A model generated the notes under the pieces. It worked only from the letters and a program-made list of their open reading frames with translations, had not been told where the DNA came from and did not search any database. From an uncultured Thiomicrospira sp. (lineage in GTDB: Bacteria; Pseudomonadota; Gammaproteobacteria; CAKMZV01), in assembly GCA_965195345.1 (NCBI GenBank), contig OZ239628.1, forward strand, positions 1,408,001 to 1,472,000: a DNA stretch of 64,000 bases, given 5' to 3'. Below are positions 1 through 64,000 of the stretch, piece by piece; position 1 is the first letter of the stretch, and each line of letters begins with the position of its first letter. The translations under genes were made by a program, and so were the position numbers.

Positions 1-1329
1 ATTATTCTCACGTAATAACAACCGATATTCTGCGCGCGAAGTAAACATACGATAAGGTTCTTTTGTTCCGTTTGTAATCAAATCATCCACCAAAACCCCA
101 AGATACGCTTCGTTTCGCTCTGGAACCCAACAATCTTGTTGCTTCACTTTAAGTGATGCATTTAAACCAGCTAACAAACCTTGTGCGGCGGCTTCTTCAT
201 AGCCTGTAGTACCATTGATTTGACCAGCAAAGAACAGTCCATCTATATTGATTAACTCAAGAGAATTTTTTAATTGCCTTGGATCAAAAAAATCGTATTC
301 AATTGCATAACCGGGCTGGGTAATAACTGCATTTTCTAATCCTTTTATAGAATGAAGCATACGCAATTGAATGTCTACTGGCAGGCTGGTTGATATTCCA
401 TTTGGATAAATATCATTTGAGTTCAATCCCTCAGGCTCGATGAATACTTGATGAGATTCTCGATCCGAAAAGCGTACCACCTTGTCTTCTATTGATGGGC
501 AGTATCTGGGGCCTACACCATCAATTTGTCCACTGTATATAGGCGATTGATTGAGGCTTTGTTGTATCAGTTCATGCGTTTGAATATTAGTATGAGTAAT
601 ATAACAACTTACTTGTTCAGGGTGATCATCCGCACTGCCAATAAACGAAAAAACTGGCCGAGGATTATCCCCAGCTTGCTCAGTCATCTGACTGAAATCA
701 ACGCTCCTTTTATCAATCCGTGGAGGCGTCCCAGTTTTTAATCGCCCAAATGACAAATTCAAATCACGCAAATAGTTAGCAAGAGTAATTGATGGTCTAT
801 CTCCAACCCTTCCAGCAGAGTGATTGTCAGAACCAAGGTGAATTTTTCCGTTCAAAAAAGTACCCGCAGTTAAAATCACGCATTGTGCAGTGAAAGTCAC
901 TTTCTCTTCGGTAACAACTCCTTTTATTTCATTATTTTTTATTATTAACTTTTCAACCGCCCCTTCAACGATTGTTAAATTTTCAGTTTCCTCAAGTGCA
1001 GAACGAATAAAATTTTTATAGAGTAGGCGATCAGTTTGCGCTCTGGTGGCTTGAACCGCTGTGCCTTTACTGGCATTTAAAGTGCGAAAGTGAATGCCTG
1101 CATGGTCAGCCGCACGCCCCATCAATCCACCCAGTGCATCGATTTCTTTAACCAAATGCCCCTTGCCAATACCGCCTATGGCTGGATTACAACTCATTTG
1201 TCCTATTGAATCAATTTTATGGGTTAGTAATAGAGTATTTATACCCATGCGCGCAGAGGCCGAGGCGGCCTCAGTTCCAGCGTGACCACCGCCAATAACA
1301 ATTGCTTGAAATTGATGTTTTTGAAGCAT
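1..1329 (-). CDS. mnmG: tRNA uridine-5-carboxymethylaminomethyl(34) synthesis enzyme MnmG/GidA (3' part runs off window start)
   Basis: Absent from the ORF track because there is no stop in the window. Manual translation from ATG 1329 gives [29 protein letters not shown]...[24 protein letters not shown], later [11 protein letters not shown] and [17 protein letters not shown], all MnmG signatures. Confidence 0.97.
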
Positions 1330-1418
1330 ATTAAAATTATATTAGGCGTATGTAATTAAGAGGTCAAATTATACTTTTATTTCCTCTTATTTACGAGGGT
1401 TTAGATGCACCTACCTTT

Positions 1419-1715
1419 TCAGAAATAGCACTTCATTAAATTACGATGATACCCATCTGGACGCTCCACTTTAAGTATTGCATAGGACTTTGACAATTTA
1501 AATGCACCTATTAGTGCACCGATACAAAAGCCTAATGCAAAAGCGATGCCATAAGGATTAACTGGGAAAGCGAGTAACTTGCATACTACACCAGTAAATA
1601 ATCCCAACAAAGCACCACCAAATAGCCCTGATATAAATGTAATAACTCCTAATTCTTCGACTAAACAGTTATTAAAAACGGAGGAGAATTTTTTTAATAA
1701 ATGACTTTGAGGCAT
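1419..1715 (-). pseudogene. TIGR03750/DUF3487-like ICE conjugal transfer membrane protein, probably degenerate or truncated
   Basis: The pattern SVFNNC..EELGVI, two hydrophobic helices, then LKVERPDGY resembles the family pattern PVIFxGC..ELG...KRxRPDGY. It lies downstream of a RAQPRD-like gene, as in PFGI-1-type ICEs. Confidence 0.6.
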
Positions 1716-1717
1716 TT

Positions 1718-2047
1718 TTAAACAATTTCGTCTAAATAGCCATAGCCAACATAAGCAATGATAACAATATGCAGTGGCGAAATATCTCGAGGTTTTGAGC
1801 GAACATCGTCCAAATACTGACGTATGCCTTCATCGATCAAAATTAAATCAGATTGAAGCGACTTAAAGTCAAACTGTCTTTGCGATTGATCTGATTTTGC
1901 TGTTTGTGAGAACTCTTCAACTCTTTGAATTAAGTGACAAATATCCTTTCAAAGATACCTGATACTTTCTTTTGTATCGACCTTAAGCGCTGAAGTGGTC
2001 AAACAAAACACTATAAAGAGTTGTATGTTTAGTATGTGTTTTAGCAT
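1718..2047 (-). pseudogene. RAQPRD-family (TIGR01690-like) ICE protein with an in-frame stop
   Basis: Manual translation: MLKHILNIQLFIVFCLTTSALKVDTKESIRYL*KDICHLIQRVEEFSQTAKSDQSQRQFDFKSLQSDLILIDEGIRQYLDDVRSKPRDISPL... It has a signal-peptide-like start and an FD(F/Y)xxLxxDLxxIxxGIxxYL..RSKPRD motif. TGA at 1951-1949. Confidence 0.72.
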
Positions 2048-2125
2048 GGTGACATACTATACAATCTCGAAAACGCAGAAACTAAAAGATCAATGTTTTA
2101 GTATTGGAAAAGTGTAGATGCACCC

Positions 2126-2375
2126 AACACATCAGGTTTATCGCGTTTAATACGCCGCTTAGGTTTGATTCGTAGTTTGGCGCGCCATTTATAGAATTGA
2201 GCCAAATTCATCCCATGTTCTCGATACAATTCGAGAACAAGTATGCCTGCTTGATCTTATTTGAGTATTGCCAATATTTAACTGTCTGAATATCTTGATT
2301 TGCGCATAGAAAACTTCTATCTTGCTATTGTAGAATTTTCTACTCATCCCACAACTTCTTCTTTTGGGCATTACA
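2126..2375 (-). mobile_element. IS3-family insertion sequence remnant (left end, inactivated orfA fused to an orfB fragment)
   Basis: IS3-like end TGTAATGCCC at 2375. The frame from ATG 2307 reads MRKSRYSDS*ILAILK*DQAGILVLELYREHGMNLAQFYKWRAK (OrfA HTH, two TAA stops), joined at about 2176 to LRIKPKRRIKRDKPD (an OrfB motif). Confidence 0.85.
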
Positions 2376-2440
2376 ATTTGTTCGTTCGTTTGCTAAAGCA
2401 TGAATTACTTGTACTGCTCATTTTCCATCTTAACTCGTAT

Positions 2441-2510
2441 ACCTAACGCTTGAGCCCATCTTGCATTTTGCAGCGTAGTGGAAAATGTCAGGTGCAGAGA
2501 TTTCCTATGC
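2441..2510 (-). repeat. Degenerate integron attC site (single, no integrase nearby)
   Basis: Minus strand reads GCATAGG-AAATC-TCTGCACC-TGACATTTTCCACTACGCTGCAAAATGCAA-GATGGGC-TCAAGC-GTTAGGT. It has a perfect R' core (GTTRRRY), canonical R/L box spacing and an imperfect inner hairpin. The R'' box has lost its AAC and overlaps the endonuclease stop codon. Confidence 0.62.
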
Positions 2511-3218
2511 GTTTTTTAGCCTTTTTATCTCAACTTTAATTTTTTCTAAAACATCTTCATTAACAATTTTTTTTGTATTTCCTGTTCGTTTTGAAAATAC
2601 AACAAATACTTTGCCACCAAATTTTTTTTCAAAATTTTGAAAACTTGCACTCATTCTATCTGTTATATCATAATTCCCGAAATTTGCATTTGCGGTAATT
2701 GGCTTAATTTGTATTCCGAAAGCTTTATTACCAATTTTCCCGATGTAATCAATATCACCAGCGTGATCAAGCTCGGGGTCACTTTCTTCAAATTCAACTT
2801 CAGGAAATATTTTAGAAAGCCCGTCATTAATTACTGATTTTTCAAGTAAAAACCCATCATAAGTGCGTGCAATCGTAACTTCATAAATGTAATCTTTACA
2901 ATCTTGTAACGTTAATTCTTTAAAAGCTTCTGTCCATTCTGGGATAACTACTTCCGTAACCTTTGCATATAATCTTTCTCCAAGTTCTTCTAATGTTTCC
3001 TTTGTTACTTTGACACTATCTTTCTTCTTGGTATATGCTTTTTCAAAATAGAATTTTTCCCATTCATCAAGTGCTTTTGGTTGACAGTCTCTAATTAATG
3101 CCATAACGGCACCAACTTTATTTGGCCTTGTAAGTTGGTAGGTATTACTTGTATAATTTAGTACTTTTTCCTTTTTTCCAAAAGGTTTTGCGTATTTTTT
3201 AATTTGTTTTTTACTCAT
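2505..3218 (-). CDS. MjaI-family type II restriction endonuclease
   Basis: 237 aa with N-terminal LTRPNKVGAVMALIRDCQP..EWEKFY and a PD-(D/E)xK-type centre DIDYIG...GIQIKP. It is in an operon with a DNA methyltransferase. Confidence 0.82.
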   Translation of the reverse strand: MSKKQIKKYAKPFGKKEKVLNYTSNTYQLTRPNKVGAVMALIRDCQPKALDEWEKFYFEKAYTKKKDSVKVTKETLEELGERLYAKVTEVVIPEWTEAFKELTLQDCKDYIYEVTIARTYDGFLLEKSVINDGLSKIFPEVEFEESDPELDHAGDIDYIGKIGNKAFGIQIKPITANANFGNYDITDRMSASFQNFEKKFGGKVFVVFSKRTGNTKKIVNEDVLEKIKVEIKRLKNA

Positions 3219-3535
3219 CTTTTATTATCCCAGTTTTGTTGTAAAGCATTTGCTCTTCTTCTCACTCCTTTTGCTCTAGTGTTTAACTGATTTATTACTC
3301 TATTTAATTCTTGTTCATTTATGATAATCCAATAACCTTTTCTAAACATTAAACTGCCTATTAAAGAACCATGATTAAAAATCATATCTCGTATTAAATC
3401 TCTGACATGCTCATTTGTTGGGCCACCACTATCTAAATTTAAAGCATTTCGTATTTCCGTAGAAGATTTTCTATTGTCATAACCAACTGCATGCCGATTT
3501 AAGTAGCGTAGTATTTCCTGTTGTTCTTCATTCAT
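3215..3535 (-). CDS. Hypothetical small basic protein, winged-helix-like with a C-terminal amphipathic helix
   Basis: 106-aa ORF with 4-nt ATGA-type overlaps to both neighbours. Helix-turn-helix-like segment KSSTEIRNALNL...EHVRDLIRDM, followed by a GYWII wing. Confidence 0.7.
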   Translation of the reverse strand: MNEEQQEILRYLNRHAVGYDNRKSSTEIRNALNLDSGGPTNEHVRDLIRDMIFNHGSLIGSLMFRKGYWIIINEQELNRVINQLNTRAKGVRRRANALQQNWDNKR

Positions 3536-4824
3536 AATTGGGCTTCTTTAGAATAATTTACAAATCGGTCTTTATTTTTAAAATTTATGGTCTTGTCCAC
3601 ATCTGCAAAACCATTTTTTATTAGATGAGCATTGAGAAATGTTTTATTTTTTAAATACAAATAAACGAGAAGATTATTTTCTTCATCGTGTTTGGTTTCA
3701 TCATATTTTAAAAATACTTTTTGTCCTTTTGTTTTAAGTTTCAAAAACTCAATAGCTTTGCCGTTGGCTTCCTTTTTTTCTTTAACCCCAATTAGTCGGA
3801 CGATTAAATCATTATTTAATTTTATCAATTCAGGGCTTATTATTTCTTTTACCGAAAAATAGTCTTCTCGTTTGGTTGAACCATTTTGGTCAATTTTAGA
3901 ACCAAATTGTAATTTTTTAGGGTCTATTTTTTTGTCAAATTTATGAAAGTCTTTGAAAATATACGGAAATTTTTCTATCTCACTTTTAAAATCAACATCT
4001 AATTGCTCTTGTTTTAAAAATTTATAATCTAATTTATTAAATATTCCACCTTGATTTATTTCTAATTTTCTTTCAATATAAGGGATAAATTCAGGATTTA
4101 TTTCATATCCAACTGAATTTCGGTTTAAATTTCTTGCGGCGAGTGAAGTCGTTCCACTTCCAAGAAATGGATCAAGAACAGTATCTCCAACAAATGAAAA
4201 CATTTTTATTAATCTTTTTGGCAATTCCTCTGGGAACATTGCTATATGCCCATCTTGTCTAACTCCACCAAAGTCCCAATGACCATCAAAATATGTTTTC
4301 CACTCTTCTTTGGTCATTTTGGATCGCTCTTTTAGTTCTCTATTTGGTTTTATAGGAGTTCCAAGTTTTTTAAACAATAGAATAAATTCGTAATTAATTG
4401 ATAGAATGCCGTTTCTTGGCGTTGGATAACTACCCATCAAAGAAGCCCCACCAGTTGTATTTGAAGTTGTTTTTTTTCTCCATATGATAGCTCCCATATA
4501 GTCAAAGCCAATAGCTTCACAGAATTTTATTATTTCTGTTCTGATTGGTATTACTTTATATCTACCATAATAAACAGCTCTTGCGAATTGATCACCGATA
4601 TTAACGCATAAACGACACCCATTATTTAAAACTCTGTAACTTTCTTTCCAAACAAGATTTAAGTTGTTAATATATTCTTCATAACTGTCGTTATATCCAA
4701 TTTGAGTTTCTGTTCCGTAATCTTTTAATTGCCAATATGGCGGTGAAGTTATAACCAAATCAACCGACTTATTTTTCAATTCAGCCATACTACGGCTGTC
4801 TCCATTTATAATTTTATGTCTCAT
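3532..4824 (-). CDS. Site-specific DNA methyltransferase (N4-C/N6-A, beta class) with a C-terminal thermonuclease (SNase)-like domain
   Basis: Catalytic motif TSPPYW precedes the SAM motif VLDPFLGSGTT, with HIAMFPEELPKRLIK between them. The C-terminal ~110 aa (IVRLIGV...KAIEFLK...GQKVFLKYD...LLVYLY...FLNAHLIKNGFA) follow the SNase fold pattern. Confidence 0.92.
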   Translation of the reverse strand: MRHKIINGDSRSMAELKNKSVDLVITSPPYWQLKDYGTETQIGYNDSYEEYINNLNLVWKESYRVLNNGCRLCVNIGDQFARAVYYGRYKVIPIRTEIIKFCEAIGFDYMGAIIWRKKTTSNTTGGASLMGSYPTPRNGILSINYEFILLFKKLGTPIKPNRELKERSKMTKEEWKTYFDGHWDFGGVRQDGHIAMFPEELPKRLIKMFSFVGDTVLDPFLGSGTTSLAARNLNRNSVGYEINPEFIPYIERKLEINQGGIFNKLDYKFLKQEQLDVDFKSEIEKFPYIFKDFHKFDKKIDPKKLQFGSKIDQNGSTKREDYFSVKEIISPELIKLNNDLIVRLIGVKEKKEANGKAIEFLKLKTKGQKVFLKYDETKHDEENNLLVYLYLKNKTFLNAHLIKNGFADVDKTINFKNKDRFVNYSKEAQL

Positions 4825-5123
4825 TTTAAAATCTATTCTTTCTTCGTCTTTATTTATCCCGTCTTTACATTTAAAGATTAATCATCGCACTTATTTTACT
4901 ATTATTGTTTGTTATACGCGCTTTAGAAAAAGTCATTGAAGGCGGGGGGAACCTGCCTCTATTCTTTGAGATAATGGTACTGAATATATTGTATACCACA
5001 CCTTAGCCGTCACACTTAAAAGTAGAGGTTTCTCCTGTTAAGTTATAACAACGACGCGACTGTTTTACCATAATTCATTGTATCTAGTCAGTAAAGGTAG
5101 GCTAGGTACTAATTAATATGGCC

Positions 5124-5384
5124 TTATAGATACTTCTTAAACCATTTCCCCATCATATACACACTAATCCCTACAAGCGTATATGCAGGTATAAAAAACC
5201 ATAATGGATTCACCGATACTGGTGAAGAGAGGTACAAGAACATAATCAAATAAATGGACCGAGGTCGAGCAATATGCTTATTGATGTGAAATAGCCATGC
5301 AGATTCTCTGCTTTTAGCATAACGTCTCAATGTCCTCTCGACTAAGCCGTCTGCAAATGCCACTACGACTAGCGGCTTGTACAA
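5124..5384 (-). pseudogene. TIGR03747/DUF4400 ICE membrane protein, C-terminal fragment
   Basis: DGLVERTLRRYAKSRESAWLFH...LYLSSPVSVNP...FKKYL matches the characteristic C-terminus of the family (DGLVRRDLRR..GRES..YH...YLxxPxSxxP...FKKYL). The N-terminal two thirds are missing. Confidence 0.8.
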
Positions 5385-5480
5385 TATCCAATATTACTGG
5401 CTTCACACAGCGAGATTTTCAGCGCATTAACATTCTCATTTTATATTTACTGGAATAACTCTATAAACCGACTACAGCCG

Positions 5481-6596
5481 TTAAATTTCTTGTTGCGTGG
5501 CGCAGTGAACACTGCCACCACCCGATGCAATGCCATCAATAGAAATTTGTTCAACAACGCGACTTGGAAATGCTTTTTCCAATACCTTCTTGGCCTGAAG
5601 ATCAACGAACTCATCACCAAATTTCTGCATAATAATGGCGCCATTACAAACGTAATAGCCAATATATCCTGCCGCAAAATCTCTTATGCCAAAATCTTCA
5701 TTAACAATCGAGGGAGTGTCTAATATCAATAATTTCAAAGGAACCCCGTCAGCATCTGTGCTGCGACGTAATATTGCTATATTTTCTCTGGTGACTTGAT
5801 AATCAAAAAAGTCTGGATCATTTTCTCTACTTACCGCTACTACTCCTTTGCGGACAAAGCGGGCATAAAAGTCAGTGTGTCCATCTGTAATGTCTTTTCC
5901 TTTAATACCTTCAAGCCATATTATTTTTCGCAAGCCGAGTAACTCTTTTAACTCATTTTCTATTTCATCTTGAGAATAAGCGGGATTGCGATTATCATTC
6001 AACACGCAACTCTTAGAAATTATGGCACTACCGTGACCGTCAACTTCAAAGCAACCTCCTTCTAATGTAAGGCGACTTTTTTGTAAAATTGCACCTACGC
6101 GCTTAGTAATAAACGCAGCAACTTTTTCGTCTTTTTTATGCTCTTGCTTGTTTCCCCAACCATTGAAATTAAAATCAATACCGACCTTTTCTCCTTTATT
6201 ATTTCTCACAAAAGTTGGTCCTATGTCACGCAACCATAAATCATCAATTGGAAATGGAATGAGCTCAATAGAATAGCGTCGCTTTTCTAAACTGCGCAAC
6301 ATCTCTGCTGCTTCTTGATACTCATGTTTATTAACAAGCATAGCGACTGGTTCGTATTTTGCAATAGTATCCGCCACGTGGATAAGATCTTTTTTTACCT
6401 GAGGGATTTGCTTTGTTGACCAGATATAGTCATTAGCAACAAATGCCATCCATGTCCTGCGATGTGGACCACTCTCTTCAGGCATGACTAACTTTATATT
6501 CTTCTTGTGCTGTGTGGAAATGTTAGAAGCGAAGGATTGAGCCCCAAACAGCATCAATGCAGAAGACATTTTTATAAATTTTCTTCTTTCAATCAT
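5481..6596 (-). CDS. aguA: Agmatine deiminase family protein with Tat signal peptide
   Basis: Motifs MPEES.PH..TWM, DLWLRDIGP, LEGG, DITDGHTD and GGGSVHCATQQ (catalytic Cys). The N-terminus ERRKFIK is a twin-arginine motif. Confidence 0.9.
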   Translation of the reverse strand: MIERRKFIKMSSALMLFGAQSFASNISTQHKKNIKLVMPEESGPHRRTWMAFVANDYIWSTKQIPQVKKDLIHVADTIAKYEPVAMLVNKHEYQEAAEMLRSLEKRRYSIELIPFPIDDLWLRDIGPTFVRNNKGEKVGIDFNFNGWGNKQEHKKDEKVAAFITKRVGAILQKSRLTLEGGCFEVDGHGSAIISKSCVLNDNRNPAYSQDEIENELKELLGLRKIIWLEGIKGKDITDGHTDFYARFVRKGVVAVSRENDPDFFDYQVTRENIAILRRSTDADGVPLKLLILDTPSIVNEDFGIRDFAAGYIGYYVCNGAIIMQKFGDEFVDLQAKKVLEKAFPSRVVEQISIDGIASGGGSVHCATQQEI

Positions 6597-6628
6597 ATGA
6601 ATCCATGCATTAATAAATGAGCCTATTT

Positions 6629-7246
6629 TTAGGCGTAGTCCTCCATCGACTTCAGCACGCTTTCTATTGAACAGCGGGCACCTGTTTGCAAGTATTCCAT
6701 TGCGCGAAGTGATGCTTCATGTGCTTCTATACTTGAACCTGCCACACAATCCTCAACGACTCGACAAAAATAATCCGACTGATGCCCATCTACAAAAGTA
6801 TAGTGTACGCACACATCCGTTAACGCGCCACACAATATTAAAGTGTTTACTTTTAAACCTTTTAGGAGAATTTCAAAATCTGTGCCGAAAAATGCCGAGT
6901 AACGTCTTTTTTTAACCAGATAATCGGTGGGCAAAAAACCCATCTGTTTTTCAGCAATTTGGGTGCCTTCACAATTATCGAGACAATGTACATCTTCTGC
7001 TCCATCTAACTCACGACCAAAATCAACTAAATTTGAGCGATGAATTTCTTGAATGAAGATGATGGGAATATCATTCTCTCGCGCCGTATCAATAAGCTTT
7101 CGTGACAGTAACATTCGTTCAGCAAAACCCTCCATAGTAGGAATTGCCTCACCTTCTCGACTTTGAAAACTATCCTTTTGAATATCGATAATAATTAATG
7201 CAGGAGTGCCTTCGATTAAATTACGTTTTATTTTCTTTTGAGTCAT
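6629..7246 (-). CDS. Isochorismatase-family cysteine hydrolase
   Basis: ALIIIDIQKD, KRRYSAFFGT and GALTDVCVHYT give the Asp-Lys-Cys triad. Confidence 0.9.
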   Translation of the reverse strand: MTQKKIKRNLIEGTPALIIIDIQKDSFQSREGEAIPTMEGFAERMLLSRKLIDTARENDIPIIFIQEIHRSNLVDFGRELDGAEDVHCLDNCEGTQIAEKQMGFLPTDYLVKKRRYSAFFGTDFEILLKGLKVNTLILCGALTDVCVHYTFVDGHQSDYFCRVVEDCVAGSSIEAHEASLRAMEYLQTGARCSIESVLKSMEDYA

Positions 7247-7620
7247 GACATCAAAATATCGTGCGGTTTTACAAAATTAATTAAGTGAACCACATTCCTT
7301 TCTAGTGCACTTTAGCGTATTCTACTTACTGGTAGATAGTGTTGCGTAACTATAGCATCTTACTATCCGTATCGTTATCCGATAGAATTCTCTCAGTATA
7401 TTAGAAAATATATGGTTAAATAATGAATCGACATTTAATCAAATTATTATGTACTATTGTCGAAAATAGGAGATATAATTTTTATCAATGGGTCTCATAG
7501 ATTATTTTCATTTAAAAATGAATTCTTAGATAAAATTATCGACCTGTTCACTTACTCTTAAGGACGTGAATATGAAAATGAGACATTCGTAAAACTTAAT
7601 TTACCGAGAAAATAGCAACT

Positions 7621-8682
7621 ATGGAAAAAAGAGACTTAATTACTAGGCTGGATCAAGACGGTGTTATTTGTGCAGAAGGATTTTTGTTCGAAATGGAACG
7701 AAGAGGCTATATGACTTCTGGCGAATTCGTCCCCGAATTAGCTTTAGAAAATCCTGTAGCTTTGAGCAATTTACATCGCGATTTTCAACACGCAGGATCA
7801 GATGTTGTTGAAGCATTTACCTACAATGGTCACCGTGAAAAAATGCGTGTTATCAAAAAAGAGCATTTGCTTGAGCCTCTTAATAGAAGTGCGCTAAAAA
7901 TTGCACGTGAAGTAGCTAACGATGTAGGAGCAGGCAATGAACCTAACCTGCTCGCTGGTAACATTTCAAATTCTAATCTTTGGGAAGATTCAAACACAGC
8001 GATACAAAAAGAAGTTAGAGGCATGTTTGAAGAAATGGTTGGCTGGGCTAAGGAAGAGGAAGCTGACTTCATCGTTGGAGAGACTTTTTACTATGCTGAG
8101 GAAGCATTTTGTGCGCTTGATGTTATTCAACAAGCCAAATTGCCAGCAGTTATCACTGTTGCTCCAATGGGACAAAATGTAATGCTTGACGGATGGAGTA
8201 TTGTTGACACTTGTAAGGAATTAGAACAACGAGGCGCCACTGTTGTTGGTATGAATTGTTTTCGTGGACCTAATACGATGATGCCTTATGTTAGAGAAAT
8301 TCGCAAAGCTGTTCAGTGCCATGTTGCTGCTCTTCCTATTCCATACCGCACCACTGACAATGAACCTACATTTTTCAACTTGAGCGATGATCAGTCATGT
8401 ACTTGCCCTGCGCCTCACGGAAGAACTTTCCCCACAGCACTTGATCCAATGTATATGAATAGGTATGAGGTCAAAAATTTTGCTCAAGAAGCATGGGATT
8501 TGCATATACGTTATCTTGGCGTGTGCTGTGGCGCATCACCAATGCATATTCGTGAACTCGCAAAAGTTATGGGCAAAAACCCTCCAGCAATGCGCTACTA
8601 CGAAAACATGGAGAATCATTTCATGTACGGATCATCAGAGCGTTTAGCGAAGCACATGCAAGAGTATGGTAAATTAGCTTAA
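7621..8682 (+). CDS. Homocysteine S-methyltransferase family protein (betaine-homocysteine methyltransferase-like)
   Basis: N-terminal ICAEGFLFEMERRGY...FVPE...HRDFQHAGSDVVEAFTY, with Zn ligands GMNC and GVCCG. Confidence 0.9.
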   Translation: MEKRDLITRLDQDGVICAEGFLFEMERRGYMTSGEFVPELALENPVALSNLHRDFQHAGSDVVEAFTYNGHREKMRVIKKEHLLEPLNRSALKIAREVANDVGAGNEPNLLAGNISNSNLWEDSNTAIQKEVRGMFEEMVGWAKEEEADFIVGETFYYAEEAFCALDVIQQAKLPAVITVAPMGQNVMLDGWSIVDTCKELEQRGATVVGMNCFRGPNTMMPYVREIRKAVQCHVAALPIPYRTTDNEPTFFNLSDDQSCTCPAPHGRTFPTALDPMYMNRYEVKNFAQEAWDLHIRYLGVCCGASPMHIRELAKVMGKNPPAMRYYENMENHFMYGSSERLAKHMQEYGKLA

Positions 8683-8707
8683 GTCTAATCCATGAATCTC
8701 AAATAAA

Positions 8708-8748
8708 TTCCGAAGCACTTCGTACTTTCAGTATGATAGGCTTCGGAA
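8708..8748 (+). terminator. Stem-loop downstream of the methyltransferase gene (possible terminator or mRNA stabiliser)
   Basis: Inverted repeat TTCCGAAGC...GCTTCGGAA with an inner CGTAC/GTATG stem. There is no clear U-tract. Confidence 0.35.
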
Positions 8749-8909
8749 CATCAGAATACTAACTTATCAATAAATATAACCAAAGCGCTTGGGATATATT
8801 TCCTATCTTAAATACCCATCGCATTTCATTTCGCACAGTTATAATCTACTGTATGGTTAACTCACAATGACTTTTGCCAAAAAAACAAAGTCATGCTCTT
8901 CGCTACTTA

Positions 8910-10034
8910 ATGCATATTGAAAGAATCGAAGCTTATAAACTTAAACTGCCCTATTCCAAAGGCGTATATCGCCTATCAAATGGTAGAGAGTACCGCGCTT
9001 TTGATTCGACGATCGTCCATATTATTTGCAACAATGGTCTTGACGGTTGGGGTGAAAGCACTCCTTTTGGCAGCAACTACATCGCAGCACACGGAAAAGG
9101 AGTTGACGCAGCCCTTGAAGAACTTGCTCCAATATTGCTTGGGCTAGACCCTATCCAGACAGAGCGTATCAATGATGCATTAGACGCGCAGTTATTAGGT
9201 CATAACTCTGCAAAGGCTCCGCTTGATGTTGCTTGCTGGGATATTTTTGGCAAAGCAGTTGGTCGTCCCGTATGCGATCTGCTTGGAGGGCGTATCAATC
9301 ACCCTGTACCACTAATCTCTTCTATTGGCAGCGACACCCCAGAGGCAATGAGGAAGAACATTCAGGAACATCGTGAACAAGGTTTTATGGGTCATTCTGT
9401 TAAGATTGGAGCTGGTGAAACGGAAGGCGGTCCAAAATTGGATGCTGAACGTATTCAATCGGCTCTTGCAGATCGAAAACCTGAAGAATGGTTCTTAGCC
9501 GATGCCAATGGTAGTTTAACGCCTGAACAGGCATTACGCATGTTGGCATTGCTTCCTCGAGAGTCCAACTTTGTCCTTGAAGCACCTTGCGCAAGTTGGC
9601 GAGAAACTCTATCCCTACGCCAACGTTGCAGCGTCCCTATTATGCTCGATGAGTTAATTATTGAGAGCGCTGACATCATTCATGCTATTCAAACGGATGC
9701 GTGTGATGGTATTGGCATAAAAATTACTAAACAAGGAGGATTAACACGATCACGTGTTCAACGTGACCTATGCATTAGTGCTGGTTTAGTCACTTCGATA
9801 CAAGATACCACAGGTTCAGAAATTGCTTATGCTGCTGTGCTTCATTTAGCACAATCCACACCTCGTAATATATTGCGTTGCGCCCTTGATACTCGATCAA
9901 TGACGAGTTTAAGTACCGCTCATTTTGATGCACCCATAAAAAATGGTGCTGCTCACGCTCCCAATCTTCCCGGTCTTGGAATTCACCCAAACCTTGAAGT
10001 TCTTACTAATCCTCAACGCATCTGGACATTATGA
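8910..10034 (+). CDS. Enolase-superfamily (MR/MLE) enzyme, related to the hydroxyproline-betaine epimerase HpbD
   Basis: Motifs GWGESTPFG, AKAPLDVACWDIFGK, SVKIG, ADANG, LEAPC, LDE and GIKITKQGG. Likely ATG at 8910. Overlaps the stcD-like gene. Confidence 0.8.
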   Translation: MHIERIEAYKLKLPYSKGVYRLSNGREYRAFDSTIVHIICNNGLDGWGESTPFGSNYIAAHGKGVDAALEELAPILLGLDPIQTERINDALDAQLLGHNSAKAPLDVACWDIFGKAVGRPVCDLLGGRINHPVPLISSIGSDTPEAMRKNIQEHREQGFMGHSVKIGAGETEGGPKLDAERIQSALADRKPEEWFLADANGSLTPEQALRMLALLPRESNFVLEAPCASWRETLSLRQRCSVPIMLDELIIESADIIHAIQTDACDGIGIKITKQGGLTRSRVQRDLCISAGLVTSIQDTTGSEIAYAAVLHLAQSTPRNILRCALDTRSMTSLSTAHFDAPIKNGAAHAPNLPGLGIHPNLEVLTNPQRIWTL

Positions 10035-12067
10035 ATAACGATCCTCTAATGCAACCTTTTGCAATCAAGCATCTTCATCTAAAAAACCGTATTATTATTA
10101 CTTCTCATGAACCCGCATATCCAGAAGACGGTCTGCCGAAAGCGCGCTATAGAGCCTATCATGCTGAACGAGCAAAGGGCGGTGTTGCAATGACCATGAC
10201 GGCAGGTTCGGCAGTTGTTTCGCAAGATAGTCCCCCTTCTTTTAACAATTTGCTCGCCTATAAAGATGAAATTGTCCCGTGGATTAAAGAACTCGTCGAT
10301 TCCTGTCATGAGTACGATTGCAAAGTCATGATGCAAATCACCCATCTTGGGCGTCGAACCTTTTGGAATACTGGCGATTGGTTACCTACAGTGTCACCCA
10401 CACACGAAAGAGAAATTGCGCACAAAGCAATCCCAAAATTAATTGAAGACTGGGACATAGAGCGCATTGTAAAAGATTATGCAGATGCCGCAGAACGCCT
10501 AAAGAATGGTGGGATTGACGGTATAGAACTGGAGGCATATGGGCATTTACTTGATTCTTTCTGGTCACCATCCACTAATAAATTATCCTCTCCTTATAAC
10601 GGTTCTTTAGAAGAGAGAATGCGTGTTCCGATGGATATTTTAAAAGCCATTCGTGAACGTATTGGTAATGATTTCATAGTAGGTGTCCGTTGTGTTTTAG
10701 ATGAGATGAAGGAAGGAGGTATTACACCAGAGGATGGAATTCAAATCGCCCAATCATTGAAAGATTCTGGATTGGTCGATTTTTTCAATATCATTCGCGG
10801 GCGCATTGATTCCGACCCAGAGTTATCAAAAGTTATTCCCTTGCAAGGCATGCCTTCCGCACCGCATCTTGATTTTGCAGGAGAAATTCGAAAAATAACA
10901 AAACTTCCAACTTTTCACGCTGCAAAAATTCAAGACGTTGCAACCGCACGCCATGCTATTTCAAGCGGCAAACTTGACATGGTTGGTATGACAAGAGCAC
11001 ACATTGCTGATCCACATATTGTGCAAAAAATAATGCAAAATCGTGAAGAAAACATTCGCCCTTGCGTGGGAGCGACGTACTGCCTTGATCGTATTTACCA
11101 AGGAGGCGAAGCACTGTGTATTCACAACGCTGCAACTGGGCGTGAACTACAAATGCCTCACGTGGTCAAACGGGCACGAAAATGCAAAAAAATTATAATT
11201 GTTGGCGCAGGCGCTGCTGGTTTAGAGGCTGCCCGAGTAGCCGCAGAACGTGGACATGAAGTGGTGGTTTACGAAGCCGCCCCTGATGCAGGTGGGCAAA
11301 TACGTCTAATAGCTAAAAATACACGCCGTTCAGAGATGGCTTCCATTATTGATTGGCGGCTAGCGCAATGCGCAAAACACGATGTCACTTTTCACTACAA
11401 TACTTGGATTGATGGTCCTGAACTCCATGATGAAAGCGGCGATATTATTATCGTTGCTACTGGTGGCTTCCCTAATACCGATCTTCTTAAGCAAGGAAAT
11501 GAATACGTTCATTCAACTTGGGATATTATCAGTGGAGATATCAAACCAGGGCGCAATGTATTAATCTTTGATGATGCAGGAGACAATGCAGCATTGCAAG
11601 CGGCAGAAGTGATAGCCAAAAGTGGAGCTAAACTTGAAATTTTGACTCCAGATCGTACCTTTGCATCAGAAATTATGGGGATAAATTTAGTGCCGTACAT
11701 ACAAGCATTACAATGGGAAAATGTGACTTTTAACTTAACATACAGATTACTTGAAGTTAGTAGAGATGGATCTCAACTTACCGCAACAATCGGTAGTGAT
11801 TATACAAAAAAGACACATAATAGCTCTTTCGATCAAGTCATCATCAATCACGGAACTTTGCCATTAGATGACTTATATTTCCAACTCAAAGGAGAATCCA
11901 CCAACCTTGGTGCAGTCAATTACGCTGATTTAATTGCTGGGAAATCTCAAAATATGATGAAAAATCCAAACGGAAAGTTTCAGTTATTTCGAATTGGCGA
12001 CGCAGTATCTTCACGCAATATTCATGCTGCAATTTATGACGCATTGCGTTTAGTCAAAGACCTATAG
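10031..12067 (+). CDS. stcD: NADH:flavin oxidoreductase, N-methylproline demethylase (StcD/HpbA-like)
   Basis: N-terminus DPLMQPFAIKHLHLKNRIIITSHEPAYPEDGLPKARYRAYHAERAKGG, Fe-S motif CVGATYCLDRIYQGGEALCIHN and C-terminus GDAVSSRNIHAAIYDALRL, all as in StcD. Confidence 0.82.
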   Translation: MNNDPLMQPFAIKHLHLKNRIIITSHEPAYPEDGLPKARYRAYHAERAKGGVAMTMTAGSAVVSQDSPPSFNNLLAYKDEIVPWIKELVDSCHEYDCKVMMQITHLGRRTFWNTGDWLPTVSPTHEREIAHKAIPKLIEDWDIERIVKDYADAAERLKNGGIDGIELEAYGHLLDSFWSPSTNKLSSPYNGSLEERMRVPMDILKAIRERIGNDFIVGVRCVLDEMKEGGITPEDGIQIAQSLKDSGLVDFFNIIRGRIDSDPELSKVIPLQGMPSAPHLDFAGEIRKITKLPTFHAAKIQDVATARHAISSGKLDMVGMTRAHIADPHIVQKIMQNREENIRPCVGATYCLDRIYQGGEALCIHNAATGRELQMPHVVKRARKCKKIIIVGAGAAGLEAARVAAERGHEVVVYEAAPDAGGQIRLIAKNTRRSEMASIIDWRLAQCAKHDVTFHYNTWIDGPELHDESGDIIIVATGGFPNTDLLKQGNEYVHSTWDIISGDIKPGRNVLIFDDAGDNAALQAAEVIAKSGAKLEILTPDRTFASEIMGINLVPYIQALQWENVTFNLTYRLLEVSRDGSQLTATIGSDYTKKTHNSSFDQVIINHGTLPLDDLYFQLKGESTNLGAVNYADLIAGKSQNMMKNPNGKFQLFRIGDAVSSRNIHAAIYDALRLVKDL

Positions 12068-12112
12068 CATTTATTTGAAATTCTTAAGAACCTTGCTTGT
12101 AAAAATCAGTAA

Positions 12113-13519
12113 TCAGTGAATTCCTGAACTTTTAATCACAATCATCTTTTGTTGCCACATGTCTTCCATCGTATACGGAATACCACCAACTGCATGCCCT
12201 GAATGTTTATACCCTGCAAAAGGCATCCAATCGACTCTAAATGCCGTATGATCGTTAATCATAACCGCTGACCCATCCAACTTATTGGCAGTGTCCATTG
12301 CAACGTCAATGTCCTTTGAAAAAACAGACGCTTGAAATGAAACATCAAGCTCATTGGCACGTGCAATAGCTTCCTCACGATCACGGTAACTAAATACTCC
12401 AACCACTGGACCAAATACTTCAGAAGTCGCAATTTTACTACTTGCTGGCGCATTGTATATAACGGTTGGTGCATAACTGGTATCTCCGAGCCGCTTTCCA
12501 CCACACAAAACATTTCCACCAGCCTGTTTTGTTTCGTTAACCCATTCTTCAACACGATTGACTTCCGATGGTTCTATCAGTGGTCCTACTTCAGTGTCTG
12601 GAAGAACTGCATCACCTACTTTTAGACCTTGTGCATATGCACTTAGTTTTTCAGAAAAAGTCTCAGCAATAGATTCATCGACAAAAATACGCTGAACCGA
12701 AACACAAACTTGACCAGCGTGATAAAACGCGCCTTTTCCAAGTACAGGGATTATTTCATCAATATCAACATTTTTATCAACAATAACTGGAGCAACTCCT
12801 CCATGTTCAAGCGCACAACGTGTACCGGGTGCAAGTTTTGACCGCAACATCCAGCCAATACGAGCTGATCCTATAAATGTAAAAAAAGCTGTACGCGCAT
12901 CCGTTACTAACTTTTCTGTCACATTAGAACGCGATAAACATACTTGCAACCAACCTTCCTCAAGTCCTGCTCTTTTAGCATATTCGGCAATTTTTAAACA
13001 ACTATATGGCACTGAAGTTGCAGGCTTTACTATCACTGGGCAACCCGTTGCTATTGCTGGTATTACTTGATGAACAATGAGGTTTAATGGGTGATTAAAT
13101 GCGCTAACAGCAACAACAACACCGATAGGTTCGTGATGCGTAAAGGCCAATCTATTTGTACTCGAAGGCGTAATCCCCATAGGAATAGTAGAGCCGGATT
13201 CGGTTGCCAAAGTACGAATCGCTATTTTTATACCATCGATAGCGCGATCGGTTTCAACCAATGCATCAACGAGTGGCTTACCACCTTCGTTTGCTATGGT
13301 CATTGCCAATTGCTCTCTATCATGTTGCATAAAAACAACCATTTTCTCAAGTATTTCTATACGTTTGTAAGCAGGAAGCCAGCTACTGCGATTACGGTAA
13401 AGAGAATGTGCTCTCTCAAGCATTGCTTCCGCTTGCTCTGGAGTATTTAAAGTTATCTCGCCCAGTGGTTCACGGGTATAAGCCTGAAAAACAGTTTCTG
13501 TAGTCACAAGTCGCCTCAA
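12113..13519 (-). CDS. Aldehyde dehydrogenase family protein
   Basis: Motifs AFNHPLN, FTFIGS, LEHGGVAP, GQVCVS (catalytic Cys), EVFGP and MPFAG. Confidence 0.92.
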   Translation of the reverse strand: MRRLVTTETVFQAYTREPLGEITLNTPEQAEAMLERAHSLYRNRSSWLPAYKRIEILEKMVVFMQHDREQLAMTIANEGGKPLVDALVETDRAIDGIKIAIRTLATESGSTIPMGITPSSTNRLAFTHHEPIGVVVAVSAFNHPLNLIVHQVIPAIATGCPVIVKPATSVPYSCLKIAEYAKRAGLEEGWLQVCLSRSNVTEKLVTDARTAFFTFIGSARIGWMLRSKLAPGTRCALEHGGVAPVIVDKNVDIDEIIPVLGKGAFYHAGQVCVSVQRIFVDESIAETFSEKLSAYAQGLKVGDAVLPDTEVGPLIEPSEVNRVEEWVNETKQAGGNVLCGGKRLGDTSYAPTVIYNAPASSKIATSEVFGPVVGVFSYRDREEAIARANELDVSFQASVFSKDIDVAMDTANKLDGSAVMINDHTAFRVDWMPFAGYKHSGHAVGGIPYTMEDMWQQKMIVIKSSGIH

Positions 13520-15138
13520 ATTTTAGAATTTTCAGAATAATCAATTGGCGCTTCAATCAAATGAACGCCCCCTTCTGTGTAGCAGTTTTTTATTAAATCT
13601 ACAAAACTTTCTGTAGACTCTACACGATGTCCTTTTGCACCATACGATTCTGCGTATTTGACAAAATCAGGGTTACCAAATTCAAGCCCCCAATCTTCAA
13701 ATCCAGAATGTCCTTGTTTCCAACGAATCATCCCGTAAGAATCATCTCGCAGAACCAAAACCACTATGTTCAATTTCAATCGTACTGCTGTTTCCATCTC
13801 TTGAGAGTTCATCATAAACCCGCCATCTCCACATACAGCCATAACATTTCTATCTGGATGCAACACTGCTGCCATCATTGCTGAGGGTAAACCAGCGCCC
13901 ATCGTAGCGAGTGCATTATCCAGTAACACTGTATTAGGCATTTCAGTGGGGAAATTGCGTGCAAACCATATTTTATAAACACCATTATCCAATGCCAAAA
14001 TAGCATCTTTAGGCAACGCCTTACGTACATCCGATACTAACCTTTGCGGTACCATTGGGTAACGATCGTCGGCATCATCGGCGTGAATTTCTTTAGAAAT
14101 CTCCTCCCTAATAGCATAAAAAGATTCCAAATCAAAGTTATTTTTTCTTTCGACCAGTTGTTCACACAGGCGATTCATTGTTTTACCAATACTTCCTATT
14201 AACTCAATTTGGGGGAAGTAAACTTCGTCTATCTCAGCTGAATTGTAATTAACATGGATAACGTCTGTGCCTCCATCATGCATGAAAAATGGTGGCTTTT
14301 CAACGACATCATGCCCTACATTGATAATCAAATCAGCTTTTTTCACTGCTTTATGAACATAGTCGTTATCGGATAAAGCGGCAGTCCCAATAAAGCCTTT
14401 AATCGAATGACTAACTACTCCTTTGCCCATTTGTGTATTAATAAATGGAATACCCGTTTTTTTCACAAAATCGGTTAAAGAGTCATAGAGCCAGTTGCGA
14501 TTACATCCAGCACCAATAACCATCAGTGGATTCTTCGCTTTTAGTATTCTTTCAACTGCCACTCCAATCGTAGCATGACTTGGCGATGGCACTCCTGATT
14601 GGCTTTTATTGAACAAGAACCAATCATCAGTGTATTCGGCAGCAATGTCTTCAGGCAACTCTAAATGCACCGCTCCAGGTCTTTCTTCTTCTGCCAAGCG
14701 AAACGCTTCGCGTACAACGGCAGGGATGGTGTGTGCATTGACAATTTGCTTGGTATATTTTGTGATGGGTTCCATCATTCGAACAATATCAACAATTTGA
14801 AATCGCCCTTGTTTGCTTTTCTTAATTGGTTTTTGACCAGTAATCATCAACAATGGCATAGCTCCTAATTGAGCATATGCAGCACAAGTTACAAAGTTAG
14901 TAGCACCAGGTCCAAGCGTTGCCATACATACTCCTGTGCGACCTGTCAGACGACCATGGGTAGCTGCCATAAAACCTGCTCCCTGCTCATGCCGAGTTAG
15001 AATAAGCTTTATAGTTGAAGTTCGTAACGATTCAAGCATATCTAAATTTTCCTCGCCAGGAACTGCAAAAATATAATCTACGCCTTCATTTTCTAAAGCT
15101 CTTACAATTAAATCTGAAGCTTTTATTTTGTCTGTCAT
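13516..15138 (-). CDS. ThDP-dependent enzyme, acetolactate synthase large subunit-like (possible 2-oxo-acid decarboxylase)
   Basis: Motifs PGEENLD, RHEQGAGFMA, TLGPGATN and GDGGFMMNSQE. No small regulatory subunit is adjacent. Confidence 0.88.
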   Translation of the reverse strand: MTDKIKASDLIVRALENEGVDYIFAVPGEENLDMLESLRTSTIKLILTRHEQGAGFMAATHGRLTGRTGVCMATLGPGATNFVTCAAYAQLGAMPLLMITGQKPIKKSKQGRFQIVDIVRMMEPITKYTKQIVNAHTIPAVVREAFRLAEEERPGAVHLELPEDIAAEYTDDWFLFNKSQSGVPSPSHATIGVAVERILKAKNPLMVIGAGCNRNWLYDSLTDFVKKTGIPFINTQMGKGVVSHSIKGFIGTAALSDNDYVHKAVKKADLIINVGHDVVEKPPFFMHDGGTDVIHVNYNSAEIDEVYFPQIELIGSIGKTMNRLCEQLVERKNNFDLESFYAIREEISKEIHADDADDRYPMVPQRLVSDVRKALPKDAILALDNGVYKIWFARNFPTEMPNTVLLDNALATMGAGLPSAMMAAVLHPDRNVMAVCGDGGFMMNSQEMETAVRLKLNIVVLVLRDDSYGMIRWKQGHSGFEDWGLEFGNPDFVKYAESYGAKGHRVESTESFVDLIKNCYTEGGVHLIEAPIDYSENSKI

Positions 15139-15230
15139 GGGAATCTCTCTCTTTTAAAAATTATTTATGTGGTGCCTTTCAATACTACACTTAGTAGGCA
15201 TAGTTTAATTCTATCATCTTTGCAACTTTA

Positions 15231-16016
15231 CTAACTGTGTGAGGCTGCAGGGAAACATCTAAAAAAATTAGTTCTTGTTATTTGCGCCATATCCTTTAAA
15301 TTCATACGATGTAAATCAGCCAAACACTCTGCAGTGTAGGAAACATATCCTGGTTGATTGGGTTTACCTCTATGAGGAACGGGAGACAGATAGGGAGCAT
15401 CTGTTTCAATCAGTAAGCGCTCAAGCGGAATTTTTTTAGCAACTTCGCGTAATGTATCTAATTTTTTAAAAGTAAGCTTGCCAGAGAACGAAATATAAAA
15501 GCCAATATCGAGTGCTCGTTTTGCGCATTCCATATCTCCTTCAAAACAGTGCATTACACCACCACAATCACGTGCACCTTCTCGCTCAAGAATATCCATC
15601 ACTTGTTTTTCCGCTTCTCTACAATGAATGATGACAGGTAAGTCACTCTGTTTTGCCGCCTCAATTTGAGGCAAGAAATTAGCGTACTGCCAAGCATATG
15701 CTTCTTCCTCTTTGAAGTGAAAAAAATCAAGCCCTGTTTCACCAATGGCAACTACCTTTGGTTTTTTAGACCAATAAAGTAGGCTTTCAACAGTAGGAGA
15801 ACGGGCTTCTTTATAGCAAGGATGAACACCAACTGATGCCCATACATTTTTGAATTTATTTGCGGTTTCTATAACTTCCTGTGCGCTCTCAAGCGCAACG
15901 CAAACATTAAGCATGCCGTCTACTTTATATTTCTCATAAGCGTTTTTAACAACGTCTTCAATATCGAACTCCTTGGTTTCAAGCATATTGAGGTGGCAAT
16001 GCGAATCTATAAGCAA
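15231..16016 (-). CDS. tatD: TatD-family deoxyribonuclease (YcfH)
   Basis: Motifs IDSHCHL, GVHP, AIGETGLD, HCRE and ETDAPYL. Downstream of holB. Confidence 0.93.
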   Translation of the reverse strand: MLIDSHCHLNMLETKEFDIEDVVKNAYEKYKVDGMLNVCVALESAQEVIETANKFKNVWASVGVHPCYKEARSPTVESLLYWSKKPKVVAIGETGLDFFHFKEEEAYAWQYANFLPQIEAAKQSDLPVIIHCREAEKQVMDILEREGARDCGGVMHCFEGDMECAKRALDIGFYISFSGKLTFKKLDTLREVAKKIPLERLLIETDAPYLSPVPHRGKPNQPGYVSYTAECLADLHRMNLKDMAQITRTNFFRCFPAASHS

Positions 16017-16930
16017 GTTGCTTCTTCCTTCAATGCATCAAGTAAACTCTCCAATTGCAATGTTTGGTTCAATGGCAAATGCCACTCATTTATCGCGACT
16101 TGTATTTGTTGATACAACTTATGTTGTCTTACATTTCCAGGCTTAGTTAATAAAATCTTTCTTTGCATTATTTGAGCAAACCAGTGCAAACTCGACTCTC
16201 CCATGTCGTTCCATAATGCTGCAGTTTCACCAACTCCTGCTTTACCAGCCATCAATAGTTTCAATGAGTTGTGCCACTCCTTCCATTTTTCATCTAAAGA
16301 ATCGGCAAGGATTTCTTTAGCGATGAGAGGAGCGTTCTCTGCCATAAATAAAGCATGTTCAACCCTCTTCTCGTCGTATCCTTGTTCAAGTAACCACTGC
16401 TTGCTAACGCTATGCTCCGGCAAAGCAATCAAAAGTCGCCGTGCTCTACTCGCAACGGTTGCTGGCAATCGTGATTCGTTGGCAATGAGTAAGACAAGCA
16501 CTGTATCTTCTGGAGGCTCTTCAAGCGTTTTTAACAAAGCATTTGCTGAACTTGAATTCATTTTATCAGCATCCTCTATTAAAACCACTCTCCACCCGCC
16601 TTGATGCGGTTTCAACTCCAATTGCTGAATTAAAGAACGTATTTGAGAAATTTTAATATTCTGAGCGCTTTCTTCTAACTTTATATGAATAAAATCTGGA
16701 TGCGTCCCCTCTTTAAGCAGTAAACAACCACGGCAACTTCCACATCCGATTTGTCCATTTTGACACAACAAAAATCGACTCAAAGTGAGTGGGAGCTGCA
16801 ATTTTCCACTGCCATGCGGACCAACAATCATCCACGCATGGGCTCCTCTATGATTTCCCCACGCACTCCAAATAATTTGCCAATACGGTTCAAGCCAAGC
16901 ATATAACTTCATTAAATACTCATGTGACAA
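16007..16930 (-). CDS. holB: DNA polymerase III subunit delta'
   Basis: Zn motif CGSCRGC, HPDF, and ANALLKTLEEPP. tmk-holB synteny. Confidence 0.93.
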   Translation of the reverse strand: MSHEYLMKLYAWLEPYWQIIWSAWGNHRGAHAWMIVGPHGSGKLQLPLTLSRFLLCQNGQIGCGSCRGCLLLKEGTHPDFIHIKLEESAQNIKISQIRSLIQQLELKPHQGGWRVVLIEDADKMNSSSANALLKTLEEPPEDTVLVLLIANESRLPATVASRARRLLIALPEHSVSKQWLLEQGYDEKRVEHALFMAENAPLIAKEILADSLDEKWKEWHNSLKLLMAGKAGVGETAALWNDMGESSLHWFAQIMQRKILLTKPGNVRQHKLYQQIQVAINEWHLPLNQTLQLESLLDALKEEATCL

Positions 16931-17516
16931 AGGGCTTTAAGAGGGTTTGTATGTCTAAAGAGACTACCTCTCTACTTTGATTAGCATCAATACGTTTAAC
17001 GCGTTGAGGATTATTTTGCCAAATAGCCTGATAGCGTTCAGCTACTTTTTGTTGAAAAATCATACCCGCCTTATCGAATCGATTGTTTTCTTTGCGCCCT
17101 GTCATTCTTTTTGCCGCAACTTCTAAGTCAACATCAAACCATAATGTCATATCGGGCCAGCATTTAGAGTGAACTTTTTCAGCAAGCAATTTTGTAAACT
17201 GCTCATCACTTTGGTATGCCAACGTAGAGTCGGTGAAACGATCACATAATACCCATTTACCTTCCGCTAACGCTGGCAATATGCCTTTGTGCAAATGCTG
17301 ATGACGAGCGGCAAATAACAGTAATTGTTCCGTTTGCTCATCGACGCCTTCAACCCACTGGCTAAGCATTACTTTTCGGATTGCTTCAGCCATTGGAGTG
17401 CCTCCAGGTTCACGCGTAACATATACTGAAACGCCTCTTGATTCAAGCCATGTTACTATAAACTCTAAAATAGTAGATTTTCCACTACCATCTATGCCTT
17501 CGAAGCTAATAAACAT
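16920..17516 (-). CDS. tmk: Thymidylate kinase
   Basis: Motifs FEGIDGSGKST, TREPGGT and LCDRFTDSTLAYQ. Confidence 0.96.
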   Translation of the reverse strand: MFISFEGIDGSGKSTILEFIVTWLESRGVSVYVTREPGGTPMAEAIRKVMLSQWVEGVDEQTEQLLLFAARHQHLHKGILPALAEGKWVLCDRFTDSTLAYQSDEQFTKLLAEKVHSKCWPDMTLWFDVDLEVAAKRMTGRKENNRFDKAGMIFQQKVAERYQAIWQNNPQRVKRIDANQSREVVSLDIQTLLKPFVT

Positions 17517-17517
17517 A

Positions 17518-18543
17518 TTATTTCTTATCTAAAATGTATTTTCTAACATCCGCATTATGCCCTTCCAATGTTTTGTTAAAAGCATGACTACCATCTCCCT
17601 TTGCTACAAAATACAAATCGCCGTTTAACTGCGGGTGCAAAACCGCTTCAATAGACTCACGCCCAGGATAGGCTATTGGTGCAGGAGGAATACCCTTGTT
17701 CACATAAGTATTAGCAGGATGATCAACGCGCAAATCTTTTTTCTTAATTTTCCCTTTATAAGAATCGCCCATTGCATATATTACTGTCGGATCAGATTGC
17801 AAACGCATATTACGCTTGAGACGCTCAAAAAAAACGCCTGCAATTTTAGCTCTCTCTTCATCAATCACACTTTCTTTTTCAACCAAAGATGCCAGTGATA
17901 ACACTTGCCACTTGTTGGTAAAGAAACTATCAACGATCACCGAACGTTTCGCCCAAGCGCTGATGAAAAAATCTTCAGAAGCTTTTGCTGCCCGTCGAAG
18001 TATTTGTATATCAGTATCACCTCTTTCAAAAAAATAAGTATCTGGCAAAAAAGCACCATCTATATACTGATATGGAACAAATATTTTGTTAGCAAAGTAT
18101 TTAGGACGAGCTTCATCAGCAACATTTAGTAAATTAATCTTGATTGCATTGTTCTTACGTATCGCTTCGCTCAATTCTTTAAAACTCCAACCTTCAATAA
18201 TAGTAAAACGATATTGATGCACCTTTCCATCTATAAACTGATTGAGTAACTCAACTGGCGATTGTTCTGTCAAACGGTATTCTCCTGCTTTTACTGAACT
18301 ATCTGACAATCTCGCCTTGACATAGAAGTTCAGCAAAAATGCTGAAGGAATCAATCCATCTTGTTCTAATCGGTTTATTACCTTTTGTATCGACTCACCA
18401 GTCGTTATAGTAAAAAAAGTATTGGGATTTGACGCCACTTTTGCATGCAAATCTGGATGTAATTCAAGAATTCGGTTATAAATAAAAAAAGTGCACAGCA
18501 CGAAGAAAAACACTGAAAGAATCCAAAATAATACTTTTTTCAC
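17518..18543 (-). CDS. mltG: Endolytic transglycosylase MltG
   Basis: N-terminal TM helix, motifs LASLVEKE, LQSDPTVIY and LYFVAKGDGSH. Confidence 0.95.
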   Translation of the reverse strand: MKKVLFWILSVFFFVLCTFFIYNRILELHPDLHAKVASNPNTFFTITTGESIQKVINRLEQDGLIPSAFLLNFYVKARLSDSSVKAGEYRLTEQSPVELLNQFIDGKVHQYRFTIIEGWSFKELSEAIRKNNAIKINLLNVADEARPKYFANKIFVPYQYIDGAFLPDTYFFERGDTDIQILRRAAKASEDFFISAWAKRSVIVDSFFTNKWQVLSLASLVEKESVIDEERAKIAGVFFERLKRNMRLQSDPTVIYAMGDSYKGKIKKKDLRVDHPANTYVNKGIPPAPIAYPGRESIEAVLHPQLNGDLYFVAKGDGSHAFNKTLEGHNADVRKYILDKK

Positions 18544-19301
18544 TGCTCAACACCCATTATTTTGCCCCATACACTTTGGAGCTCTTCTGCAGGCTTTGTA
18601 TCAAGACGTTGCCCATTTAGAAAATTCGGAATTACAATGCCATGCACTGAATTACTAAGCGCTAACGAGCGAATAGAAAGTAATTCCTCAATTGGTATTG
18701 TAGCGACTTTCGTTTCCACTGAAGCTTTTAAAATACACTCTCTTGCTACGCCAGCCACCCCGCACTCTTTAAGGTCGGGTGTAAACCATTGGTTGTCAAT
18801 AAAACACCATAGATTGTAGTGTAGCGACTCTATAACCGATCCAGCCGTAGAACAAAGCACTGCTTCGTCCCATCCATTCTGAAGCATTTCATGTCCAGCC
18901 AAAACGTATGGTAATCGATTGGTGTGCTTGATACCTGCCATTTTAGGCAACGGAGCTAATGCGTTTTCAATGACTCCTAACTTATTTATTGACCGCTTAA
19001 CCAACGCTCTTTTGCTCCACCTTAATTCCGTCTCACTACTATCGGTGATTTCACCGCATGAGTCTTTGCGAACTACTAAAAGCTTTAAAATCGTCGTTTT
19101 ATCCGATATTGTTTTAAAGTACTCTTTTTTACTCTCTTCTAACGCATCTGCATCAATAACCATACCAAGTCTGTGAGCGGAATCCATTAATCTTTTACGA
19201 TGCTGACTCCACAACAGTACCTGCCCATCTCTATACAGCATCGTTTCAAAAAACCCATCGCCAAACAGTAGTCTAGACGACAGTAACTTATTGCAATGCA
19301 C
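18540..19301 (-). CDS. pabC: Aminodeoxychorismate lyase (class IV aminotransferase)
   Basis: Motifs FGDGFFETM, GIKHTNRL and GVAGVAR. A GTG start at 19301 with AAGGA upstream is more plausible than the ORF-track start at 19382. Confidence 0.85.
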   Translation of the reverse strand: MHCNKLLSSRLLFGDGFFETMLYRDGQVLLWSQHRKRLMDSAHRLGMVIDADALEESKKEYFKTISDKTTILKLLVVRKDSCGEITDSSETELRWSKRALVKRSINKLGVIENALAPLPKMAGIKHTNRLPYVLAGHEMLQNGWDEAVLCSTAGSVIESLHYNLWCFIDNQWFTPDLKECGVAGVARECILKASVETKVATIPIEELLSIRSLALSNSVHGIVIPNFLNGQRLDTKPAEELQSVWGKIMGVEQ

Positions 19302-20643
19302 GTAGCATTCCTTCAGCTTTGTACTGTGTTTCTCGGAGTTCGCGCTGTGGATCAGAGTCATACACAATGCCAGCTCCTGCACGAAAATTTATTCGACTCC
19401 CTTGCAATGCAATGGTCCGAATTAAGATATTCATATCCATAGAGCCATCATTATTTATATAACCAAGTGAGCCCGTATACGGGCCTCTTCCCGCTGCTTC
19501 TAATTCTCCTATGATTTTCATACATTGCACTTTTGGGCAACCTGTAATAGTACCTCCAGGAAAAACGGCATGAATAATATCTTTTGGGCTCACATCGCTA
19601 CGAACCTTTCCTTGAATATTTGAAGCGATATGATGAACATGAGCATAGCTTTCCAGTTCCATGAGTTTATTCACTTTGATACTTCCCACATCGGCAATAC
19701 GACCCAAATCATTGCGCTCAAGATCAATCAACATAATATGCTCTGCACGCTCTTTAAAGTGATTCAATAGTTTTTTTGCTAAGGCTTCATCAGTTTTTTT
19801 GTCGGTTGATCGAGGACTCGTTCCTGCAATAGGTCGCGTTTCGACTATTCTTTTTTTCACACTGACTAAGCGTTCTGGACTTGAAGAAAGTAGGCAATTG
19901 TTATCATCAAAACGCCAAAATGTTGCCATTGGTGCTGGATTAGCCTCGCGTAATTGACGGTACAAAGATAACGCTTCACCGCTTTTTAGGACAGCATCCC
20001 AAGCTCGAGACAAGTTAACTTGAAAAACATCCCCTTGTTTTATTAAATGCAATATTTCATTAACTGCATTGATATATCTTTCAGGGTTTTCTTCAACAAC
20101 ATCAATAACCTCGCAAAAAGAACGCTCCTCATTTTTAGCCTTGATCCAGTCATTTTTTAATTCGATAAAACCCTGACTTTCTTCAGCAACCAAATACATG
20201 GTTTTTTCGCTGTGATCATAGGCAAATGCTTGCTTACATCGAGCAAGAACAACAAATGGAAAGTCCTTCATCATACCATTGATCGGTAGAGATAAAGTTG
20301 GCTCGATTTGATTGGCGTATTCGTAACCTAAGAATAATAAGTGCCCACCTTTAAATGGAATTTCTAAACCTACATCATTTCCATTTGTCTTATGGTCATT
20401 AATACTTTTCCCCAACGTATTTTGTAACGCATCATCAATCTGATCATCCCACACCATTACATCCCCGTTGGGATATGGCCATATTTTTTGTGAATCTATT
20501 TTGAAGAGAAAACTCCACCGCTGCTCATCAACGGGAGTAACTGTATCGAAAAAACAATGGTAACCTAAATCACTTTTTAACAACGAAAAGGATTTATTAA
20601 CCCACTCTGATACATTGACAGCACCAAATTTTTGATGAGACAT
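19288..20643 (-). CDS. pabB: Aminodeoxychorismate synthase component I (PabB/TrpE family)
   Basis: Motifs GDVFQVNLSR, SSSPERL, TRPIAGT, KERAEHIMLIDLERNDLG and FPGGTITGCPK. Lies between fabF and pabC. Confidence 0.88.
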   Translation of the reverse strand: MSHQKFGAVNVSEWVNKSFSLLKSDLGYHCFFDTVTPVDEQRWSFLFKIDSQKIWPYPNGDVMVWDDQIDDALQNTLGKSINDHKTNGNDVGLEIPFKGGHLLFLGYEYANQIEPTLSLPINGMMKDFPFVVLARCKQAFAYDHSEKTMYLVAEESQGFIELKNDWIKAKNEERSFCEVIDVVEENPERYINAVNEILHLIKQGDVFQVNLSRAWDAVLKSGEALSLYRQLREANPAPMATFWRFDDNNCLLSSSPERLVSVKKRIVETRPIAGTSPRSTDKKTDEALAKKLLNHFKERAEHIMLIDLERNDLGRIADVGSIKVNKLMELESYAHVHHIASNIQGKVRSDVSPKDIIHAVFPGGTITGCPKVQCMKIIGELEAAGRGPYTGSLGYINNDGSMDMNILIRTIALQGSRINFRAGAGIVYDSDPQRELRETQYKAEGMLRALQ

Positions 20644-21899
20644 TAATTCCAACTTTTGAAAATCAATGTACCATTAGTACCACCAAACCCAAACGAATTA
20701 CTTAACGCGTATTTCGCCTCGAAGCGTTTAGCAAAATGGGCAACTAAATCAATATCGCAAGATGGATCAGGATTATCAAGATTTATGGTGGGTGGAGCCA
20801 TTTGATTCATCAAAGCAAGTATTGTATAAATTGATTCAACGGCTCCTGCCGCTCCTAACATGTGACCAGACATTGATTTTGTGGAGCTCATAAGCAAACT
20901 ATCAATGTGCTTTTCCATCAAACGCTTAACAGCTTTCACTTCAGCAACATCTCCTGTTGGTGTTGACGTTCCATGTGCATTAATATAACCAATTTGATCA
21001 CAACTGATGTCTGCATCTTCAAGAGCGTTTTGCATACATCTCCATGCACCATCACCATCTTCAGGAGGAGATGTCATATGATATGCATCGCTGCTATAAC
21101 CTACTCCTACAATTTCAGCTAATATCTTTGCGCCTCTTTTTTCAGCATGCTCCAAAGACTCAAGCACAACCATGCCTGAACCATCAGAAAGAACAAAACC
21201 ATCTCGATCAACATCCCAAGGACGTGAAGCTTTTGCAGGCTCATCGCCACGTCTCGATAATGCGCGAGCTGCTGCAAAACCTGCTATGCCTGTAGGAGTG
21301 CAAGCTTTCTCGGAGCCACCGGCCAACATCACATCTGCTTCACCGTAGGCAATCATTCTACTTGCCCAAGACAGTGCATGCGTTCCTGTAGTACAAGCAC
21401 TCACGGGAGAAACATTGGGACCCTTTAGTCCAAAACGCATTGACAACATCCCCGACAACATATTGATAATTACCCCAGGGACATAAAAAGGAGATATCTT
21501 GCCTGACTCCGAACTAAAATACTTTCTATTGTTATCTTCAATGCTTGACAATCCACCAATACCTGAGCCTGCGCATACTCCAAACCGTTCTAAATCAACA
21601 TCCGAAAGCATGGAATGAACATCGCCTTGGGACGCCATATTAAGGGCTTCCTGTGCGGCGGCAACACCATATACAATGAAAGTATCAACTCTTTTTAGTT
21701 GTTTGTTTTTCAACCAGTGAGCTAAGTCAAAATTCTTCAGTTCTCCACCAATCCGCACAGAAGAATTCGTCGTATCAAAACTTTTTATTAATTCAATTCC
21801 ACTTTTTCCTGACATTAATGCTTGCCAATTAGCATCAACATCTAATCCTAACGGAGTAACGCAGCCCATGCCTGTTACGACAACGCGTTTACCCTTCAT
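20643..21899 (-). CDS. fabF: 3-oxoacyl-ACP synthase II
   Basis: Motifs RVVVTGMG, SACTTG (Cys), NAHGTST, GHMLGAAG and SNSFGFGGTN. Confidence 0.96.
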   Translation of the reverse strand: MKGKRVVVTGMGCVTPLGLDVDANWQALMSGKSGIELIKSFDTTNSSVRIGGELKNFDLAHWLKNKQLKRVDTFIVYGVAAAQEALNMASQGDVHSMLSDVDLERFGVCAGSGIGGLSSIEDNNRKYFSSESGKISPFYVPGVIINMLSGMLSMRFGLKGPNVSPVSACTTGTHALSWASRMIAYGEADVMLAGGSEKACTPTGIAGFAAARALSRRGDEPAKASRPWDVDRDGFVLSDGSGMVVLESLEHAEKRGAKILAEIVGVGYSSDAYHMTSPPEDGDGAWRCMQNALEDADISCDQIGYINAHGTSTPTGDVAEVKAVKRLMEKHIDSLLMSSTKSMSGHMLGAAGAVESIYTILALMNQMAPPTINLDNPDPSCDIDLVAHFAKRFEAKYALSNSFGFGGTNGTLIFKSWN

Positions 21900-22184
21900 A
21901 GCAGAGTTTTAATTGAAGTCTTTGATAAGTTTTATACATTTCATTAGGATTATAAACCGTCAATTAAGATAGTAAATAAGTTTGTTTATGCTTTTGACTG
22001 AGGAGAAATATCTAAGATTTTATAATCTTTATTCAATTCCTTCAAACACGAACCAAAAGCGTTTGACTTATCAACACAATCTTCAAGAGCATATTCCCAA
22101 ACAATAATGAAAATGCGCTTAAAAAAATTTATATCATATCAATAAACGATGATGTAAACTTTATTGATATGTGGAGCATATTAC

Positions 22185-22217
22185 AAAAAAAGTCCCAACA
22201 ATAGTTGGGACTTTTTT
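22185..22217 (-). terminator. Rho-independent (bidirectional) terminator after acpP
   Basis: A7-GTCCCAAC-aata-GTTGGGAC-T6, a perfect hairpin. Confidence 0.85.
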
Positions 22218-22230
22218 GAATATGTTGGAA

Positions 22231-22464
22231 TTAAGAACTCTGATTGGTTACGTAGTCAATAGCTTCCTGTACAGTCGTAATTTTCTCAGCATCTTCATCA
22301 GGAATAGTAGCGTCAAATTCTTCTTCGAGAGCCATCACCAACTCAACAGTGTCAAGGGAGTCAGCTCCTAAATCATCAATGAATGAAGAATCATTAGAAA
22401 TTTCTGCTTCATCAACGGTTAACTGCTCGGCAACAATGCTTCTTACACGTGCTTCAATACTCAT
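22231..22464 (-). CDS. acpP: Acyl carrier protein
   Basis: Motif [20 protein letters not shown]. Confidence 0.98.
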
Positions 22465-22511
22465 TTATTTTTCCTCTATATTTGTCCTAAAACAATAAAT
22501 CTGAATTTTAA

Positions 22512-22573
22512 AATTACACCCTTTCGCATAATGCATAAGGGCAACACCTTGAATTATACCCTTTCGCATCATG
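22512..22573. repeat. 22-bp imperfect direct repeat (40-bp period) upstream of acpP
   Basis: AATTACACCCTTTCGCATAATG (22512-22533) and AATTATACCCTTTCGCATCATG (22552-22573), 20 of 22 positions identical. Confidence 0.8.
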
Positions 22574-22793
22574 AGTATGCATCATTATATAATTCGACTT
22601 AGTTTTTTTAAATTTACTCTTGCTATGTCTTTCCATAAGATATAGTACATTTAAAATGCAAGCATCGCCACCACTTCTTTTATCTTGCGACATAACAATT
22701 GAATTGAACGATTAAGAGCATTTAATCATTTTAGCCACGCTATTTGAAACAACCATTTTTGAAATCTATAAAAATCTTTTTAAAATATTCCCT

Positions 22794-23813
22794 ATGAATA
22801 CAACATCAAAAAAAACATTGACTCTCACTATAGAGCAGGCAACCACATTAGCAGCCAATACATTAATCGCAAATCAAACATCGCCCACGAATGCTAAAAT
22901 CGTAGCAAATGCACTGGTTAAAGCAGAAGTTGAACAGCAAGGCGGGCACGGAATTTCGCGATTGCTGACATATGCTCCTCAATCCAATAATGGCAAGGTC
23001 AATGGTCACGCCATGCCCTCCACTGATCAAATAAGCGCTAATATTGTTCGTATAAGTGCACAAAATGGCTTTGCATTTCCAGCTTTAAACATGGCTGTAG
23101 AGGCATTGGAAAAAATGCTTCCAGAGAGTGGATTGGCTTTGGCAGGCATTTGCAATTCGCATCATTTTGGTCAAGCTGGCGCACCCTGTGAGGCACTGGC
23201 AAAAAAGGGATTTGTTGCGATCATCTTTGGCAACACCCCAGTTGCTATGCCCATACCTCCATCAAACGCGCCAATTCTTGGAACAAATCCCATAGCTTTT
23301 GCCGCTCCCATTGCAGAACAGCCTCCTTTAGTCATTGACATGGCTTTATCACAAGTAGCACGAGGACGTATTATCAAAGCGCAGATGAATAATGAACCCA
23401 TATCCACTGGCTGGGCTATCGATGCAAACGGCGATCCAACAACCGAACCTGATAAAGCACTCAATGGAGGAAGCTTATTGCCTTTAGGTGGTCAAAAAGG
23501 TGCTCTACTGGCGTTAATGGTGGAGATCTTAAGTGCGTGTTTATTAAATATGCACCTTAGTACTGAGGCTTCTTCACTACTTAATGATAAAGGCGATGCG
23601 CCCAATATAGGTCAAACTATCTTAGCTATAGATCCTTTGCGTATATCAAGCGACGGCTTTTTCTTGACGATGAATCGCTTGATTGAAAACCTCAAACAAA
23701 ATGATGTCCATATCCCAGGTAGCAATAAAGCTTCGCTATGGCAACAAGCATTAAAAAACGGCATTACCATCGATGAAAAACTTTACAAAAAAATTCAGAT
23801 ATTAAACCAATAA
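22794..23813 (+). CDS. Ldh_2-family oxidoreductase (ComC/(2R)-3-sulfolactate dehydrogenase-like)
   Basis: Motifs GHGISR, NSHHFG, GTNPIAFAAP, VIDMALSQVARG and GGQKG..LALMVE. Confidence 0.85.
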   Translation: MNTTSKKTLTLTIEQATTLAANTLIANQTSPTNAKIVANALVKAEVEQQGGHGISRLLTYAPQSNNGKVNGHAMPSTDQISANIVRISAQNGFAFPALNMAVEALEKMLPESGLALAGICNSHHFGQAGAPCEALAKKGFVAIIFGNTPVAMPIPPSNAPILGTNPIAFAAPIAEQPPLVIDMALSQVARGRIIKAQMNNEPISTGWAIDANGDPTTEPDKALNGGSLLPLGGQKGALLALMVEILSACLLNMHLSTEASSLLNDKGDAPNIGQTILAIDPLRISSDGFFLTMNRLIENLKQNDVHIPGSNKASLWQQALKNGITIDEKLYKKIQILNQ

Positions 23814-25688
23814 GTCATACAGAGTTGATTCAATTTCTTTTAACACCTCTTGATCATCTATCGTAGCTGGCATATTCCAATCTGCTTTATTAGCAATCGA
23901 GCGCATAGTTGCTCTTAAAATTTTACCTGAACGAGTTTTAGGCAAACGACTCACAACAGCACATAGTTTAAACACTGCAACCGCACCAATTGTTGTGCGA
24001 ACTTGACTAACTAACTCTTGAACGATAACTGCATGCTCTCGTTCAACGCGCGCATTTAACACAACCAAGCCAAGAGGCACTTCCCCTTTGAGATCATCTT
24101 TGACGCCAAATACGGCAGCTTCAGCCACGTCCGCATGATCACACAATACTTCTTCCATTTGACCAGTAGACAACCGGTGCCCCGCCACATTTATAACATC
24201 ATCTATCCGACTCATGATATGTACGTAACCATCATCATCAATAATGCCTGAGTCACCCGTTAAATAATAGCCAGGATAACGCGACATATACTCTTCAACA
24301 AAACGATCACCATTTTTCCACAAGGTTATCATTGATCCAGGAGGCATTGGAAGTTTCACTGTTATATTACCAAGTCTATCTGGTGTTTGCTGATTCCCTT
24401 CTTCATCAAGAATCCTCAAATCATAACCAGGCGTTGGCTTTGTAACCGAACCTAATTTGATAGGGAAACTTTCTATCCCCATCGGATTACCTGCGATACT
24501 CCACCCTGTCTCGGTTTGCCACCAGTGGTCAATCACGGGTACTTTTAAATGTTTTTGAGCCCATCGTATAGTATCAGGATCAGAACGTTCACCAGCCAAA
24601 TATAAGTATTGGAAATTTGATAAATTATATTTTTTTAAAAAATCTCCCTGAGGGTCTTCTTTTTTTATTGCTCGAAAAGCTGTCGGAGCGGTGAATAAAG
24701 CTTTAACCTTATGTTCCTCAATCACACGCCAGAACGTACCAGCATCTGGTGTTCCTATTGGCTTTCCTTCAAAAACGATGGTCGTATTTCGATTAAGAAG
24801 TGGTGCATACACTATGTAAGAATGCCCCACAATCCAACCAACGTCCGATGCCGCCCAAAAAACCTCACCAGGTTTCATATCATAAAGATTTTCCATCGTC
24901 CATTTACAAGCCACCGCATGCCCGCCATTATCTCGAACGATGCCTTTGGGTCTGCCCGTAGTCCCCGATGTATAGAGTATGTACAATGGATGATTAGCAT
25001 CTACCGACACACAATCAACTGGATGCGCTTTTTCAAGAGCCATATGCCAGTCAATCTCGTCATCCCGTAATTTGCAAACTTGCTCTTCTCTTTGCAAAAT
25101 AATGACACTTGAAATTTTGTGCGAAGCAATGCGCTGGGCTTCATCAAGCAGTGATTTGTAATCAATTATCCGCCCAGGTTCTATTCCGCAAGAAGCACTC
25201 ATTAACGCTTTAGGTTGGGCATCGTCAATTCGAATAGCCAATTCTTTAGCAGCAAATCCACCAAAAACAACCGAATGTATCGCACCAATACGAGCACAGG
25301 CAAGCATTGCCATGACGGCTTGCGGTATCATTGGCATATAAATAATGACGGTGTCTCCATGATCCACCCCCTGCTCCTTTAAAACTCCAGCAAGTTTAGA
25401 AATGGATGATTGCAATTGACTGAACGAGTAGTAAGCTTTTTTATTCGTGATTGGGCTGTCGTATATTAATGCTATTTGATCACCATATCCATCCTCAACA
25501 TGCCGATCTATTGCGTTATAACATGTGTTAAGTTTTCCCCCTTCGAACCAATAATTAAATGGCGTATTACTCTCATTAAGTACTGTATCGAAAGGTTTGT
25601 CCCAATAGATACCTTTAGCCACGTTATTCCAAAAAACTTGTGGTTTTCCTATAGATTCTTTATATATCTCGTCATACTTATTTTGCAT
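23802..25688 (-). CDS. prpE: Propionyl-CoA synthetase
   Basis: Motifs YILYTSGTTGRPKG, VRDNGGHAVA, DHWWQTETGW, VAGHRLSTG and LPKTRSGKILR. Confidence 0.9.
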   Translation of the reverse strand: MQNKYDEIYKESIGKPQVFWNNVAKGIYWDKPFDTVLNESNTPFNYWFEGGKLNTCYNAIDRHVEDGYGDQIALIYDSPITNKKAYYSFSQLQSSISKLAGVLKEQGVDHGDTVIIYMPMIPQAVMAMLACARIGAIHSVVFGGFAAKELAIRIDDAQPKALMSASCGIEPGRIIDYKSLLDEAQRIASHKISSVIILQREEQVCKLRDDEIDWHMALEKAHPVDCVSVDANHPLYILYTSGTTGRPKGIVRDNGGHAVACKWTMENLYDMKPGEVFWAASDVGWIVGHSYIVYAPLLNRNTTIVFEGKPIGTPDAGTFWRVIEEHKVKALFTAPTAFRAIKKEDPQGDFLKKYNLSNFQYLYLAGERSDPDTIRWAQKHLKVPVIDHWWQTETGWSIAGNPMGIESFPIKLGSVTKPTPGYDLRILDEEGNQQTPDRLGNITVKLPMPPGSMITLWKNGDRFVEEYMSRYPGYYLTGDSGIIDDDGYVHIMSRIDDVINVAGHRLSTGQMEEVLCDHADVAEAAVFGVKDDLKGEVPLGLVVLNARVEREHAVIVQELVSQVRTTIGAVAVFKLCAVVSRLPKTRSGKILRATMRSIANKADWNMPATIDDQEVLKEIESTLYDLLV

Positions 25689-25716
25689 TATCAACGCTCC
25701 TTCCCAAATTCATGTT

Positions 25717-26682
25717 CTATGTAGACATATCTTTCATTTTCTCACGGTGTCGCTTAACCCAATGGGTGAGCCCACTTCCGTTTATGAAAACATCGTTTTC
25801 GTGATTCAAAACGAACTTGTCCAACTCATCTGCTTTGTAATTTATACTCAACCATTTCCTAAAAAGACCTCTCAAACCATCAAACACATAGTCTTTTAAA
25901 TCGATGCTATCAGGTGATTGGAGCGCCATATCCGTATACTCTCCCACACGGTTAACCAATTGATTTACCCAATATGGTTTATTCTCAATAAGCCCGCAAT
26001 GGGTGAGCGCGAAATAATTCAACCCGCTTTTTTCCTGAATCCGCATTGAATCAATCATTGCTTTTGGATTGAAGTGCGTTGGTGCTGTTGTAGGAAATAA
26101 AAACTGATCGCCATTAGGCAATGCATTTTCATAAGAAACACCCATGGAATCGCCAGCAAAAACAATTGAACTGGTGGCATCCAAAATACTTATATGGTTC
26201 CAAGAATGACCGGGCGTAAATAACACCTCAAGTTTGCGTTTGCCAAGTAAAAAACTCATTCCATCTTCAGCCAATACGATGCGAGATGGTGAAACTGGAA
26301 TAAGATCACCATAATTTTTTTTAACAAATTCCTTCCCATACACATCAATGCTCCCAAGCACTAAGGCTGTAGGGTCAATCATATGTGCCGCGCCGTCAGG
26401 ATGAATCAACATTTTTGCATTGGGCAGTTTTTGCATGAGCAAGCCCGAACCACCAGCGTGGTCAAGGTGAATATGCGAAACAATATGGTATTTGATTTGC
26501 TGTGGTTCTATACGCAAAGCTTGCAAAGCTTGCATAATATAATGCGTGGAATTATTGGATCCGCTATCGAATATAGCTGCCTCTTCACCATCCACGATTA
26601 AATAACAAGCCGTGTGCCCTGCCTTGATTAAGTGCGTATCAATGAGGTACGCGCCTTCTCCAATTTTTTTCCACATGTCCAC
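25717..26682 (-). CDS. MBL-fold metallo-hydrolase
   Basis: Motifs SHIHLDHAGG, TPGHSWNH and FAGD. Confidence 0.88.
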   Translation of the reverse strand: MDMWKKIGEGAYLIDTHLIKAGHTACYLIVDGEEAAIFDSGSNNSTHYIMQALQALRIEPQQIKYHIVSHIHLDHAGGSGLLMQKLPNAKMLIHPDGAAHMIDPTALVLGSIDVYGKEFVKKNYGDLIPVSPSRIVLAEDGMSFLLGKRKLEVLFTPGHSWNHISILDATSSIVFAGDSMGVSYENALPNGDQFLFPTTAPTHFNPKAMIDSMRIQEKSGLNYFALTHCGLIENKPYWVNQLVNRVGEYTDMALQSPDSIDLKDYVFDGLRGLFRKWLSINYKADELDKFVLNHENDVFINGSGLTHWVKRHREKMKDMST

Positions 26683-27668
26683 TACGGCTTGACTACAACG
26701 CGGCCCTGATGTTTCCCTTTAAGCATTTCGTGACAATAGGAGCCAACCTCTTCTAACGTCAAAGTAGCTGTTCTAATAGTGTTGAAAGTCGCCTCATCAA
26801 CATATTCAGCAATCAATTTCCAAGCAGCGTTGCGTTGCATAATCGAAATATACACTGAATCAACGCCAGCTAAAGTGACATTGCGCAAGATAAAAGGCAT
26901 TACCGTTGATGGTAAGTCAAATCCCCCAGCTAAGCCACAACAACTAATCGTTGCGTTGTACTCTGATTCCGCCAAGATACGTGCTAATGTTTTAGAGCCA
27001 ACCGTATCAATTCCTCCAGCCCACTTTCCTTGCTCTAAAGGGCGTGACTCTAAGCCAAACTCTGCTCTATCAATTATCTCTTTAGCTCCTAAGCTTTTCA
27101 AATAATCTGTTGATTCTGGACGACTAACCGCATGGACTGTATAACCGATATTTGCCAAAATATTCACTGCGAAACTACCAACGCCACCGCTAGCGCCAGT
27201 AACGACTACTGGACCATTATCAGGGCGCACACCCGCATCAATTAATCGCTGCACACAAAGCGCCCCTGTTAAACCTGCCGTACCCGCCACCATTGCTCTA
27301 TCCCCTGTCAAAGTTGCAGGCGTCTCTACCAACCACTTAGCTTTCAATCGGGCATATCCTGCCAAACCACCAAAATGTTTTTCACCCACACCCCAACCTG
27401 TATGAATAACCGACATCCCGACTTTAATACGATCGTCGCCACCTTCAACAACCTTACCTAACAAGTCAATACCTGGGACGAATGGAAACGAACGAACGAT
27501 TTTTCCTTTCCCTGTTATTGCTAAGGCATCCTTGTAATTAATCGTTGAATATTCGACCTTTATTAACGTATCCCCTTCAGGAAGCTGATTCCTTGGAAGC
27601 ATTTCAACACTGGACAGTGTTTTTTTGTCTTCTTGTTTAAGTACAAGTGCTCTAAAATTTCCCATCAT
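26682..27668 (-). CDS. acuI: Acryloyl-CoA reductase AcuI (YhdH/YhfP family)
   Basis: Motifs YSTINYKDALA, VPGIDL, GTAGLT, VTGASGGVGS and TVMPFILRNVTLAGVDSV. Confidence 0.88.
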   Translation of the reverse strand: MMGNFRALVLKQEDKKTLSSVEMLPRNQLPEGDTLIKVEYSTINYKDALAITGKGKIVRSFPFVPGIDLLGKVVEGGDDRIKVGMSVIHTGWGVGEKHFGGLAGYARLKAKWLVETPATLTGDRAMVAGTAGLTGALCVQRLIDAGVRPDNGPVVVTGASGGVGSFAVNILANIGYTVHAVSRPESTDYLKSLGAKEIIDRAEFGLESRPLEQGKWAGGIDTVGSKTLARILAESEYNATISCCGLAGGFDLPSTVMPFILRNVTLAGVDSVYISIMQRNAAWKLIAEYVDEATFNTIRTATLTLEEVGSYCHEMLKGKHQGRVVVKP

Positions 27669-27965
27669 TACTCCTTGAGTGTTATATTAACTATTTGATT
27701 TATATGACAATAAGAAAATAAAATCCTACAAATCATTCAGACACCGATTATATACATTTTCTTTATTTAGCCAACGTAAATGCCATGCTGTTTAATTATC
27801 TTTTGTTTATGCGTGGGGTGTGTACCACCGTCCTTTATAACGAGCGTTACTATTTTACTGAAAAAAACTGATTAAAACCTTGTAAGTTTCTCACATTGAA
27901 ACGAAATCAAGCATAGCGTGTAACTACCTTAGTAATTTCTTACGTTTTGCAGTATAAAGTGCCCT

Positions 27966-29144
27966 ATGGAATCTAATTTAGAACTCTTTTTAGGGCTTTG
28001 TGTTGCAGGGCTAATCGGAACTTTATGGTTTTTCTCATTGCGCTATATCAGAGCATGTGAACATTTAAAACGCAAAGACGAGCAGATAAAACAACTTATC
28101 TCCGAGCAAGACAATGTTGAAAAAATCGCTCAAAAAGTAATAGAAGTAAACAGCGAAAAAACGACTGAAACCACAAAACAAAAACTTGCTGAAACCGTCA
28201 AACCATTACAGGAAGAGATGGGTAAACTGCAAAAACGCATCAATGAAATTAACGATATAGAGAACCTCCAACACGGCGAACTAAAGCAACAACTAGAGCA
28301 ACTACGCCAATTGAATCAGCAATTGAGCAGTGAAGCTACTAATTTATCACGCGCGCTTAAAGGCGATAACAAAACGCAAGGTCATTGGGGAGAAATGATC
28401 TTAGAAAGAGTGCTGGAATTGGCGGGTTTGCAAAAAAATCGCGAATACTTCTCTCAACAAAGCTTTTATGAAGATGGCAAAACAGTTATACCAGACACAA
28501 TTATCAAACTGCCGAGTAATCGACAAGTGATTATTGATGCCAAAGTCAGCTTAAAAAACTACGAACAAATGACCAGTTCAGAAGATGACAATCTCAAACA
28601 AGAAGCCTTGCAAGCACATGCGAAATCTATTGAGCGACACATTCAAAACTTAGCAGGAAAAGATTATGCTAATATAGGAGAACTTAACAGTTTAGATGCC
28701 GTATTGATGTTTATACCAATTGAAAGTGCGTGGCAACTTGCATTGAGTGTTCAACCTTCTTTATTTGACTTATCTCTAAAGAAAAAGATTCTCATTGTTA
28801 CACCTAGCTCTCTTTTCACTACTTTACGCATAATAGCGCAAAATTGGGAAATGGAGAGAAGAAACAAAAATGCAGAAGAAATTGCACAAGTTGGGGGCCG
28901 CTTGATTGATAAGCTGATTTCTTACAGTGAGGATTTGGAAAAAGTAGGTAAGCACATTGAAAGCGCTCACCGTAGCCAAGATGAGGCGTTAAAAAAACTA
29001 ACCACTGGCAGAGGAAATGCATTAAGCATAGCACGTCGCCTCAATAAAATGGGTGCGAATAATCGTAAAGAATTGCCCTTAGAAACGCATCTTGATGAAA
29101 CCAAAGTTGACGCGAAGGTTAAAGCAAAGATTGAAGAAGAATAA
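27966..29144 (+). CDS. rmuC: DNA recombination protein RmuC
   Basis: N-terminal TM helix and coiled coil, motifs KTQGHWGEMILERVLE, IIDAKVSL and VLMFIPIE. Confidence 0.93.
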   Translation: MESNLELFLGLCVAGLIGTLWFFSLRYIRACEHLKRKDEQIKQLISEQDNVEKIAQKVIEVNSEKTTETTKQKLAETVKPLQEEMGKLQKRINEINDIENLQHGELKQQLEQLRQLNQQLSSEATNLSRALKGDNKTQGHWGEMILERVLELAGLQKNREYFSQQSFYEDGKTVIPDTIIKLPSNRQVIIDAKVSLKNYEQMTSSEDDNLKQEALQAHAKSIERHIQNLAGKDYANIGELNSLDAVLMFIPIESAWQLALSVQPSLFDLSLKKKILIVTPSSLFTTLRIIAQNWEMERRNKNAEEIAQVGGRLIDKLISYSEDLEKVGKHIESAHRSQDEALKKLTTGRGNALSIARRLNKMGANNRKELPLETHLDETKVDAKVKAKIEEE

Positions 29145-29240
29145 TTGTATATTCAACGCTCTGTAAACTTATTTTCTACTGTAGCTGCAAAAATTTGAAT
29201 TTTTTAATTTGGCGTTGAAGGCTGATTCAACCCATAGTGA

Positions 29241-31043
29241 TTAGGCACCTCGTTTGTGTCTCCTGCGCTCAGCCTCGGTCAAATACTTCTTCCTCAAACG
29301 AATGCTCTCGGGTGTAATCTCCAAATATTCATCTGATCCAATATAATCAATTGCTTGCTCTAGTGTCAACTTCCTTATAGGAACTAGGTTGATTGCATCA
29401 TCTTTTCCAGATGCACGAACGTTTGTGAGCTTTTTATTTTTAGTTGGGTTAACGGTTAAATCACTGCCTTTCAAATGTTCACCAATAATCATGCCTTCAT
29501 AAACAGGCATTGCGGGTCCGATAAACAAGGGCCCTCTTTCTTGCAAATTCCATAAACTATAAGCCATTGTTGCCCCGTTTTCTCCACAGATCATACTACC
29601 GACCTGTCTTTTTTCAATATCACCCTTATACGCTTCATAACTTTCAAAAGCAGATGACAAGATACCCTCACCCTTGGTTAACGTTGTAAATCGTGATTTA
29701 AAGCCTAAAAGACCTCTGGATGGCACTAAATATTCCATACTGGTTATGTCATTTTCTTCAATCAGACTCATCATTTCGCCTTTACGCGCTCCGAGCTCAG
29801 AAATGATATTACCAACCATTGATGTAGGCGCACTAATAGCAACTCGTTCAATAGGCTCATTCTTCACACCATTTTCTTCTCGAAAAATAACCTCAGGGGC
29901 GCCCACTTGTAATTCAAATTTTTCGCGGCGCATTGATTCAATCAATACCGCCAAATGCAACTCTCCACGCCCACTAACGATAAAACAATCGGGATTAGAA
30001 AAGTCAAAACGCATACCAACATTAATCTCTTCCTCTCTCTCAAGGCGTTCTCTTATTTGTCTGGAAGTAAGGAATGTACCGCTTTGCCCAGCAAAAGGAG
30101 AATCATTCACCATAATAGACATCTTAAGGGTTGGTTCATCTATCTGAATGACAGGCATTCTTTCAATACTGTTGTTAGCTGCAATGGTATCTCCAACATC
30201 GATACCACTAAGTCCTCCTAGAGTGACAATCTCCCCACTGGTTGCCATCTCCACCTTTTCCCGATGCAGTCCCTCTGTTATAAGAACTTCGGATATCTTT
30301 GCGCGTCTTTGTTCGCCCGCTTGATTAGTTACTGTTACTTCTTGTCCACGCTTCACGCTGCCCTCGTATAGACGTCCTACAGCCATTCGACCCAAAAAAT
30401 TATCATAGGCCAAGTTACTTACTTGCATGCGTAATGGCAAACTGGCATCGGTTTGTGCTTGTGGTACATGCTTAATGATCATTTCGAAAATTGGTTGAAC
30501 ATTATCTTCCAATTTATCGGCCTCATAACCAGCACGACCTTGCTTAGCAATGGAATAACAGATAGGAAAGTCCAGCTGTTCTTCGTCAGCTCCAAGTGTT
30601 ACGAATAAATCAAACAACGAGTCAACCACCCAATCACAGCGTGCAGAAGGTTTATCCACTTTATTGATCAATACAATCGGACGCAGCCCCAATTCAAGTG
30701 ATTTTGACAAGACAAATTTGGTTTGTGGCATAGGGCCTTCATACGCATCAACCACTAGTAAAACACTATCGACCATAAGTAAAACACGTTCTACTTCAGA
30801 ACCAAAATCGGCATGCCCAGGCGTATCAACAACATTAATTTTGCAATCGCCGACCATCAGTGAAGTATTCTTGGCATAAATAGTAATGCCGCGCTCTTTC
30901 TCTTGATCGAAAGAATCCATGACACGATTCTCAACAACTTGATTTGCGCGGAATGTTCCACTTTGTTGTAATAGAGCATCGACGAGGGTGGTTTTACCAT
31001 GATCAACATGTGCGATGATAGCAATATTGCGAAAATTATGCAT
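29241..31043 (-). CDS. typA: Translational GTPase TypA/BipA
   Basis: Motifs RNIAIIAHVDHGKTTLVD, DTPGHADF, GRGELHL and KKLTNVRASG. Confidence 0.97.
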   Translation of the reverse strand: MHNFRNIAIIAHVDHGKTTLVDALLQQSGTFRANQVVENRVMDSFDQEKERGITIYAKNTSLMVGDCKINVVDTPGHADFGSEVERVLLMVDSVLLVVDAYEGPMPQTKFVLSKSLELGLRPIVLINKVDKPSARCDWVVDSLFDLFVTLGADEEQLDFPICYSIAKQGRAGYEADKLEDNVQPIFEMIIKHVPQAQTDASLPLRMQVSNLAYDNFLGRMAVGRLYEGSVKRGQEVTVTNQAGEQRRAKISEVLITEGLHREKVEMATSGEIVTLGGLSGIDVGDTIAANNSIERMPVIQIDEPTLKMSIMVNDSPFAGQSGTFLTSRQIRERLEREEEINVGMRFDFSNPDCFIVSGRGELHLAVLIESMRREKFELQVGAPEVIFREENGVKNEPIERVAISAPTSMVGNIISELGARKGEMMSLIEENDITSMEYLVPSRGLLGFKSRFTTLTKGEGILSSAFESYEAYKGDIEKRQVGSMICGENGATMAYSLWNLQERGPLFIGPAMPVYEGMIIGEHLKGSDLTVNPTKNKKLTNVRASGKDDAINLVPIRKLTLEQAIDYIGSDEYLEITPESIRLRKKYLTEAERRRHKRGA

Positions 31044-31126
31044 TTGTTAAAGTGTATTAAGGTGTGTATTAAGTATATTTTAGGCGCGCGCATTATACGC
31101 CCCATCACACTTATCTAAGCCCCTAT

Positions 31127-32662
31127 TTATTGGCTTTTTTTTACTGATTGATAGATAGCAAACAAAGTTCCAGTCATTAACAATAGCATAAGAGAAGGAA
31201 GTGCGGCAGCTTCATATAATCCTTCTGAAGCTAAATTATAGATACGCACAGACAAAGTATCCCAACCAACAGGGCGAAGAATCAAGGTAATAGGCAGTTC
31301 TTTGACAAGATCAAGTGTTAGTAATAATAATCCTGTCCACAAACCACTGCGCAACACTGGAAAATAAAATCGTTTAAGCAAATCAAATTTTGATCGAGCA
31401 TAAATTAATGCAGCATTTTCCAGTGAAGGTGACATACTTTCCCAAGTTGCATTTAAAGGATTAAGCGCTAAGGGAATAAATCTTAAACAGTATGCCCATA
31501 CCAATAAAAACAGCCATGTAAAGGTATTTGCAGGCAATAGTAAAGCCATACTGAGCATAGCAATACCCAAAGTTGTTCCCGGTAGTGCATAGCCGGCAGA
31601 AAAAGTATCAACGATAAAACACACTGTCTTTGAATTGCTTTTGTGGCGTAAACTACTAAGAAGCAGGGCTAAACTTAGCACACAAAATATACCAACAACG
31701 CTTAAAGTTAAAGTATTAAGCGTCCAATCAAAAAAGCGGCTATCCAATGTGAATGTATCGAAACTCCAATATATAAGTTGTAGTAATGGGATAGCGAGAG
31801 AAATAACAATCCAGATGAAAGTCACAGAATAGAAAAACCATTTGTGCAGAGAGTTAATACTGGTAGTAGCAACCATCACTAATTGTCGATTATCAAATCG
31901 TTGATTGCCCCTGCCCCAACGTTCAAAAAAAACAAACAATAAAGCAAGTACTAACAAGTGCAGAGTCAAAATAATTGCTAATTGAATATTGCGATAATCT
32001 TCCCACGAGCTGTAAATTGCGAGAGTAAACGTGTTGTACTCAAACATTGAGACCACACCAAAATCAGCAAGCACCTCCATCATAACCAATACCGCGCCAG
32101 CAAATATTCCAGGACGAATGAGCGACATCAATACTTTTGTCATTTTAAAAGAACTGCCCTGTGCATATACTCTGGCGGCGCGAATACTACTGTTGCTCTG
32201 GCGATCAAAAGAGGCGCTAGCCAATAGATAAACATAGGGAGTCAATGCCGTACTCATGGCAAATGCGACACCCCAAGACGAGGAACGCACATCTATGCCG
32301 CCCTGCAAAACAAATGTCTCGCGCACAAATTGTTGAATGACTCCTGAATAGTCCCAAAATCCAATAAATATGAAAGCATGGACGTATGAAGGAAAAGCCA
32401 AAGGAAATAACAGAAGGTAGTGAAGCCAACGAGCACCAGTTATTGCATAAAGTTTTACATGCCATGCAAAAAACACACCCATTACTGTAGAAATTGCAAC
32501 GACTTTAAACACCAATGTGAAAGTGTTGATGGTTATTTCAACAAGTAAATCGCTGTCTGATAAGAGTGTAGAAAACGCCTGTTGACCAAACCCTTGATGA
32601 AAAGTGATAATAAATGGGAAGAAAAATAAGCAAAAAATGCCTATACTGAATGATCTGCTCAT
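31127..32662 (-). CDS. Iron(III) ABC transporter permease (FbpB-like)
   Basis: Two-repeat permease with motifs PLAFPSYV, MEVLADFG and KELPITLILRP. Confidence 0.88.
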   Translation of the reverse strand: MSRSFSIGIFCLFFFPFIITFHQGFGQQAFSTLLSDSDLLVEITINTFTLVFKVVAISTVMGVFFAWHVKLYAITGARWLHYLLLFPLAFPSYVHAFIFIGFWDYSGVIQQFVRETFVLQGGIDVRSSSWGVAFAMSTALTPYVYLLASASFDRQSNSSIRAARVYAQGSSFKMTKVLMSLIRPGIFAGAVLVMMEVLADFGVVSMFEYNTFTLAIYSSWEDYRNIQLAIILTLHLLVLALLFVFFERWGRGNQRFDNRQLVMVATTSINSLHKWFFYSVTFIWIVISLAIPLLQLIYWSFDTFTLDSRFFDWTLNTLTLSVVGIFCVLSLALLLSSLRHKSNSKTVCFIVDTFSAGYALPGTTLGIAMLSMALLLPANTFTWLFLLVWAYCLRFIPLALNPLNATWESMSPSLENAALIYARSKFDLLKRFYFPVLRSGLWTGLLLLTLDLVKELPITLILRPVGWDTLSVRIYNLASEGLYEAAALPSLMLLLMTGTLFAIYQSVKKSQ

Positions 32663-32671
32663 GCTAAGTGG

Positions 32672-33673
32672 CTATTTATACCCTGCTCGGCGCATTAATT
32701 CCACAGCCTTTCTCTGCATTCCCCCAAGCTTTTCTAATTTAATTCCATCTACTTTGAATTTGCCCCATTTGCTCACAATGGAGTGTAGCTCTACGCCATC
32801 AATAATTGGAAATTCCATATTTTGTTGTGCAAATTGCTTTTGATTCTCTGGAAAAAGCAACCATTCGAGCAATTGCTTTGCGAGCTTTTTGTTGTCTGAT
32901 TTATAAGCTATGCCTCCACCACTCAAATTGACATGCACACCTTGAGATTTTTGATTCGACCAAAACAATGCAACAGGCAATTGCGGATTTTTTTTCAACT
33001 CGCGCCCCAAATAATAAGTGTTGACAATACCAACATCGCATTGACCCGCTGTTATTGCCTTAATCACTTGAGAATCTTTAGCAAACGGACGTGTGGCAAG
33101 ATTATTAACCCAACCCGCTATAATCTGTTCAGTTTTATCCTCGCCATAATGCAAAATCATTGCCGATACTAAAGATTTGTTATAAACCTTCTTTGCTGTA
33201 CGAAGACACAAACGTTTATGCCATTTTGAAGACGCTAAATCAGCATAATCGCTTAGCGCTGCTGGCTTTACTCTTTGAGTGCTATAAATAATACTACGAG
33301 CTCGCAAAGACAGCCCAATCCAATAAAGGCTTCCGTTGTCGCTTGCACGCCATTTTTCTGGAACTTTTTTTATTACTGCGTCGCTTTTAAAAGGTGCAAG
33401 AACTCCCTTTTTTTTAGCATAATCGAGATTACCAACATCTGAAAGTATTAATACATCAACGTTATCACCAAATTTGTGTAACCGCTCAATCAAAGATTGG
33501 TCTTTCCCAGTAATCAATTTAATATCTACGTTGTATTCTTTTGAAAAATCGTCAAGTAATGGCTTGATTAAAGGTTCTTTACGCGAAGAATACACTGTCA
33601 ATGTGGGGTTTGCGTATGTCAGCAAAGGTAAAAAAAACGACATCAAAACTAAGGTTGAAACAAATGACTTCAT
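32672..33673 (-). CDS. Iron(III) ABC transporter substrate-binding protein (FbpA/FutA-like)
   Basis: Signal peptide, motifs VYSSRKE, GQCDVGIVNTYY and GVHVNLSGGG. Confidence 0.9.
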   Translation of the reverse strand: MKSFVSTLVLMSFFLPLLTYANPTLTVYSSRKEPLIKPLLDDFSKEYNVDIKLITGKDQSLIERLHKFGDNVDVLILSDVGNLDYAKKKGVLAPFKSDAVIKKVPEKWRASDNGSLYWIGLSLRARSIIYSTQRVKPAALSDYADLASSKWHKRLCLRTAKKVYNKSLVSAMILHYGEDKTEQIIAGWVNNLATRPFAKDSQVIKAITAGQCDVGIVNTYYLGRELKKNPQLPVALFWSNQKSQGVHVNLSGGGIAYKSDNKKLAKQLLEWLLFPENQKQFAQQNMEFPIIDGVELHSIVSKWGKFKVDGIKLEKLGGMQRKAVELMRRAGYK

Positions 33674-33693
33674 ACTTTAAACCTTCATTCAGG

Positions 33694-34425
33694 TTAACCG
33701 GTCACACCTATTCTTTCTTCCATCGGATTCATCGTACTCACATTCATCACATTCGGACTCATCTCATTAAGGGGTAAGGGCATAACAAATTTATGCAGGC
33801 GATGATCTGATATGGAGTACGTCACATCAGCAAATTGTTCAGCTTCCAATAAATTATGCGTCACCAACAAAGAAGGTATTTTTTGCGCCAAAACTAATTG
33901 ACGCATATCACTAATAATGCAACTAGTGCATTCTGCGTCAATATTGGAAAAAGGTTCATCGAGTAACAATATATCAGGTTCAATCGCTAGAGATCGAGCA
34001 ATGCCTATGCGCTGTTGCTGCCCTCCAGATAGTTGATGCGGATATTTATTTTCAAAACCAGGTAATTCAACCATCTCGAGATACTTTTCTATTAGAGAAC
34101 GTTTTTTCTCACGATCTTTAGTTCGAATGGCATAAGCAATATTGTCTTCAACCGATAAGTGGGGAAACAAAGCAACATCTTGAAAAACATAGCCTATTTT
34201 AAAATCCTTAGCAGGACGCATTGAACACATCGAACGACTCTGTAAATAAATTTCTCCAGAATATTCTTTATGAAAACCAATGATGGTATTGAGCAATGTA
34301 CTCTTCCCGCTACCACTGGGACCAAAAACACACGCGATCTTGCCTTCATCAATCGATAAATTAATCTCTTCAAGTAATGTTTTTTGCTTAATTTTTACCG
34401 TTAAGTTCTTGATATGGAAAGTCAT
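33694..34425 (-). CDS. Iron(III) ABC transporter ATP-binding protein (short, no TOBE domain)
   Basis: Motifs GPSGSGKST, LSGGQQQR and LLLDEPFS. Confidence 0.9.
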   Translation of the reverse strand: MTFHIKNLTVKIKQKTLLEEINLSIDEGKIACVFGPSGSGKSTLLNTIIGFHKEYSGEIYLQSRSMCSMRPAKDFKIGYVFQDVALFPHLSVEDNIAYAIRTKDREKKRSLIEKYLEMVELPGFENKYPHQLSGGQQQRIGIARSLAIEPDILLLDEPFSNIDAECTSCIISDMRQLVLAQKIPSLLVTHNLLEAEQFADVTYSISDHRLHKFVMPLPLNEMSPNVMNVSTMNPMEERIGVTG

Positions 34426-34480
34426 AAAAATAAGATATTGTTTGCAAAATGCCGTAGGAGGTAGTTTTGAATAATCGCGA

Positions 34481-34510
34481 ATTGTAAAGCATGATTGACA
34501 ATTTTGTCAA
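34481..34510 (-). promoter_or_regulatory. Sigma70-type promoter for the Fe ABC operon, with -35 embedded in a palindrome
   Basis: Minus strand: TTGACA (34510-34505), 18 nt, TACAAT (34486-34481). Palindrome TTGACAA-tt-TTGTCAA at 34495-34510. Confidence 0.55.
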
Positions 34511-34622
34511 CCTACATTTACAGTGCAAAAGATCTTTGGCTTCACTTGAAGTTTTGCGCTCTTATTTTGAAAATGAATGGGAAAGAAATTTCCTCTTACA
34601 ATATGAGGGTGTGTAGTGATTA

Positions 34623-38945
<4,323 letters not shown>

Positions 38946-39145
38946 GTGAATTTAAAAATCACAACAATGCAACATTCCAGCACACAATTGATAATTTGAA
39001 AAAGTGCATCATCGTAGCATGAGAACAACCAGTTATCAAGGTATAATTGCACCCACTAATTAACCCTATTGTACTCAAATAATAACCTCTTCCAAGACTA
39101 AGCTTGCAAGAAATCATTCATCTTAATTTTTCTGGAATACCTAAA

Positions 39146-40237
39146 ATGCTAGCAACAGATCGTATTTTTCACTTAAGCCATACTGACCTTGACGGCTATG
39201 GTTGTCAATTCATGCTTGCTCAAGCCTTTTATAACGTTGCTTATTACAATTGCGACTACAAAGAGGTCAATCATGTGCTTGTCCAAATAGTCAAGCAAAT
39301 TAAAATAGAATCTCTTACGGGAGGGGTAGTAAAATTTCTGCTAATTTCAGACCTGAACCTGACTATTTCACAGGCTGATTGGTTAGAAAGTGCCTTGAGT
39401 AAACTTACAAACCCACCAGAAATCCTACTCATTGACCATCATGCAACAGGCGCGGCTGTGGCTGATAAGTACTCATGGTACAAGCTTGATATTAATTATT
39501 GTGCAACCAAGCTGGTTTGGCAGTGGGTTAAACCTTTTTTATCAGAATCAACGCCAGAGCGCATTGCACATCTTGAGCAAGTTGCCTCTCTAATCAATGT
39601 TACCGACATGTGGCTCAAAAAAGAGCCTCTATTTCACCACGCCAACTTTATAGCGGACATCATGTTTGAACGCCCTTGGTATCCTCCTAATATGACTGAA
39701 TTAGGAAGAGAATACAGATTTCATTTAATCGATAAAATAAGTGAAGACTTTTTAAATGGACTGACCGTTTTGGATGTAGAACGGCATTTAATTGATATAA
39801 GATTAGATTTTCTTCGTTTTAATAACTTAGATGAATCAATTGTTTCAGACGAAAATCGTTCATTAGATAACAAATTTTATGAACTTGTTTTAGAGGAAAT
39901 ATTACGTGCTGGAGTTGACACAGTTCGCATTGATAATCTAACCGCTTGCGTATTCTTCGCTTGGAGTGGAACATTATTTCAGCATCTGAGTTCCAGACTA
40001 TTTGAACGCAATAAAAATATTGCAATTGCCATCCGCATAAGTTCTCAGGGAAAACTATCATTGCGCTCAAATGACCCCCAAAATAACGTTGGTTTAATCG
40101 CTCAAAAATATTACCAAGGGGGCGGACATCCTTGTGCAGCTGGTGGACAACTTAGACAGGATAAGATCGATTCAATTCAAACAGCTAAAAAAGCGCTTCT
40201 TTATCCCATTCAAAAAAATACGCATAAAAACATATAA
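39146..40237 (+). CDS. DHH/DHHA1-family phosphoesterase
   Basis: Motifs HLSHTDLDGYGCQ, ISDLNL, LIDHH and GGGHPCAAGG. Likely ATG at 39146. Confidence 0.9.
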   Translation: MLATDRIFHLSHTDLDGYGCQFMLAQAFYNVAYYNCDYKEVNHVLVQIVKQIKIESLTGGVVKFLLISDLNLTISQADWLESALSKLTNPPEILLIDHHATGAAVADKYSWYKLDINYCATKLVWQWVKPFLSESTPERIAHLEQVASLINVTDMWLKKEPLFHHANFIADIMFERPWYPPNMTELGREYRFHLIDKISEDFLNGLTVLDVERHLIDIRLDFLRFNNLDESIVSDENRSLDNKFYELVLEEILRAGVDTVRIDNLTACVFFAWSGTLFQHLSSRLFERNKNIAIAIRISSQGKLSLRSNDPQNNVGLIAQKYYQGGGHPCAAGGQLRQDKIDSIQTAKKALLYPIQKNTHKNI

Positions 40238-40358
40238 AACACAATTCAAAGAGCCTTTAAAAATTGCGACATTACCCATTCACTATGCATGTGGCAATTT
40301 CAACGGTGTAGTGAATGGCAATTTAAAGTTCATGATTTTTCAGCATCTAATAATATTA

Positions 40359-40391
40359 CCTTAATCACTCCTTAATCACTCCTTAATCACT
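40359..40391. repeat. Tandem repeat (CCTTAATCACT)x3 upstream of hupB
   Basis: Three perfect 11-bp copies at 40359, 40370 and 40381. Confidence 0.9.
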
Positions 40392-40590
40392 ATATAATAT
40401 ACGAATTGATGTTTATATTCGTAGTAATTAAAATAAACCTTAAAATAATCCAACCCCATGTATAATTTATTACTTGAATCAAATATTTCTTGACAAAAAG
40501 CTGCCAAACAGGTAAAAATAGTCAAACTACGCAGATTAAATGAAACTTTTTTAAAAAAACAAACGTATAACAATCTTTTCAGGAGAAAAC

Positions 40591-40866
40591 ATGAACAAAT
40601 CAGAATTAGTAAATGAAGTAAGTAGTAAAAGCGGACTTACTAGAGCAGATGCAAATCGTGCGATAGACGCTACCGTTGATGCTATTACAGAAGCTTTGGC
40701 TAAAGGTGACCAAGTCAGTGTGGTAGGATTCGGAACTTTTAAAACTTCAGAAAGAGCTGCACGTGCTGGACGCAATCCACAAACAGGCGCTGCTATACAA
40801 ATTGCTGCTGCCACACTGCCTCGTTTTTCTGCTGGTAAAGCACTTAAAGACGCAGTTAATAACTAA
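40591..40866 (+). CDS. hupB: DNA-binding protein HU
   Basis: MNKSELV...GFGTFK...RAARAGRNPQTG, with an AGGAG RBS. Confidence 0.95.
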   Translation: MNKSELVNEVSSKSGLTRADANRAIDATVDAITEALAKGDQVSVVGFGTFKTSERAARAGRNPQTGAAIQIAAATLPRFSAGKALKDAVNN

Positions 40867-40884
40867 TAATATACATAAACTTGT

Positions 40885-40912
40885 AAAAAAAGGCGACATA
40901 TGTCGCCTTTTT
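40885..40912 (+). terminator. Rho-independent terminator after hupB
   Basis: AAAAAAAGGCGAC-atat-GTCGCCTTTTT. Confidence 0.88.
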
Positions 40913-41400
40913 ATTTTGACGCTTCAGCTTTATACCACACCTTTTCCCAAAAAAGACTCGCTAGTACGGAGTCAAAACTGAAGTCATTACCAGAATTTAG
41001 ATATATCAATAGGCACCCTTTAACAACTGGCGAAGAAAATACGCAGGGCTTTTAAGGTAAGTAGAATCCAAACGCCTTCGAGTACTAAGGATAAAAAACA
41101 ACAAATTCAAAACGGGCTATTAACTAAAAGACTATCTGGAGGTAGAAGCTATAAAGGATTTTTTGTCGAAAAAGGGATAACGCCCTCCAATAAAAATGCT
41201 GTTCTTTCTGAACTGCTTGATAGTCATCAAAAGTTCGTGTTCACTACGATAAGACCACAACATAGCTCACTGGCTTATACCCCCTGTTGGCTTATCCAGA
41301 AAAAGTAGCCTAAAATAAAAATATCGGTCGTACCCTAGCACCGAGTTAGAGGAGGGATCATTTCGAAAACACTCCAAAAGAAAATTAAAAACGAGTATTG

Positions 41401-41766
<366 letters not shown>

Positions 41767-41867
41767 CTAGTTTATTTATTAAATTTAATTATCATTCTAC
41801 CCTAAAATGCCAACTTACAATATCTCATAATGATTAATAAAAAGCCCATAAAAGGTATGAAAATACA

Positions 41868-42581
41868 ATGTCACTCGAAAACATTCACATCTTTCTAATA
41901 AATACGACAGAGTCTGGGAATATCGGCGCAGCATCACGAGCCATGAAAAACATGGGATTACAAAACCTAGTATTGATAAACCCGTCGTGTTCAATTGATG
42001 AAAAGGCTAAGGCGCGATCAAGTGGTGCAGATGACATTCTAGAAAATACGATAATTTCAGACAATCTTAAAGCAGCCCTTGCTTCATATAATTATGTAAT
42101 AGGAACTTCCCATCGCCAGCGAAAATCGAAAAAAAAACCTTTTGACATGGAAGACTTTCACAAACATATCAACAATAATTCGACACATGAAAAAACAGCA
42201 ATCCTCTTTGGCACAGAATCCAGTGGATTAACAAACGAAGCATTGGATTTATGTGATTATTGCCTAGCTATACCATCCAATCCTGATTTCCCATCACTTA
42301 ACCTATCACACGCAATACAAATAATATGTTACGAAACTCTACAGTCAACGATTCATACAACTGCAGGTTTAGTACAAGTACCTATTAAAGCTAAACAAAC
42401 AAGACATGAAGATTACGAGTTCTTATTTGAGTATATTGAAAAAAATCTACTTGATAGTGCATATCTCGAATCTGAGAAAGCAAAAAGCTACATGAGCAAA
42501 GTTAGAAATATCATAAAGGGAGCCAGTTTTTCGGAGGAAGAACTAAAACTATTTGCTGGATTGATTAAAAATTTACGATGA
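41868..42581 (+). CDS. trmJ: tRNA (C32/U32-2'-O)-methyltransferase TrmJ (SPOUT)
   Basis: Motifs GNIGAASRAMKNMGL, FGTESSGLTNE and SLNLSHAIQI. Confidence 0.9.
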   Translation: MSLENIHIFLINTTESGNIGAASRAMKNMGLQNLVLINPSCSIDEKAKARSSGADDILENTIISDNLKAALASYNYVIGTSHRQRKSKKKPFDMEDFHKHINNNSTHEKTAILFGTESSGLTNEALDLCDYCLAIPSNPDFPSLNLSHAIQIICYETLQSTIHTTAGLVQVPIKAKQTRHEDYEFLFEYIEKNLLDSAYLESEKAKSYMSKVRNIIKGASFSEEELKLFAGLIKNLR

Positions 42582-42754
42582 ATGACTACCTGTAATCAAG
42601 CAATGTGTCAAAATATCCTCATTAGCGAATAACTTAGAATGCGCATGTAAAAAATAAGTTTGTTACTCGAAAAAATCAAAGTGTGATGAAAAAACATTTA
42701 CTAAAAAAACAAAAAAAAAATCACCAATTAAATGCCCTCTCCATTAAAAAAACC

Positions 42755-43906
42755 ATGTACTTAATACGCCTCTCTTTGATTGCAATCGTAACGATAACTT
42801 TTCAAGCTAAAGCTGATACAAAAAAAAACGATTATCTTTACTCGAGCAATTATTCTGCCGAAATTTCAGAAAAGGAAAAACAAGAAGTATTTAACAAGAC
42901 ACGCCAAAAGACGGCAGAGATTTTAGCTCAATATTATAGAAAAATTTATTCTCCTAGTGCAACGAACACGAATGCCGTTGCGTTTCAAAAAAATCCTTTC
43001 ATCAAAATTCTTGACAAAAAATATTTTAATATTAAAAAAATAAACAAAGAAAATACAAACGTTGTTGAAGAAATTATTGGAATGAATAACAGAGGGCTTA
43101 TACGTATAGGCAACAAAGCAAATCAAATGCTCAACGTCCAATGGAAAAAATTGCGTGTATTTGAAGTTTTAACTTTAAAACCTTATGCACAATTGCTCAC
43201 TGCATTAACCAATTATTCTGAATTTAACGATATGGCAATCCCCGCAAATTGGAAACAGACTGTGCTACGTGCGAATAGATATATTAAAGAACGTTTAGAA
43301 ATGAGCACACTTTCATTTGAAGGAGATTTAAATGATGCCATTATTGAAGTTAACGGCTTAATCATTACTAACAATCGTATCTTACTAACGCCTGGAAAAC
43401 ACTTTTTTGTAATAACAAAAAACGGTTATAGAAAAATTGGTGGAAAAATTTCTATTAGTGCTGGAGAAATAAGGTACTTGCCAATAAAACTCATAGAGAT
43501 AGCTAATGAAGACTGGCCAGTAAAGGTCACTATTAATAGTAAACTACGGGAGTTTGAAAAAACAATATTCACTCAATTACAACTTTTAGATTTTGAAACC
43601 TATCCTGAATCACCTTATGAAATAAATTTCATATTAACAAGCAAGAGAGTTCTGCAGGACAAAGCCAATAAAACGGCACTTCATCTCACCATTACTTTGA
43701 AACAAGAAAAAATAGTTTTGCATACCAGCGAAAACACCATGGAAGTAGCTGTTAGTATTGATGAACCAAATTGGTCATTGGATGCCATTATCGGGGAGTT
43801 CATCCAGATTGGACTTATCAACTTTGCCAGTGGGATCAATCGCAAACACACCATACCTGAAATAAAGTTGCCTCCACCATTAGAAGTACTGACGATTGTT
43901 AATTAA
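42755..43906 (+). CDS. Exported hypothetical protein with a PEGA-like domain
   Basis: Signal peptide from M25 (MYLIRLSLIAIVTITFQAKA). PEGA-like segment DAIIEVNG...LTPGKHFFVITKNGY. Confidence 0.65.
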   Translation: MYLIRLSLIAIVTITFQAKADTKKNDYLYSSNYSAEISEKEKQEVFNKTRQKTAEILAQYYRKIYSPSATNTNAVAFQKNPFIKILDKKYFNIKKINKENTNVVEEIIGMNNRGLIRIGNKANQMLNVQWKKLRVFEVLTLKPYAQLLTALTNYSEFNDMAIPANWKQTVLRANRYIKERLEMSTLSFEGDLNDAIIEVNGLIITNNRILLTPGKHFFVITKNGYRKIGGKISISAGEIRYLPIKLIEIANEDWPVKVTINSKLREFEKTIFTQLQLLDFETYPESPYEINFILTSKRVLQDKANKTALHLTITLKQEKIVLHTSENTMEVAVSIDEPNWSLDAIIGEFIQIGLINFASGINRKHTIPEIKLPPPLEVLTIVN

Positions 43907-44841
43907 TGTTTGATTATCTTATTAAGCGAATCATTTCCGCTATTATTGTCATCTGGGGAGTGCTCACTTTAGTCTTCTTCACTTTGCATCTAACACCAGG
44001 TGACCCAATTGAAGTCATGTTAGGAGAGCGTGCCCAAATTTCCGATAAACAAGCATTACGTGAACAACTTAATTTACATTTGCCGATTCATCAACAATAT
44101 AAAATATACTTGCTTAATTTAATGAAGGGCGATCTTGGCACTTCATTACATCAGAAAAAAAACATCAGTCAAATTATTTCACAACGCATAGGTAATACAG
44201 CAATACTCGCTTTTTCAAGCATTATTTTTGCCATTTTTTTGGCAATACCTCTTGGCATTTGGGCAGCTCAAAACAAAGGGAGGTGGCAAGACTCCCTAGC
44301 CCTTAATGTATCGTTAATGGGGATATCTATACCAAATTTTGTTCTTGGACCATTATTAATTTTGGTGTTTTCATTGTTCTTAAAGTGGTTGCCTACAGGC
44401 GGCAATTCACAAGCATCTTCACTTATTCTGCCTACTATCGCTTTAGGCACTGCTATGATGGCTGTACTATCAAGATTAATGCGTTCAAGCTTGCTGGAAG
44501 TATGGAATGAAACATACCTTTTAGCTGCACGTGCTCGAGGACTTAGTAGTAGACAAGTTATCTGGCGACATGCCCTTCCTAACGCATTGCTTCCTGTGAT
44601 TACTATTATTGGAATTCAGCTTGGAACTTTACTGGGAGGAGCCGTTATTACCGAAGTCGTTTTTTCTTGGCCCGGCATTGGCAGCGCCCTTGTGCAAGCC
44701 ATTGAAAATCGTGATTATCCGCTAATACAAAGCTGCATATTAGTAATTGCTATTGCCTACACCATCATTAATTTAATCACAGATATTATCTACAGCAAAT
44801 TGGATCCAAGAATACGCCTTGAAAGCAATTCTACCAGCTAA
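43906..44841 (+). CDS. Peptide/nickel ABC transporter permease (DppB/NikB family)
   Basis: Motifs PGDP, GDLGTS, ARARGL...HALPNA, GGAVITEVVFSWPGIG and RDYP. Confidence 0.92.
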   Translation: MFDYLIKRIISAIIVIWGVLTLVFFTLHLTPGDPIEVMLGERAQISDKQALREQLNLHLPIHQQYKIYLLNLMKGDLGTSLHQKKNISQIISQRIGNTAILAFSSIIFAIFLAIPLGIWAAQNKGRWQDSLALNVSLMGISIPNFVLGPLLILVFSLFLKWLPTGGNSQASSLILPTIALGTAMMAVLSRLMRSSLLEVWNETYLLAARARGLSSRQVIWRHALPNALLPVITIIGIQLGTLLGGAVITEVVFSWPGIGSALVQAIENRDYPLIQSCILVIAIAYTIINLITDIIYSKLDPRIRLESNSTS

Positions 44842-44865
44842 AAAGAGCAACGCAATAACCCAGTC

Positions 44866-45672
44866 ATGAAACACTTAACGCTACTCAACACCTCCTTTCT
44901 CATTGGAGGATCTATAGTAGTTTTATTACTGTTTTTGGGCAGTACAAATCCTAATTTCATACAACTTGAATACTTATTGGCTTCTCCAAGTTTTGAGGAA
45001 CCCTTCGGCTATGATGAATTAGGTCGATCTGTTTTATCAAGAGTTATCAATGGTTCTTATGTTGCTTTTGAAATCGCAATTACCGTGATGATCTTTTCTC
45101 TGGTAATTGGATCGACAATAGGTTTGATAAGTGGTTATTTTGGAGGTTGGCTTGATCATGTACTAATGCGCATTGTTGATATCTTCTTAGCTTTTCCAGG
45201 GCTATTACTTGCTATCGCTTTAGCAGGGATACTAGGACCAGGTGTTAACAACCTAATCATTGCTTTAGTGGCAGTCAGTTGGGTTGGATATGCACGGCTA
45301 TTGAGAGCACAAACTCTAAGCCTTAAAAGTAGAGAGCATGTCTATGCGGCTAAAACACTGGGAGTACCTACAGTCACTATATGGTGGCGGCACATTTTAC
45401 CGCTTGCCGGATCATCTTTGATTATCGAGGCGACATTTGGATTTGCTGGTGCTATTTTGTCAGAGGCAGGACTCTCATTCTTAGGATTAGGAGTACAACC
45501 TCCCAATCCCTCTTGGGGTCAAATGATCCGTGAAGGTGCTCGCTACATGTTGGTTGCACCTCATTTAGTCATTTTTCCAAGCCTTGCTCTTTGGGTTAGT
45601 GTTTGGGGAATAAACACGATTGGTGACAAATTACGTAATCGATTGCAGATACACACCAAAAAAATGATATGA
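44866..45672 (+). CDS. Peptide/nickel ABC transporter permease (DppC family)
   Basis: Motifs GYDELGRS, AFPGLLLA and EAGLSFLGLGVQPPNPSWG. Confidence 0.92.
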   Translation: MKHLTLLNTSFLIGGSIVVLLLFLGSTNPNFIQLEYLLASPSFEEPFGYDELGRSVLSRVINGSYVAFEIAITVMIFSLVIGSTIGLISGYFGGWLDHVLMRIVDIFLAFPGLLLAIALAGILGPGVNNLIIALVAVSWVGYARLLRAQTLSLKSREHVYAAKTLGVPTVTIWWRHILPLAGSSLIIEATFGFAGAILSEAGLSFLGLGVQPPNPSWGQMIREGARYMLVAPHLVIFPSLALWVSVWGINTIGDKLRNRLQIHTKKMI

Positions 45673-46706
45673 CAACCGGCATAGCAATCCCAGAAAATTC
45701 AATTATAACGGGCATCGAAAGCCTTAGCCTCAGTGCAAACGATATCAAGCGCTTGAGTCATCCAGCTATAGGAGGAGTGCTTTTATTCGCACGCAACTTC
45801 AAATCCCCTGAACAACTTTTAAAACTGACCAATTCAATACACCAGATAAAATCTCTTCAAATAGCGGTTGATCAGGAAGGTGGGCGCGTCCAACGCTTTA
45901 GGGAATCTTTCACCAAACTACCTGCAATGCGTGCTTTAGGAGCGCTTTGGGATAAGGATCAAACCAAATCATTAGAAATGGCGCGTGCTTGTGGTCAAGT
46001 TATGAGCTTTGAGCTAAAACAATGTGGGATAGATATAACTTTTGCTCCTGTGATTGACATTGATTACCAACGCAACCCCATGATTGGTGACAGATGCTTT
46101 CACACCCAACCCGAACCTATCGCAGAATTAGCATGCTCTTTGATACAAGGTTTGCACAACAACGGTATGCGTGGCGTAGCAAAACACTTTCCCGGACACG
46201 GCTATGTTATTGCCGACTCACACTTACAGTTACCCATTGATGAACGTCCGTTTGACGACTTTGAACGAAATGATCTGTATCCTTTCAGACAAGTCTTTTC
46301 ACAAGGCTTGTCTGATGTCATGATGGCGCACTTACTTATTCCAAAATACGACAATAATCCGACTGGATTTTCTAAAAAACTGATTCAGTATTTACGCCAA
46401 GATTTACACTTTAGTGGTTGTATTTACAGTGATGATCTGGGGATGAAAGCAGTTGCAAACTTAGCGCTTGATATTCGAATAAAACGTTGTATTGATGCAG
46501 GTTGTGATGTTGTGATTTTTGGAAACCAGTTACAAGAAATGGACATTTTACTTGAAAGAAACCATATCACCTGCGACGGCACAAAAGCAAACACACCGCC
46601 ACTGCCTCTCTCCTCCACTGAAACGCTTCCTTCATCTTCTGTGCGCTCAGATCTGCAAAAACTTGCTGAAAACTGGAACATTTCGGGTGAAGTTTGGCTC
46701 GACTGA
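45669..46706 (+). CDS. nagZ: Beta-N-acetylhexosaminidase NagZ (GH3)
   Basis: Motifs GGVLLFARN, VDQEGGRVQR, KHFPGHG..IADSH and SDDLGM. Confidence 0.95.
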   Translation: MTTGIAIPENSIITGIESLSLSANDIKRLSHPAIGGVLLFARNFKSPEQLLKLTNSIHQIKSLQIAVDQEGGRVQRFRESFTKLPAMRALGALWDKDQTKSLEMARACGQVMSFELKQCGIDITFAPVIDIDYQRNPMIGDRCFHTQPEPIAELACSLIQGLHNNGMRGVAKHFPGHGYVIADSHLQLPIDERPFDDFERNDLYPFRQVFSQGLSDVMMAHLLIPKYDNNPTGFSKKLIQYLRQDLHFSGCIYSDDLGMKAVANLALDIRIKRCIDAGCDVVIFGNQLQEMDILLERNHITCDGTKANTPPLPLSSTETLPSSSVRSDLQKLAENWNISGEVWLD

Positions 46707-46721
46707 CTTATTATTGAAGCC

Positions 46722-47507
46722 TCAATTACTTGCGCAGCGAAAACCTATGGAGCCGTATATCGCTCGCCCACTAACTGGTGGTTTCACATTACGATACGAA
46801 CTACGCAAGTTGTTTTTATTTTCATCCCAAGAACCACCACGCACTACTTTTTGTTTTGACTCATTTGGTTGCTCGATCTGTCCTTTTGCATAGAATACAC
46901 TAATAGCTCTAGGTGCGTACCAGTTCATTGTCCATTCGCCTGCATTGCCGTGCATATCCTTTAATCCGAATCCATTAGGAGCTCTTGAACCAATCTCCCA
47001 AGTACGATCTTCCCCACAGCCATCTGGTTCTTTTGGAACGGAACCTAATGTTTTCCCATCATCCAAAATCGCGTTTTTACAACTGACATCTTGCCCCCAA
47101 GGGTAAGCCGTTTTACTGCCTGCTCGAGCTGCCTTCTCCCATTCAGCCTCATAAGGCAATCGCTTTTTTTGCCATTGGCAGTAATCCAACGCTTCCTGCC
47201 AATCAACACAATTAACAGGATGATTTCCTCGACCTGCTGCTCCCAAATTACAATATTTGTTGCGATTATGATCTTTAGGGCGTGCACACTTCCCTGCATC
47301 AATACAACGCTGATATTCTGCCACTGTTACTTCATTAATATCAATCTTAAAAGTAGAGACATTCACATCTGCCGGAGCTTCATCACGCCCACAATGCTTA
47401 TCACCCACTGAACAACCCATTTTGAATGAACCAGCAGGCACTACAACCATATCGGCAAAAGCACTCTGTGCTAGTAGATATGTTAATAAATATAAAACCT
47501 TTTTCAT
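46722..47507 (-). CDS. Formylglycine-generating enzyme (SUMF1/FGE-sulfatase) family exported protein
   Basis: Signal peptide, motifs HPVNCVDW, RLPYEAEWEKAAR, DMHGNAGEW, VVRGGSW and GFRC. Confidence 0.9.
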   Translation of the reverse strand: MKKVLYLLTYLLAQSAFADMVVVPAGSFKMGCSVGDKHCGRDEAPADVNVSTFKIDINEVTVAEYQRCIDAGKCARPKDHNRNKYCNLGAAGRGNHPVNCVDWQEALDYCQWQKKRLPYEAEWEKAARAGSKTAYPWGQDVSCKNAILDDGKTLGSVPKEPDGCGEDRTWEIGSRAPNGFGLKDMHGNAGEWTMNWYAPRAISVFYAKGQIEQPNESKQKVVRGGSWDENKNNLRSSYRNVKPPVSGRAIYGSIGFRCASN

Positions 47508-47562
47508 ACGTTACTCCTTTGCGTTTTTAATAAATTTATTTTTACTAGAATACCAACCAATG

Positions 47563-49596
47563 CTATTCACTGATCACCAACTCATCCAATCCTAATGCAC
47601 GTAATTCCTGAATTTGATTGCGTAATTGCGCTGCTTGTTCAAACTCTAGATCACGAGCAAAACGATACATTTGTTTCTCCAATTTACGCATGAACTTTAT
47701 CCGTTCTACTGGTGACAACCGATGATAATCAGCGCCCGTATCAGCCACTTTTCTTTCTGTCTCATTATGCGCCCCTTCCATTTCATCTCTAATATCACGC
47801 ACAACCGTTTTAGGCGTAATATTGTGCCGCAAATTATATCGATGCTGTTTGCGCCGCCTACGTTCAGTCTCATCCATAGCACGACGCATTGAATTGGTTA
47901 TTTTATCAGCATACAAAATAGCCTTACCATTGAGATTTCTTGCCACGCGACCAATAGTTTGAATTAAAGAACGTTCAGAACGCAAGAAGCCTTCTTTATC
48001 GGCATCTAAAATTGCCACAACAGAAACTTCTGGCATATCTAAACCTTCTCGCAGTAAATTAATCCCTACCAAAACATCGAAACGCCCCATGCGTAAATCA
48101 CGGATGATCTCTACCCGTTCCACCGTATCTATGTCTGAATGCAGATACCGAACAGCCACACCATTAGCGGAATAATAATCGGTTAAATCTTCAGCCATTC
48201 TTTTGGTTAAAGTAATAATTAACACGCGCTCTCCTCGGCTTACAACATCTTTAATTTCCCCATACAAATCATCAACCTGTGATAGTGCAGGGCGCACTTC
48301 AATTTTAGGGTCTATTAAGCCAGTCGGGCGTATTAATTGCTCAACCGTTTCAATGGAATGAAGGTGTTCATAGTCACCCGGAGTTGCTGAAACGAAAATA
48401 GATTGAGGTCTGCGCTCTTCAAACTCCTCAAATCTCAATGGACGGTTATCGATTGCTGACGGTAGCCTGAAACCATATTCAATTAAGTTTGATTTACGGG
48501 CATGATCGCCCTTATACATCCCTCCCAATTGCGGTAAAGTAAGATGACTTTCATCAACAATCAGCAAAGCATCTTCGGGCAAATAATCAAATAATGTAGG
48601 CGGCGCTTCCCCATGAGAGCGTCCTGACAAATATCTTGAATAATTCTCAATACCTGAGCAATACCCCAGTTCGCGAACCATTTCCATGTCGAGGCGTGTA
48701 CGTTCTTCAAGGCGTTGTGCTTCAACCAAACGATCATTATCTCGCAATATTTGTAATCTATCACGCAGTTCATCTTTCACACTCTGAAGCATTTGAACCA
48801 AGCGATCATGCGGTGTTACATAGTGTGTTTTTGGATAAATCATTGCCTCATTGATGCGACTTTCCACACGTCCGTTTAGAGGATCAAACCATGAGATCCC
48901 TTCAACATCATCGTCAAACATTTCAATACGTACTGCCCAAAACTCAGATTCAGCTGGAAAAATTTCAACATTCTCCCCTCGTACTCTATAATTCCCTCGA
49001 AAAAGCTCTACCTCATTGCGTGAATATTGCATATCAGCAAGACGTTTCAATATTTCACGCTGATTTACTTTCTCTCCAACTTCAATCTTCAACATCATCT
49101 TTAAATACTGAGTTGGATCGCCTAATCCATATATAGCAGAAACCGTTGCGACGATAATCACATCACGCCTTTCAAGCAATGCTTTAGTTGCCGCAAGGCG
49201 CATTTGTTCTATATGTTCATTAACACTGGCATCCTTTTCAATGTACAAATCCGAAGACGGGACATACGCTTCAGGTTGATAATAATCATAGTACGAAACA
49301 AAATACTCAACGGCATTATTGGGGAAAAATGACTTAAACTCGCCGTATAGTTGAGCAGCAAGTGTCTTATTAGGTGCCAGAACCAGCACAGGGCGACCAG
49401 TATTTTTAATAACATTAGCGATGGTAAACGTCTTGCCCGAGCCCGTCACTCCGAGCAAAGTTTGACAAGCATGACCTTTTTGTACTCCTTCAGTCAAGGA
49501 CTTTATAGCAGCAGGTTGATCTCCAGTCGGGCTAAATACACTTTTAAGCGAAAAGTCTCCAGCACTAATGCGATGATCAATAGTTGTTTTCTGCAT
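47563..49596 (-). CDS. uvrB: Excinuclease ABC subunit B
   Basis: Motifs [28 protein letters not shown] and [10 protein letters not shown], with a C-terminal UVR domain. Confidence 0.98.
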
Positions 49597-49610
49597 ATTT
49601 ACCTATAAAA

Positions 49611-50549
49611 TTAGTCGCAATAGTGCGCCATGAAATCGTCAATACTATCTATTAATTGATCAACCAATCTTTGAATTGAATCATCACTCCCCCAAGCAAT
49701 ATGAGGCGTCACGATTAAGTTAGGCAACTGCACATCAAGAATTGGGTTACCTTCAGTTGGTGGTTCTTTAGTCAATACGTCCACTCCTGCACCACCAATG
49801 ATGTTTTGTTGTAGTGCTTTGACTAAATCACTTTCGTGCACCACTCCACCTCGTGCAGTATTTATTAAGATAGCCGATCTTTTCATCATCTTGAATTCAT
49901 TCATCCCAATCAAATGATGCGTCTGTGCGTTTAACGGACAATGCAATGAAACAAAATCGCTGCACTTCAATACTTCCTTAAATGGCATCCTACCCTTTGC
50001 TATTGTAGTGGCCTCTTTACGAGCAGCAATAACCACATTCATTCCTAAGGGTTTTGCATACTCTGAGAGTGTTTTCCCCAAAACTCCGTAACCAACAATA
50101 CCCAACGTGGAACCTGATAAATTCACAATTGGATGATCTAACAAACAAAACTGTGCGGACTTTTGCCACTTACCCTTAAGCACATCCCGATGATACGCGG
50201 GTAATTGTCGAGCCAGCATCAACATTAGCATCAAAGCATGTTCTGGTACACTGGCACCTGTGTAATCATTCACATTACGAACTTCAACTCCATGACCTTT
50301 GCAATAATCCAAGTCAATCAGATCAGTACCAGTTGCTGCTACCCCTATCATTTTTAGTTTAGGGAGTTGCCGCATAACCTCAGCATTCATTGGTACTTTA
50401 TTAGAAATTGCAACATCGGCAAATTTCAATCTCTCTACTATTTGATCGCTTGACGTATTAGGATATTCTTGCCATTGATGCTTGTGCGTAGGTTTTTTTA
50501 AAGATATTCGCGAAGGTATAGAATCTCGATCGAGAAAAACAATATTCAT
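49611..50549 (-). CDS. D-2-hydroxyacid dehydrogenase (glycerate dehydrogenase/HprA-like)
   Basis: Motifs GIVGYGVLG, SLHCPL, INTARGG, DVLTKEPP and TPHIAW. Confidence 0.92.
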   Translation of the reverse strand: MNIVFLDRDSIPSRISLKKPTHKHQWQEYPNTSSDQIVERLKFADVAISNKVPMNAEVMRQLPKLKMIGVAATGTDLIDLDYCKGHGVEVRNVNDYTGASVPEHALMLMLMLARQLPAYHRDVLKGKWQKSAQFCLLDHPIVNLSGSTLGIVGYGVLGKTLSEYAKPLGMNVVIAARKEATTIAKGRMPFKEVLKCSDFVSLHCPLNAQTHHLIGMNEFKMMKRSAILINTARGGVVHESDLVKALQQNIIGGAGVDVLTKEPPTEGNPILDVQLPNLIVTPHIAWGSDDSIQRLVDQLIDSIDDFMAHYCD

Positions 50550-50959
50550 ATAAGAAATTCAGGTCGAAAAATATTTTTACTATATCGCTATATTATCCCC
50601 CGTACAGCTGTGTACTACAGGCATTTTTTCTTACAAAAAAACATTACAACAAAAAATGAGCAACAGTGAGCAACAGCATATACGCTTGGATGCGCTAAAC
50701 AATAGTCTCAATTTATGCGAAAAAACTATGCAGCGAAAATACTAAGCACTTGTCATTGCAACAAAGCCTCTGCGTGCGGAAAAATTTTCACCACCAATCA
50801 ATTTTTAACACACTAACTCCGATAGTACTAATTAAATAGTTACGTTAAACTTGCAATATAGACTCGCCTTATGATATAGTGTCAAAAGTTATGGATATTT
50901 GGAATTTAAATGCTTTTTTCAATCCACTAATATAAATTATAATAATTCGGAGGGATCAC

Positions 50960-52252
50960 ATGAACAAAATCACTTTATTAATTGCTCTTTCAACACTTAC
51001 ATTAGCCATCTCGGGTTGCGGTAGTAGTAGCGACGACGGAAACAATAACAATGGTACTGGTGGCACTACTAGCATAACTGCTTTAGGTGTTCCGAGAACA
51101 ATACAACCTATCCAAGCAACTAATACAAGTGCTTCAGCAAGTGCAAGCGCCGCTCAATCATTTGCGAGATCTTTAGATTTTAATACTCGAATAGGTCCAA
51201 CCAATTCCGACTATAACAGCTTCGTTGGTGAGCGATATGTTGTATTTTCTTCTCTTGATGAGATAAACAACATTGAGGCCATTCTTTGTGGATTTGCTGG
51301 TATGACCGGTGTGGTAGCGAACGGCATATACGATTTTGAAGTGAATTTTGCACTTTGTGCTAGAGACATATCTGCTGGGACTACTGCTACTTTAACAGGC
51401 GTGACTCAAGCTGTTCGCGCGGACAACGACAGTACGCAAACATACACAATTTATGGAACTGCGACTAATATAGATGCGAGTAGTACTGCAATGGAAAATT
51501 TTTCGGCAGAAATGCAAGTTACCGCTCTTCCTACAACCGCAAATCGATTTGGAGAGCTAGAACTGCGTTATTCTAGTGATATGGGGTTAAATGCTTTTCT
51601 ATCGATCGCTCCTACACGCATTATCGACAGGGAAATAAGTACTGAAGGTAATGGAACGACACTTACTGTGTTGATTGAACTTACATCCTCTGAAACTGGG
51701 ACAATCGCTATACGTGATATTGATGGAGGTGGAAATGGAGATGGAGGACCACAAGATCTTTTAGTACTTGCTTCTTTCAATTCCACATTAGTACATTTTA
51801 TTTCTAGAGACATGCTTAATCCTATGAGCAACTCAACCTCCTGTTTGGACATAACATCATCAACAATTGATGTGTTCGATTACGCTTTATTTAATGGAAC
51901 TACTGGCGCCAGAGTAAGCCCTGCTGACAACACGACGTTTGTTTTTGGATCAACCACTGCAACATGGCATGTTTTTGGTGAGTTTACACATTTAAGCTTA
52001 GAAAGTCCTACAGATAGTAGTGGTACTAGAATTAATATTCCAGATGGAGCAACGAGTGGAGATACTGCAGTACGTCCTGCATTCACTTTAGAGTCACCTC
52101 GTATGGTGGCTGTATCGAATTGCAGTGCTTTAACTCTGCCCGATCCTGCTACTTTGGATGCTATTACACAAACACCCGGAGCAACAATACAACCTGGTGA
52201 TACACGACCTGCAACCGATCAAAATCGAGTGGTTGACGGACAACAGCTATAA
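50960..52252 (+). CDS. Hypothetical Ser/Thr/Gly-rich lipoprotein
   Basis: 430-aa ORF with GGAGGG RBS, lipobox ISG-C20 and a low-complexity linker. Candidate promoter TTGCAA-18-TATAGT at 50851-50880, and a downstream hairpin. Confidence 0.85.
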   Translation: MNKITLLIALSTLTLAISGCGSSSDDGNNNNGTGGTTSITALGVPRTIQPIQATNTSASASASAAQSFARSLDFNTRIGPTNSDYNSFVGERYVVFSSLDEINNIEAILCGFAGMTGVVANGIYDFEVNFALCARDISAGTTATLTGVTQAVRADNDSTQTYTIYGTATNIDASSTAMENFSAEMQVTALPTTANRFGELELRYSSDMGLNAFLSIAPTRIIDREISTEGNGTTLTVLIELTSSETGTIAIRDIDGGGNGDGGPQDLLVLASFNSTLVHFISRDMLNPMSNSTSCLDITSSTIDVFDYALFNGTTGARVSPADNTTFVFGSTTATWHVFGEFTHLSLESPTDSSGTRINIPDGATSGDTAVRPAFTLESPRMVAVSNCSALTLPDPATLDAITQTPGATIQPGDTRPATDQNRVVDGQQL

Positions 52253-52263
52253 GAATTTCAAAA

Positions 52264-52308
52264 ATGGAGGGTGCGGAAGGAAAAATCCGCGCCTTTCATG
52301 CCTTTTTC
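52264..52308 (+). terminator. Probable terminator after the lipoprotein gene
   Basis: ATGGAGGGTGCGGA-aggaaaaa-TCCGCGCCTTTCAT, followed by GCCTTTTT. Confidence 0.6.
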
Positions 52309-52426
52309 TAATTGATTGAACACACCTCTCTGTGCTTTTAAGGGGTAGAACCCTTTGACTACGAAAATCCCACACACCCTTATGGATTCTAATAGATGAA
52401 TCTTAAATAATGTATAATGCGCAGGC

Positions 52427-53230
52427 ATGAGTATCCACCCCTACGAATTCACACCACTTAGAGCTCTTTGGGATACCTATAAAAACTACATTTGGCTACT
52501 CCATAGTAATGAATCCACAGAGAATAAATCCAGAGCTTGTGTAATTGTTGATCCGGGTGAATCCGATCTTTGCCTTGAAACGCTTGATGCGCTCAATCTA
52601 ACCCCAGTTACCATCTTAATAACTCATCAACACGCTGATCACATAAATGGTGTTGCCTCGATACTAAATACATTTGGTGCGCTCAATGTATATGGATCTT
52701 CTAACAATCCGTTTCCACTTATTACTCATCGAGTAAAAGAAGGAGACATTGTTGATCTTCCAGAAATTGCCGACCAGTACTACATAATGGAAACGCCTGG
52801 GCACACGCAAGATCAGATATCCTTCTACAATGATACATACCTAATCTCTGGAGACGCTCTTTTCGTTGCAGGGTGTGGGAGATTATCAGACGGAACTATG
52901 GAACAACTGTACGCTTCAGTCAATAAAATAAAAGCCTTACCTGAAAAAACAATCGTTTATTGTGCCCATGAATATACCGTTGAAAATCTACAGTTTGCTC
53001 TAAAAGTGGAACCAGAGAATCAACACATTAAAAAACAACTAGACAAAGCAATTAATAACGACAATGCTCAACTTCCGAATGTTCCCTCTACTATTGAGAT
53101 GGAAAAAAAGATTAATCCATTCATGCGCAGCCATATTGCAAAAGTAAAAACAAAATGCGAAGAATACGCACAAAAAGAACTCACCTCAGAGTTTGAAGTT
53201 TTCAGCGTACTTCGTGAATGGAGAGGTTGA
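52427..53230 (+). CDS. gloB: Hydroxyacylglutathione hydrolase (glyoxalase II)
   Basis: Motifs THQHADHING, TPGHT, GDALFVAGCGR and CAHEYT. gloB-mltD synteny. Confidence 0.94.
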   Translation: MSIHPYEFTPLRALWDTYKNYIWLLHSNESTENKSRACVIVDPGESDLCLETLDALNLTPVTILITHQHADHINGVASILNTFGALNVYGSSNNPFPLITHRVKEGDIVDLPEIADQYYIMETPGHTQDQISFYNDTYLISGDALFVAGCGRLSDGTMEQLYASVNKIKALPEKTIVYCAHEYTVENLQFALKVEPENQHIKKQLDKAINNDNAQLPNVPSTIEMEKKINPFMRSHIAKVKTKCEEYAQKELTSEFEVFSVLREWRG

Positions 53231-53233
53231 AAA

Positions 53234-54586
53234 ATGAAACTTAACTATTTATTTGGTTTATTGTTCATATTGCTGATAACTGCTTGTGGGAAACAAGCAT
53301 CAAATCCAGTATATCTCACTAAAAACGATCAAGGAAATTCCAAAGAAGTCATAATTGCCTATAACGAGCTTAATGACTCGTTGTCCTATGAAGTTTTAGT
53401 CAATGAAGATTATTCTGAAAACCGCTCTTTATCAAGTAATTCGGATACTGATGATAAGCAATCTCTTAAAACATTAGACGCGTCAAAAACTGTTTTTAGA
53501 AAGAAGATCTTAGACTTTTTCCAACTAAAATATCTTGAAAAGCCTCAAAACGAAGAGGGATTAGCCAGCAATGAACAAGATGAATTATTGAACGATGCAG
53601 AAGAAGAGGAATTTGCTTCAATATGGCAACGTATTTCAAATGGGCTGGAGTTAACCGAGTCTTCAGTCGATTTTCCGATAGTCAAACGACACATTAAACA
53701 AATACTAAAGCATCGCAAATCATTCGCTAATGCAACCCGACGAGCTGAGCCGTTTCTGCATATGATTGTTGAAGAAGTGGAAAGGCGCAATCTGCCTTTA
53801 GAGTTGGCTTTATTGCCCTTTGTTGAGAGTCACTACCACACGAATGCCGTTTCTCCTCGTAGCAAAGCTGGTGGTCTATGGCAGTTCACTCGCTGGACTG
53901 GAAAATTCTATGGTCTTGAGCAGAACTGGTGGTACGACGGAAGATTTGATGTCTATGAGTCCACGCATGCTGCACTTGATTTATTAGAAGACATGTATAA
54001 ACGTTACGATGACTGGTATCTTGCTCTAGCAGCTTACAATTGGGGAATGGGGAATTTAGATCGTGCAATGCGCAAAGCAGGAGGCAAAAATAAGAATAAT
54101 TTTTGGACCGTCAAATTGCCAGCTGAAACAAGGCAGTACGTTCCTAAGTTATTAGCCTATGCTTATATCGTGCGATCTCATCAACACTATGACCTGCCAA
54201 TTCATCCCATAGAGAATGAACCTAAAATTGCAACAATAAGTATCGATAAGCCTTATGAATTAGAAAGGCTTGCTGCTGCTGCAAAAGTGAGCATTCATGA
54301 ATTTAGAAAATTGAACCCTGCGCACAGACGATGGGCGACTAAACCAAATAAGACAGTAAAAATGATTGTTCCTTACGAACATTCAGATCAATTTGAAGTT
54401 CGCATCAAAAAACTCAAAGTAAAATCATATACCTATAGAAAATACACAGTACGTCGTGGCGATAGTCTCTATGAAATAGCATTGAACAATGGAACGGATG
54501 TGCGCACATTAAAAGAGACGAACCAATTAAGAAGTAATATCATCCGAATTGGTCAAAAGTTAATCATCCCATCCCAAACTTTATAA
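53234..54586 (+). CDS. mltD: Membrane-bound lytic murein transglycosylase D (SLT + LysM lipoprotein)
   Basis: Lipobox ITAC, motifs LPFVES, GLWQF, ALAAYNWG and ETRQYVPKL, and one C-terminal LysM. Confidence 0.9.
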   Translation: MKLNYLFGLLFILLITACGKQASNPVYLTKNDQGNSKEVIIAYNELNDSLSYEVLVNEDYSENRSLSSNSDTDDKQSLKTLDASKTVFRKKILDFFQLKYLEKPQNEEGLASNEQDELLNDAEEEEFASIWQRISNGLELTESSVDFPIVKRHIKQILKHRKSFANATRRAEPFLHMIVEEVERRNLPLELALLPFVESHYHTNAVSPRSKAGGLWQFTRWTGKFYGLEQNWWYDGRFDVYESTHAALDLLEDMYKRYDDWYLALAAYNWGMGNLDRAMRKAGGKNKNNFWTVKLPAETRQYVPKLLAYAYIVRSHQHYDLPIHPIENEPKIATISIDKPYELERLAAAAKVSIHEFRKLNPAHRRWATKPNKTVKMIVPYEHSDQFEVRIKKLKVKSYTYRKYTVRRGDSLYEIALNNGTDVRTLKETNQLRSNIIRIGQKLIIPSQTL

Positions 54587-54595
54587 AGCAATACT

Positions 54596-55504
54596 TTGAT
54601 TTCTTTTCAAGCACCAGGCAGTGCCATTGTGTTTGGCGAGCATTCGGTCTTAAACGGATTTCCAGCCATCGTAGCAGCAGTGGATCAATGGATAAAGGTT
54701 CACTTTCTTGTTGACAAACAGAGTACAAAAATCACAATTGACTCTGCATTAGGCGCACACTCTGTTGACCTCAAAAAACCGAACAGAAACTATCCACCTT
54801 GTCTTAACTTTGTTTGCGTTGCTATTGAGCACTGCCCTCCCCCCTTTGGCGGAAGGCTAAGCATAGAAGCCGAATTTCCTGATAATATTGGGCTTGGTTC
54901 ATCGGCTACAGTCTGTGTGGCAACCTTAGCATGCATGCATAAAGCGAACAATACACCTATTGACCGTAACGCTTTACTAAAGCAAAGTATTAATGTTATA
55001 CATTCCATTCAAAAAATTGGGTCAGGCGCCGATGCTCTAGCGGCCATTAACGGCAATATGTTATTGTTTGATCCTCAAACGTTGCAATGCCAGAAATTAC
55101 CAAATATAGAAGGTCTGAGTCTTCATTACTGTGGTTACAAAACCAAAACCGCTAAAGTCGTGCAACATGTATCAAAGCTTTGGCAGGGGAAAGAGGAAAA
55201 ACTAAAGCGGTTGTATGAAAAAATGGGGGCACTGACAGAATCCATCAAGGCAAATATAAACAACCCTGAACACCTCACAAAAGCCATAAATACTTACCAC
55301 CACCTTTTAATCGAATTAGGCGTTGAAGATGAAACATTACAACGATTGCGCCAAAAACTACTTCAACAAGGAGCCAGCGCGGTTAAAATTTCTGGGTCAG
55401 GGTTAGGCGATTGCCTACTCGCATTCAATCACCCGATGAAAGAGAAAAAACAGGACGCTTTTACGTTGAAAATTGCTTCCAAAGGCTTACACGAAATCGC
55501 ATGA
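54596..55504 (+). CDS. GHMP kinase, mevalonate/phosphomevalonate kinase
   Basis: Motifs APGSAIVFGEHSV, GLGSSA, GSGAD and KISGSGLGDC. Overlaps mvaD. Confidence 0.85.
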   Translation: MISFQAPGSAIVFGEHSVLNGFPAIVAAVDQWIKVHFLVDKQSTKITIDSALGAHSVDLKKPNRNYPPCLNFVCVAIEHCPPPFGGRLSIEAEFPDNIGLGSSATVCVATLACMHKANNTPIDRNALLKQSINVIHSIQKIGSGADALAAINGNMLLFDPQTLQCQKLPNIEGLSLHYCGYKTKTAKVVQHVSKLWQGKEEKLKRLYEKMGALTESIKANINNPEHLTKAINTYHHLLIELGVEDETLQRLRQKLLQQGASAVKISGSGLGDCLLAFNHPMKEKKQDAFTLKIASKGLHEIA

Positions 55505-56475
55505 GCACCAACACACTGCAACTTGACTCCTATCCAATAAAATCAGCATCCACCGCCTATGCCGATACCAATATAGCTCTGGCAAAATACTGGGGAAAGC
55601 GAGATGCAAAACTCAATTTACCAGTCAATAGTAGTTTGTCTATTTCTTTAAAAGGGTTGGGCACAACCACCACTATTGAATGTGCTGAAAGTGACACATT
55701 CACACTCAATAACAAACCACATTCAATCGGAAAAAAACGTCTTTTTAGCTGGATTGATAATATATTTAAACTTCATGGAGAAAACCAGCGACCTACACTT
55801 GCTATAAAGTCAGACAATAATATCCCAACAGGCGCTGGTCTAGCCTCTTCTGCTTCAGCCTTTGCTGCAGCGACCCTTGCGTTAAATGACCTATTCGATT
55901 GGCAACTTTCATTGCGTGAACTCAGTATTTTAGCCAGAATGGGCAGTGGCAGCGCTAGTCGATCTTTATATTCTGGGTTTGTAATATGGCATAAAGGCGA
56001 GAATTGTGATGGCAGCGACAGTTTCTCAGAATCAATACCTATGTACTGGAAAGAATTAGCCATAGCAATTGTCACTATTTCCACCGAAGAAAAAGCCGTT
56101 GGTTCCACCGACGGCATGAATCGAACAGCAAGGACTTCACCCTTATTCAAATCCTGGATAGAATTTGCACAACACTCTTGTGAAACGATACACCGCGCTA
56201 TCCTTGACAAGGATTTCAAAACTTTGGGGGAATGCGCTGAGCATAATGCTATGGCAATGCACGCAACCATGCACAGTGCGCGTCCAATGCTTAACTACTG
56301 GAAAAAAGAAACATTAGATGCCATTGATAGATTACTTCAATTGCGTGCAAATGGTGTGCCTGTTTTTTATACAATGGACGCTGGAGCGAATTTAAAGATT
56401 TTGTTTGAAGAAAATAACAGTGCACATATAAAGAAAGCATTCCCTTCTTCCATAATAACCTTCCCATTTTCATGA
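55501..56475 (+). CDS. mvaD: Diphosphomevalonate decarboxylase
   Basis: Motifs NIALAKYWGKRD..LNLP.NSSLS, GLASSAS, ARMGSGSASRS and TMDAGAN. ATG at 55501. Confidence 0.94.
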   Translation: MSTNTLQLDSYPIKSASTAYADTNIALAKYWGKRDAKLNLPVNSSLSISLKGLGTTTTIECAESDTFTLNNKPHSIGKKRLFSWIDNIFKLHGENQRPTLAIKSDNNIPTGAGLASSASAFAAATLALNDLFDWQLSLRELSILARMGSGSASRSLYSGFVIWHKGENCDGSDSFSESIPMYWKELAIAIVTISTEEKAVGSTDGMNRTARTSPLFKSWIEFAQHSCETIHRAILDKDFKTLGECAEHNAMAMHATMHSARPMLNYWKKETLDAIDRLLQLRANGVPVFYTMDAGANLKILFEENNSAHIKKAFPSSIITFPFS

Positions 56476-57164
56476 ACAATACCTACTCCGATGATATAGA
56501 TCGCTTTAACGCTAACGCTAAGAGTTGGTGGGACACGAACGGCAGCTACAAAACACTGCATCAAATCAACCCGCTGCGGCTGAACTGCATTTTGAATCTT
56601 TGTGATTTGAAAGGCAAACGAGTGCTTGATGTCGGCTGTGGTGGTGGTATATTGAGCGAATCGCTCGCAAAGTTAGGTGCTGAAGTATATGCTATTGATT
56701 TGGCACATGAGACGCTAAAAATAGCAAAACAACACGCCCAAGATAATAACCTTCATATCAATTACCAATGCATCAGTGCCGAAGAGCTAGCAGAGGATGG
56801 CAAAAGCTTTGAAATCGTTTGCTGCATGGAAATGTTAGAACACATACCGAATCCAAAGGCAATGTTGCACACCCTATCGAAATTGACCAGTGATTGGCTA
56901 TTTGTTTCCACAATCAATCGTAATTTTAAAGCATGGCTCGGTATGGTCGTGTTCGCTGAAAAGCTCCTGCGCTGGTTGCCTGAAGGCACACACAATGTCA
57001 GTCATTTTATCACCCCAGAGGAATTGCAAGAATGGGCAGAGGACTCTAATCTTCAATGGCGATTCACTGGCGGACTAATCTACGACCCTATCGTTGGACA
57101 ATTCAAACAGCACAGTAATACCGATATAAATTATCTTCAAGCTTACCAAAAAATATCCTCATGA
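56472..57164 (+). CDS. ubiG: Ubiquinone biosynthesis O-methyltransferase UbiG
   Basis: Motifs WWD..G..K.LHQINPLR, VLDVGCGGGILSE, CMEMLEH and LPEGTH. Confidence 0.95.
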   Translation: MNNTYSDDIDRFNANAKSWWDTNGSYKTLHQINPLRLNCILNLCDLKGKRVLDVGCGGGILSESLAKLGAEVYAIDLAHETLKIAKQHAQDNNLHINYQCISAEELAEDGKSFEIVCCMEMLEHIPNPKAMLHTLSKLTSDWLFVSTINRNFKAWLGMVVFAEKLLRWLPEGTHNVSHFITPEELQEWAEDSNLQWRFTGGLIYDPIVGQFKQHSNTDINYLQAYQKISS

Positions 57165-57823
57165 AAAACGCTATTTTTTTTGACCTTGATGGCACACTGT
57201 TGGATACCGCACCTGATTTAATAAGTGCTGCCAACCGCACTATAAAAAAGTTCGGTTACCCACAACAAGACTTTGAGAAATTACGACCTTTCGTCTCTGA
57301 AGGCAGCCATGGCATTCTTAAACAAGTATTACCAGTAGAACTGGTTGAAGAAGCACGCGTTATCCTGCTTGAGGATTACCAAGGAAATATTAGCGAGAAA
57401 ACGCGTTTTTTCGGAAATTTACAACAAACGCTAACAACCCTGAATGAGCAATCCATCACTTGGGGCATCATGACAAATAAACCGCGCTTTTACAGCGAAA
57501 CGCTCATGCAAGAAATGTTACCGTGGTGGAATGCTAAAACCCTTTATTGTTCTGATGATTTCCCAATATCAAAACCCGACCCTACCCCGCTATTACATAT
57601 TGCCAAAGAGCTGAACCTCAACCCCAATGAAGCTATTTATGTTGGCGACCATCGTAAAGATATCACCGCTGCCAATGCTGCCAACTGGCAAAGTGTGGCG
57701 GTAGGCTACGGTTATTATTTACAAGAGGATCCACCGCATACTTGGAATGCTAATTTTTATTGTCAAACACCCGAACAACTCGTGCAATGGATACAGGAAA
57801 AAACAAGTCAATGGAACGTATAA
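57161..57823 (+). CDS. gph: HAD-family phosphatase (Gph/MupP-like)
   Basis: Motifs FDLDGTLLDT, TNKP, KPDP and YVGD. ubiG-gph-yciK synteny. Confidence 0.85.
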   Translation: MKNAIFFDLDGTLLDTAPDLISAANRTIKKFGYPQQDFEKLRPFVSEGSHGILKQVLPVELVEEARVILLEDYQGNISEKTRFFGNLQQTLTTLNEQSITWGIMTNKPRFYSETLMQEMLPWWNAKTLYCSDDFPISKPDPTPLLHIAKELNLNPNEAIYVGDHRKDITAANAANWQSVAVGYGYYLQEDPPHTWNANFYCQTPEQLVQWIQEKTSQWNV

Positions 57824-58563
57824 AAAACACCCATCAATATCCCAAAAACGGAACACTATTAAAAGATAAAGTGATCCTTATTACAGGTGCTGCATCAGGC
57901 ATAGGCAAAGCCGTTGCTTTAAGTTGCGCGCGCCATCAAGCTACGCTTATTCTATTAGGTCGCAATCCTCGAAAATTAGAAAGCGTACACAAGGAGATAA
58001 AGGATGAATGTCAAAACGAAGTATTTCTCTATCCCCTAAATCTTGAAACAGCTGACGACACGCACTATGCTGATCTTGCAAAAACAATAGAAGAGCACTT
58101 TGGCAAACTTAATGGTTTACTGCACAACGCAGCAACACTAGGCAATATCAGCCCAATGCGCCATTACCAACTACAACAATGGTACAAAGTTATGCAAACC
58201 AACGTTAACGCGCCTATGATGCTCACTCAAGCATGCCTGCCATTGATGGAAAAAAGTGAAAATTCCAGCATTATTTGGACCACATCGGGCGTTGCTATAG
58301 AACCTGTTCCTCTTTGGGGAGCGTATGGAGTTAGCAAGTACGCCAATGAATATATGATGTCACTGCTTGCTCAAGAATACGATGATACTGACTTACGCTG
58401 CAACGCCATAGATCCAGGAGTGGTAGCGACTGGCATGCGTTCAAAAGCATTTCCAGGTGAAAATCCTAATGAGCTCACCAAAGCACAAAGCATAACAGAC
58501 ACTTGGCTCTATCTTTTCAGCGATGATAGCATCGGAGTTCGAAATAAAATAATCACACCCTAA
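57811..58563 (+). CDS. yciK: YciK-family short-chain oxidoreductase
   Basis: Motifs TGAASGIG, GLLHNAA, YGVSK and TGMRSKAFPGENP. Likely ATG at 57811. Confidence 0.88.
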   Translation: MERIKNTHQYPKNGTLLKDKVILITGAASGIGKAVALSCARHQATLILLGRNPRKLESVHKEIKDECQNEVFLYPLNLETADDTHYADLAKTIEEHFGKLNGLLHNAATLGNISPMRHYQLQQWYKVMQTNVNAPMMLTQACLPLMEKSENSSIIWTTSGVAIEPVPLWGAYGVSKYANEYMMSLLAQEYDDTDLRCNAIDPGVVATGMRSKAFPGENPNELTKAQSITDTWLYLFSDDSIGVRNKIITP

Positions 58564-58573
58564 AGCGTGTGAT

Positions 58574-60010
58574 TCATTCGGTCGAGAAATAGCCGCTAAT
58601 TGCTTTTATCTCCTGAAAATCAACGATGCCATGCACGCCGTATTCGCGCCCATTACCTGATTGTTTATAACCGCCATAGGGTGCTTCGTATTCGTGGGCG
58701 GCATCATTAATATGCAATGTTCCCGCATTTAATTGACGCGCCACTCGTCTGCCTCTATCTATATCGCGAGTAGACACATAAGCACCGAGCCCATAAGAAG
58801 TATCATTTGCAATGGCAATTGCCTCTTCCTCACTATCGAAAGGAATGAGCACAAGAACGGGACCAAAAATTTCCTCTCTGGCTATGCGCATATCATTATT
58901 TACATCTGAAAAAAGAGTTGGTTTGACATAATAACCCACCTCCATACCATCAGGTTTCCCCATTCCGCCGGCCAATAATGTCGCGCCCTCATCTATGCCA
59001 ATTTGAATATATTCTTGAATAATACCCCATTGCCTTTGTGAAACAACCGGACCCAAATGCTCCCCTGATTTAGACGGTTCATCTACTTTGATAGACTGCG
59101 TTACACGTTGAGCAATAGCTACCCCTTGCTGATACACTGAACGTTCTATCAGCATTCTTGTTGGCGCATCGCAAGATTGCCCAGAATTGCTCATACAATT
59201 TAACACCCCATTGGTTATAGTAACTTCTAGATTGGCATCTGAAAAAATGATATTGGGCGACTTCCCTCCTAATTCCTGAGCAACGCGCTTGACCGTATCA
59301 GCTGCTGATTTAGCGATCTCCACTCCAGCACGGGTTGAACCCGTAAAAGATACCATATCAACCAATGGATGACTGGTCAAGTAATGCCCTATTTCTCGAC
59401 CTTCCCCAAGAATTAAATTAAATACGCCAGGAGGAAATCCCGCCTCCGCCATACAACGGGCAAATAGATTGGCAGACAAAGGTGTTAAACTACTTGGCTT
59501 TAACACCACTGTGCAACCCGCTAACAATGCAGGTGCAACCTTGCTTATTACTTGATTAATAGGCCAATTCCAAGGAGTAATCAATGCACAAACTCCAATC
59601 GGCTCGCGTACAATCAACGTATGTTGACCCACACGCTCTTCTTCTTGCGTCTTATCAATAGCTTCAAGGAAAACTTCCGTATGCCCTACTCCTGATTCCG
59701 CTTGATAAGCGCGCGAAAAATCAATAGGTACACCTAATTCCACCGTCATTGCTTGAGCAATTTCTTCATAACGTGATTTATACGCTTGGAGGAAAGAACG
59801 CATTAAAGACTTTCGCTGTTCAACAGGCGTTAAACGCCAAGAGTTAAAGGCATGATGCGCCGCACACAGAGCTGCGTCTATATCCTCTTCTCCAGCAAGG
59901 CAAGCATTTGCGACTATTTCTTCTGTCGCAGGATTAATTACACCCATTGTTTTGCGTGCACAAACTGAATCAACCCAACGTCCATCTATATAAAAATTTA
60001 ATGTGTCCAT
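58574..60010 (-). CDS. Aldehyde dehydrogenase family protein
   Basis: Motifs ITPWNWP, SFTGST, QELGGKS, NSGQSC and EEIFGPV. Confidence 0.94.
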   Translation of the reverse strand: MDTLNFYIDGRWVDSVCARKTMGVINPATEEIVANACLAGEEDIDAALCAAHHAFNSWRLTPVEQRKSLMRSFLQAYKSRYEEIAQAMTVELGVPIDFSRAYQAESGVGHTEVFLEAIDKTQEEERVGQHTLIVREPIGVCALITPWNWPINQVISKVAPALLAGCTVVLKPSSLTPLSANLFARCMAEAGFPPGVFNLILGEGREIGHYLTSHPLVDMVSFTGSTRAGVEIAKSAADTVKRVAQELGGKSPNIIFSDANLEVTITNGVLNCMSNSGQSCDAPTRMLIERSVYQQGVAIAQRVTQSIKVDEPSKSGEHLGPVVSQRQWGIIQEYIQIGIDEGATLLAGGMGKPDGMEVGYYVKPTLFSDVNNDMRIAREEIFGPVLVLIPFDSEEEAIAIANDTSYGLGAYVSTRDIDRGRRVARQLNAGTLHINDAAHEYEAPYGGYKQSGNGREYGVHGIVDFQEIKAISGYFSTE

Positions 60011-60179
60011 AAACTCTCTTATTAGAAAATACCGATCAAAAGATTACAATGACAATCTAAAACATAACTATTACGCATTATAATCGTCACAACATAAATT
60101 ACGACACTGACTACTTTAAAAAAATGTCGTGAAAGATTAACATCATTCTTACCCAAAGCCCGCTGTAAATAATAAATAT

Positions 60180-60806
60180 ATGCTTTCTATGGATTACACC
60201 CATACCTTTATTCCAACAAACTCAAGCGAGAATTTAACAAAGGCACAATCTGACCCCTTGCTTTTGAATGCCGACATGCTCAATAGCGAGCGCATAAAAA
60301 CGGCGTTTGGATCTTATAATATAGAAATCATTGATCAAGATGAGAACACTCGCATTTCAAATTTATTCAGCACCCAACCCGATACAACTAGAACACTATC
60401 TGTTGTTCATTTTCTAAACAAAGGCAATAGTATCTGGCATACAGAACATCAAAAAATACTTGATGGTCAATCCATCGGTCAAGTTTTTAAAAAAAATCAC
60501 TGGGAAATCGACAAACAGTCAAAATTTTTTGGACAACTTAAAGATACGCCGATGCTCTCATTCGTGTATGAAAAGATGCAAATTATTCCCAACAATCTAT
60601 GCATTCACATTTACGACTTATGGGTTCAAAAAGAGTCTAATAAAAGTCAATACGCACTTATTGCTGAACTGCATCATCCTCAATATTTACAATTAGGAGA
60701 CTTGAGAAATTTATATCTTGATTTTTTTGATAAACATTTATCCATGTGCAACGGCACAACAAAAATTTGGGAAAACATTTCTTGCCAGCTACATAAATTA
60801 CCCTAA
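60180..60806 (+). CDS. Hypothetical protein (possible chorismate-lyase/UTRA-like fold)
   Basis: 208-aa ORF with normal coding appearance. The fold guess rests on a motif pattern only. Confidence 0.7.
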   Translation: MLSMDYTHTFIPTNSSENLTKAQSDPLLLNADMLNSERIKTAFGSYNIEIIDQDENTRISNLFSTQPDTTRTLSVVHFLNKGNSIWHTEHQKILDGQSIGQVFKKNHWEIDKQSKFFGQLKDTPMLSFVYEKMQIIPNNLCIHIYDLWVQKESNKSQYALIAELHHPQYLQLGDLRNLYLDFFDKHLSMCNGTTKIWENISCQLHKLP

Positions 60807-60848
60807 TCCATGCAACGCTTCAATTTTCTGATTGACACACAATAATCA

Positions 60849-61382
60849 ATGCGGGAGAAAAGCAAAAAAAACGTACCTCATAGCATGAAATACGCATCCT
60901 TCCCCCTCTTTCTCCTCTTCATCTTAGTAGGTACTCTCTACTATGCTGACAATGCTGCAGCCGATGAAATACGCGATCCATACAAACATTTTTTCACTGA
61001 GTCCTTTGGAGACTTCCCTGAAGAATTGAGTATTGCCAAGAATGATGGTAAAAAAGGCATTGTTTTATTTTTTGAAATGGATCATTGCCCGTATTGCAAG
61101 GCAATGAAAGAAAACATATTAAACCGTCGGCGTGTCCAAGACTTTTACAATGAACATTTCAACATAATTAGCGTTGACACCCGAGGTAGCGTTGAAATTA
61201 TTGATTTTGATAACAATGAAATCAGTCAAAAGTCTTTTTCTCAAAAAATGGGAGCGCGCTTTACTCCAACAATCGCCTTTATTGATTTAAACGGCAAAAT
61301 TGTTCAAAAAAAGATCGGGGCGGTTAACTCAATAGAGCGATTTATTCAGCTTGGACAGCACGTACTAGACAATCGATTATAA
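60849..61382 (+). CDS. SoxW-like exported thioredoxin-family protein
   Basis: Signal or TM segment, then FF..SFGDFPEEL..AK..GKKGIVLFFE..HCPYC, and cis-Pro motif FTPT. Confidence 0.85.
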   Translation: MREKSKKNVPHSMKYASFPLFLLFILVGTLYYADNAAADEIRDPYKHFFTESFGDFPEELSIAKNDGKKGIVLFFEMDHCPYCKAMKENILNRRRVQDFYNEHFNIISVDTRGSVEIIDFDNNEISQKSFSQKMGARFTPTIAFIDLNGKIVQKKIGAVNSIERFIQLGQHVLDNRL

Positions 61383-61508
61383 ATCTTCTATCCCTTTAAA
61401 TTAAAGACTTGACACAGTATGCTATAATTTTTTTGTTCCTTAATTTCAGGAAATCAAGAAAGTTCCCTAATACTTGAGAAAGAAAGTCAAACCCATAGGA
61501 TTATTAAA

Positions 61509-62132
61509 ATGAGCATGCCTACTAATGCGTTGCTAACGCTTTATTCAAACCCAACTTGTGCGAATAGTCATCGAGTACGCTTTCTTGCACATGAGAAAGA
61601 AAATCTAGTTGATGTTATCAATGTTTTTCCTCACGACCTACCTCAAGAATTGATTGATGCTAACCCTTATGGTTCATTGCCCACTTTAGTTGACAGGGAT
61701 GTGATACTACGTGATGCAGAAGTTATGCTTGAGTATTTGGATGAGCGTTTTCCAAGTCCAACCTTAATGCCTGTTGATCCGATTTCCAGAGCAAAAGTAC
61801 GCATGATGCTTGTTACGATTCGTGAACTTTGGCTTCCTCCATTTTATGTACTCAATGATTTATCGTCGAGCGAAGAAGACAAGGAGAAAGCAAGAAAAGC
61901 ATTGCTTAATAACCTGCAAGAACTCAAACCAATATTTGAATATCATAAATACTGCATGAGTGATAGTTTCACTGTCGTTGATGTTTCTATAGCGCCAATT
62001 TTATGGCGTCTTAATCATTTAGGAATCTCGGATGAAAACATGGGACCACACTACAGCAAATATCTTAATCTCGTTTTTACTCGAAAAGCATTTACTAACA
62101 GTCTATCGCTTTTTGAAGAAAACATGAGATAG
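61509..62132 (+). CDS. sspA: Stringent starvation protein A
   Basis: Motifs SHRVR...EK, NPYGSLPTLVDRD, EYLDERFP and APILWRL. Confidence 0.92.
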   Translation: MSMPTNALLTLYSNPTCANSHRVRFLAHEKENLVDVINVFPHDLPQELIDANPYGSLPTLVDRDVILRDAEVMLEYLDERFPSPTLMPVDPISRAKVRMMLVTIRELWLPPFYVLNDLSSSEEDKEKARKALLNNLQELKPIFEYHKYCMSDSFTVVDVSIAPILWRLNHLGISDENMGPHYSKYLNLVFTRKAFTNSLSLFEENMR

Positions 62133-62261
62133 AACTTGAATTTATCAATAAATTATTAACATAATCATTGACTTACGAAAATTGTTTTCATAGAATTAAC
62201 CTTTATTTAAAATAACGGACCTTCTCCAATTATCTTGATAACATAATTGAGGAGTATGAAA

Positions 62262-62780
62262 ATGAGTACAAGGATTGATTTAAATACTCAAAAACCTTTT
62301 TTAATACGTGCAATGTACGATTGGATGATTACCTACGGGTTAAGTCCGCAGTTACAAATATCACCATTGATTAAAGGATGCATATTACCAGCACACCTTA
62401 CTAATCGAGATGAGGTGTTATTGTCAATTTCTCCAAAAGCAGTTACTAATTTACGTATTGAGGGCGAAGGAGTAAATTTTCACGCGATCTTTAATACACA
62501 ACCCTTCAGAGTATCTATTCCGATGAATGCTGTTGGTTCAATTACTTCAATTGAGGAAAATGTTGGCTATCTATTCGACATCAGCCACTTTTTGCCAAAG
62601 CCATTACCTCCTGAAAATACAATAGCACAAACGTCTTTTGACCCCACAGAACTGCCTTCTCAAAGCAGAAAGAAAAAAGACAGTCCGTCAACCTTTCAAG
62701 AGTTTAAAGAAGACGATAAAGTTATTTCAAGCAAACCAGAAATAAAAAAACGTCTCTGGCCTTTCAGCCTTTCTACTTAA
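62262..62780 (+). CDS. sspB: Stringent starvation protein B (ClpXP adaptor)
   Basis: KPFLIRAMYDW...L.ISPKAV..L...F.A.F, downstream of sspA. A GAGGAG RBS favours ATG 62262. Confidence 0.85.
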   Translation: MSTRIDLNTQKPFLIRAMYDWMITYGLSPQLQISPLIKGCILPAHLTNRDEVLLSISPKAVTNLRIEGEGVNFHAIFNTQPFRVSIPMNAVGSITSIEENVGYLFDISHFLPKPLPPENTIAQTSFDPTELPSQSRKKKDSPSTFQEFKEDDKVISSKPEIKKRLWPFSLST

Positions 62781-62793
62781 GGTTTTCAATAGA

Positions 62794-63933
62794 ATGCCAA
62801 GTACCCTCATCGTCGGCTGTGGCGATTTGGGCAATCAGATAGCCTGCCTACTACACACACAAAAACACCAAATATTTGGTATCCGTCGTAATATCAACAA
62901 CCTTGCAGCATTTATAACTCCGATCGCTGCAAACATAGCCAACACAAAGGAAATCCCCCAACTCCCAAAAACTGACCACTTAATCTTTTGTCCAGCACCA
63001 ACCAAAAGACAAGACTATAAGCAAATATATTTACATGGATTGCAAAACGTTTTAAAAGCATTAAAAGGCGCTCCTAAAAAAATTTGGATTGTATCTTCCA
63101 CTTCCGTTTTTGCCGAACAAAATGGTTCGCTTATCGATGAACATTCCAAAAAATCCAACAGTGAAAACGCTCGTGTTTTATTAGCTATGGAACAGGTAGC
63201 CCATCAATTTTCAGATACCACTGTCATACGATTAAGCGGTCTGTATGGTTTTTTTCGCTGGAGTATACTTAGAAAAATAAGCGAAAATACACTATTGATT
63301 GGAAATAATCATTGGGCAAACCGCATCCACCTTCACGATGCCGCCCGCGCTGTTGTTCATCTTATGCAGCTAAAAAAAACCGAGCCGCTCTACCTCATAT
63401 CTGACAACACCCCTTTTCAAATGAAGGAGTTGTATCAAAACGTTTGTCCAATATTACAAACACCCTTGCTCACCAATGAGAAAGACAATGTAAGCGGCAA
63501 ACGCATCAACGCACAAAAACTGATAGATAGTGGTTTTACACCAATCTACCCCAGTGCTATTGAAACGTACAAAATGCTCGCTGAGTATTATCTACAATTT
63601 AGCAAAATGACCGACTTCCAGCAACAAGTCCTTACCACTACCTTTGACATTCCTTTTGGCAAGGTTACCAGTTATTTGGGCATTGCCAAGCGCACTCAAT
63701 CACCCAAAGCATCTCGAGCCGTCGGGCAAATAATGGCAAACAATCCCCTTGCTAGTCAACTGCCCTGCCATCGAGTTGTCGCACATAATCGCCAGCTTCA
63801 CGGCTACTCAAGCTCAACAAATAACAAAAATCTAAAAACAAAACTATTGAACTTATTGGCTGAAGACATTCAACTCACTCCCCATCCAACAGACCTTTAT
63901 AAATACAAAATTGCTCCTAATTATTTTTGGTGA
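62794..63933 (+). CDS. Fusion of an NAD-dependent epimerase/atypical SDR (YeeZ-like) and a methylated-DNA-protein-cysteine methyltransferase (MGMT/Ogt) domain
   Basis: N-terminal GCGDLG, SSTSVF, RLSGLYG and NRIHLHD. C-terminal FQQQVL...IPFGKVTSY..IA...ASRAVG...NP....PCHRVV. Confidence 0.85.
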   Translation: MPSTLIVGCGDLGNQIACLLHTQKHQIFGIRRNINNLAAFITPIAANIANTKEIPQLPKTDHLIFCPAPTKRQDYKQIYLHGLQNVLKALKGAPKKIWIVSSTSVFAEQNGSLIDEHSKKSNSENARVLLAMEQVAHQFSDTTVIRLSGLYGFFRWSILRKISENTLLIGNNHWANRIHLHDAARAVVHLMQLKKTEPLYLISDNTPFQMKELYQNVCPILQTPLLTNEKDNVSGKRINAQKLIDSGFTPIYPSAIETYKMLAEYYLQFSKMTDFQQQVLTTTFDIPFGKVTSYLGIAKRTQSPKASRAVGQIMANNPLASQLPCHRVVAHNRQLHGYSSSTNNKNLKTKLLNLLAEDIQLTPHPTDLYKYKIAPNYFW

Positions 63934-64000
63934 AAATTTATTTCTTTTCTTTTTTAATGCAAACTTTGATAGAATATATTGTATTTTACAAAATAAAACG

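Follow-up and report, generated by a model that had tools for sequence, protein, structure and literature searches.

A winged-helix gene in the methyltransferase-endonuclease junction of an MjaI-family restriction-modification cassette from an uncultured Thiomicrospira sp.

A horizontally acquired restriction-modification cassette

The 64,000-nucleotide stretch of an uncultured Thiomicrospira sp. analysed here (the window) holds a compact cassette of three genes, encoding a DNA methyltransferase (M), a small protein and a restriction endonuclease (R), with the following features:

2103-5122, no strand: low-GC inserted cassette of about 3.0 kb that holds all three genes
4825-4925, minus strand: M upstream region, compared with the upstream regions of related loci
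3532-4824, minus strand: M, ORF of 430 aa
3538-3861, minus strand: SNase-fold part of M, residues ~322-429 (Pfam, AF2 and Foldseek)
3215-3535, minus strand: small gene, ORF of 106 aa, winged helix-turn-helix with a long C-terminal helix, lineage "type A"
2505-3218, minus strand: R, ORF of 237 aa

The three ORFs are chained by stop/start overlaps of 4 nt each, at exactly the coordinates given in the preliminary description of this locus (M/small gene at 3532-3535 and small gene/R at 3215-3218 in the ORF list), and such overlaps were found again at both small-gene junctions in related loci. Synonymous-codon identity is highest right before each downstream start codon (0.74 vs. a mean of 0.55-0.58), and the overlap design is not due to chance. 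A scan of synonymous sites for an embedded operator yielded peaks at the gene junctions only, which arise because the reading frames overlap there. Window positions 1788-2102 and 5123-5351, which border the cassette, lie 55 nt apart in a genome of the same genus (G001) and comparably close in G002, and the GC content of the cassette is 0.318 vs. 0.396 in the remaining window. The small gene was found in none of the 40 relatives searched, the non-coding flanks of the cassette (2103-2504 and 4825-5122) had no blastn match among all loci, and contigs from four public runs were fragmentary and identical to the window, with no variant lacking the small gene. The cassette is a horizontally acquired type II R-M system of the MjaI family, and its core is a two-gene unit, M then R, in which the R start codon overlaps the stop codon of the preceding gene.

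R exceeds the curated cut-off of the Pfam family RE_MjaI by far (E 3.7e-27, 95.6 bits vs. 22.7, residues 18-190) and matches the PADLOC model REase_II PDLC03450 (E 1.1e-82); together with the adjacent N6_N4_Mtase gene on the same strand, this bears out both the MjaI-type endonuclease and the type II R-M operon proposed earlier. Residues D151, D157, Q170 and K172 are invariant in 32 relatives, and R is an endonuclease of the PD-(D/E)XK type. The window holds fewer CTAG sites than expected (52 observed vs. 113.7 expected), but such depletion is common in bacteria and therefore not diagnostic of specificity. Judging from family membership, the cassette is probably CTAG-specific: CTAG is given as the recognition site of MjaI (PMC2615612) and M.MjaI, M.MthZI and M.BfaI as beta-class 4mC CTAG methyltransferases (PMC5867850). 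The window system resembles those of the MjaI/MthZI/BfaI type in that R passes the RE_MjaI cut-off and M is of the beta class. It differs in size, with an R of 237 aa vs. 193-194 aa in canonical MjaI-type enzymes (loci L017 and G183, identity ~20%), and an M of 430 aa with an additional nuclease-fold C-terminal domain vs. the 303-364 aa that PMC5867850 gives for characterised methyltransferases.

M matches Pfam N6_N4_Mtase (E 5.8e-44) and aligns end to end with PADLOC MTase_II PDLC03259 (residues 2-424 on 423 positions, E 1.6e-182), with SPPY at residue 27 and FLGSGTT at residue 220, i.e. SPPY before FxGxG as in the beta class. Its C-terminal domain belongs to Pfam SNase (E 1.1e-08, 36 bits vs. 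a cut-off of 21), and the AF2 model of the last 140 residues (pLDDT 80.5) consists of a beta-barrel and three helices, for which Foldseek retrieved the S. aureus nuclease from the PDB (E 3e-8, TM 0.66-0.74, rmsd ~2.3 Å), so that the fusion to an SNase-like domain suggested from the initial reading holds. On visual comparison with known SNase motifs, the acidic metal ligands of this domain seem to be replaced, which we take as a lead only. Profile and single-sequence searches of R, the small protein and the M C-terminal domain against PDB sequences gave nothing significant.

The small protein and its wider family

The AF2 model of the small protein (pLDDT 94.7) contains three helices, a beta-hairpin wing at 59-62/67-70 with the motif GYWII, and one helix spanning residues 74-105 (DSSP), so the wing and the long C-terminal helix noticed previously are both present. 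Profile scans gave no XRE/HTH_3 match, which agrees, as does the winged-helix model, with the earlier view that this is not an XRE/Cro-type C protein. The description as a basic protein applies to the window copy (pI 10.1) but not as a general trait, since nine relatives range from pI 4.5 to 9.6 and several lineages are acidic.

Structure searches (VIA) placed the core closest to the N-terminal wHTH domains of NiaR (Z 9.1) and BirA (Z 8.9), with an rmsd of 1.6-1.8 Å over 61-62 residues. These fold matches are limited to residues 1-83 at most and are to generic winged helices, including the protein-binding ScpB (Z 8.3) and Z-DNA-binding examples. Against Pfam, the small protein had no family at E <= 0.01; HTH_11 was matched by 3 of 64 relatives (best E 1.7e-4) and is also the nearest named Atlas cluster, reached via a homologue whose own clusters are unnamed. 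The sole invariant residue across the 64 relatives is an arginine in the third helix. Structurally, nothing matches the core better than these HTH_11 domains of BirA and NiaR. Beyond the core, however, the small protein carries only a single 30-residue C-terminal helix and neither a ligand-binding nor an enzymatic domain, and the window copy does not match the Pfam model.

Close homologues of the small protein number 177. Beyond these, it matches phrog_2113 (E 1.2e-12, residues 6-100 on profile positions 12-101 of 113) and, over its full length, structures of uncharacterised phage proteins in BFVD (TM 0.65-0.80, 13 at E <= 1e-3), and distant relatives lie in the early or regulatory modules of temperate phages and of integrative elements, beside excisionase, repressor and replication genes. 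The phrog_2113 and BFVD proteins are phage-encoded and of no known function, whereas the small-protein subfamily was found only in MjaI-type R-M cassettes. Whether homologues reside mostly outside R-M loci, a question raised at the outset, thus has two answers: it is partly true of the wider family, whose more distant members lie in phages and integrative elements, but not of the close subfamily, which sits in R-M loci. Searches with tblastn against annotated phages returned nothing for the window protein or its L028 homologue, and scans of viral contigs yielded no relatives. Consistent with the system being undescribed, as had been supposed, no account of the small protein was found in the literature searched. 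The NiaR/BirA-like core, HTH_11, the invariant arginine and the mobile-element neighbours suggest that it may act in binding DNA.

Occupancy of the M-R junction

How constant the small gene is depends on how loci are chosen. Among 27 loci found through close homologues of the small protein (at least 55% identity), 21 have the order M-small gene-R; in the other six, M and the small gene are followed by the contig end (n = 3) or the locus is truncated, R-less or rearranged (n = 1 each). A position always between M and R, which the preliminary description proposed to check, fits these 21 loci but not a second census in which loci were chosen by the methyltransferase alone. There, 65 loci were interpretable as M then R: R follows M directly in 47, and an unrelated ORF of ~240 aa with no Pfam or NCBIfam match takes the same slot in five (L039, L048, L049, L087 and, as a truncated copy, L078). 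A winged-helix gene is present in only 12 of the 65 (intact in nine), and nothing was found in support of an obligatory subunit or of the sensor considered initially. In the same-genus genome G001, M overlaps R with nothing in between, and the small gene is disrupted in four of the 27 loci, three of which retain intact M and R. The small gene is therefore optional and not a core part of the cassette. It is also a real gene under purifying selection, with a dN/dS of 0.081 compared to 0.059 for M and 0.054 for R (21 pairs from seven close loci).

It had also been suggested that the gene possibly works with the extra domain of M. Such a tie is rejected, as each occurs independently of the other: the nuclease-fold domain is found without the small gene in 47 of the 65 loci, and L017 and G183 possess the small gene next to methyltransferases without the domain (by Pfam in L017, by the lack of a match to the domain query in G183).

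Lineages of the small gene only 30-35% identical occur in backbones whose M is 93-97% identical, and exchange in the M-R slot has gene-precise borders; in L013 and L097, for example, the small proteins share 34% identity beside R genes ~90% identical in nucleotides. A similarity of ~25 nt on either side of the small gene was considered as a target duplication but is explained by the common start context of R alone. Together with MjaI-type systems the small gene appears in three gene orders, namely M-small gene-R, small gene-M with a convergent C-R pair (L017) and C-R-small gene convergent with M (G183), across which M and R are only 20-37% identical. In 401 Bacteroidia genomes it lies beside an MjaI-family endonuclease in 3 of 23 carriers, compared with weak or distant hits in 2 of the 378 others (Fisher p 0.0015, with kin not independent). 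Carriers of such a cassette include a cultured species, Marinilabilia salmonicolor (L003).

Much of this could be expected of a passenger, a mobile-element gene that settled in the M-R junction and serves itself or its element and not R-M, where an addictive, constitutive operon would guarantee its expression and retention. The slot also takes the unrelated ~240-aa ORF, the borders of exchange are gene-precise, the small gene is often absent or decayed, its wider family resides among early genes of phages and integrative elements, and the cassette promoters are the same irrespective of its presence. We nevertheless consider a passenger unlikely in view of the MjaI-type-specific association over three gene orders with such divergent M and R, the enrichment beside MjaI endonucleases, and a purifying selection that equals that on M and R.

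Possible roles of the small protein

Upstream of M, the direct repeat TAAAGACG occurs at 4860-4867 and 4845-4852, and a degraded copy of a Bacteroidota-type -7 box, conserved in related cassettes, lies at 4870-4881; across 4825-5122, the minus strand has no reported sigma-70-like site. The M upstream regions are near-identical whether a cassette holds the small gene, a different insert or neither. No inverted repeat of at least 10 nt was present within the small gene, no operator-like inverted repeat was found in or just before it, and there is no room for a promoter of its own because its ATG overlaps the M stop codon. Nor is the backbone likely to contain a site specific to one lineage, given that such divergent small-gene lineages share nearly the same M backbones.

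According to passages of a review (PMC12707154), C genes usually lie immediately upstream of R and overlap it, and the small gene of the window has this very position. Like C.PvuII, C.BamHI, C.Esp1396I and C.Kpn2I, it codes for a small protein of an R-M cassette whose enzymes function without it. Unlike classical C proteins, its product is a winged helix and not XRE, neither a C-box-like operator nor an own promoter was found, and its place with respect to M and R is not fixed. L017 carries an intact small gene alongside a classical XRE-type C gene overlapping R, which would make a second controller there redundant, in part at least. The profile scan that gave no HTH_3 match for the small protein did pick up genuine HTH_3 C genes in L126 and L127. 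C.PvuII activates and represses the promoter of itself and R, and a protein of different fold might have taken over this task. The position upstream of and overlapping R would suit such a replacement, as would the disrupted copies beside intact M and R, since a cassette that lost its activator would stop expressing R without harm. However, the missing XRE fold, the lack of room for a promoter and of an operator-like repeat, the identical backbones with and without the gene, and its coexistence with a genuine XRE C-R pair in L017 make a C-protein replacement highly improbable.

An N-terminal DNA-binding-type domain followed by a C-terminal helix, encoded upstream of and overlapping a toxic partner, is a layout reminiscent of many type II antitoxins. 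The small protein might accordingly be a modulator whose C-terminal helix binds R (or M), damping restriction at establishment or sharpening post-segregational killing. The acidic lineages fit this idea, and winged helices can bind protein, e.g. ScpB. On the other hand, the gene order varies, with the small gene upstream of M in L017 and downstream of R in G183, the strongly diverged variants of L013 and L097 beside nearly the same R argue against a co-evolving interface, and a search of longer proteins turned up no fusions, although this last point is weak evidence. An antitoxin-like modulator thus seems rather unlikely. The predicted complex of R and the small protein, run without controls, had an ipSAE of 0.00 in both runs, which speaks neither for nor against binding.

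We tentatively favour a different role, in which the small gene is an optional plug-in DNA-binding regulator and not an enzyme subunit. The protein would bind DNA, probably as a dimer via its C-terminal helix, and might tune expression or establishment of the cassette, e.g. how much R is made, or when, compared with M, acting in addition to classical C proteins and not replacing them. Some observations speak against a regulator: no operator was found and the M promoters are the same with or without the small gene, the charge of the protein is not conserved (pI 4.5-10.1), and the fold matches are generic and cover residues 1-83 at most.

In Mrr-type and DpnI-type enzymes, it is winged-helix domains that recognise modified DNA. 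By analogy, the M-R junction could be a plug-in slot whose winged-helix occupants read the state of the system's own target, e.g. unmethylated vs. N4-methylated CTAG. Although we regard this as quite improbable, target-state reading would account for the persistence of the family with CTAG-type systems across three gene orders and M and R of only 20-37% identity, and for the fact that no lineage-specific operator was seen in the cassette backbone.

Type II R-M systems are usually described as M and R, sometimes with an XRE-type controller. Here, a second family of small proteins, with a winged helix, has been repeatedly recruited into one R-M family. Purifying selection acts on its gene even though cassettes can do without it and near-identical backbones exchange it. 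If the small protein is a regulator, it would represent a controller-like component with a fold that the accessible sections of the 2025 review do not mention among C proteins; if it reads modification or binds an enzyme, it would add an extra layer to the establishment of the cassette after horizontal transfer. Natural variants with, without and with a swapped small gene exist, and the question is therefore directly testable by cloning.

The three genes and their insertion

The cassette, a low-GC insertion of ~3.0 kb, carries three open reading frames on the minus strand, chained by a coordinate overlap of 4 nt at each junction (3532-3535 and 3215-3218), just as the preliminary description had it.

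Genes of the cassette (window coordinates)
3532-4824, minus: M, ORF of 430 aa, methyltransferase with a C-terminal SNase-fold domain
3215-3535, minus: small ORF of 106 aa, predicted winged-helix protein
2505-3218, minus: R, ORF of 237 aa, MjaI-family endonuclease

The enzyme assignments held in profile searches, with Pfam N6_N4_Mtase (E 5.8e-44) and SNase (E 1.1e-08) matching M and RE_MjaI (E 3.7e-27) matching R. PADLOC returned type II profiles for both enzymes, PDLC03259 for M (residues 2-424, E 1.6e-182) and PDLC03450 for R (residues 39-235, E 1.1e-82), and nothing for the small protein. As these profiles cover both enzymes nearly end to end, known R-M enzymes already include the combination of methyltransferase and nuclease domain. 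The AF2 model of the last 140 residues of M (pLDDT 80.5) matches the S. aureus nuclease (E 3e-8, TM 0.66-0.74, rmsd ~2.3 A), and by eye its catalytic residues look replaced relative to the known nuclease motifs. MjaI is specific for CTAG (PMC2615612) and listed ahead of the HNH section in a table, in what is taken as the PD-(D/E)XK section (PMC2441816), and the beta-class 4mC methyltransferases M.MjaI, M.MthZI, and M.BfaI measure 303-364 aa (PMC5867850). Outside the cassette, the window has fewer CTAG sites than a trinucleotide Markov model predicts (52 observed vs 113.7 expected).

GC content drops to 0.27-0.33 over the three genes and amounts to 0.318 for 2103-5122 vs 0.396 in the remaining window. 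In the same-genus genome G001, only 55 nt separate the segments 1788-2102 and 5123-5351, which are comparably close in a second one (G002), and this places the bounds of the insertion at about 2103-5122. The small protein was found in none of the 40 relatives searched, of which 2 belong to the same genus, 2 to the same family, and 36 to the same class. For all three proteins, the closest relatives share 80-90% identity and come from MAGs labelled as Melioribacteraceae, Bacteroidales, or Chlorobiota and from an isolate of Marinilabilia salmonicolor. An 86-aa ORF (5124-5384, minus), whose match is limited to the final 79 positions of DUF4400 (E 1.4e-17), is part of the host flank rather than of the cassette, because 72-73% nucleotide identity is kept in G001 and G002. 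Some 400 nt separate R from the insertion boundary, and a 60-aa ORF without NCBIfam match is located here, 3' of R (2189-2371, minus). The cassette was assembled as a separate contig of 3127 nt (2073-5199) in public sequencing run X1, while one contig of run X3 tracks the window to 2102, the insertion boundary, and continues into unrelated sequence, which may reflect an alternative junction within the population.

An optional and exchangeable gene between M and R

The small gene is real and conserved, and stop/start codon overlaps link it to both neighbours. We found 177 homologues of 105-108 aa, every one unnamed or annotated as hypothetical, and an exhaustive search of cluster representatives gave 77 at E <=1e-3 and 14 at E <=1e-10. 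Among 27 genomic loci with a relative at >=55% identity, 21 show the order M(+SNase)-small gene-R, three reach the contig end after M and the small gene (L002, L019, L020), one has a disrupted small gene and a truncated R at a contig start (L010), one lacks R (L025), and one is arranged differently (L017). In the R-less version (L025:3724-5318), ZIP-like transporter genes come after M and a small gene that is still intact. The small gene is disrupted in four of the 27 loci, by nonsense mutations (L009, L010), a frameshift (L026), or both (L027), with M and R ORFs intact in L009, L026, and L027. Its dN/dS of 0.081 among the seven most similar loci (21 pairs; M 0.059, R 0.054) identifies it as a functional coding gene, and that it is a passenger seems unlikely.

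A census of metagenome contigs, queried with an alignment of the M nuclease-fold domain and thus not biased by the small gene, covered the best 80 of 538 relatives, 65 of them interpretable.

Arrangement 3' of M in the census (80 loci)
47: R directly 3' of M (gap <=80 nt, mostly overlaps of 1-8 nt)
10: winged-helix homologue between M and R (tblastn)
8: other M-R insert of 152-719 nt
6: R aligned in part only
7: R absent within 2.5 kb
2: flank too short

Two of the other inserts are a distant, 121-aa member of the winged-helix family (L105) and a decayed remnant of one (L088), so together with the ten tblastn loci the gene occurs in 12 of the 65 interpretable loci, intact in nine, short in L055, without an intact ORF in L110, and as the remnant in L088. 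Homologues thus sit between M and R in 21 of the 27 loci found through the small gene, but in only 12 of the 65 chosen via M: the small gene is optional. Likewise, G001 carries an M-R pair (79% and 71% amino acid identity) with a 4-nt overlap and nothing between, at a chromosomal site different from that of the window and adjoining pheS, rplT, and rpmI. Other inserts encode an ORF of ~240 aa without Pfam or NCBIfam match (L039:2907-3632, L048:2913-3632, L049:1680-2399, L087:2327-3052; truncated in L078:2340-2810), with a motif that by eye faintly resembles GIY-YIG nucleases at atypical spacing; the insert of L091 measures 152 nt.

The small gene is also exchangeable. At least four lineages occupy the M-R junction, namely type A (window-like) with a variant A', B (120-121 aa), C (~111 aa), and D (100 aa), and the identities of M and small protein correlate weakly (r = 0.32; 30 loci, 435 pairs). 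L021 and L105 share 97% identity in M vs 30% in the small protein, and L013 shares 93% in M vs 34-35% with L073 and L097. At the nucleotide level, L013 and L097 match from a point 5' of M until 15-20 nt short of its stop, and the alignment resumes exactly at the start of R; the same backbone holds an empty junction in L072 and the ~240-aa ORF insert (truncated) in L078. The context of the R start is reused regardless of the preceding gene.

Fold and genomic contexts of the small protein

No Pfam, NCBIfam, or PADLOC family matched the small protein, while a phage family without assigned function did (phrog_2113, E 1.2e-12). Its AF2 model (pLDDT 94.7, pTM 0.81) consists of helices 3-15, 25-32, and 42-55, a beta-hairpin (59-62/67-70), and a long helix (74-105). 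Foldseek gave no match at E <=1e-3 in the PDB and 13 among predicted viral structures (TM 0.65-0.80), mostly uncharacterised phage proteins. In a VIA-align search of 48,161 chains, NiaR (Z 9.1) and BirA (Z 8.9) ranked highest with their N-terminal DNA-binding domains, just above ScpB, Z-alpha domains, and OmpR/MarR-type regulators. None of these matches extends beyond residues 1-83. The small protein is a winged helix-turn-helix of generic type, extended by one helix, which agrees with the initial view of a winged-helix protein with a long C-terminal helix, unlike a classical XRE/Cro C protein.

Outside R-M loci, a 31%-identical homologue lies in an early operon of a viral contig (L028), between ORFs of 241 and 275 aa and near repressor-like and integrase-like genes (labelled by eye). 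Others are found among small HTH-like and excisionase-like ORFs (L123) and, on a Bacillus megaplasmid, 3' of an annotated excisionase gene and opposite an integrase gene.

Within R-M loci, the small gene is specifically associated with MjaI-type systems. Among 401 sampled Bacteroidia genomes, 23 encode an MjaI-family endonuclease and five a member of the winged-helix family; three genomes encode both (G041, G065, G183), adjacent in each (Fisher p 0.0015, an overstatement given the non-independence of related genomes). In L017, a winged-helix gene, intact at 108 aa, is situated 36 nt 5' of a 371-aa methyltransferase that has no domain besides the MTase domain. Convergent with this pair is a canonical MjaI endonuclease of 194 aa (RE_MjaI E 3.7e-66); a 69-aa ORF, a putative controller very similar to the HTH_3 gene (Pfam E 1.1e-11) of G183, overlaps the endonuclease start by 4 nt. 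In G183, the HTH_3 gene, R, and a winged-helix ORF (81 aa from the first ATG, without the first helix) follow each other, convergent with M. Accordingly, the small gene does not depend on the nuclease-fold domain, contrary to the proposal that it works with this extra domain of the methyltransferase. Since both loci also carry a C-like gene, it is no replacement for a classical C protein, and a true controller analogue appears highly improbable.

A possible role in cassette expression

The fold, the MjaI association, and the usual roles of small DNA-binding proteins in mobile elements and R-M systems lead us to propose, tentatively and at somewhat less than even odds, that the small protein might bind DNA, probably as a dimer, and would tune expression or establishment of the cassette. 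The accessible text of a 2025 review describes C proteins as HTH proteins acting on their own promoter and mentions winged helices solely for type IV enzymes, as domains that bind modified DNA (PMC12707154). In the openly accessible literature, we found no description of a winged-helix gene in type II cassettes, whether of MjaI type or other.

Related cassettes of Bacteroidota have a promoter in common, made up of TTTG, ~20 nt, and TAnnTTTG and located 30-40 nt 5' of the M ATG; the second box is degraded in the window. Within each M subclade, upstream regions are near-identical whether the junction holds type A, type B, the ~240-aa ORF, or nothing. Peaks of synonymous-codon identity are confined to the 3' ends of M and the small gene, both where reading frames overlap, and the interior of the small gene has no inverted repeat >=10 nt. 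Therefore, no operator was found in the M upstream regions, synonymous sites, or small-gene repeats. This, the swapping of lineages on identical backbones, and the variable charge of the small proteins (pI 4.5-10.1) count against a regulator. That the small protein modulates by binding a protein is quite unlikely in our estimate.

The window has a direct repeat just 5' of the M start (4845-4867, minus: TAAAGACG, 7 nt, TAAAGACG), confined to its copy and not seen in related loci. In L002, L006, L015, and others, homology between cassettes runs past the promoter (~100-250 nt upstream of M, alignment A3) and includes a conserved element, 'CGTTAC AAGCAAGC' or 'GTTGGGTGCAAGGC', ~100 nt 5' of the M ATG, which may be a cassette boundary or repeat element; some related loci share ~150 nt more beyond it. 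Related cassettes often adjoin other defence or addiction genes, with ThsB-TIR, an EVE-domain protein, and HigB and ParE toxins listed for L086:1045-1512, L103:975-1433, L104:2624-2929, and L090:84-299, and a large ATPase followed by a putative helicase-like pair in L017:2093-4982.
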